Of a stretch of DNA of 39,297 bases, positions 1 through 39,297 are shown in pieces. Within the stretch, counting starts at the first letter, position 1; each line of letters starts with the position of its first letter. Source of the DNA: an uncultured delta proteobacterium. Lineage in GTDB: Bacteria > Desulfobacterota > Binatia > Bin18. The translations under genes were made by a program, and so were the position numbers. The notes beneath the pieces were generated by a model. The model was not told where the DNA came from and did no database searches. It was given only the letters and a program-made list of their open reading frames with translations. Location of the stretch: assembly GCA_963733195.1 (NCBI GenBank), contig CAVTCR010000021.1, positions 1 to 39,297 on the forward strand. The letters are read 5' to 3'.

Positions 1-877
1 TTCCGTGGATTCAACATTTCATTAGCCACACTGGTTGGCGTAACGCCTGCTGGGCCATGTCAATTATCCTGCTGGTCGCAATATTGCCGCTCAATTTCCT
101 GTTGCAACGCCGGCGTCCCGAAGATCTGGGTTTGGCTCCAGACGGAGACTCGACCGCAGATACCTCAGCACACGCACGTGCAAATGCTGATACGATCGTG
201 GATCACAAATGGGTCGCAACCGAATGGACCCTGGCCGCAGCGATGCGAACGTCACGCTTCTGGTGGCTCGCGCTCATCTTCCCTCACCAGCCTTTACGCC
301 TGGTATTCCGTCCAGGTGCACCAGACCAAGTATCTCAATGATATTGGTTTTCCCTCGGACGTTGCTGCATATGCACTGGGTCTCGTCGGACTCACTGGCA
401 GTGTGGGTCAGATTGCTCTCGGGCACTTCTCAGATCGGATCGGGCGTGAATGGGCATGGACGATCAGTATCTCGGGATTTGCCCTGTGCTATCTTGCTGC
501 TCTTATTGATGCAACATCACCCTACGCCGTTGCTGCTCTATCTGATGGTCGCTGCGCAAGGGTTACTGGGCTATGGGATGGCGTCGGTGTTTGGCTCGGT
601 GCCGGTAGAACTGTTTCAGGGCAAGCAGTTCGGAACAATTGCCAGCATGCTCAGTGTTCCGGCAACCCTTGGTGCGGCTACTGGTCCATGGGTCACTGGC
701 CTTCTCTATGATCGAACAGGAAGTTACACTCTCGCCTTCTGGATATGTGCGGGGATGAGTCTCATCGCTATTGTGGGTATGTGGATGGCGGCGCCACGCA
801 AAGTGCGCGTTGTTGCAGGTCAGGTTGCACGTTTACGGGAGCAACGGCGATTGCAAGGGCAGGCGGAGACGGCCTGA
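1..877 (+). CDS. MFS transporter, 5'-truncated by window edge, frameshifted (~280, ~500)
   Basis: Three overlapping frames join into a hydrophobic multi-TM protein with G-x-x-S-D-R-I-G-R motif and 'GPWVTGLLYDRTGSY' C-terminus. Confidence 0.8.
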
Positions 878-895
878 ATCGAGCCTCCGCAGATG

Positions 896-1008
896 CCCTC
901 TCCCTCCGGGAGAGCGGTGAGGGGAATCGGAAAGTAGACTGTTTCTTCCCCTCATCCTGACCCTTCGACTTCGCTACGCTACGCTCAGGATAGGCTTCTC
1001 CCGGAGGG
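896..1008. repeat. CCCTCTCCC...GGGAGAG(G)G palindromic intergenic repeat pair
   Basis: ccctctccctccgggagagcggtgagggg and a complementary copy; related copies at 3366, 8623, 22248. Confidence 0.6.
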
Positions 1009-1091
1009 CAGAACGAACCTGAAGCCGTCTGCGCAGAAGTAGCCGGGTGATTAATACCCGGCGAAAATCACTCTTCCCTCAAGCAAAAACC

Positions 1092-1836
1092 TTACGCCCC
1101 CTTCAGATACTTCCCATAAAACGTCAGCACCCGATGCCACATGTCCTGTGCGGCGACGGGACGATAACTTGGGCGATAATCAGCAAAGAACGCATGCCCC
1201 GCGTTGGGATACATACGAAACTCGTAGGTCTTGCCATGTTTCTTCAGTTCAGCCTCTAAACGCTCAGCATGGGCTGGCGAAGGATTCGGGTCTTCTTCAC
1301 CAAAGAGACCAAGTACCGGACACGACAGATCCTTCACCATATCAATCGGTGACACTGGTCGTTGCGGAGTATGTTCATCCTGGATGATAAATCCACCCGG
1401 CTGAATCAACCGCAGCGTTGAGGTTCTTACTGGTGCAGCCGAACATCAAGGTATAACGTCCGCCGGAACAAAAGCCGATCGCGCCAACTTTACCGTTGGA
1501 ATCCTGGCGCCCCTTAAGGAATACCGCGCCACCATCAAGATCGGCCATTGCTTGCGAGTCTGGCACAGAGAACATCACTTTGATGACATCGTTGATATTA
1601 CTCGGATCAGGTGAGCCTTCGCGGGTGTACATATCTGGGGCGAGTGCGACATACCCTTCGGCAGCAAACCGTCGCGCGACATCTTTAATATGGTCGTTCA
1701 AACCAAATGCTTCCATAATGACGATCACACCAGGATAGCGTCCAGGGGCAGCTGGATGACTCAAATAGGCATTGATCGCTTTGCCGTTCTGACCAGGATA
1801 GGTAATCATATCTGACTGTACTGTTTGTGGTCGCAT
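1092..1836 (-). CDS. Dienelactone hydrolase family protein (frameshift ~1398)
   Basis: EAFGLNDHIKDVARRFAAEGY, nucleophile GFCSGG and C-terminal YPNAGHAF, split over ORFs 1375-1836 and 1092-1409. Confidence 0.9.
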
Positions 1837-2092
1837 GGTGAGTTCCTCCTTTTCTTTCGCTCTATTGCTTGTCTGCTGGAATTTTCAGCTTGAATATCCG
1901 AGCCGCATTCAGTCCAAGTATCTTTGCCCGATTTGTTTCTGCCACACAACCTTGTTGTCTTTCAAGACTCTCGTCCGAATAAAGGGGAACGTCAACGGAG
2001 AAACAGGCTTCACTCTTTAAATGCTCTTACACGTAGCGGAACGCTAGCGGAGTGCGTTGAGATTTGGAATAAGACTTTCTCTTACCTGGTAC

Positions 2093-2225
2093 CCTAGACC
2101 TGACTCTCCCAGACTCTAGACTTCTCCAAAAGCGCCTTCGCCTCTTGCAAGTCCTTGGTGTCAAAGCCTTCGGTAAACCAGCTATACACCTCGGACAACA
2201 GCTTGTGAGCTTCGGCAAGCCTGGT
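2093..2225 (-). pseudogene. C-terminal remnant of an AAA-ATPase/TPR (adenylate-cyclase-associated type) gene
   Basis: Manual translation gives RLAEAHKLLSEVYSWFTEGFDTKDLQEAKALLEK, the typical C-terminal motif of that family; no upstream gene body. Confidence 0.65.
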
Positions 2226-2278
2226 ACGTGCTGATGTTCCTCAAACGTCATCGGTCCAGCTCCCACGGGTGTATATTT

Positions 2279-3280
2279 TCAGCGAATCGCAAACGGATTC
2301 CCAGGCGACCCCGTTGCGCCTTTTAACCGCAACGGCGCAAAGGAGTAGACGAACTCATACACTTTGTCTTTGGCTAACTCAGCAACATCAAGATTCTCAT
2401 GGATATAGATGCCGTTACGGACCAGCAGATGAGGATGCCCTTCAACCAACTGCTCTTTATCTTCTCCCGGCATTGCTTCAACAGAAGCGGTATCCGAACC
2501 CACCATGACGATCTTTTTCTCGGCCAGCCATTTGATTGCCGTTATTCCTGGTCCAGGTCCACCCGCCAAATACTTCTGATTATCTTTCATCCACAACTTG
2601 CCGTGCCCAGTATGAAACAGCACGACATCACCTTCTTGAATATCGACTTTCTCTTTTTCCAACATGCCAGTGATGTCATCAACCGTCACGATATACCCTG
2701 TATCGACACTTTCGACACCTTTGTATGAAGCCACGTCGAGTAGCACACCACGAGTGAAGATCACACCGACATTTTCAATGCCAAGTTTCTTCAAGCCATA
2801 CGCATCACCGAACTCAGAGAGTTTATTCCCGTTGTAGAAGATGTTTTCTCCATTGACCTGTATACCGACATGTCCCAGGCCATCGAACTGGGTGCCAACC
2901 TGGCCGAGTTCAGCGGCGACCATCTCACTGTTAGCAATCAATTGGTTCTTTCCCGTCGGCCCTTGGGTTGGCATACCAGGAATCGTCAAGGCGAAACTGC
3001 GGTTACCTGACAGTGGCATGCCGCGCTCGTAGACGCGGCCCAGTTGATAGATCTTCCCTTCTTTAATGAGCGAAGCCGCTTGGAGAATTTTCTGCGGCGT
3101 AATGCGATTGGCCGCACCACGTTGATCAGTCGGCCCCCACTCCGACGGCCACCACTTCGGACCGATCGGCGTTTCCTGGGCCAAGACTCCACTGATAGAG
3201 AAAAGTGTTATAGCAGTAGTGAAAAGAACACCTGCAGAGAATCTGAATAACCACTGCCCAATACGTCGAGTGTGTTTCAT
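2279..3280 (-). CDS. Cyclase family (kynurenine formamidase-like) metal-dependent hydrolase, likely exported
   Basis: GTQFDGLGH, RGVLLDV, HENLD and PLRLKGATGSPGNP motifs; signal-peptide-like N-terminus; GGGGGAG RBS before ATG 3280. Confidence 0.85.
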   Translation of the reverse strand: MKHTRRIGQWLFRFSAGVLFTTAITLFSISGVLAQETPIGPKWWPSEWGPTDQRGAANRITPQKILQAASLIKEGKIYQLGRVYERGMPLSGNRSFALTIPGMPTQGPTGKNQLIANSEMVAAELGQVGTQFDGLGHVGIQVNGENIFYNGNKLSEFGDAYGLKKLGIENVGVIFTRGVLLDVASYKGVESVDTGYIVTVDDITGMLEKEKVDIQEGDVVLFHTGHGKLWMKDNQKYLAGGPGPGITAIKWLAEKKIVMVGSDTASVEAMPGEDKEQLVEGHPHLLVRNGIYIHENLDVAELAKDKVYEFVYSFAPLRLKGATGSPGNPFAIR

Positions 3281-3365
3281 ACTCCCCCCTTTGAAAGCCT
3301 CCGCACACATAGGACACCTGCCCTGGTGGTGTAAAGACGCAAGTGACAGCGCCCTGTTCTATCTT

Positions 3366-3403
3366 CCCCTCTCCCTCGATGGGAGAGGGCCAGGGTGAGG
3401 GTG
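3366..3403. repeat. CCCTCTCCC-GGGAGAGGG palindromic repeat
   Basis: cccctctccctcgatgggagagggccagggtgagggtg. Confidence 0.65.
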
Positions 3404-3568
3404 TCGAATGACAGCTAAGACCGCAAGCCGTTCCCGGCAAATTACCTACGCCGGAAACACTACGCTCATTCTAATCGGCCTACGCTTTCCTCCGGCAGTG
3501 TTGCGGATTGAGCGGTGCGATTTCTCCTGCCATAATAGCTCATTCTTCTTTCGGGAGCGGGTTTTGTC

Positions 3569-3958
3569 ATGGGTACACAAGTAGTGCTCACGTTATCAGA
3601 CGACTTATATGAGCGGGCCAAGCGGTGGGCTTCTCGCACGCGACGCGACGTGCCGCAAACCTTGACCGACGCGCTGGAAATAGTCCTCACACCCGTACAT
3701 GAATCGCCTGAACCTGAACCTTCAGTGACAGCGATGTCTGATACCGAGGTCATGGCACTCGCCCAAGCGCAGATGTCACCACAACAGGGCAAACGGCTAG
3801 ATCATCTGCTGGCTAAACAGCAGGAGGAGTCCTTAGCTGCACACGAACAGGCCGAACTCCTGGCTCTCATGCAGGAATATAACCGGCTCTGGATTCGCCA
3901 ATCAGAAGCTTTAGCGGAAGCGGTCCGCCGTGGATTACGCAAGCCGCTGGCCCCATAA
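3569..3958 (+). CDS. Small RHH-like/antitoxin-like protein coupled to the HNH gene
   Basis: N-terminal VVLTLSDDLYERAKRWA strand-helix pattern; TAATG stop/start overlap with HNH. Confidence 0.6.
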   Translation: MGTQVVLTLSDDLYERAKRWASRTRRDVPQTLTDALEIVLTPVHESPEPEPSVTAMSDTEVMALAQAQMSPQQGKRLDHLLAKQQEESLAAHEQAELLALMQEYNRLWIRQSEALAEAVRRGLRKPLAP

Positions 3959-4217
3959 TGGCTGCACCAATATCGGAGGTGCTGCGGGCGCAAGTACGAG
4001 CTGCCGCTGCGAACCGTTGTGGTTATTGTCTCACCCATCAATCGTACGTCCCCTGGAGCGCTGGAAATCGAACATATCGTTCCACGGGCGAAAGGCGGAT
4101 CGGATGACGAAACGAACCTGTGGCTGGCGTGCCGCGCTTGCAATCTTTACAAAAGCACTCAAACCCACGGAACCGATCCTGTCGACCGGGCGTCGACTTC
4201 GCTTATTCAATCCTTGA
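3958..4217 (+). pseudogene. HNH endonuclease, two frameshifts and apparently truncated after FNP
   Basis: Joined frames: MAAPISEVLRAQVRAAAANRCGYC...LEIEHIVPRAKGGSDDETNLWLACRACNLYK...TGRRLRLFNP*. Confidence 0.8.
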
Positions 4218-4292
4218 CATCATATGTAGGCACGGGCGTTTATACCCGTAAGCAAAAGCACTGGTTGTTTTCTCGACATAGACCTCCGTCTT

Positions 4293-4328
4293 GTCATTCC
4301 AGGAAAGCAGCGCGAGACCCGGAATCCA
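4293..4328. repeat. GTCATTCC...GGAATCCA palindromic repeat
   Basis: gtcattccaggaaagcagcgcgagacccggaatcca; related copies at ~10752, ~24221, ~37680. Confidence 0.7.
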
Positions 4329-4387
4329 TCTAGCTTCCGACTCCTTGACAGCAAGTGAGAATTCGTCGAAGAATCGCTCTAGGGCAT

Positions 4388-4760
4388 ATGAGCGAGTGGG
4401 ACATTTTCATCAGCTACGCACATATCGATAACCAGCATTACTCCGACATTCCGCAAGGCTGGATCGATTATCTCCAAGAACGGCTGGAGATTCGTCTCGC
4501 TCAACTCCTTGGCAGAACACCCAACATTTGGCGCGACCGAAAAAAATTGCGTGGGAATCTTGACTTCCAGGATGAGATCAACGACGACTTGGCAAAAGTA
4601 GCGGTTTTCGTTTCGGTGCTTTCACCTCGCTACCTGGAATCCGACTCTTGCCAGTGCAGAAGTAGAAGCGTTTACGCGTGCGGCGGAACAGCAAGGTGGT
4701 ATCAGACGTGGCAACACGCATCGCGTCTTCAAAGTCATCAAGAACGAGGTCCCACTCTAG
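4388..4760 (+). CDS. Stand-alone TIR domain protein (~123 aa, one frameshift ~4651)
   Basis: DIFISYAH...IWRD...VLSPRYLESDSC, then in the shifted frame SAEVEAF...RVFKVIKNEVPL*; putative catalytic Glu of C-x-x-E retained. Confidence 0.8.
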
Positions 4761-7700
4761 CTCAACTCAGCAATCCGCTGTTCCACCCACACCAGATCTT
4801 TCTTCCATACGGCGTTACTCGGATCGTGCTGTACCAAACGAGCACTGATCACACGTGCCTTTTCGAAATGCGCCAACGCCTTAGCGTGTTGGTTTTCTCT
4901 CGCCAGTGCATTGCCGATCTTCATATAACTGACCGACAGATCGTGTTGCCACTCGGCATTGTGCGGGTCTGCTCCGCTAAGCGCTCATCAATCGTGCGAC
5001 TGGCCGTATACGCCGTCAGGGCCTGCTCCAACTGCCCTGGGCCATCAACACGTCGCCCACTTGTTGTGGCTGATCGACAGATCGCGTTGCCACGGGTATT
5101 GTGTGGGTTTGCTTGCTAAGCGCTTATAAATTGTGTGATTGGTTGTATATGTTGTTAGGGTTTGCTTTATTTGTTTTTGGGTTATTAACATGTGCTTATT
5201 TGCTGTGGTTGATTGATAGATGTGTTGTTACTTGGTATTGTGTGGGTTTTGCTTGCTAAGCGCTTATGAATTGTGTGACTGGTTGTATACGTTGTTAGGG
5301 TTTGCTTTATTTGTTTTGGGTTATTAACATGTGCTTATTTTGTTGTGGCTGATTGATAGATGCGTTGTTACTGGGTATTGTGTGGGTTTTGCTTGCTAAG
5401 CGCTTACAAATTATGTGACTGGTTGTATACGTTGCTAGGGTTTGCTTTATTTGTTTTGGGTTATCAACATGTGCTTATTTTGCTGTGGTTGATTGATAGA
5501 TCGCGTTGTCACTTGGTATTGTGCGGGTTTTGCTTCGCTAAGCGCTCACGAATTGTGCGACTGGTTGTATACGCTGCTAGGGTTTGCTTTACTTGCTTCT
5601 GGGTTATCAACATGTCGCTCACTTTCTCGTGGTTGATTGATAGATCGCGTTGCTACTGGGTATTGTGCGGGTTTTGCTTCGCTAAGCGCTCACGAATCGT
5701 GCGACTGGTTGTATACGCTGCTAGGGTTTGCTCCACTTGCTTCTGGGCTATCAACACGTCGCTCACCTTGCTGTGGTTGATCGATAGATCGCGTTGCTAC
5801 TCGGCATTGTGCGGGTCCTGCTCCGCTAAGCGCTCACAAATCGTGCGACTGGCCGTATACGCCGCCAGGGCCTGCTCCACCTGCCCCTGGGCCATCAACA
5901 CGTCGCCCACCTTGTCGTGGCTGACCGACAGATCGTGTTGCCACTCGGCATTGTGCGGGTCCTGCTCCGCTAAGCGCTCATCGAATCGTGCGACTGGCCG
6001 TATACGCCGTCAGGGCCTGCTCCAACTGCCCCTGGGCCACCAACACGTCGCCCACCCTGTTGTGGCTGATCGACAGATCGCGTTGCCACTCGGCATTGTG
6101 CGGGTCCTGCTCCGCTAAGCGCTCACGAATCGTGCGACTGGCCGTATACGCCGTCAGGGCCTGCTCCAACTGCCCCTGGGCCACCAACACGTCGCCCACC
6201 CTGTCGTGGCTGACCGAGAGCTCCCGTTGCAGTGCCACATCGTCTGGCCGTAGCGTCAACCCGCGTTGTAACCATTCGTGGATTGGGACAATTGCAATGC
6301 GCGCCAAGTCGAGACGACCGAGCATGTTGATCTGGTCGAGCCCGTCGTACAACAGTTTGAATTGGAGTGCATTCAAAGCCGTCGCGTCACAGTCGGCGCG
6401 TAGCAAGGCACTGGCATGGTTCAGAGCATGACCAAGGGGTAAGAACTCCCTGGTGCGGCGTACACTCTCCACGGCATACGTGAAGTGCGCAATCGCCCAT
6501 ACACCGAGCGAACTAAGCAGGGTGTCGTCGCCAGTGGAGTGGGCGAACTGGTGCGTCAGTGCATGGGTAAATTCCCAGTAGTCTTCTTCACTCGAAGTGA
6601 TTCTTAGCAGGCCATAACGGGCCAGGGACTTCAGGGCTTCGCGCGCCGGTGTTTCTTGCGTATGCAACACTGCCAAGGCGGCACTGAGCGGAAAAGGTTG
6701 CTGCGCTAGCAACCCCGCTGCTGTCAGCACTTGCCGCGCCTCGGGGGTGAGCCGCTTCACGCTGCGGTCGTACAGCCAGCGTAAAGTGTGATCTTCATAC
6801 GACGGTTCATGAAGGTTAGGGAGTTGGGCGGACGTGAGCGCGTTCACGAATGCACGCGGCGGCTCCTCACCCGCACCGAGCTGGAGACCGGCCCAGGTCA
6901 GCGCCAGGGGATGACCACCAAGCCGTTCATGTACACGTACGATCGTGGCTTCATCGGTGGTGTGGCCGCATAATTCACGCAGTAATGCCAGCGCTTCATC
7001 GTCGGAAAGTGCTGCCTCGACATTCAGCGGTTTGGCCGTACTGACTTGTCGTTTATCGCGCGTCAACACGAGCCGGGTCGTTTCCGGTGCTAAAACTTCC
7101 AACAACTTCTGTAATGTACGACCGTCACCCGCTTCCTCGGCGCCTTCTACCACGACCAGCGCACGACGGCCACGGCAAGCAGTAAGAACCCGCTCACGGG
7201 CACCGAGTGAGGTGGGCAGCGATTCGTCAAACGCATTGGCCAATTGGTGCCAGGCCGGGTCCGGCGAGGTGAACTTGAGACTATAGAGATCGAGGAGCAC
7301 GACACCATCGGGATACGGGGTTGTGGAAAGATTGTCCGGATTATCGCCGACAACCACATGAATCGCTTCGGCAGCCAGTGCAGACTTGCCCATGCCCGCC
7401 GGTCCCCAAATGTCCACATGTTCCCGGCAAGAGAGCCGTTCCACCAGTTGACGCAGTTGCGCGACGCGACCAAATAACTTTCCGGCCAGTGCACGCTTAG
7501 GCAATTGCAACGGTGGGCGCTGGGGACGTTGCTTCATCGACTCCGTAACCTGCTCGAACCCTTTGCGAGTCTCCTCGCGCAACTGGCCAAGCTCGCTCCG
7601 GGTCGCGCTCGTTGTCTCGTTGATGTCTTCGAGCAAAGCCGTGGCGTCATCAAACACCCGGCGAAAACTCCTCAGATCGTTCCATACGCCAGTGAGGTTT

Positions 7701-8524
7701 CCATCAAGAGCAGAGAACTTCTTTTCAAAGTCGTTGTAGTTGCTGCCCAACTGTTGCGGCAGCAGGCTGAGCACGTCCATTTCCCAGGCGATGCGGGCAC
7801 GTTCGTTGTCTTTGAGTTCTTCACGAAAGGCGAGCCGTAGCAAATCCCACCATCCTTGGGGATGTTGAGTTATGCGGCGCTTGAGGCTTGGCGGCAACCC
7901 AACATCAAAGGCGAACGTGCGGAATTCCGCGTCTTTTGCCCCGGCCTGCCCAAGAATGCCACGAGCGGCAACGTCGAGCACCTCGACTTGTTGCCTGACC
8001 ACATATTCACGCAACTGATCAGGACTGGAGGCAGCGAAGCATTCGCTGCCGGCTTTGATCATCACGGGCACGTCAGCCACCGCTGCACCATGCAGCTGCA
8101 GAAGTTTTTCTACGGACAGCGACTGCAAATCGCTATGCTGTTGCGCAAATACACGCCGGATGTAGCACACCGCCCGGCCTTCGGGGTCTTTGCGTTCATG
8201 TAGCCAAGATTTGAGGCGATCCTTCAAAGAATCAGTAGACAGACCAAAGTCCTCACGCAGCGCTTGATCGCACAGCGACACCACCGTGTGGCATTCTGCG
8301 CGTCGCAACGCCCGTAGGAGATCGTGATTGTTATTGCTCCCGCCTTGCTTCAACAGTGTGGTGAGGTCAGGAAGTTTGTTCAGCACTACCCATTTGCCAC
8401 CCTCCCACAGCACCGAGGCCACGAGGTTGCCGATGATACCGCCGTAGAACTGGCTACCAAAAGCTACACCATAAGTGAGCAAATTCTGAAATGCGGTTTT
8501 TTCCTCTGCCATAGGATCAGTCAT
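4757..8524 (-). CDS. STAND/NB-ARC (NLR-like) ATPase with unknown N-terminal helical domain and C-terminal 48-aa TPR-like repeats; 3' part disrupted in this sequence
   Basis: Walker A GPAGMGKS, Walker B-like ALVVVEG, GGHPLAL; repeats QRDLSISHNRVGDVLVAQGQLEQALTAYTASRTIRERLAEQDPHNAEW; intact cap ...KKDLVWVEQRIAELS* ends at 4757; ~1260 aa if restored. Confidence 0.85.
4930..6230 (-). repeat. Tandem array of about nine 144-bp units (48-aa TPR-like)
   Basis: Anchor GCTAAGCGCT at 4976, 5115, 5255, 5395, 5537, 5681, 5825, 5969, 6114 (spacings 139-145). Confidence 0.95.
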
Positions 8525-8622
8525 CTGAAAAGTGTAATCGTCTTCTTTCGTCCCGGCGAAAATACTGAACGCTCAGTGAGGAGTCAATCGTAAAGATTAG
8601 CGGAAGCAATCTTACCTTGCTT

Positions 8623-8681
8623 CCCTCATCCTGTCCTCTTCCGACTACGCGAAGGACAAGCTCTCCCGGTGGGAGAGGGGA
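8623..8681. repeat. CCCTC...GGGAGAGGG palindromic repeat with internal insertion
   Basis: ccctcatcctgtcc...ctctcccggtgggagagggga. Confidence 0.55.
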
Positions 8682-8751
8682 CTCAAACACGACCTCACCG
8701 TTGACAGAACAAGCCCTCTACGGCTATGCCCATGCACGAGAGGGACGCATC

Positions 8752-9948
8752 ATGAAACAATTCCATAACGAACGTGAACAGAAGTTTATCGACTTGGCGG
8801 CAACCTTGGCTGATGAGTTCGCTCCGCGTGCAGCGAAGTACGATGAAGAAGCCTCATTTCCCTATGAGAACTACGCGCGGTTGCGTGAGAGTGGTTACAC
8901 GATTCTCACCATCCCTGAAGAACTCGGAGGTCTCGGCGCAACGATGTTGCAACGCATCAAGGCACAGGAGCGACTGGCGCAAGGCTGTGGCGCGACCGCT
9001 CTGGCAATTAATATGCATTTCAATGTCCTGGGCTTGTTGATCGATTTATGGCGTACCAGCAAAGATCCGAAAGTCGAAGCTAAACTCCGCCAAGTCGCCA
9101 GTGGTCGCTTAGTCTGCGGTGGTACCGGTTCTGAACCAGACAATGCGGTACCAGTCCTACGCCCCCGTGCGATCGCAGAAAAAAGCAATGGCGGCTGGAT
9201 CGTCAATGGTCGCAAAATCTTTGGCACTCAGAGCATTGCGATGGATCTCTATTTCGCCGAAGCAACCTGGGAGAAGGCTCCGCAAGGACCGACGATCATT
9301 ACTTTTTTTATTCCACCAAAAGAGACACCCGGTGTGACCTTCAAAGATGACTGGTACACCATGGGCATGCGAGCGACTGCCTCACGTGGCGCTGAACTGA
9401 AAGAGGCGTTCATTCCTGAGTCGGCGGTGGTGTTGCAACGACCGGTATTTACGCGTGGGGGAGTGACGAACCTCTTTATCCGTGCCCCCTTCACAATTGG
9501 TGCGCCATACATCGGTATTGCCATCGCCGCGAGGGACTTTGTCGTGGAGTTTATGAAGGACCGACCACGTTTTCCCCTCAAGCAGCCGATGAGTCACTCG
9601 CCGAGTGTCTACAATAAAGTCGGCGAGATGGAGATACTGATTGAAACTGCCCGCGCAATGATGTGGAAAGCCGCGGCTGAAGTCGAAACCGAAGAGCCGC
9701 GTAGTTGGGCACGCAAGAGTGTCGCCGCACGTATGGTCGCGATTGAGAATTCATCACGCGTTGTCGATCTCGCAATGCGTGCCGTTGGAGGAGTGTCGTA
9801 TTACAAACGATTTCCGCTCGAACGTTACTATCGTGATGTCCGTGCTGGACTCTTTCATCCGTTTGATAGCGATGAAACGTTAGAGTTTCTCGGCAAGAGC
9901 GCGTTCGGTATTTCGCTGATGGACGAGGATGCGATTTGGGCGTCATGA
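8752..9948 (+). CDS. Acyl-CoA dehydrogenase family protein
   Basis: NGRKIFGT, DWYTMGMRATAS, PLERYYRDVRAG; GAGAGGG RBS before ATG 8752. Confidence 0.9.
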   Translation: MKQFHNEREQKFIDLAATLADEFAPRAAKYDEEASFPYENYARLRESGYTILTIPEELGGLGATMLQRIKAQERLAQGCGATALAINMHFNVLGLLIDLWRTSKDPKVEAKLRQVASGRLVCGGTGSEPDNAVPVLRPRAIAEKSNGGWIVNGRKIFGTQSIAMDLYFAEATWEKAPQGPTIITFFIPPKETPGVTFKDDWYTMGMRATASRGAELKEAFIPESAVVLQRPVFTRGGVTNLFIRAPFTIGAPYIGIAIAARDFVVEFMKDRPRFPLKQPMSHSPSVYNKVGEMEILIETARAMMWKAAAEVETEEPRSWARKSVAARMVAIENSSRVVDLAMRAVGGVSYYKRFPLERYYRDVRAGLFHPFDSDETLEFLGKSAFGISLMDEDAIWAS

Positions 9949-9955
9949 GTTGGCG

Positions 9956-10061
9956 AAATCCTCCCTGTCCCTCCTTTTCCACCTGTGGCCGGTGGCAGGC
10001 CAAAGGAGGGGATCCAACAGCCCCCTTTAGAAAAGGGGCCGCGCGCAGCACGGGGGGATTT
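9956..10061. repeat. Palindromic repeat pair (CCTTT...AAAGG type); inverted ~61-bp copy at 11832-11892
   Basis: aaatcctccctgtccctccttttccacctgtggccggtggcaggccaaaggaggggatcca, followed by ccccctttagaaaagggg. Confidence 0.7.
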
Positions 10062-10125
10062 TGCAGTGTTGCGGTCGAGAAGCAAATATTCGCCAACAGA
10101 ATTTCTAGTGTCCGAAAGGCCTCAC

Positions 10126-10653
10126 ATGCACAAATTCCGCTTAGGACCGGCTGGAAAAACCGAACCGATCGTCTTTGGTGCACAGGGGCCGGCCTACTCT
10201 TTACTGCGCATTAATGACTGGATTGCCTATATGCGAGAGCACGGCATTCGTCGCATTTGCTGTCTTCTGCATAGTGACCAGCTCAAGTCGTATAAAGAGG
10301 ATTTATTGGAGACGTATGGCCGTGAGTTCGGCATGCAGAACGTGTGCTGGGCACCGATCCCAGATTATCATCTCTGTGATGTCGGCTTACTCAAAGAACG
10401 CATTCTTCCGTTTCTCAAAGAATCCGATGAAAAAAGCGAGCCGGTGGTCGTGCATTGCCATGGCGGACGCGGGCGAGCCGGGCATGTCCTCGCCGCCTGG
10501 TTGGTGTTCGGTCGCGGTTTCACTGTCGAAGACGCGATCGCCGGCGTCAAGGAAATGGGACGAAATCCGCACGAAGCGGCAGATTGGGGCAATGCGCAGC
10601 CTGAGGATCTCTACACACTACTCACGGCTTGTTTGGAAGGACCGGAGGTGTAG
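10126..10653 (+). CDS. Dual-specificity/tyrosine protein phosphatase family protein
   Basis: Catalytic VVVHCHGGRGRAG (HCX5R) and PIPDY general-acid loop. Confidence 0.85.
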   Translation: MHKFRLGPAGKTEPIVFGAQGPAYSLLRINDWIAYMREHGIRRICCLLHSDQLKSYKEDLLETYGREFGMQNVCWAPIPDYHLCDVGLLKERILPFLKESDEKSEPVVVHCHGGRGRAGHVLAAWLVFGRGFTVEDAIAGVKEMGRNPHEAADWGNAQPEDLYTLLTACLEGPEV

Positions 10654-10751
10654 CTGACGGGAGAGAAGAGATAAGAAGCTTGTGGACCAGCGTGTTATTG
10701 CGAGTTATCCATAGCGCAGTACACTAAGCATGGAGGCAGAAACTGGGTGCT

Positions 10752-10941
10752 CCTGGATTCCGGGTCTCGCGGTGCTCGCCCGGAATGACGGGCATGTCGT
10801 CTTCGTCATTCCAGCGAAAGCTGGAATCCAGGGGGCAGTGGGCAGAGCATTTTGTTTCTGAGCAGCGCAGCGAAGCAATCTCAGCGTTATGTTTCGCTCT
10901 CCACGAGATTGCTTCGTCGCCTCTGGCTCCTCGCAATGACA
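10752..10941. repeat. Cluster of palindromic repeats (GGATTCC..GGAATGAC / GTCATTCC..GGAATCC and GAAGCAATCTC..GAGATTGCTTC)
   Basis: Two inverted pairs lying between convergent genes. Confidence 0.75.
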
Positions 10942-10973
10942 CACACTCGCCTATTTCCTAGCCAACCTTCACG

Positions 10974-11735
10974 CTACATGGCAGTGATCCCACCATCCGC
11001 TGCCATTGCCAATCCAGTGACAAACGACGCTGCCCCCGAACACAACCACACTACAACCTCGGCAATTTCAGATGGTTGTCCCATGCGTCCGACAGGCTCT
11101 GAGGCTGCCATTTTCGCCGCGCGTTCGGCACGATGACCAGTGAGACGTCCCATCATCGGCGTGTCGATCGCCCCTGGACAGACCGCATTCACGCGCACAT
11201 TTTGTCTGGCGTATTCTAATGCTGCGGTTTTGGTGAGCCCGACCACACCATGTTTACTTGCGACATAGGCTGAGCCACCACGATACCCAACCAATCCTGC
11301 AGTCGACGCAGTGTTCACAACGGCTCCACCGCCATTCTTGAGCATGGCGGGAATTTCATACTTCATGCACAGCCATACTCCTTTGAGGTTGATGTTGATC
11401 ACGCGGTCCCACGCATCTTCTGGATAGTCAGGAATTGTGCCTGCTGCACCTTCGATCCCAGCATTATTGAAGGCACAGTCCAACCGTCCATACGTTTGCA
11501 CCACACGCGCAACCAAGGCCTCTACCTCAGCAGCTTTAGAAACATCTGTTTTCATGAAGAATGCGTCTCCGCCAGCTTTCTTCACCAAGCTGACTGTCTC
11601 TTCGCCACCTTCGACACTCACATCAGCAACTGCGACCTTCGCGCCTTCGCGCGTAAACGCTAATGCTGACGCTCTACCAATGCCAGAGCTGGCTCCGGTT
11701 ACTAATGCGACTTTTCCTGTGAATGATCCTGCCAT
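10974..11735 (-). CDS. SDR family oxidoreductase
   Basis: TGASSGIG, NNAG, YVASKHG. Confidence 0.95.
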   Translation of the reverse strand: MAGSFTGKVALVTGASSGIGRASALAFTREGAKVAVADVSVEGGEETVSLVKKAGGDAFFMKTDVSKAAEVEALVARVVQTYGRLDCAFNNAGIEGAAGTIPDYPEDAWDRVININLKGVWLCMKYEIPAMLKNGGGAVVNTASTAGLVGYRGGSAYVASKHGVVGLTKTAALEYARQNVRVNAVCPGAIDTPMMGRLTGHRAERAAKMAASEPVGRMGQPSEIAEVVVWLCSGAASFVTGLAMAADGGITAM

Positions 11736-11921
11736 AGGTAAGGTTTCCTTTCGTCAGTCGTAATCTTGAGCACGCAACATCCTCATCCCGCGCAAGGCCG
11801 CGGCCGCGACCTGTTTCAAAGGGGAATAGACTGGATTCCCGCCTTTGGCCTGCCACCGGCCACAGGTCGAAAAGGACGGATAGGGAGGATTTTTCTAATC
11901 AGGAGCATAAGCACTGATACT

Positions 11922-12785
11922 CTACCGAAACGCCCGAATCAACTTGGCGTACTGTTCAATCACCGACCACTGTTTCTCCGGCGCTTCCGGATAGAACAGG
12001 AACGACACACGATTGAAACCCATCGCAATGAGTTCACGGATGCGACCTTCGGTAGGTACCTGACCAGAAAGTGCCGGTCCCATAATGACACTCATATCGA
12101 ACTCTTTCATCGACCGCCCTACCCGATCCGCTTCGACCCGAATAGCAGCCAGATCTTTCGCCAGGTCATACGGCCCATCCAGTGGCATCCAACCGTCACA
12201 ATACTCAACAATCCGTTTCACCGCCCATTTCGACATCGCCCCCATGAACACCGGCGGTCCACCGGCCTGAATCGGTTTCGGCCAGCACCATAGCGGGTCG
12301 AAGTTGACGAACTGACCGTGAAACTCTGCCACTTCTTTATTCCAGATCTCTTTCATCGCCAGTACCCGCTCGCGCGTCACTTTCCATCGATCCTTAAACG
12401 CCACGCCATGATCCGCCATTTCCTCAGCGTTCCACCCAGCGCCAATGCCGAACAAGAAACGCCCGTTGGATACACGATCCAAACATGAGATCGTCTTTGC
12501 CAGCGTGATCGGATGGTGTTCCGGCACCAAACACACCGAGGTCCCAACTTTGAGTTTTTGCGTGACTGCCGCAGCTGCCGTCAATGCAATAAACGGATCG
12601 AAGAACTCTTTGTAGCATTGCGGCAATTCACCGCCGATGGGAAACGGCGTCTTGCGACTGGTGGGAATATGTGTGTGTTCACCAAAAAATACAGATTCAA
12701 AGCCATTTTCTTCTGCCCAGCGGGCCAGATCTACCGGCGCAATCGTATAATGCGTCGGAATCGTCACCAATCCGAAGTCTGCCAT
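11922..12785 (-). CDS. LLM class F420-dependent oxidoreductase
   Basis: GFESVFFGEHTHIP, DPFIALTAAAAVT, GRFLFGIGAGWN. Confidence 0.9.
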   Translation of the reverse strand: MADFGLVTIPTHYTIAPVDLARWAEENGFESVFFGEHTHIPTSRKTPFPIGGELPQCYKEFFDPFIALTAAAAVTQKLKVGTSVCLVPEHHPITLAKTISCLDRVSNGRFLFGIGAGWNAEEMADHGVAFKDRWKVTRERVLAMKEIWNKEVAEFHGQFVNFDPLWCWPKPIQAGGPPVFMGAMSKWAVKRIVEYCDGWMPLDGPYDLAKDLAAIRVEADRVGRSMKEFDMSVIMGPALSGQVPTEGRIRELIAMGFNRVSFLFYPEAPEKQWSVIEQYAKLIRAFR

Positions 12786-12895
12786 GATAATCCTCCTTTA
12801 TCGTCGTGAGCCTTTGGTTACCACAACTGTCGAACTCTTGACAGAACCACCCTAAATACTTCATGGTAAGGCCATCAAAACGGTAGGAGGGCTTT

Positions 12896-14636
12896 ATGGC
12901 AGAATATGATGTTGTTATTAAGGACGGAACTATCGTCGATGGCACGCGAGTACCGCGTTACAAAGGCGATATTGGTATCAAGAACGGCAAGATCGCTAAG
13001 ATCGGCCGTATCAACAGCAGTGATGGCAAGAAGGTTCTCGATGCGCGTGGGCTGATCGTTGCACCAGGCGGTATTGATCTCCATACTCACTACGATGCGC
13101 AGGTCCACTGGGACCCGTACCTCAGCGTATCAAGCTGGCACGGTGTGACAACTGTCACAATGGGCAACTGCGGCTTCGGCTTCGCTCCGCTCCATCCAGC
13201 GGATGCCGAACGCGCCATGCTCGCATTGTCGCGTAACGAAGCGATTCCGATGGCACCGATGCAGGCTTCGATGGACTTTAAATGGTCCACCTTCCCGCAA
13301 TACCTGGATCGCTTAGAACGGCTGCCATTAGGCATCAACATTTCCCATCTGTTCCCCATTTCCCCTGCTGTTGCTTACGTGATGGGCAGCTTCGCAGCAG
13401 CGAAAGAGCGGCGCCCGAATGAGAAAGAAACCGAACAAGTCGCCAAACTACTGTCAGAAGCGATGGATGCTGGTGCAGTGGGCTGGGGTGCTCAACAACT
13501 CGTCCCAGGTGGAAGCTCGGCAGTGCAGTGTGATTATGACGGCAGCCCGATGATTTCGGATATGTTGCCGGATTCCTTCTATGTCCGCATGGCCCGCGTG
13601 CTGGCAGAAAAAGGCGCTGGCTGCATTCAGTTCACCCGTTCGAGCGTCGGCGTGGATGATCCGAACGCCGGCATGCACCACGACTTCGACTTCAACTCTA
13701 AGCTCGCCGAAGAGAGTGGCCGTCCGGTATTGTTCAATGCGATGGCAGTGAACGACAAGTTCCCATACGTCTATCGCGCCCAGCTGCCGCTGGCTCGCCG
13801 AAGCTAACAAACAAGGGAAGCCGGTCTTCGGTCAAGCTGTCACTGCGCGTGCAGCCAATCACATCACCTTTGAGAACTGGAACCTGTTCGACGATAGCCC
13901 GCACTGGCGCGAAGCCACCACCGGCACGATCGAAGAGAAACGCGTTAAACTTGCTGACCAGCGTATTCGCGCTGCTCTCCGCGAGGAATATGATGCCGGC
14001 ACCAAGTCACGTGACTTCTTGTTCGGTGAACTGGCGGAATTCGTATGTGACCACACGCCAGATGCTTCGCTGAAGAAGTACGAAGGCAAAACTGTTGGTG
14101 AGATCGCCAAGCAAGAGAACAAGCATCCAATCGACGCGATGCTTGACATCTCCGCCAAGGAAATCCGCACCGTATGGCGTGGCCCAGTCGTCAACAACAA
14201 CGTGGAGCACTACCGCGAAATCATGGCCTCACCGTACACCCTGCCTGGCGTGTCCGATGGTGGTGCGCATATTAAGTTCATCACCCCAGGGACCTACTCG
14301 ACTGACATGCTCACCTGGATGGTGCGTGACTCTAACATTATGAGCCTTGAAGAAGCGCACTATCGCCTCAGCTACCTCACAGCATGGGCAGCAGGCATTA
14401 AGGATCGTGGCTGTCTGCGTGAAGGCCTGGCAGCAGACATTATCGTCTACGACCTCGACAAACTGAAGATCCTCCCGTCCGAGGTTGTCCACGATCTGCC
14501 AGCCAACGAATGGCGGCGTGTGCAGAAGTCCGAAGGGTACCGCTGGTACCTCGTCAATGGTCAAGTGACTTTTGAAGATGGCAAGTGCACCGGCGCAACT
14601 GCTGGTCGGCAGTTGCGTAGTGGGCAAGCGGCGTAA
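12896..14636 (+). CDS. N-acyl-D-amino-acid deacylase family amidohydrolase (frameshifts ~13790-13870)
   Basis: APGGIDLHTHYD, HGVTTVTMGNCG, SDGGAH; colinear with the paralogue at 20499. Confidence 0.88.
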
Positions 14637-14752
14637 GACAACTAAGGTCTAAGGAGTCATGGGGAAAGGTCTAGGAGTTAACAGAAAAGGAAACATTTTG
14701 CTTCTCTCTTTTAAGACTCCCTAGACTCTCAGACTCCTTGATCCTTAGACTG

Positions 14753-15433
14753 TTAAAACGGGCACACCTTCGCGCCTCGTACCGATGCGGGGCGTTCCGT
14801 ACAGCGTGTGTACCATGCCATCACTTTGGGGAAATCTTCCTTCAGTTTCAGGTCCTCACTCGCGTTGTAACCCCAATCTAAACATCCCACCCACGGGAAC
14901 GTGGCGATGTCGGCAATCGTGTATTCTTCTCCTGCTAAATACGCACCTTCTGTGAGCCTTTTCTCCAACACGCCAAGCAAGCGCCGTGTTTCGTTAGTAT
15001 AGCGCTCAATCGGATAGGGAAGTTTCTCTTTGGCAAATCTGTAGAAGTGACCAAACTGTCCGAACATCGGACCGACACCAGCCATTTGAAAGAACAACCA
15101 TTGAATTGCCTCACTGCGGCGACGTGGATCGCGTGGCAGTAATTTGCCAGTTTTTTCAGCAAGGTGCAGCAGAATCGCGCCTGACTCGAAGATCGCTAGC
15201 GGTTTACCATCCGGTCCGTTGGGATCAACAATCGCCGGAATCTTCGAATTCGGGTTAATTGCTTTGAACTCATCGGTGAATTGCTCGTTTTGGCCAATAT
15301 TCACTTTGTGTGCTTCATACGGCAACCCGACTTCTTCCAGGGCGATACTCACTTTCTGTCCATTTGGTGTCGCCAAGGAATAGAGTTGAATCCAGTCCGG
15401 ATGTTCGATCGGCCATTTACGTTCACTGCTCAT
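14753..15433 (-). CDS. Glutathione S-transferase, YfcG/YghU-like
   Basis: LYSLATPNGQKV, INPNSKIPAI, FESGAIL, YTIADIA. Confidence 0.9.
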   Translation of the reverse strand: MSSERKWPIEHPDWIQLYSLATPNGQKVSIALEEVGLPYEAHKVNIGQNEQFTDEFKAINPNSKIPAIVDPNGPDGKPLAIFESGAILLHLAEKTGKLLPRDPRRRSEAIQWLFFQMAGVGPMFGQFGHFYRFAKEKLPYPIERYTNETRRLLGVLEKRLTEGAYLAGEEYTIADIATFPWVGCLDWGYNASEDLKLKEDFPKVMAWYTRCTERPASVRGAKVCPF

Positions 15434-15540
15434 GCATCGTTCTCCTTCGTACAAAATCTTTCCCTGCTTATGGACATCGCGGAGGTGTTGCAAGGACGGG
15501 ACGATTCTCTTGACCACGGAACAATCTTCGGTCTACTGAG

Positions 15541-15789
15541 AAGCCACCAACCTCAGAAGAACTCGCCAAGGTGAATGGGCCGTATTATCTCTACTGCATC
15601 GAAAAATTTGGCGTGAATCGCTGTATGTTTGAAAGCAATTTCCCGGTTGATAAGGCGTCATGCTCGTACACCGTACTGTGGAATTCGTTCAAGCGAATGA
15701 CTGAGAAATTTTCGCCGACTGAGAAGGCAGCGCTGTTTCATGACACTGCTGTACGAGTGTATAAGTTGAAGGACAACTTGTTGTCGTAG
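15541..15789 (+). pseudogene. C-terminal fragment of an amidohydrolase_2 family gene
   Basis: PPTSEELAK...IEKFGVNRCMFESNFPVDK...LFHDTAVRVYKL; N-terminal part absent. Confidence 0.75.
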
Positions 15790-15823
15790 CGTACGCAACG
15801 CGCACGAAGAAAAAGGAGGCCCC

Positions 15824-16282
15824 ATGAAACTCACAAGCGTAGCCCATACAGGATTCACGGTGAGTAACCTCGACCGTTCGTTAGCATTCTATCGTGATCT
15901 ACTGGGTATGCAGGTTATGTATATACGCGACACCACTGAAGAGTATGTCAGTAAAGTAACCGGCTTTGCTAACGCACACCTCAAGATCGCACTGCTCAAA
16001 TTATCCCCAGACGATCCCCATATGCTCGAACTCCTCGAATACGTCTCGCATCCCGGCGAACCAACCGACCGCGCCACTAATCGTCCAGGCAACGGTCACC
16101 TCGCCCTACGGGTCGATGACCTCCAGGCCTGGTATCAACGCTTGTCTGCGGCAGGTGTAGAGTTTCGCTCATCTGGCCCCGTTCCAGTATCTACGGGAAT
16201 CAATGCGGGGGCATCAGCCGTGTATATGCGCGATCCAGACGGATTCACGATAGAGTTGGTACAACCGGCACAGAAGCAGTAG
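15824..16282 (+). CDS. VOC/glyoxalase family protein
   Basis: HTGFTVSNLDRSLAFYRDLLG, ELLEY, RDPDGFTIEL; AGGAGG RBS. Confidence 0.9.
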   Translation: MKLTSVAHTGFTVSNLDRSLAFYRDLLGMQVMYIRDTTEEYVSKVTGFANAHLKIALLKLSPDDPHMLELLEYVSHPGEPTDRATNRPGNGHLALRVDDLQAWYQRLSAAGVEFRSSGPVPVSTGINAGASAVYMRDPDGFTIELVQPAQKQ

Positions 16283-16418
16283 CCGCATGGGGAAAGAGCG
16301 AAATGGGGCAATAGCGAGAAGGATAAAACGGATAATCGTCTGTACGGCCTGCCCTGGTTGCGATCTGCCCTGAGTGCCCAGTCATTCCGAGGCTGTTTCT
16401 CATCGTCCGAGATCACCA

Positions 16419-17475
16419 ATGAGCACGCATGACATGACCATGACCATCACGCAGTAGAGTCCATCACGACCCGCCGCGACAGTTGACGCGCGCAGAGAAC
16501 AAACAGCGCGAGATCCGCACCAAAGCCATTGAATCGTTGTTGCTGGAAAAGCAGCTTGTCACCGCGGCAACGCTCGATGCAGTGATCAAAACCTACGAGG
16601 ATGATCTTGGTCCACTGAACGGTGCAAAAGTAGTCGCCCGGGCATGGGTTGATCCTGTATATAAAGAACGTCTTCTTCTCGACGGCACAGCCGCTATTGC
16701 TGAATTAGGATTCGGTGGATTGCAGGGAGAACGCCTCGTTGTCGTTGAAAACACGCCAACTGCACATAATGTGATCTCATGCGTTCTCTGCTCGTGCTAT
16801 CCCTGGCCGGTGCTCGGGCTTCCCCCCTTCTGGTATAAGAGTCAAGCCTATCGCTCACGCATTGGTGGAAACACGCGGGAAGTGTTACGTGAATTCGGCC
16901 TGGAACTTGACGCTGAGACTGAAATTTTTGTCTGGAACAGCAGTGCCCAGACACGATATATGGTGTTGCCGCAACGACCAACGGGAACCGAGCACCTGAC
17001 AGAGGAAGAACTAGCTGCACTCGTCACGCGGGATGTGATGATCGGTGTCGCACAGGTCACTCTCGACAAACGGCCCTCAAGTCCTTCGTCACAACGCCGC
17101 ATAGCCGACATGGAAGGAAATACCGCCCTCCCACGACGCAGTGGCGAATTGGTCTTTCAAGACCCGTGGGAAGGTGAAGCATTTGCGATGGCAGTAGCGT
17201 TATGCGAACGCGGCTTATATCCCTGGAGTGATTTTCAGCGTCATCTCATCACACAGATTGCAGCAGCCGAACAAAAGGAAATTTCGCCAGAAATACGTCC
17301 GACGTACTACGAATGTTGGCTGGCTGCGCTTGAGTCACTCCTTATTGATAAGAAGATTCTCGTAAAGAAGAAGATCGACAACCGCGCGATCTGGTTAGCA
17401 AGAGCTGCCTCTGGATCGGCTTCGCGCTCGTTTATGCAAATGGGATGGGATATGGAGGACGAGGAGGACAATTGA
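16419..17475 (+). CDS. nthA: Nitrile hydratase alpha subunit-like protein fused to an NHase accessory (beta-like) domain; His-rich N-terminus frameshifted
   Basis: [41 protein letters not shown]; C-terminal [25 protein letters not shown]...[13 protein letters not shown]. Confidence 0.8.
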
Positions 17476-17612
17476 GAATTAAAAATTAGGAATTAAGAGT
17501 GAAGAATGAAAAAGGGACACGTAAGAACGTGAGCGGGATGCGTGAAACGTAATGCGTAAATAGGTAGTCAGTGTGCATTGACTTTAGACTTTAGACTTTG
17601 GACCTTGGACCT
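17474..17612. repeat. Degenerate heptamer tandem repeats
   Basis: gaattaa/aaattag, acgtaag/gcgtgaa, gacttta/gactttg/gaccttg runs. Confidence 0.65.
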
Positions 17613-17618
17613 CCGGCG

Positions 17619-18911
17619 TTACTCCATCCGCCGGATGTTCGTAAACAACACCAGGCAAGCAACAACAACGATCATGCTACCACCCGCAATCGCACAAGTG
17701 GTCAGTGGGCCAAATTGCTTGACGAAAACTCCTGACAGTGGTGCACCGAGAAGTCCCGTCGCTCCCGTAAACCCAAACGAGTACGTTGCTAGTACTCGGG
17801 CACGATGGGACGGTGGGGCATGTTCCTGAAAGATCATCCGCCCTGCGTTGACAAACACTGCGGCCCCCATTCCCCACAGTACGATTGCAAGAAGTGTCCC
17901 CCACAATGGTAACCCCTGGGCAATAGCTATGAGGCACAGCGCCCCAGAAGTCAGAGTCATAAGCTGAGCTATTCCTCTTCGTCGTAGCCGCCCACGCCAT
18001 AACATGACGAATGATCCGAGAATTGTGCCGGTTGGAAACATCATATTCAGTAGCGCTAGTTGGCCAATGTCCCCACCGTAGTAATCGCGCACCAGAATTG
18101 GAAAAACGACAATAAAAGGGCCGATGAAGAGGGTTCCTACACTATTTACCAGCAGGAAGACGGGCAACAGTACTGGTGAACCAAACACTTCGCGCAGTCC
18201 TGCCATAACATCGATAAAGCGGAGTGGATGTTGAGCAGTGCCGCCGTGCGGTGGCGCTGGGGGTAACTTATACAAGGCCGCTATACCACTCAGTAGGATC
18301 AAAGCGTGCAAACCGAGTGCTGGCGCGGTACCAATCCAACGTGCCGCCCCAGCGATCAGCGAACCTAGGGCTTGTGTCCCCCATTGGGTCAGATTGAGGC
18401 CAGCTACTGCACGCAGCAGGTTTGTGCCTGCAACTTCAGAGAGCAGGGAATCTCGGGCTGGCATAACAAACGCCTGCACACTACCCATACTCAGCGCATA
18501 CACAATCAGTAGTGGCAACGAGAGGAGATCATAAGCAACGATAGTAACCAGGCTCAATGACAGCAGCGTTGCAACGAAATGTAGTCCCATGAGTAGGATT
18601 CGCCGATCACGTCGATCGGCAACCGCGCCACCAACGAAGAGCAACACTACCGACGGGAGCATCAGCGCGCTTTGAGAAATACCAACCCACTCCGCCGGCG
18701 CATGCAATACACCAACCACGAGCCAAGAGAACAAAACGCTCTGCATGCCCATCGCGATGAACCACGTCGCCACGCCAGTGATGAACCAGCCATAGGCGCT
18801 TTCACGCGGATGAGACGGGGAAGATATGGGCGAGTCTTGAGAATCTGATGATTGCTGTAGCGTAGATGGTTGCGGCACAGATGACGTTTCCAGTGACAGA
18901 AGACTCGTCAT
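17619..18911 (-). CDS. MFS transporter
   Basis: GGAVADRRDRR motif, about 12 hydrophobic segments, PPSHRARV. Confidence 0.88.
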   Translation of the reverse strand: MTSLLSLETSSVPQPSTLQQSSDSQDSPISSPSHPRESAYGWFITGVATWFIAMGMQSVLFSWLVVGVLHAPAEWVGISQSALMLPSVVLLFVGGAVADRRDRRILLMGLHFVATLLSLSLVTIVAYDLLSLPLLIVYALSMGSVQAFVMPARDSLLSEVAGTNLLRAVAGLNLTQWGTQALGSLIAGAARWIGTAPALGLHALILLSGIAALYKLPPAPPHGGTAQHPLRFIDVMAGLREVFGSPVLLPVFLLVNSVGTLFIGPFIVVFPILVRDYYGGDIGQLALLNMMFPTGTILGSFVMLWRGRLRRRGIAQLMTLTSGALCLIAIAQGLPLWGTLLAIVLWGMGAAVFVNAGRMIFQEHAPPSHRARVLATYSFGFTGATGLLGAPLSGVFVKQFGPLTTCAIAGGSMIVVVACLVLFTNIRRME

Positions 18912-18945
18912 GCCATCCCAGCCGAGGCAAGTCAAGGAAAGGCAG

Positions 18946-19007
18946 GGTACTATCCTAATTCGGACACTCAAGGGGTGAAATTAGGATACTGTCAGTCGAA
19001 AGCCGGA
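18946..19007. repeat. ~62-bp hairpin-containing direct repeat, copy 1
   Basis: ggtactatcctaattcggacactcaaggggtgaaattaggatactgtcagtcgaaagccgga. Confidence 0.9.
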
Positions 19008-19050
19008 GATTCTTACCTACTTCCGAACCTTAAAATCCGTTCTGGCAGGT

Positions 19051-19578
19051 TTACTTTTTTCCCTCAGTGCGAAACCCAATTTGTCGCTGTTTGGGTGCTG
19101 GAGGCTTCATCAATTCCCGGATAGCGTTAAAGACCACCTGAAATTGGTCATCGTGCTTAGCGAGGTTTCGCTCAATCGCTTCGACTTTGCGGCGCAGTGA
19201 TTCGTGAGACCCAAGGAGTTGCCGCAAGCGGACGAAGGCGCGCATAATTTGTATGTTTACCTGCACGGCTCTTTCGCTGCGAAGGACACTAGAGAGCATG
19301 GCCACCCCTTGCTCTGTAAAGGCCAAAGGTGGGGTGCGTCGTCCTCCCCAACTTGCGGTCACAAATTGCAACCTCAAGTTGCTAAACTCCTGTAATGTCA
19401 ACTGAAACATGAAATCAGCAGGGAACCGAGCGATGTTGCGCCTGACTTGTTGGTTGAGTTGCTTGGTGGTAACTCCATACAGACTTGCAAGGTCTTGGTC
19501 GAGTAGCACTTTGTGACCGCGTATCAAGAGGATGGCTTTTTCAATCCGTTCTTCAGGAACCGCTATCTCCGCTCGCAT
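19051..19578 (-). CDS. ORF6N domain DNA-binding protein
   Basis: [55 protein letters not shown]. Confidence 0.92.
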
Positions 19579-19769
19579 ATTTTCCTTCCTCCCCGTCCTC
19601 ACTCCTATCCGAACTCCAGCGCTGTTGACATTTATTTCTTCTAACCGTCTGTTTCTTTAGAATATACGAGACCTTCAGGTTACCCTGTCGTTGAGTCAAG
19701 GTCTCTACGTCCTTAGCCCGGGTCTTCCCTTCAGCTAGCTCATAAACTCCCCTATTTTGAGAAACATCC

Positions 19770-19837
19770 GGTACTGTCCTAATTCGGACACTCAAGGGGT
19801 GAAATTAGGACACTTCAGTCGAAAGCCGGACAGTACC
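19770..19837. repeat. Direct repeat copy 2, bounded by 10-bp inverted repeats GGTACTGTCC/GGACAGTACC
   Basis: ggtactgtcctaattcggacactcaaggggtgaaattaggacacttcagtcgaaagccggacagtacc. Confidence 0.9.
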
Positions 19838-19909
19838 AAAGGCAGGAAACGCTTGACAGACCAGAACCGAAGAGAGTACGACTTGGGGGAGACGATAAGG
19901 AGGGCGGGC

Positions 19910-20524
19910 ATGTTTAATGTGAATGATTTCGTCAAGGCGTGCCAAGGTAAGCAGCCCAGCGCGATCAAAGAAATTCTCACTGAAGCCTTGCGCGATCCCG
20001 AGAGTATCAGCAAAGCGTTGGCTTCTTTCGGAGATGGCAAAGACGTGAGTAAAGGAGGAATGGGCGACTTACTGATCCATCGTGCGCCGGATCTCACTAT
20101 TCTCAAGGCAGCGGTTCCGCCAAAATTCAAAAGTGCGCCGCATAATCATCTCATGTGGGCAGTGATCGGTGTCTACGACGGCCAAGAGAACAATTATTTT
20201 TATCGTCGCAGTGGCAATGGGTTGGAAGCCGCTAATGGAAAGCAGGTTCACCAGTCAGAGGTATTAGTGCTGGGTGAAGACGTGATTCACGCGATTGAGA
20301 ATCCACTCGATCGTCCCCTATTCGCTATTCACGTTTATGGCGGCGACCTACCTGGTGCACCACGGCGGATGTGGAATCCATTTACCATGCAAGAAGAGGC
20401 GTTCGACTTTCAAACTATGCGCGGCTATGCGCAGAAAATGATGGAGCAACAACATAGTACACTAACATACGAAGAAAAAGAGAAGGAGGAATCATACAAT
20501 GGCAGAGTACGATCTTCACATTAA
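19910..20524 (+). CDS. Cysteine dioxygenase-like cupin metalloenzyme
   Basis: PHNH...AVIGVYDGQE, VIHAIENP, IHVYGGD; 3' end overlaps the next gene, so the stop is uncertain. Confidence 0.7.
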   Translation: MFNVNDFVKACQGKQPSAIKEILTEALRDPESISKALASFGDGKDVSKGGMGDLLIHRAPDLTILKAAVPPKFKSAPHNHLMWAVIGVYDGQENNYFYRRSGNGLEAANGKQVHQSEVLVLGEDVIHAIENPLDRPLFAIHVYGGDLPGAPRRMWNPFTMQEEAFDFQTMRGYAQKMMEQQHSTLTYEEKEKEESYNGRVRSSH

Positions 20525-22226
20525 AGGCGGTACGGTCGTCGATGGCACGCGTGCACCACGACGTCAGGCTGATGTCTGGATCAAAGACGGCAAGGTTGCC
20601 CAGATCGGTGGCAAGGCGGATGGATTCGCCAAACGCACGATCGATGCCGATGGATTGATTGTTGCCCCTGGATTTGTCGATCTTCATACTCACTACGATG
20701 CCCAGATTCGCTGGGACCCATATTGCACAATCTCCGGTTGGCACGGTGTCACATCAGTGGTGCTCGGTAACTGCGGCTTTGGCTTCGCACCAGTGAAACC
20801 AGACTTCCGCGAACGTTCGATGCTGACGATGACCCGCACCGAAGCGATTCCGTTCGTTTCCATGAAAGAAGGCATGACCTGGGATTGGGAGACGATTCCG
20901 CAGTATCTTGATTCGCTTGATCGCTCTGCCAAAGGCGTGAATTGCATCCAATACATGCCGACTGCGTCGTTGATGATCTACGTAATGGGACTTGAAGCCG
21001 CGAAGACGCGCCGTGCCACTGAAGCTGAACAAAAAGAGATGCAGCGATTGCTCAACGAAGGCATGGACGCTGGTCTATGCGGCTTTTCGATTCAGCGTCT
21101 GGGCCGGCATTCCGGTCAAGCTGATTACGACGGTTCGCCGATGGTGACCGACACCATGTGTGACGAAGATATCCTCATTCTCGCTGAAGTCCTACGGATG
21201 CGGAACGAAGGCTTCGTACAGATCACGCAAGCGACCGGACACATTAAAGAAGATCTCGCCTTCGTAGAAAAACTGGCCGCAACAGCGCAACGGCCAATTC
21301 TGCACAACGCTATCGCCGCCAGCAAACGCGATGCCGACATCCATCGTAAGAGCATTGCCTGGCTGGAAAAAGCCCGCGCCAACGGCTTACCGATTTACGG
21401 TCAAGCGGCAACCGTGCGCAGCGGTTTTGCCTTCACGCTTGAACACTGGAATCTGTATGACGTATCCGCGGCATGGCGCGACCTGTTGATGGGCAGCAAA
21501 GAGGAACGTGCGGCCAACATGCGCAATCCACAAATGCGTGAGGCTGCCAAGAGCGAAAAAGCCATGCGCGCGCTCGATCGTAACGCCTTTGGCATTGGCG
21601 GACGTCTTCAGCGCTTGCTCGTGCAATCGGTAGCTAACCAACCAGAACTAGAAAAATACGTCGGCAAATCACTCAGCCAGATCGCCCAAGAAGAAGGTAA
21701 GCATGCGGTTGACGTGATGCTTGATCTCTCGCTGGCAACTGACCTCAAAGCCGAATTCCTCCAGCCCGAGCCGGAGTTCAACGCCGAATACAATGCTGAA
21801 CTGATCACCACCTCCGAGCATACCTTCCCTGGTGTATCCGATGGCGGCGCGCACACCAAGTTCTTCACAGGCGGTGCGTTCACCACAGATTTCCTTGGGT
21901 GGTTAGTGCGTGACGAGCAGAAGATCTCCCTGGAAGAAGCGCACTATCGGTTATCTGCACTCCCATGCAAAGCCGCTGGTTTCCAGGATCGTGGCGTGCT
22001 GCGTGAAGGTTCTGCTGCCGATGTCGTCGTGTACGATCTCAATGGCCTTGGTGTCGAGCCAGACTGGATCGGCGAAATTGCCCACGATTTCCCTGGTGGC
22101 GAATGGCGTCGCGTCCAGCGGGCCAAAGGTTACCGCGCAATTATCGTCAACGGCGTACCGACCTTTGAAGAGGGTAAGTGCACCGGCAACACACCTGGCA
22201 AACTCCTGCGGCATGGCCGCGGCTAA
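20499..22226 (+). CDS. N-acyl-D-amino-acid deacylase family amidohydrolase
   Basis: APGFVDLHTHYD, HGVTSVVLGNCG, SDGGAH; AGGAGG RBS. Confidence 0.92.
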   Translation: MAEYDLHIKGGTVVDGTRAPRRQADVWIKDGKVAQIGGKADGFAKRTIDADGLIVAPGFVDLHTHYDAQIRWDPYCTISGWHGVTSVVLGNCGFGFAPVKPDFRERSMLTMTRTEAIPFVSMKEGMTWDWETIPQYLDSLDRSAKGVNCIQYMPTASLMIYVMGLEAAKTRRATEAEQKEMQRLLNEGMDAGLCGFSIQRLGRHSGQADYDGSPMVTDTMCDEDILILAEVLRMRNEGFVQITQATGHIKEDLAFVEKLAATAQRPILHNAIAASKRDADIHRKSIAWLEKARANGLPIYGQAATVRSGFAFTLEHWNLYDVSAAWRDLLMGSKEERAANMRNPQMREAAKSEKAMRALDRNAFGIGGRLQRLLVQSVANQPELEKYVGKSLSQIAQEEGKHAVDVMLDLSLATDLKAEFLQPEPEFNAEYNAELITTSEHTFPGVSDGGAHTKFFTGGAFTTDFLGWLVRDEQKISLEEAHYRLSALPCKAAGFQDRGVLREGSAADVVVYDLNGLGVEPDWIGEIAHDFPGGEWRRVQRAKGYRAIIVNGVPTFEEGKCTGNTPGKLLRHGRG

Positions 22227-22337
22227 TCTTCCGAAGCACGGTTGATTCCTTCTCCCTCGCGGGAGAGGGACAGGGTGAGAGGATGAAAGCTATCAATTGC
22301 GAATGCGGACTGGTGATTGCAGAATTCAAGAGAACCT

Positions 22338-22557
22338 TAATCCCCAATCCTACCCCCTCATTTGCCCAGCCGTTGAGATCGGATTCAGCAGGCCGCTTCC
22401 CATACCCTCGACGATAAGCCTCAGCAATTGTCGAACGCCGTCTTTGCGAAGATAGCACTGCACGACGAATCACTGCCGAACGTCCTTGCTGTTTCACTGT
22501 CATCATTGTCGAGCTTCTCTAGGAGTCGCTCATCAAAGTAATTTGGATAGCTTTCAT
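22338..22557 (-). pseudogene. CopG/RHH antitoxin-like gene, frameshifted, no adjacent toxin
   Basis: Joined frames MKAIQIT.DERLLEKLD...KQQGRSAVIRRAV...IAEAYRRGYG. Confidence 0.6.
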
Positions 22558-22672
22558 AGGGATGTTTTATGTTGAGATTACGATGGTTGCGCCAGTAGCT
22601 TGCCTTCTGCTCCATGAATGCTCTATAGGTCACATAACCACGGAAAAGGAGGGACTGAGCGGCAACGGACAC

Positions 22673-24158
22673 ATGACAGCAGCAAAAATTCGCGCCAGTC
22701 TGCGACATCCGATCATCGATGCCGACGGACATTGGCTGGAGTTCGGACCGGTGGTCCGTGAACAACTCAAAAAGATCGGTGGGGAGAAAGCGGTTGAAGG
22801 GTTCGGTCTCTTCGGCGCACAAGTTGTGAATGCGCTTTCTCAGTCGGTTGCCGATCGGCGCAACCAACGTTCTGCCCAAGAAGCCTTCTGGGCACTGCCA
22901 ACCAAGAACACTCGTGATCGTGCGACAGCGATGCTACCTCGTCTGCTCAACGAACGACTAGAAGAACTCGGGCTCGATTTCACTGTCTTGTACCCGACCG
23001 CCGGTCTTGGCATCGCCCGCAATCCAGATACGGAATCCCGTCGTGCTACTTGTCGAGCATTCAACACTTTCAGTTCAGAGTATTTTCGCCCATTCGCTGA
23101 ATCGCATGACGCCAGCAGCAGTCATCCCAATGCACACGCCTGAAGAAGCGATCGAAGAACTGGAATACGTCGTCAAACAACTCGGCATGAAAGTGGTGAT
23201 GATGTGGAGCATGATTCGCCGACCGATTCCTGCATACGAAGGCAAGCATCCTGATATGGAGAAAGTCGCCTTGTGGCATGATCCCCTCGGACTCGATAGC
23301 GAATATGATTACGATCCGTTATGGAAGAAGTGTGTCGAACTAAAAGTCTCGCCGACCTTCCATACTGGCGGGCGCGGATATGGACTCCGTATCTCGCCGA
23401 CTAACTTCACCTACAATCACATCGGTCATTTCGCCGTCGCTCATGAGGCAGTGTGCAAAGCGCTTTTTCTCGGTGGCGTCACGCGGCGGTTTCCACAACT
23501 CAAGTTCGGGTTCCTGGAAGGCGGTGTCGGCTGGGCCTGTCAACTGTACGCAGACCTCATTGGCCACTGGGAAAAGCGCCATCTCGAAGCCCTAGAAGAA
23601 GTGAATCCGAAAAATCTCGATTATGCGCTCCTGACGAAGTTGGCCGAGACCTATGGTAGTCCGGAAGTGCAAAGTGCATTAGGGAAAAGAAAAGATCTGG
23701 TTGACAGCTCGACATTCTCACAAAGTGCGAACCTCACCGGAGGCATCGACAACCTGGACGATTACGCCGCGTGCAAGATCACCAAGAAACAAGATCTCCG
23801 CGATCTCTTTGTCGACAGTTTCTATTTCGGCTGTGAAGCAGATGACCCCGTCAATGCCTGGGCGTTTAATAGCAAGGCAAATCCGTACGGGGCACGCATT
23901 AACGCATTGTTTGGCTCTGACATCGGCCACTTCGATGTGCCAGACATGACAGGTGTGGTTCCAGAAGCATATGAACTACTCGAAGACGGATTGGTCAATG
24001 AAGACGATTTCCGTGACTTCACCTTCGCCAATGCCGTGCGATTCTGGGGCACAGCTAATCCGAATTTCTTTAAGGGTACGGTCGTGGAAAAGGAAGCGGC
24101 GGCGGTGTTGGCTGAGAGCAAACAGAAGGCTGGAGAGAGTACACTAGCGGCGTTGTAA
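22673..24158 (+). CDS. Amidohydrolase family protein (frameshift ~23100)
   Basis: IIDADGH, YDPLWKKCVEL..SPTFH, FLEGGVGW, FGSDIGHFDV. Confidence 0.88.
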
Positions 24159-24220
24159 GTACTGAAGCGCAGTAACAAGTTCACTAGTGGATCTCGGCAT
24201 GGCACGAAGCTCTGCCCTGC

Positions 24221-24300
24221 GATTCGTCGCACTTCGCGGGAATGACGAAGCCTCTCGTTTCGTCATTCCGGGCGAGCAGCGCGAGACCCGGAATCCAGGG
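24221..24300. repeat. GGAATGAC/GTCATTCC palindromic repeat pair
   Basis: gggaatgacgaag...ttcgtcattccgggcgagcagcgcgagacccggaatccagg. Confidence 0.75.
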
Positions 24301-24453
24301 CGTCAGCTTTTGCCGCCATGCTGAGCATGCCGCGCTCCAGGTAGACTCAGAATGACAAGCGGTTAGGCTGCGCTCGTCCCCTGTAAATCATCGCCTTCTG
24401 TATCTTTCCTCTCTTCTTCTCTTTCCTCCTCTCTACACTGTCTGTCGCTAACG

Positions 24454-25690
24454 ATGCAACCGCAACCCTCTTTCCTCTCTCCCTGGTGTAACCAGCATCG
24501 AAGGCCAGCAAGTACCTCCACTTCTTGCACCAATCAATCGCCTCAATACGCGTCTACGCCTTTCATGGATGGTCGCTTCGAGCCAATCCCCTTTCAAATC
24601 GACGAACGTGATCAGCGCAATCGCTGGGCACTCGACCAAGGACCACAACCGAAACTCGACGATTCCCCTGGTGTATTCGATGAAAACGATGTGCTGGTCG
24701 CTGATGCATCGCGACCTCGGCCACGCGGCTCGCTGGCGCAGTTACCGAAAGAAGGCATCGTCGTGGATAGAGGTTCGTGTTCGGTACTGACGCGGCCCCT
24801 TTGGGTTTCGCCTACGTTGGCATCTTCGCCAAAGCATCGACCGAGTCTGTATCTCACTCCTCGTATACTCGTTACGACGCCAAGCAGACAAGGTCGATAC
24901 CGATCGTTACAGTCTTGCCTTCGCCGGAGCACCCTTCCCTTCTTCTCTCGCTTTTGTCGATCACATGGGTGACACCAGCACGAACCTTATCAACGGCATT
25001 GGCGTTATCGGTGAGGTCCGTTTTTTGAAAGGCCTGCTGACACTGCGTCGGACCGATCAAAGCATACAATCCGAGGTGCTTGCTTATCGTCAGGGCGCGG
25101 TCCGGACGATTCGTCGCGCTCGCTATTGGATTCCTCTTCCTCTCGGATTTCGCACCAATGGTCGTGTTGATGTCATATTCTACCGAGACTTCGTTGAAGG
25201 CACGGCAACAGTCAGGCTCAAGGTTCCTCCTCGACTGATCCTTGCCGACGGAGAGATCCAGGCTTATTTTCGCTTTCTTGATCTGAATGGGGCACGCCTG
25301 ATCGTTGAAGGACAAGAGCATACCGGCATTGTTGACGGCCACATAGATACTGCCGAACAGACACTGCATCGACATCCCATGCGTTGGGCAGCATTGGTAC
25401 TGCCTAACGGACGCACACTCCTGCTGATCGCGCGTCTGGAAGGTGCGTTGCAGCGGCTCGAGCAGCGACTCTACTTTAACGAGAGTCAGAACGGCGCAGC
25501 AGAGAGCAGTGGCAAGCCCTCCTTCGGCTTCGAGTTCTCCGGTGTCAATCAGTTAGAGACAGGAACACATCAGTTATCGGTATTTGCTATCACACTCGAT
25601 TCCACACAAGTTGAGGACATTCGTCGGACGGTTGAGCGATTTCTCACACCACCACCAATAAGCATGACGACTATACCCACCAGCGGTTGA
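24454..25690 (+). CDS. Hypothetical protein, multiple frameshifts in the 5' half
   Basis: Coding-like segments (FEPIPFQIDER; 241-aa ORF 24965-25690) in shifting frames; start uncertain. Confidence 0.5.
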
Positions 25691-25755
25691 CAAAAGACAC
25701 GGTGTCGTTGCATACCGGACGCGGCAAACTTGCTAACCCACTGAGAGGTCAATCA

Positions 25756-26064
25756 ATGGCGTTTATTTACAAAGTCAGTCAGCAGGACCAGACGGTTGTG
25801 GAAGAGTTCCAGCAGAAACCCATCGGACATCACAGCCCCAAACTGCAACGGGTTCTCAATGTCTTTCGTGGCGAAGATGCCAAAGACAAGTATGTCCTCA
25901 TCTGCACCAAGCCCCACAAAGAATGGACACTCGGCCTCTTACCGGGCGAACGCGGCAAGCCAGTCAGGCTCTTGAAAGATCAAGTGTTCACCAATGTGGA
26001 AGATGCAGAGCGTGAGATTTTTCGACGACGGTGGAAGAAGTATGTCGGACAGGATCTGGACTGA
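25756..26064 (+). CDS. dmfA1: N,N-dimethylformamidase small subunit-like protein
   Basis: EEFQQKPIGHHSPKLQRVLNVFRG...AEREIFRRRW; directly upstream of the large subunit. Confidence 0.75.
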   Translation: MAFIYKVSQQDQTVVEEFQQKPIGHHSPKLQRVLNVFRGEDAKDKYVLICTKPHKEWTLGLLPGERGKPVRLLKDQVFTNVEDAEREIFRRRWKKYVGQDLD

Positions 26065-26192
26065 TCCCGTACACCAATCAAGGAGTGTTTTTACGTAACA
26101 CGCAATGCGTAACATGCGGTCCGTACTGCACGAAACGCGTTGCGTGACCCTTGCAGCTTTATCCTTTTACCGTTGTTTTCCGCGAGGCGCGA

Positions 26193-28439
26193 ATGAAAAT
26201 CACCGGCTATAGCGACAAAATCAGTGTACTCCCAGGCGAGACGATTAGTTTTATGGTGAACTGTGAGCTGCCAACCTATCAAGCGGAGATTGTGCGCGTT
26301 ATTTGTGGCGATACCAATCCAGCAGGACCGGGAGTCAAAGAAAAAGTCATCAACACGCCCGCTAACAAGATCTACAAGGGCCGCAAACAGCTTATCGAGT
26401 CTGGCTCGTATATCTCCATCCCAACTCACCCACTGTTAGAAAATCTGCAAAGTTTTACTATTCAAGCGATGATCTGGCCGACTACGCCAGACAAAGGCAG
26501 ACAAGTGATCGCGGCAAAATTCCATGATCGCAGCAAGGCTGGATTCGCACTCATTATTGCTGAGGATGGGTCTCTTGCATTGGTCCTTGGGGATGGACGC
26601 GGCAATGAAGAAGTGATCGCGACGCAGAAACCCTTGTTGGCACGTGAATGGTATTTCGTCGCGGCGAGCTACGATGCCAAGAGCCGAGAGGTCACACTCT
26701 ACCAAGAACCATTCGTGAGTTATCCATTGGCGAACGACGCGGCAGAGATCCACAGCAGAACAAAAACCAAGAGCATAGGCAGCAGTCAATCTCCGCTCAT
26801 GTTTGCTGCCTTTCGTAGCGGCAACGGCAAAGGCAAGCTCGATGGGAAGTATAACGGCAAGATCGACAGTCCACGCCTGGCTAATCGTGTCTTGAGTCGC
26901 ACAGAGATGGAAATGCTGAAGAGCACGACGATCCCGGCATCGCTGACAAACGTGATCGTTGGCGCGTGGGATTTTTCACGTGATATTCGCTCGACAAGGG
27001 CCAGTGACATTTCTCCAAACCTGCTACATGGAGAAGCCGTCAACCTGCCGGCACGTGGCATGAAAGGGTACAACTGGACCGGTGAGTTCATGAACTGGCA
27101 GCAGGGACCACAACATTATGGTGCGATCCACTTTCATGACGATGATATTTACGACGCTGGCTGGGAGGTCGATTTCACCTTGACTATTCCTGCGTCACTG
27201 AAAAGTGGACTGTACGCCGCACGTCTGCGCTCGGGCGAGGAGGAAGAGTATATTCCCTTCGCCGTTCGCCCCGTACCCGGCAAAGAGAAGAAGATTGCAT
27301 TCTTGCTTCCCACTGCCAGTTATATGGCCTATGCCAACGAACACATGGCGTTCAATGCGGCTGCCATCATTGAGGTTGTCGCTGGCCGAATCCCTACCCT
27401 CGATCGGAACAGCTTGTTCCTCAACGAACACCGTGAGTACGGATTATCCTGTTACGACACACACTCTGATGGTTCGGGTGTGTGCTACTCTTCCCGGTTA
27501 CGCCCGATTCTTAACATGCGTCCCAAACACATCTCCGCGCTCGGTGGGCACGGATCGTCATTGTGGCAATTCAACGCCGACACACATATCACTGATTGGC
27601 TAGAAGCGATGGGCTATGAGTTCGATGTCATCACCGACGAAGATTTGCACTATCACGGCTATGAGCTGCTAAAACCCTATTCCGTCATCCTCTCCAGTAC
27701 TCATCCTGAGTATCATTCCAAGCCGATGTGGGACGCATTGTTGGCGTACCAACAACGTGGCGGGCGATTCATGTACATGGGCGCCAACGGCTGGTATTGG
27801 CGTATTGCCTATCATCCAGAGTTATCAGGGGTGATGGAAGTGCGGCGGAATGAAGGAGGGATTCGTACTTGGGCCGCCGAACCAGGTGAATACTATCACA
27901 GTTTCACTGGCGAATACGGTGGCTTGTGGCGACGCCAAGGTCGCCCACCGCAAATGATCGTCGGCACCGGCTTCACCGCACAGGGGTTCGATATTTCTGC
28001 ACCGTACGCCCGCTTGCCCGATAGTTTTCATCCACGCGCTGCCTTTATCTTCGAGGGTATAGGGAAAGATGAGATTATTGGTGATTTTGGCTTGATCGGT
28101 GGTGGGGCAGCAGGACTAGAGATCGATCGTGCAGACCGCCTGTTGGGTACTCCGCCACATGCATTAGTACTAGCCACTTCGATGGGCAAGCACACGGACG
28201 TCTATCTCGTTGTGTGTGAGGAACTTCTGGCAACCTACCCAGGACTCGGTGGAACAGAAAATGAGTTAGTCCGGGCTGATATGGTCTTTTACGAAACACC
28301 CAACGGGGGCGCGCTGTGGGCCTCAAGCTCGATCGCCTGGGCAGGCAGTTTGTCTCACAACAAGTATAAGAATAATGTCTCGCGTATTACGAGGAATGTG
28401 CTCGATCGTTTTCTTGATCCGAAGCCGTTTGTGAAATAG
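26193..28439 (+). CDS. dmfA2: N,N-dimethylformamidase large subunit family protein
   Basis: YGAIHFHDDD, PTASYMAYAN, GLSCYDTHSDGSG, HPEY, MGANGWYW, GGGAAGLEID. Confidence 0.88.
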   Translation: MKITGYSDKISVLPGETISFMVNCELPTYQAEIVRVICGDTNPAGPGVKEKVINTPANKIYKGRKQLIESGSYISIPTHPLLENLQSFTIQAMIWPTTPDKGRQVIAAKFHDRSKAGFALIIAEDGSLALVLGDGRGNEEVIATQKPLLAREWYFVAASYDAKSREVTLYQEPFVSYPLANDAAEIHSRTKTKSIGSSQSPLMFAAFRSGNGKGKLDGKYNGKIDSPRLANRVLSRTEMEMLKSTTIPASLTNVIVGAWDFSRDIRSTRASDISPNLLHGEAVNLPARGMKGYNWTGEFMNWQQGPQHYGAIHFHDDDIYDAGWEVDFTLTIPASLKSGLYAARLRSGEEEEYIPFAVRPVPGKEKKIAFLLPTASYMAYANEHMAFNAAAIIEVVAGRIPTLDRNSLFLNEHREYGLSCYDTHSDGSGVCYSSRLRPILNMRPKHISALGGHGSSLWQFNADTHITDWLEAMGYEFDVITDEDLHYHGYELLKPYSVILSSTHPEYHSKPMWDALLAYQQRGGRFMYMGANGWYWRIAYHPELSGVMEVRRNEGGIRTWAAEPGEYYHSFTGEYGGLWRRQGRPPQMIVGTGFTAQGFDISAPYARLPDSFHPRAAFIFEGIGKDEIIGDFGLIGGGAAGLEIDRADRLLGTPPHALVLATSMGKHTDVYLVVCEELLATYPGLGGTENELVRADMVFYETPNGGALWASSSIAWAGSLSHNKYKNNVSRITRNVLDRFLDPKPFVK

Positions 28440-28445
28440 ACGGAT

Positions 28446-28706
28446 GTGAAGCCACTTCGTTTTCATCGGCGAAACCTTGCACGACATGATGTTGGTGAGG
28501 AAGAAATTCGTGAATGTCTTTTCAATCGCCATCTTTTGTTTCGTAATCCACAGGGAGGAACAAAAACGTACAAGGTTATTGGAAAAACTGATGCCGGACA
28601 GTTTTTAGAGTTTGTCTATGAAGACAAAGGAGATCATTGGTTTGTCTTTCATGCCATGCCTGCAAGGCAGGCTGATGTCAAATTATATCATCGTAAGGTA
28701 AAGTGA
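28446..28706 (+). CDS. BrnT/RelE-like toxin of a type II TA pair
   Basis: 86 aa: LARHDVGEEEIRECL...YKVIGKTDAGQFL...VFHAMPA. Confidence 0.65.
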   Translation: MKPLRFHRRNLARHDVGEEEIRECLFNRHLLFRNPQGGTKTYKVIGKTDAGQFLEFVYEDKGDHWFVFHAMPARQADVKLYHRKVK

Positions 28707-28710
28707 TTTC

Positions 28711-28998
28711 ATGCAGCGCAAAGCGAAAACAACGATCCCACCCCTCTCCCCTGGAGCTTCTGCTGAAGCCAAAGCTCGATACTATGAACGCTATTCTACT
28801 CAAGAACTCATAGCTGCAGGGCAATTAGAGGAAGTAGGCGTCCGTAAGTATCCGCGAAAAACGGAGACGCTTAGCCTTCGCGTCGACACCGACTTGCTGT
28901 TCCAATTGAAGCGCCTCGCAAAAAAGAAAAATTTACCGCTTCGCACCTTGATTCGTACCTGGCTCGTACAACATACTCAGCAAGAGAAGGCTGCGTAA
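28711..28998 (+). CDS. BrnA/CopG-like antitoxin
   Basis: C-terminal RHH: KTETLSLRVDTDLLFQLKRLAKKKNLPLRTLIRTWL; 4 bp downstream of the toxin. Confidence 0.7.
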   Translation: MQRKAKTTIPPLSPGASAEAKARYYERYSTQELIAAGQLEEVGVRKYPRKTETLSLRVDTDLLFQLKRLAKKKNLPLRTLIRTWLVQHTQQEKAA

Positions 28999-29058
28999 GT
29001 AGCGGAGGTGCTTCCAAGGGAGATGCAATTTACTTGGGAGTACGCTAAAAGCCGCAGC

Positions 29059-30597
29059 ATGACTACGCAAACTTTTGTCACTTTATCGGATCTGCTTTCT
29101 GTTGGTGCACCTACTCACCCTGCCCTGATTGTCCCCGAAGGTGGCCCAGTCGTCACGTACAGTTCTTTGCATGCTCAAGTAGAGCGCCTCGCCGCACGCC
29201 TACAGGAACTAGGAATTGGCCGTGGCGATCGTGTAGCAATGGCGCTACCGAATGGCATTGAAGTTATCACCATGTTTCTTGCCGTCGGAGCTGCTGCCGC
29301 AACTGCCGCACCTCTGAATCCCGCCTATACAACCGAGGAGTTTCGTTTTTACCTCGAAGACATCGAAGCCAAGGTGCTCCTTGTCCCTCCAGGGGGTGCA
29401 GAACAGGCACGAGCTGCAGCACCAGCCAACGCACTGTTGATCGAAACCACGCTTTCTACTGATGGTCAAGTTGATCTTGTTCCGTTGAAAAAATCTCCAT
29501 TTACACGGAAACAAGCGACACCTTCCTCAGAGGATGTCACGTTATTCTTGCACACCAGCGGGACCACTAGCCGCCCTAAAGGCGTACCGCTCTCACATGG
29601 TAATTTGCTGACCTCAGCAGCCAATGTTGTTGCTACGTATGCGTTGACCCCAGACGATGTTTCACTGTGTGTGATGCCGCTGTTTCACGTTCACGGCTTA
29701 GTCGCTTCTACGCTCGCCACGTTTCGTTCTGGCGGGACAGTCGTTGTTCCATCACGGTTTAGTGCTGGTGCGTTTTGGCCAGCAGTAAAAGCCCATCGAG
29801 CCACCTGGTACACCGCCGTTCCGACGATTCACCAGGTCCTGTTGACTCGAGCAGATGAGGATCATGCCCCAACCCCGGGAACAAGTGGATTGCGGTTTAT
29901 TCGTTCATGCAGCTCGGCGCTTGCCCCAGCCACAATGGAAGGGATGGAGACTCGCTTTGGTTGTCCCGTGCTTGAAGCTTATGGTATGACCGAAGCTGCA
30001 CATCAGATGGCCTCAAACCCTCTTCCGCCAGAGAAACGACTTCCGGGCTCCGTCGGTCATGGCACCGGCGTCCAAGTCGGCATTATGGATGACGACGGCA
30101 AACTCCTTGCTTCTGGAGCGCAGGGGGAAGTTGTGATTCAAGGAAAAAATGTCACCCGCGGCTATCACAACAACCCTGAAGCGAACGCGGCCTCGTTCAC
30201 CAATGGCTGGTTCCGCACTGGCGATCAAGGCATTCTCGATGCCGATGGTTACCTCACCCTGGTTGGTCGTTTGAAGGAGCTGATTAATCGTGGTGGCGAG
30301 AAAATTTCCCCGCGCGAGATCGACGAGGCATTACTAACACACCCAGCCGTCGCTGAAGCGGTATGTTTTGGTGTCCCCGATACGAAGTACGGAGAAGAGG
30401 TTGCTGCTGCCGTGGTCTTAAAAGGCACAGCGAGTGAAGCAGAGCTGGCTGCACATTGTCGCGAGCGTTTGGCTGCTTTTAAGGTGCCCAAGACGATCCA
30501 TCTGGTGACTCAGATTCCTCGGACTGCGACGGGTAAAATTCAGCGCCGGGTGGTTGCCGCAGTGTTTACCAGTGCTCCAAAGGAGACTAAGAGGTAG
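29059..30597 (+). CDS. Acyl-CoA ligase, oxalate-CoA ligase-like
   Basis: LHTSGTTSRPKGV, RSCSSAL, EAYGMTEAAHQMASNP, WFRTGD, PRTATGKIQR. Confidence 0.85.
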   Translation: MTTQTFVTLSDLLSVGAPTHPALIVPEGGPVVTYSSLHAQVERLAARLQELGIGRGDRVAMALPNGIEVITMFLAVGAAAATAAPLNPAYTTEEFRFYLEDIEAKVLLVPPGGAEQARAAAPANALLIETTLSTDGQVDLVPLKKSPFTRKQATPSSEDVTLFLHTSGTTSRPKGVPLSHGNLLTSAANVVATYALTPDDVSLCVMPLFHVHGLVASTLATFRSGGTVVVPSRFSAGAFWPAVKAHRATWYTAVPTIHQVLLTRADEDHAPTPGTSGLRFIRSCSSALAPATMEGMETRFGCPVLEAYGMTEAAHQMASNPLPPEKRLPGSVGHGTGVQVGIMDDDGKLLASGAQGEVVIQGKNVTRGYHNNPEANAASFTNGWFRTGDQGILDADGYLTLVGRLKELINRGGEKISPREIDEALLTHPAVAEAVCFGVPDTKYGEEVAAAVVLKGTASEAELAAHCRERLAAFKVPKTIHLVTQIPRTATGKIQRRVVAAVFTSAPKETKR

Positions 30598-30710
30598 CAA
30601 GGCTTCTTGCGGGAAGATGCTGAGCTGGCCTCGGGGATGGAATCACTGCCTATGCCGGTCGCGCTGTTGTGCGGGGTGATGCGAGTCCCTGCCTGCTTAT
30701 TTGAGTCTCC

Positions 30711-32799
30711 TTAACCGAACAGCGCCGTTACAAACCCTAGTCTCCAGAACCCTACGACTACAGCAAGTGCTGCCACTAACAGGATGATGTAGTAGAGTCG
30801 ACCGAGGACCGTCCGTCGCCCCCCCGCCCACATTACGGCGGTGGCCACACTCATCAGCAGCACCGCAAGAGTTCCCAGCAGGGGCAGCACGAATACCCAA
30901 CGCATCGAGCTCGGCACCGCGCCAAGGAACGTGAGCAGCAGGTTGTTTGAGAAAGTTGCCCCGAGCATCCCCACGACGACCACGAGAGCAACTACGAACA
31001 ACACAAGCGCAAGCAGCGGCAACCACGGCGCCGCCGCCGCGAATCGCGTTTTCCAGTCTGAAGGCCCGGTTGCCTCGCGCCGGCCACGCAAGATCGCAGT
31101 TACTTCGCCGATCGCGTAGACGGGAATAGCTGTCATGAGGATAACCATCCCGAATGCGATTAAGACAAATCGAGCCGCATAGGTTATGAGCCCGGCTTGC
31201 GCACCCATCGCCGCCGCTTCGCGCAACGGAGGGATGACGATAAGATCTCCAGGGGTCATAAAATGTGAGGCGGGCGCCGCAGCGCAGCTTGCCTCAAGCG
31301 GTGCGCCGGGGTTGTCGAGAAACCGCTGAATGAGCTGGTTGGCACACGCGCCCTCGAAAGCTTGCCCATGTGTACCGCTGGGGAAGGCAATCGACTGATC
31401 ACGGCTGAGGCTCTCACCGACCTGGGTCGCGAATGCAGGTGGGGTAATCGGATCGAACTCACCAGAGAGCAGCAGCGTCGGCACTTCGCTCTTGACCGGC
31501 TGCAAAACGTCGCGCGGCAATAGGCCAATCTTCCAACTTCGACAGATCTCGACAATCGCGCGCGCCCCCTGCCGTCCAGACTTCACGAGGCGCGGATGCA
31601 GGTCTGGACCTGCTACTGCATCCGGATTGGAATCTCCTCGTTCCGCGCATACGACACTCATATACATGCCGTCAGCAGATTTGTCTTCGAACAGCTGCAG
31701 AGGGAGCAGGAGGCCACTGACAAAACTGAAGTCTCCTTTGTCCGCCCGGTCGATGATGTATGGGATCAGCGGCGCTGCCTGTCGGATGTACAGGGCCTGG
31801 TACAGCGCATCGGCCAGGTCTTCGCCGCTTAACTTGAGCGACAGTCGCTCGCTCGGGTTCTTAGGGTTGGTAACGGTGAGCGTCACCGGTTCCTTGTCAA
31901 GTCGGTCAAGGAGCGCAAGGAAGCGCTTTGCAAGATCAGGGAACGCGGTCGTTACAGTGAGGATCCTTGGCGCATCCCTGGAAATACTTTTCCGCAATAC
32001 GCTGCTTGACCAACGCGACGTCGGTGACCAAGTTGAACTGCATCGGCACGACGGCGTCCAACACCATACTGCGTAGATGTGCCGGATGCTGGCGCATGAA
32101 GTACTGCCCGAGCTCGGTTCCGTATGAGACCCCATAGAAGTTGATAGTGTCATAACCGAGCGCCACTCGTAGCGCCTCGACATCGTTCGCATTCTCGACG
32201 CTATTGAACGCCGAAAGATCTCCGGCTTCGCGCGTAAGACGTTCACCACAGGTGCGATACGACTCCAGCTCCTTAGAGTCTACGGTCTCTGTAGACTCGG
32301 GTTCGACTTGTTGTGCGGCTTCGCGCGTTGCTTTGGTAACTTCCGGGCACAGGAGTGCTGGTTGCGAATAGAATGTCCCGCGCTGGTCCCAGACGACGAG
32401 GTCGCGGTCTGTAGCCGGGCGGAAGTCCAGTGAACTGATGAGCACCTGGGCAAAACTATCGATTGAGGACCCTCCGGGTCCACCTTGGGCGATGAAAAGC
32501 GGATCGGGCTGACGGTTGGCCGCTTCAGACTTAATGACCACGGTCGCGAGGCGTATTGCTGGCCCCGATGGATCCGCGTGGCGGCGCGGCACGGTGACGT
32601 AACCGCACTCGATCGGACGCCCCTCGGTTTTCAGTTGGAAGGTTGTGCAGTCGGTCGGTTGCCAAGCTTTCGTGCGCCGTGAAGAGTCTATTACCGCAGA
32701 CAGCTCTTTACCGCAGACGATAAGCGTAAGAAATGCTGCGATCGCACCGACTATTTTTAGAAAAGCAGGCGAACAAAAAACCAGACATTTTCGACTCAT
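30711..32799 (-). CDS. Alpha/beta hydrolase (TAP-like peptidase) with C-terminal TM segments (frameshift ~31949)
   Basis: GGPGGS, DQRGT, GVSYG, GEFDPITP, HG; four hydrophobic C-terminal helices. Confidence 0.85.
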
Positions 32800-32833
32800 C
32801 TTATATATGAGCCCTCCATTACCGGGATTCGCC

Positions 32834-33142
32834 CTAATGTTGGTACGGGGTCCCGAGCCGTGAGATTGCTGCCTTTGGCGAATAAGGGGAAGAATAGAAA
32901 CCCACTTGATAGTTTGACCCTGCCGTCACGTCAGCAGAAGTAACCTCAAGCAGGACCATATCATGGTGAGCAAACTCAGTTGGTGGCGGGGCGGTATCTT
33001 CAACCAGCGGCCCAGCGGTGTAGTACCGATGCAAGCCAATATCCAATGGCCAAATCAATTTCTCTAAGTCCCCTTCATACGCCGGGCGACCGCCGAGCGC
33101 GACCAGACGATTCTGTGACCGGACAAACCACACTTTTGCCAT
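32834..33142 (-). CDS. Hypothetical protein
   Basis: 102-aa ORF with GAGG RBS in a run of minus-strand genes. Confidence 0.55.
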   Translation of the reverse strand: MAKVWFVRSQNRLVALGGRPAYEGDLEKLIWPLDIGLHRYYTAGPLVEDTAPPPTEFAHHDMVLLEVTSADVTAGSNYQVGFYSSPYSPKAAISRLGTPYQH

Positions 33143-33838
33143 GGCGCAGTTCCTCTAATACCTCTCTGAATCGAACAAAATCTGTGAAGTCTTGGATAAT
33201 GGCGGTTGCTCCTTCAGCGCGCAAGACCGTCTCCTTTTCTCCCTGAGCAACACCAATAAAGCTTATGCCTAACTGCCGTGCAGCGCGAACATCCCACACT
33301 CCATCGCCAACATAGGTCACGTGAGAAAATTGCTGTTGTCGGTAGATCCCTCGTGCCATAGCCATGGCAGCAGCAATAATCACCTCGCGGGTAATACCGT
33401 GATCAGCAAACGCCGCCGGGAGACCGGCAATATCGATCTGTGCTTTTTCGAGCTTCAATAATGCGGAGAGCTGCCACCCACCAGTCGCAATCGCCACTCT
33501 ATAGTTTGGATCCTGACGTAATGTTGCGAATCGCTTTGCATGCACCAGGAATCTCGGCAAAATGCCTTGGCTCTTGGTGATAGACGTCTTCCAGGAGCGC
33601 GACAAAGCGTCGTTGCAAGCGGAGGACCTCCTCAAAGGTCGGTTCGCGCTTGAGATACTCTCGGAAGATGTACTGCGTGATACCTGAATCACACACTGTC
33701 GGGTAACGCGACCAGTCGGAATTGATTCTCGTCAGGCCAAGCTCATCGAGCAAAGCGACCTGAACAAAGCATCTGATCATCAACGTGCGTGGTTTGCGTC
33801 AGGGTGCCGTCGATGTCGAAGATGACGAGATGCATCAT
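33075..33838 (-). CDS. HAD family hydrolase (frameshifts ~33780, ~33535)
   Basis: N-terminal LVIFDIDGTL, IATGG, YVGDGVWDV. Confidence 0.85.
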
Positions 33839-33839
33839 G

Positions 33840-35012
33840 TCACGCCAAAATCGGTATCACTTCTGTCTGCATCGGCGCGCCAGTCACGATCGCTTCACGC
33901 GAAGTGATGTACATATTGATCTCGCTGCGCACCCCGAATTCTCCGGCCAGGTAAATCCCTGGCTCAATCGAAAAACAGGTTCCCGGCAACACCCGTCGTT
34001 CGTCTTGTGTCTCTAAGCCATCCATGTTCGCCCCATTGCCGTGGACTTCTTCACCGATCGAATGCCCAGTACGGTGAACGAAGTAGTTACCATATCCAGC
34101 GTCAGTAATGACTTTGCGTGTGACCGCATCTACTTCATAACCAGCAAACGATTGCTCACGCGCGACTCGCTCTTTAACAAAGGCGATGGCTGCATCACGA
34201 CCATTCCGCACATGATTGAAAATCTCTTGATAGCGAGCCGGGACTTCTTTGCCCATGAACCCGGTCCAGGTGATGTCTGCATAGACGCCACCGGGTTCCT
34301 TAGCCCATAAGTCGATCAACACGAAGTCGCCCGGGCGAATGAGTGACGAGCCCTCGGGCTGCGGCTCGTAATGCGGGTCAGCACTGTGCGCGTTAATCCC
34401 CACAATCGGTGGATGATGGGTCGTCAAACCGCGCGCCTTGAAGCGCTCAATGATGAATTGCTGGACCGCGTATTCGCTAATCGGTGCATGTTGGCGGATA
34501 TAAGCGAATGCTTCATCAACCGTCTCGCGCACGCCCTTTGCCGCTCGCAAGTGACTCTCCCATTGGGCCGTAGTCCATACTGCCTCAAATTGTTGTACCA
34601 GATCCGCCGCAGACACGATTTCGACACCAAACTGGCGAATCAACTCGATCGTGCCAGCATCGACACGTGAGACATAGGGAATCGCATTCCCCGGTGAGTA
34701 CTGCATAGCGATTCGCTGCCGTCCCTGCAGAGTTTCGGCCAGCGCCGCCTGTAATTGCTGCCAGGAAAGAAAGACTTTCTTCTGACCAGGAAGCATATCC
34801 AAGCGACGAGGCTCTACGCTGGACACAATTCCCACCGGTTCGCCTTGATCTGGAATGAAATAATACCAGCGACGCGTAGAAATCGTCGTTGCATCAAGCC
34901 CTAAAATACGATACGCAAGCGGATCGCTACCGCGAAAATCGTAGAACAACCAGCCGTCGACCTGTTCATGGCGGAGCGCTTCTTGGATATCGCTAAGACG
35001 TTGTTGCAGCAT
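33840..35012 (-). CDS. M24 family (Xaa-Pro) aminopeptidase
   Basis: DLWAK, ADITW, HRTGHSIG, SIEPGIY, GVRSE metal ligands. Confidence 0.9.
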   Translation of the reverse strand: MLQQRLSDIQEALRHEQVDGWLFYDFRGSDPLAYRILGLDATTISTRRWYYFIPDQGEPVGIVSSVEPRRLDMLPGQKKVFLSWQQLQAALAETLQGRQRIAMQYSPGNAIPYVSRVDAGTIELIRQFGVEIVSAADLVQQFEAVWTTAQWESHLRAAKGVRETVDEAFAYIRQHAPISEYAVQQFIIERFKARGLTTHHPPIVGINAHSADPHYEPQPEGSSLIRPGDFVLIDLWAKEPGGVYADITWTGFMGKEVPARYQEIFNHVRNGRDAAIAFVKERVAREQSFAGYEVDAVTRKVITDAGYGNYFVHRTGHSIGEEVHGNGANMDGLETQDERRVLPGTCFSIEPGIYLAGEFGVRSEINMYITSREAIVTGAPMQTEVIPILA

Positions 35013-35078
35013 GGCTTTTTCCCCTTCACCTTGCGGCTCTGACGGCAAGGTGGTAATAGTAGCGAGCGGAGGTTAAGA

Positions 35079-35297
35079 ATGAAAGACGGTATTCATCCCA
35101 AATACGAGAAATGCGTGGTCACGTGTGCCTGTGGCAACACCTTTGAGACGCGGTCAACATCTCCCACTATGCACCTTGATGTCTGCTCGGCTTGCCATCC
35201 GTTCTACACTGGCAAGCAACGTCTTATGGACACCGGTGGCCGGGTGGAACGATTCCGCCGTCGTTACGGCAAAACTGGAGAAGCAGCTCAGGCGTAG
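35079..35297 (+). CDS. rpmE: 50S ribosomal protein L31 (Zn-binding type)
   Basis: [35 protein letters not shown]. Confidence 0.98.
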
Positions 35298-35355
35298 CTC
35301 TTCGTCCCCCTCTCAATTCCGGTTTGGCGGTACGAGAGTGAGGAAGCAACATCTT

Positions 35356-35388
35356 GTAGGGGCGGTTTACACACCGCCCCTACTTTTT
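35356..35388 (+). terminator. GTAG-type REP hairpin followed by a T run; possible terminator/attenuator between rpmE and prfA
   Basis: GTAGGGGCGG-tttacaca-CCGCCCCTAC-ttttt, perfect 10-bp stem. Confidence 0.6.
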
Positions 35389-35428
35389 CGTCTACCATCC
35401 CGTTTCGTCTTCCAATAGAGATATTCTT

Positions 35429-36505
35429 ATGAGTGGTGCTGAAACGATCGTCGACAAGTTGCGCAGTGTCGAGAAAAGATACCAGGAACTTGAAGACGCC
35501 TTGATTCGTCCCGAGGCAATGAACAACCAGAACGAGTACAAGAAACTCGCTAAGGAACGCTCTTCGTTGGAAGAAGTCGTCGTCTGTTTTCGGGAGTGGC
35601 AAAAAGTCACCCAAGAACTCGAAGAGAGCAAAGTACTGCTGGAAGATCAGGACCCCGCCGTACGTGAGCTTGCGCAAGAGGAACAGCTCTCGTTGCGGGC
35701 AAGATACGATCGCCTCGAAGACGATATCCGACGGCTATTGATTCCCAAAGATCCGCTTGACGAAAAGAACGTGCTATTAGAAATCCGCGCTGGCACGGGT
35801 GGGGAAGAAGCGAGTCTGTTTGCTGCGAGTCTGTTCCGTATGTATTCGCGGTATGCGGAGCGGCACCGATGGCGACTGGAAGTGATGAGCTCCAACGCCA
35901 CCGGCTTGGGCGGATTTAAAGAAGTCATCAGCTTGATCGAAGGCAAGGGAGCATATAGTCGCCTGAAGTTTGAAGGTGGCGTGCATCGCGTCCAGCGTGT
36001 ACCAGAGACAGAAGCCTCTGGGCGTATTCATACGTCAGCAGTCACGGTCGCGGTGTTACCAGAAGCCGATGACGTGGATGTTCACATCGATGAAAAAGAT
36101 CTCCGCATCGACGTGTTCCGTTCCTCTGGTCCGGGCGGACAAAGTGTGAACACAACTGACTCAGCTGTGCGAATTACCCATATCCCCAGTGGGATTGTGG
36201 TTTCTTGTCAAGATGAAAAATCGCAGCACAAGAACAAAGCCAAAGGGTTGAAAATTTTGCGCGCCCGGTTATTGGAACGTGCACGTGAAGAACAACAGGC
36301 AGCGATCACCGCTTCTCGGCGCAGTATGGTCGGCTCGGGAGACCGTTCTGAACGCATCCGCACCTACAATTTTCCCCAGTCGCGACTGACCGACCATCGG
36401 ATTAATCTCACAGTCTATACACTGGATCGCGTACTGGATGGGGAACTCGACGCAGTATTCGACGCGCTGAATACCTCGCATCAAGCGGAGATGCTTTCCG
36501 AATAG
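35429..36505 (+). CDS. prfA: Peptide chain release factor 1
   Basis: GGQ motif, PET (PxT) stop-recognition motif, [10 protein letters not shown]; precedes prmC. Confidence 0.98.
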
Positions 36506-36666
36506 GCTATAGGTTGAAGGCTTCAGGCTACAGGGAAACGGCAAAGCAAAAATCAAAAGGCAAAAGTAGAAAAAGAAGAACAGGTTACAGGCTGAAGGCT
36601 TCAGGCTTGAGGGAAAAGTGACGTGTTCCCTACACCTAAACATAAGCCTCCAGCCTTACAGCCTTG
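36505..36666. repeat. Heptamer tandem repeats in inverted blocks
   Basis: ggctata/ggttgaa/ggcttca/ggctaca, caaaa runs, then complementary agcctcc/agcctt. Confidence 0.7.
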
Positions 36667-36676
36667 CCCGCCTGAT

Positions 36677-37645
36677 ATGCCCTTGTCCATTCATGACGTC
36701 CTTGCCCAAGCCAGCGAAGCCCTGACAATCCACGGCATCCCCAACCCTCGATTAGATGCCGAAGTGTTGCTCGCATATGTACTCGGACTCACGCGTGCAG
36801 GCTTCTATGCACGACTACAGGATGACCTCTCTGAAGTAGACACTGTACGGTTTCATCAGTTGCTCCATCGCCGCTTACAGCGCGAGCCGTTACAGTACAT
36901 TACCGGTGTACAAGAGTTTTGGTCGCTTGAATTCATAGTAAACCGAGACGTTTTGATCCCTCGCCCAGAGACCGAACTGGTCGTCGAAACGGCGCTAAAC
37001 CTATTGGGCAAAAGGCAAAAATCAAAAATCAAAAATCAAAAATCAAAAGCCGAGAACCCGGCCTTTAGAGTCCTGGACTCTGGACTCTGGACTCTGGATC
37101 TCCGCACTCCCGACTCCCGACCCCCGACTCCCAAAATCCTAGACCTCGGTACTGGAAGCGGTTGCATCGCCATCGCGCTCGCCAAAGAATTGCCTGGCGT
37201 AGAGGTGTGGGCGACCGAGATATCAAGTACCGCTCTCGCTGTCGCTCAGGAAAATGCGCGACGACATGGTGTAGCTGAACGCACGCATTTCCTTCAGGGA
37301 GATTTATTCACGCCGCTCCAACAGCAAGGGATTACTTTTGATCTCATCGTTTCCAATCCACCGTATATCGTTCACGACGATATCCCAACGCTTCAACCGG
37401 AGGTGAGCGCCTGGGAACCTCACAGCGCCTTAGACGGCGGGCCGGACGGGCTCAACTTTTACCGCCGTCTGCTGAACGAGAGTCCTAAGTATCTTCGTTC
37501 AGGCGGCTACCTCGTGATGGAAGTTGGCCACGACCAAGGGGCAGCTATCTTACATCTCGCGCAGGAACAACCGGGACTGACGGCCAGCTCGTGTGTGCTC
37601 GATTACGAAGGTCGTGAACGGGTGATTACAGCGCGAAAACGCTAG
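36677..37645 (+). CDS. prmC: Release factor glutamine methyltransferase with a 42-aa repeat-derived insertion
   Basis: REPLQYITG, VLIPRPETE, ILDLGTGSG, SNPPY, ALDGGPDG. Confidence 0.95.
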   Translation: MPLSIHDVLAQASEALTIHGIPNPRLDAEVLLAYVLGLTRAGFYARLQDDLSEVDTVRFHQLLHRRLQREPLQYITGVQEFWSLEFIVNRDVLIPRPETELVVETALNLLGKRQKSKIKNQKSKAENPAFRVLDSGLWTLDLRTPDSRPPTPKILDLGTGSGCIAIALAKELPGVEVWATEISSTALAVAQENARRHGVAERTHFLQGDLFTPLQQQGITFDLIVSNPPYIVHDDIPTLQPEVSAWEPHSALDGGPDGLNFYRRLLNESPKYLRSGGYLVMEVGHDQGAAILHLAQEQPGLTASSCVLDYEGRERVITARKR

Positions 37646-37679
37646 TGTTGCATCTCATTGATTCTGATGGGTTCGATTT

Positions 37680-37777
37680 CGTCATGCCAGCGAAAGCTGG
37701 CATCCAGGAGAATTAAGCATTTGCCTGTGGTTATGCCTGCTGGATTCCGGGTCTCGCTTTGCTCGCCCGGAATGACG
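37680..37777. repeat. GTCAT(G/T)CC..GG(C/A)ATCC / GGATTCC..GGAATGAC palindromic repeat pair
   Basis: Same family as the repeats at 4293, 10752, 24221. Confidence 0.75.
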
Positions 37778-37834
37778 CCACCACTGCCACCCCTCATAAT
37801 CAACATGACTGACTACCAGCTCTCCAGTGACATT

Positions 37835-37863
37835 TTGCAATGGCGAAAAAAGTCGGTTAGAGT
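37835..37863 (+). promoter_or_regulatory. Putative sigma70 promoter for murA
   Basis: TTGCAA-17 bp-TAGAGT, ~140 bp upstream of the ATG. Confidence 0.5.
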
Positions 37864-38002
37864 GTTACGCGTAAGCAATCTCGCCGAAGCGAGAATACGT
37901 ACCGGGGTCACACCAGAGCAGGGAGTTCCGTCAGTTACGAACATGCGTCCGTAAAGAGCCCGAGGCGTTACCCAAGTAACGTCCGGCAGAAAGATCCGTA
38001 GT

Positions 38003-39262
38003 ATGGACAGGATTGTCGTGCGGGGTGGAGTGTCGTTGCGAGGTGAGGTGAGTGTCGGTGGATCAAAGAATGCGGCCTTGCCGCTTCTGTTTGCCACATT
38101 GCTGACAGAGGAAGAGTGTCGCCTCGATCGTGTTCCGCGACTAGTCGATATTCGTACTGCCCTTCGCCTCCTTAGGGAGTTCGGAGCGCAGTCTGACTGG
38201 CTGAGTGATCATGAAGTCGCAGTGACTGCACGTACTGTTCGCCACTTAGAGGCCCCATATGATCTCGTCAAAACCATGCGTGCCTCGTTCCTGGTCCTTG
38301 GACCATTGTTGGCACGTTTTGGCCGTGCCCGTGTCTCCACACCAGGTGGCTGTGCGATTGGTGCACGACCGGTGAATATTCACCTTGACGGGCTACAACA
38401 ACTCGGCGCAACGATTCGGATACAGCAAGGCTATGTCGAAGCCGAAGCCAAGCGCTTACGCGGCGCGCATATCGTCTTTGAGTTTCCTTCCGTGGGCGCA
38501 ACAGAAAATTTGATGATGGCGGCGACCCTAGCAGACGGTACTACGGTCTTGGAAAACTCTGCCTGTGAGCCAGAAATTGAAGATCTTGCGACCATGCTCA
38601 ACGCCATGGGAGCGCGTATCAGTGGAGCGGGAACCAGCACTATTACTATTGATGGAGTGACGTCCCTGCATGGCATCACCCACGAAGTAATTGTCGATCG
38701 CGTCGAAGCCGGAACCTTTCTCATTGCTGGAGCTATCACTTCAGGTGAAGTCTTCGTGCGTGGTGCCCGGGCGGACCACCTCCGCGCGTTTCTTGATAAA
38801 CTACAGGATGTAGGAGTCAACATTGAAGAGAAAGCTGAGGGCCTCATCGCTTCCTGCACCGAGCGACCTTCGGGCGTAGACATCATCACCTGGCCCTACC
38901 CTGGCTTTCCCACGGACCTCCAAGCGCAGATGATGGCACTCTTAGCGCTAGGGGATGGACGGAGCCTGATCACAGAAACGGTTTTCGAGAACCGCTTCAT
39001 GCATGCCCAGGAGCTGGCACGATTGGGAGCAGACATCCTTATCCGAGGTAACACCGCAGCAGTGAACGGGGTAGCTTTCCTCAGTGGCGCACCGGTCATG
39101 GCCACCGACCTGCGCGCCAGCGTATCGCTGATCCTTGCCGCATTAGCAGCGCAAGGTACAACTGAGGTGTCCCGCGTCTATCATCTCGACCGTGGCTACG
39201 AGTCACTCGAAGAGAAACTTTCTCAGCTTGGGGCCGATATTCGGCGGGTGAGTGAGAAGTGA
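38003..39262 (+). CDS. murA: UDP-N-acetylglucosamine 1-carboxyvinyltransferase
   Basis: GSKNAALP, PGGCAIGARP (active-site Cys), PGFPTDLQAQ, TDLRA, HLDRGYE. Confidence 0.98.
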   Translation: MDRIVVRGGVSLRGEVSVGGSKNAALPLLFATLLTEEECRLDRVPRLVDIRTALRLLREFGAQSDWLSDHEVAVTARTVRHLEAPYDLVKTMRASFLVLGPLLARFGRARVSTPGGCAIGARPVNIHLDGLQQLGATIRIQQGYVEAEAKRLRGAHIVFEFPSVGATENLMMAATLADGTTVLENSACEPEIEDLATMLNAMGARISGAGTSTITIDGVTSLHGITHEVIVDRVEAGTFLIAGAITSGEVFVRGARADHLRAFLDKLQDVGVNIEEKAEGLIASCTERPSGVDIITWPYPGFPTDLQAQMMALLALGDGRSLITETVFENRFMHAQELARLGADILIRGNTAAVNGVAFLSGAPVMATDLRASVSLILAALAAQGTTEVSRVYHLDRGYESLEEKLSQLGADIRRVSEK

Positions 39263-39297
39263 GATTGCCGCCATTGGGCTTGTCGCTTTTACTCCTC

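What the first reader, a model, noticed from the sequence alone, without database searches (positions are those of the whole stretch)
5095..5825. Strand-specific, graded C->T conversion confined to the NLR repeat array
Seen in sequence: compared with clean 144-bp units (~53-54 C on the + strand), hand counts of C per unit are about 42 (unit at 4976, intact until ~5095), then 9 (5115), 12 (5255), 19 (5395), 29 (5537), 40 (5681) and 54 (5825). Onset is abrupt and decay is monotonic. G, A and T are almost untouched, so the tract looks bisulfite-converted. CC runs are lost preferentially, while the same isolated Cs (GCTAAGCGCT, TGCT, AACA) survive in each unit. On the coding strand this is G->A rising toward the gene 3' end and creates stops (TGG->TAA/TAG). 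Established: one-strand C->T with polarity and CC bias is the pattern of ssDNA cytidine deaminases such as APOBEC3G. It differs from fungal RIP (both strands) and from DGRs (adenine-specific). Inference: this could be a repeat-targeted deamination process that diversifies or silences a bacterial NLR sensor. A long-read base-calling or consensus artefact is at least as likely: converted units also lose 2-5 bases, the window is rich in frameshifts, and no deaminase or reverse transcriptase gene is visible here.
Basis: partly seen in the sequence, partly recalled or inferred. Interest (0 to 1): 0.85.

Follow-up and report, generated by a model that had tools for sequence, protein, structure and literature searches.

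The report
One-strand C-to-T tract, probably artefact
A 700-base stretch inside the repeat region of a bacterial immune-sensor-like gene reads as if nearly every C on one strand had been turned into T, but the regularity of the pattern and the error-rich long-read assembly suggest a sequencing or consensus artefact more than a new mutation system.

Summary
In the 144-bp repeat array (4929-6230), five units between 5097 and 5798 have lost 167 of 270 C sites (157 C>T, 10 lost) but only 1 of 195 G sites. Onset is abrupt (5093/5097) and conversion falls 85, 78, 69, 48, 30, 0 % per unit.

The deaminase reading is not supported.
- The site-by-unit pattern is almost deterministic: 30 of 33 mixed sites are monotone. 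A one-molecule chemical process with a linear dose gives this with P~1e-6.
- Seven of the ten lost Cs sit at x[C]GC sites that never appear as T, which is a context-specific systematic miscall.
- The genome is an uncorrected long-read MAG. rpoB is in 3 frames and rpoC in at least 4, and a 516-bp (GA)n lies between fragments of a methylase gene.
- This is the only such tract among repeats in 6.9 Mb. Four other arrays here and two homologous arrays in a relative are clean.
- No DNA-deaminase toxin or C5-methylase gene was found, and no RT lies on the contig.

No source reads could be found, so a real one-off ssDNA deamination event is not excluded. Odds: artefact ~0.58, real event ~0.2, altered single molecule ~0.12, programmed system ~0.04.

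The parts
4757..8524 (-). STAND NTPase gene with C-terminal 48-aa TPR-like repeats ('NLR-like'). The N-terminal 848 codons (5978-8524) are open. The repeat part is broken by stops and frame changes.
   Evidence: ORF 5978-8524. Translation. Pfam AAA_16 349-523, nSTAND1, TPR_11/TPR_12 775-842, all near or below the cut-offs. NCBIfam gives weak FxSxx_TPR and MalT matches. No PADLOC model matches.
4929..6230 (.). Tandem array of 144-bp units (9.1 copies, also scored as a 289-bp double unit).
   Evidence: TRF. Unit alignment.
5097..5798 (+). The converted tract: C>T on the + strand only (G>A on the coding strand). Onset is abrupt at 5093/5097. Conversion is 85, 78, 69, 48, 30 % per unit and ends between 5798 and 5853.
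5825..6230 (.). Clean units used as the reference. u5825 shares unit-specific variants with the converted block. u5969 carries a +1 insertion that ends the open frame at 5978.
4976..5093 (.). Clean part of the first unit, left of the onset, with two 1-base losses in C runs.
4388..4760 (+). TIR-domain gene fragment convergent with the NTPase gene. It is interrupted by a frame change.
   Evidence: Pfam TIR_2, E=1.8e-7, profile positions 1-76 of 122. Frames.
3959..4217 (+). HNH endonuclease gene split over two frames at a C run near 4050.
   Evidence: Pfam HNH, E=5e-10, profile positions 13-45 of 47. Frames.

Best explanation
The tract is most likely not a heritable sequence feature. It is probably an artefact of long-read (nanopore-type) base calling and consensus. 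One or a few reads of one orientation would have had a signal that was mis-scaled or degraded over about 700 nt. Their G-runs were then called as A-runs, which is C>T on the + strand. The mis-call probability depended on local sequence and faded smoothly along the read.

Because the same 144-nt sequence recurs in each unit, a smoothly changing analogue error passed through a deterministic caller gives the same site hierarchy in every unit, which is what is seen. The error survived in the consensus of an assembly that is demonstrably poorly corrected.

Shown here:
- The pattern itself.
- Its near-determinism.
- The context-specific base losses.
- The error-rich state of the assembly.
- The uniqueness of the tract in the genome.

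Inferred:
- The sequencing platform.
- That few reads support the tract.
- The physical cause of the signal error.
For: 1. Near-deterministic nesting. Of 56 C sites followed over five units, 33 are mixed, and 30 of those switch once from T to C along the array.
- A single-molecule first-order process with exposure falling linearly to zero at ~5830 gives P(>=30 of 33 monotone) of ~1e-6.
- It becomes compatible only with a >=3-5-fold dose drop per unit, or with a majority vote over >=9 molecules.

2. Systematic context-specific base loss. 10 Cs are lost in the five units. Seven of them are at the three x[C]GC sites (alignment columns 80, 110, 144), where the altered state is a deletion in 7 of 7 cases and never T. 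A deaminase does not delete bases.

3. Local indel density is ~14 per kb in the tract.

4. The assembly is uncorrected long-read quality.
- rpoB is split over 3 frames and rpoC over at least 4 pieces.
- HNH and TIR genes next to the array are frameshifted.
- A 516-bp (GA)n lies between ORF fragments of an Eco57I/MmeI-type methylase gene.

5. Site sensitivity follows an idiosyncratic multi-base context: GG[C] high, CG[C]/AG[C] low, TG[C]T never, AA[C]TG 5 of 5 but GA[C]TG 1 of 5. It does not follow predicted ssDNA pairing (Spearman rho 0.06).

6. Precedents, from abstracts read.
- Nanopore callers miscall (TTAGGG)n as (TTAAAA)n and (CCCTAA)n as (CTTCTT)n in a strand-specific way (10.1101/2022.01.11.475254).
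- G-to-A and A-to-G are the shared nanopore substitution bias (10.64898/2026.01.14.699587).

7. No enzyme candidate was found, and the phenomenon is not seen in other arrays.
Against: - No reads were seen, so support by few reads or by one orientation is inferred, not shown.
- Non-C positions in the tract are accurate and keep unit-specific variants (1 of 195 G and 10 of 255 A/T changed). This is better than a poor raw read would give.
- A pure signal error that changes only one base type over 700 nt is not a documented artefact for long-period repeats. My two searches for one found only the short-repeat and methylation-motif cases.
- Two other high-identity arrays in the same assembly (C32, C39) are clean with 0 % indels, so repeats are not generally badly polished here.
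- The geometry (sharp 5' edge on the affected strand, decay towards 3') is what a real ssDNA exposure gradient behind a primer or invasion point would give.
Confidence: 0.58

Rival explanations
1. A real, one-off, kataegis-like event. The + strand of the array was exposed as single-stranded DNA from a fixed 5' boundary. This could be a nascent strand after out-of-register strand invasion or break-induced synthesis in the array, a lagging-strand template gap, or an incoming or cDNA strand. A ssDNA cytosine deaminase, endogenous or injected by a competitor, deaminated it, and the result was fixed by replication. The gene is a casualty, not a target.
For: - The change is exclusively C>T on one strand (167 of 270 C against 1 of 195 G).
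- The edge is sharp on the 5' side of the affected strand and the effect decays 3'-ward, as expected if the 5' part stays single-stranded longest.
- The converted block plus u5825 share unit variants that the flanking units lack, which fits a recently expanded block.
- Bacterial ssDNA deaminase toxins exist and mutagenise survivors (abstract starts of PMC7901873 and PMC12494967).
- APOBEC mutagenesis favours the lagging-strand template (abstract start of PMC5287224).
Against: - Near-perfect nesting needs a >=3-5-fold dose drop per 144 nt and site rates spread over ~100-600-fold. The observed profile, in contrast, declines slowly and then stops.
- Base losses at x[C]GC sites (7 of 7) are not a deaminase product.
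- SsdA is described as context-independent and DddA as 5'-TC and dsDNA-specific (abstracts). Neither fits the hierarchy seen here.
- No toxin-type deaminase was found in the genome, which is 93 % complete.
- There is no correlation with ssDNA folding.
- About 170 uracils in 700 nt would have to escape uracil excision.
Confidence: 0.2
2. The sequenced native DNA molecule or molecules were chemically different on one strand, for example uracil from deamination of a damaged or dying cell's DNA, or dense cytosine modification. The caller read the altered bases as T in a context-dependent way. This would be real chemistry, but not a heritable sequence.
For: - It explains strand specificity together with context-dependent calls and odd deletions at particular k-mers.
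- DNA modification is reported to cause strand-specific nanopore mismatches (abstract start of PMC11610603; abstract of 10.64898/2026.01.14.699587).
- The assembly looks like uncorrected native long-read data.
Against: - No C5-methyltransferase gene was found.
- A digital chemical state per site does not by itself give the graded, nested pattern.
- Nothing else in the genome looks like it.
- It is untestable without signal data.
Confidence: 0.12
3. A programmed, repeat-targeted cytosine deamination (or methylation-plus-deamination) process acts repeatedly on this sensor gene in many cells. The consensus would then reflect a population of differently converted molecules that all start at the same site.
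For: - A majority vote over >=9 independently converted molecules reproduces the nesting.
- The tract lies wholly inside the array of a STAND/TPR sensor-like gene.
- Targeted hypermutation of STAND sensors by DGRs is known in multicellular bacteria (search listing and abstract start of PMC10907252).
Against: - Only 1 of 5 long-period arrays in the genome is affected, and 0 of 2 homologous arrays in a relative.
- There is no deaminase, C5-MTase or RT at the locus.
- The changes create stops in every affected unit.
- There is no CpA or other simple motif rule.
- The base losses remain unexplained.
Confidence: 0.04

Closest known systems
Strand-specific nanopore repeat-calling errors (telomere TTAGGG>TTAAAA, CCCTAA>CTTCTT; Tan et al., 10.1101/2022.01.11.475254, abstract read) and the general nanopore G>A/A>G bias (10.64898/2026.01.14.699587, abstract read)
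   Same: The error is one-strand, a transition and run-biased (GG>AA on the read strand). It lies inside a tandem repeat, depends on context and is reproducible.
   Different: The known cases are 6-bp repeats or methylation motifs. Here the unit is 144 bp, the error is graded over ~700 nt with a sharp edge, and no reads were available to show that it is read-level.
APOBEC3G-type hypermutation and kataegis on ssDNA
   Same: C>T on one strand, a preference for CC, a polarity along the strand, and stop codons made from TGG.
   Different: The first C of a CC pair is converted as readily as the second, and -2 G matters strongly. The pattern is nearly deterministic. Bases are lost. No such enzyme gene was found.
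Bacterial deaminase toxins DddA (BaDTF1) and SsdA (BaDTF2)
   Same: They deaminate C in bacterial DNA and leave C>T mutations in survivors (PMC7901873, abstract start).
   Different: DddA acts on dsDNA at 5'-TC. SsdA is described as context-independent (PMC12494967 and PMC13346905, abstract starts). Dense 700-nt tracts are not mentioned in what I read. No DddA-like match was found in the genome, although the control search also rang nowhere.
Fungal repeat-induced point mutation (RIP)
   Same: C>T in repeated DNA that inactivates the gene by creating stops.
   Different: There is no CpA preference (mean conversions of 5 by following base: C 3.7, A 3.4, G 2.9, T 2.2). Only about 5 of 9 units are affected and there is a one-sided gradient. 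No C5-MTase (RID/Dim-2-like) homologue was found. The organism is bacterial.
Diversity-generating retroelements acting on STAND sensors (PMC10907252, abstract start)
   Same: Targeted hypermutation of NLR-like sensor genes in bacteria.
   Different: DGRs change adenines through a template repeat and an RT. Here A sites are untouched, there is no template/variable pair, and none of the genome's RVT_1 matches is on this contig.

Membership tests
ssDNA cytidine-deaminase hypermutation (APOBEC/AID-like, BaDTF2-like) | C>T confined to one strand | tested here: met
   167 of 270 C sites changed against 1 of 195 G>A.
ssDNA cytidine-deaminase hypermutation (APOBEC/AID-like, BaDTF2-like) | Stochastic per-site outcome with a simple -1/-2 motif preference | tested here: not met
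   30 of 33 mixed sites are monotone, with P~1e-6 under a linear-dose single-molecule model. The context rule is idiosyncratic.
ssDNA cytidine-deaminase hypermutation (APOBEC/AID-like, BaDTF2-like) | Substitutions only, with no base loss | tested here: not met
   10 Cs are lost. Seven of them are at x[C]GC sites that are never seen as T.
ssDNA cytidine-deaminase hypermutation (APOBEC/AID-like, BaDTF2-like) | A DNA deaminase encoded in, or delivered to, the cell | tested here: inconclusive
   Only housekeeping CDA-fold genes were found (TadA-like, ComEB-like and two others). PF14428 and PF14431 gave no match. The PF14428 control rang in no genome. The MAG is 93 % complete. Delivery of a toxin from another cell cannot be tested.
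Fungal-type RIP | CpA dinucleotide preference | tested here: not met
   Mean conversions of 5 by following base: C 3.71, A 3.36, G 2.93, T 2.17.
Fungal-type RIP | C5-cytosine methyltransferase homologue (RID/Dim-2 type) | tested here: not met
   PF00145 gave 0 matches in G000, while the control rang in 9 of 14 genomes.
Fungal-type RIP | All copies of a repeat are hit, and other repeats in the genome are hit too | tested here: not met
   About 5 of 9 units are affected. Four other arrays are clean. No other one-way C>T repeat pair has more than 16 changes.
DGR | Adenine-specific changes, a template/variable repeat pair and a nearby RT | tested here: not met
   A sites are unchanged. The 12 RVT_1 matches are all on other contigs.
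Long-read base-calling or consensus artefact | The assembly derives from error-prone long reads without effective correction | tested here: met
   rpoB is in 3 frames and rpoC in at least 4 pieces. Neighbouring genes are frameshifted. This shows indirectly that essential genes are broken by indels. The platform itself is not on record.
Long-read base-calling or consensus artefact | The alleles are carried by few reads or one read orientation and are absent from accurate reads | not testable with these tools
   No run holds half or more of the locus's words; the best share is 0.11. The four runs laid hold only relatives.
Long-read base-calling or consensus artefact | Deterministic, k-mer-dependent error reproduced wherever the same sequence recurs | tested here: met
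   The site hierarchy is the same in all five units. The duplicated CTGCTCC motif behaves alike at both places, 5,5,0,4,4 against 4,4,0,4,2.
STAND NTPase / NLR-like sensor (the host gene) | Central P-loop NTPase followed by a C-terminal repeat sensor | tested here: met
   AAA_16 at 349-523 (28.3 bits, below the 32.6 cut-off), nSTAND1 weak, TPR_11 above its cut-off. MalT and FxSxx_TPR matches are weak. Orthologues with 58-71 % identity occur in two related genera. Membership rests on sub-threshold NTPase matches plus the overall architecture.

The most novel reading that the evidence does not exclude
A bacterial process that deaminates cytosines on one strand of a tandem-repeat sensor gene. It would start at a fixed site and run processively for ~700 nt in many cells of the population, making it a prokaryotic counterpart of RIP or APOBEC editing. 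Alternatively, a one-off kataegis event of unprecedented density was caught in a natural bacterial genome. The nesting is compatible with a consensus over >=9 differently converted molecules, so the evidence does not exclude this.
Probability: 0.06. Interest if true: 0.9.

Novelty: not a real feature. Interest (0 to 1): 0.3.

Why it matters
If real, this would be the first dense, strand-specific cytosine hypermutation tract in a natural bacterial chromosome. It would sit in an NLR-like immune sensor and point either to a RIP- or APOBEC-like process in prokaryotes or to in-situ evidence of deaminase warfare.

If it is an artefact, as I think more likely, it still has practical value. It would be a base-specific, graded, 700-nt miscall that survives into the consensus of a long-read MAG. 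It mimics enzymatic editing, introduces stop codons and falsely pseudogenises a gene. Scans of long-read MAGs for hypermutation, RIP-like signatures or pseudogenes need a read-level check before such tracts are believed.

Tried and rejected
1. Public reads.
- The look-up of sequencing runs on 2500-9500 listed 24 runs, none holding half or more of the words; the best share was 0.11.
- I laid X1-X4 at 80 % likeness. They gave short contigs, mostly under 90 % alike, so these are relatives and not the source.
- Bins 5308-5775 had no cover in any of the 4 runs. This is no evidence either way.
- Two X3 contigs 'skip' 5091>5891 and 5092>5915, with only 31-33 letters on the short side and out of register with the 144-bp unit. 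I do not interpret them.

2. Pattern scans. The unit core with Y at every C site gave 0 matches in genome contigs and 0 in metagenome contigs, so neither clean nor converted units are found elsewhere.

3. Three-letter (C=T) self-alignment of the genome. The first run, with the low-complexity filter on, masked the tract itself. I repeated it without the filter. After dropping homopyrimidine rows (A or G below 10 %), 5 one-directional pairs remained: two from this array (91:10 and 49:3), and the others had <=16 changes.

4. A lax composition scan gave 131 tracts, mostly purine-rich or low-complexity, and was not useful. A z-score scan over all 12 directions also found only ordinary outliers.

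5. Two G+T-rich, C-poor intergenic tracts in C12 (32599-32876 and 33726-33900) were the only other hits of the strict scan.
- Same-genus genomes lack the whole segment between them.
- A sensitive three-letter search gave only low-complexity noise.
- Whether they are converted sequence cannot be told. They look like ordinary spacers.

6. ssDNA folding as the cause of site sensitivity gave no correlation.

7. Frameshift sites in rpoB and rpoC were not clearly tied to homopolymers by eye, so no platform can be inferred from that.

8. A match of the tract length to a base-caller chunk (recalled defaults, no call) is only a thought and is not used as evidence.

10. Literature. Searches found no report of a dense one-strand C>T tract in a bacterial chromosome and none of a long-period nanopore artefact of this kind. 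That is all the claim 'not in print' rests on. Supplementary files were not consulted.
Full report
WHAT IS THERE

The window is the whole of contig C21 of a 6.95-Mb, 87-contig genome that is 93 % complete. On the - strand lies a gene that starts at 8524. Its first 848 codons are open down to 5978.
- They carry weak P-loop STAND NTPase matches: AAA_16 at 349-523, nSTAND1, and MalT/FxSxx_TPR in NCBIfam.
- They also carry TPR matches at 775-842.
- No PADLOC model matches.

The C-terminal part is a tandem array of 144-bp (48-aa) units at 4929-6230, 9.1 copies. To its left lie a TIR_2 gene fragment (4388-4760, +) and an HNH gene (3959-4217, +). Both are interrupted by frame changes. Orthologues of the NTPase with 58-71 % identity occur in two other genera of the same family. 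In all, 9 of 41 genomes searched gave a match, G000 included.

With units anchored on a 10-nt motif, the C counts per unit are 42, 9, 12, 19, 29, 40, 54, 53, 55 and the lengths 139, 140, 140, 142, 144, 144, 144, 145, 144.

Against the adjacent clean unit u5825, the five converted units show:
- 167 of 270 C sites altered (157 to T, 10 lost);
- 1 of 195 G sites changed to A;
- 10 of 255 A/T sites changed, which is about what clean units show among themselves;
- Fisher P=3e-52.

Conversion per unit is 46, 42, 37, 26, 16 of 54. The last C kept before the tract is 5093 and the first converted is 5097. The last converted is 5798, and at 5853/5854 the most sensitive sites are C again. Cs adjacent to another C are converted in 3.9 of 5 units on average, isolated Cs in 2.0 of 5. 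Eight sites are never converted. On the coding strand the Trp codon of each unit becomes TAA, TGA or TAG.

IS IT UNIQUE?

- A strict composition scan (140-nt windows, C<=12 %, T>=40 %, G>=24 %, and the complementary rule) finds three tracts in the genome. One is this tract. The other two are shorter intergenic G+T-rich stretches in C12 that flank a segment absent from same-genus genomes. They cannot be shown to be converted.
- A three-letter (C=T) self-alignment of the genome finds no other repeat pair with a strong one-way C>T excess.
- The unit occurs nowhere else in the genome or in the two public collections scanned.
- The four other long-period arrays of the genome (C4, C32, C39, C51) have balanced, low substitution spectra.
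- Two homologous 144-bp arrays in relative G014 are also balanced.

WHAT THE FINE STRUCTURE SAYS

Following 56 C sites across the five units, 15 are converted in all units and 8 in none. Of the 33 mixed sites, 30 switch exactly once from T to C along the array. The three exceptions include one site that is naturally C/T polymorphic among clean units.

For a chemical reaction on one molecule, every site in every unit is an independent trial. The models give:
- With exposure falling linearly to zero near 5830, which is what the 85-78-69-48-30-0 % profile suggests, the chance of >=30 of 33 monotone sites is about 1e-6.
- The data become acceptable only if the dose falls >=3-5-fold per unit, or if the sequence is a majority vote over >=9 independently converted molecules.
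- A deterministic caller acting on a smoothly changing analogue signal gives the pattern for free.

Second, the 10 lost Cs are not random. Seven are at the three x[C]GC sites, where the altered state is always a deletion and never T (7 of 7). The other three shorten T runs. Deamination does not remove bases. A caller that merges a T-like signal into the preceding T does.

Third, site sensitivity obeys no simple dinucleotide rule:
- GG[C] is high and CG[C]/AG[C] low.
- TG[C]T is never converted.
- AA[C]TG is converted in 5 of 5 units but GA[C]TG in 1 of 5.

It is also unrelated to predicted ssDNA pairing (rho 0.06). The duplicated motif CTGCTCC behaves alike at both of its positions. Sensitivity is therefore set by local sequence, which both an enzyme and a caller would do.

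THE ASSEMBLY

rpoB is split over 3 reading frames and rpoC over at least 4 pieces. That is roughly one indel per 1.5-2 kb in essential genes. This is the mark of uncorrected long-read consensus. The platform is not on record and I infer it.

Elsewhere, a 516-bp (GA)n tract lies between ORF fragments of an Eco57I/MmeI-type methylase gene. It looks like read-level junk that survived into the consensus, although I cannot prove that. Inside the tract the indel density is about 14 per kb.

ENZYMES

- A motif scan of all six frames gave 24 regex hits, of which four look like genuine CDA-fold genes (TadA-like, ComEB-like and two others).
- DddA-like (PF14428) and YwqJ-like (PF14431) searches found nothing. 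For PF14428 the control rang nowhere, so that search is weak.
- No C5 DNA methyltransferase was found, with the control ringing in 9 of 14 genomes.
- There are 12 RVT_1 matches, none on C21.

READS

No public run holds the locus; the best share of words was 0.11 of 701 sampled. The four runs laid hold only relatives. The decisive test therefore could not be run.

WEIGHING

Best reading: artefact, about 0.58.
- The determinism, the context-specific deletions, the quality of the assembly, the uniqueness of the tract and the lack of any enzyme all favour it.
- There are published precedents: strand-specific, run-biased G>A / C>T nanopore miscalls in repeats (abstract of 10.1101/2022.01.11.475254) and the general G>A/A>G bias (abstract of 10.64898/2026.01.14.699587).

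Against the artefact:
- Purines and thymines in the tract are accurate and keep unit-specific variants.
- Two other arrays in the same assembly are clean.
- No such long-period artefact is described in the papers my searches returned.
- The geometry is exactly that expected for a strand left single-stranded behind a primer, invasion point or Okazaki boundary.

Rivals:
- A real one-off deamination of a replication or recombination intermediate: about 0.2.
- A chemically altered native molecule (uracil or modified C) read oddly by the caller: about 0.12.
It affects 1 of 5 arrays here and 0 of 2 homologous arrays in a relative, has no enzyme candidate, and makes stop codons in every affected unit.

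COMPARISON WITH KNOWN SYSTEMS

- It resembles APOBEC3G editing in strand specificity, CC bias and TGG>stop. It fails the tests of stochasticity, substitution-only outcome and presence of an enzyme.
- It fails RIP on CpA bias, the C5-MTase homologue and genome-wide action on repeats.
- It fails DGR on base specificity and RT linkage.
- It meets the testable features of a long-read calling artefact. The defining one, support by reads, could not be tested.

From recall and not from any call: the details of RIP strand behaviour, APOBEC3G polarity, and base-caller chunk sizes.

VERDICT

The interpretation as a deamination system is not supported. The tract is most likely not a real feature, but it deserves a read-level check because the alternative would be remarkable.

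Noticed in passing
G000 contig C7:78445-78960 (locus L012:746-1261): A 516-bp imperfect (GA)n tract lies between ORF fragments on the - strand. The fragment on one side matches the Eco57I/MmeI-type methylase families (E=4e-16). It looks like read-level junk kept in the consensus, or an extraordinary microsatellite inside a gene.
   Followed up: partly
G000 contig C71:133111-141235: rpoB is split over 3 reading frames and rpoC over at least 4 pieces. The assembly carries roughly one indel per 1.5-2 kb even in essential genes, so apparent pseudogenes in this genome should not be trusted.
   Followed up: yes
G000 contig C12:32599-32876 and 33726-33900 (locus L011): Two C-poor (8-9 %), G+T-rich intergenic tracts flank an alpha/beta-hydrolase-like gene. 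The whole segment between them is absent from the two same-genus genomes, and its genes have 76-80 % paralogues on C28 and C38. Whether the tracts are natural spacers or converted sequence could not be told.
   Followed up: partly
window 3959-4760: An HNH endonuclease gene and a TIR_2-domain gene directly beside the STAND/TPR gene are both interrupted by frame changes. The HNH break is at a C run. Together with the NTPase gene this looks like a small defence-type gene cluster, broken either by sequencing error or by decay.
   Followed up: partly
window 5115-5680: Inside the converted block, two non-C variants alternate from unit to unit: alignment column 14 A/G and column 122 T/G. The block therefore has a 288-bp double-unit structure, which TRF also scores as period 289. 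The block plus u5825 share variants that the flanking units lack, which suggests a recent local expansion.
   Followed up: partly
G000, 12 RVT_1 matches on C1, C6, C14, C35, C39, C59, C64, C66, C83: The genome carries many reverse-transcriptase genes. None is on the window's contig. Their types (group II intron, retron, DGR) were not determined.
   Followed up: no
G000 contig C8:88750-89060: A purine-only stretch of 166 nt lies within a ~300-nt purine-rich region. It reads as an open frame for a Lys/Glu/Arg-rich low-complexity protein and is probably genuine.
   Followed up: no
G014:C8:1-563 (L019) and G014:C53:5648-6438 (L020:1149-1939): A relative in another genus has two arrays with the same 144-bp period (94 % and 82 % matches). 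One sits at a contig start, so these arrays break short-read assemblies.
   Followed up: partly
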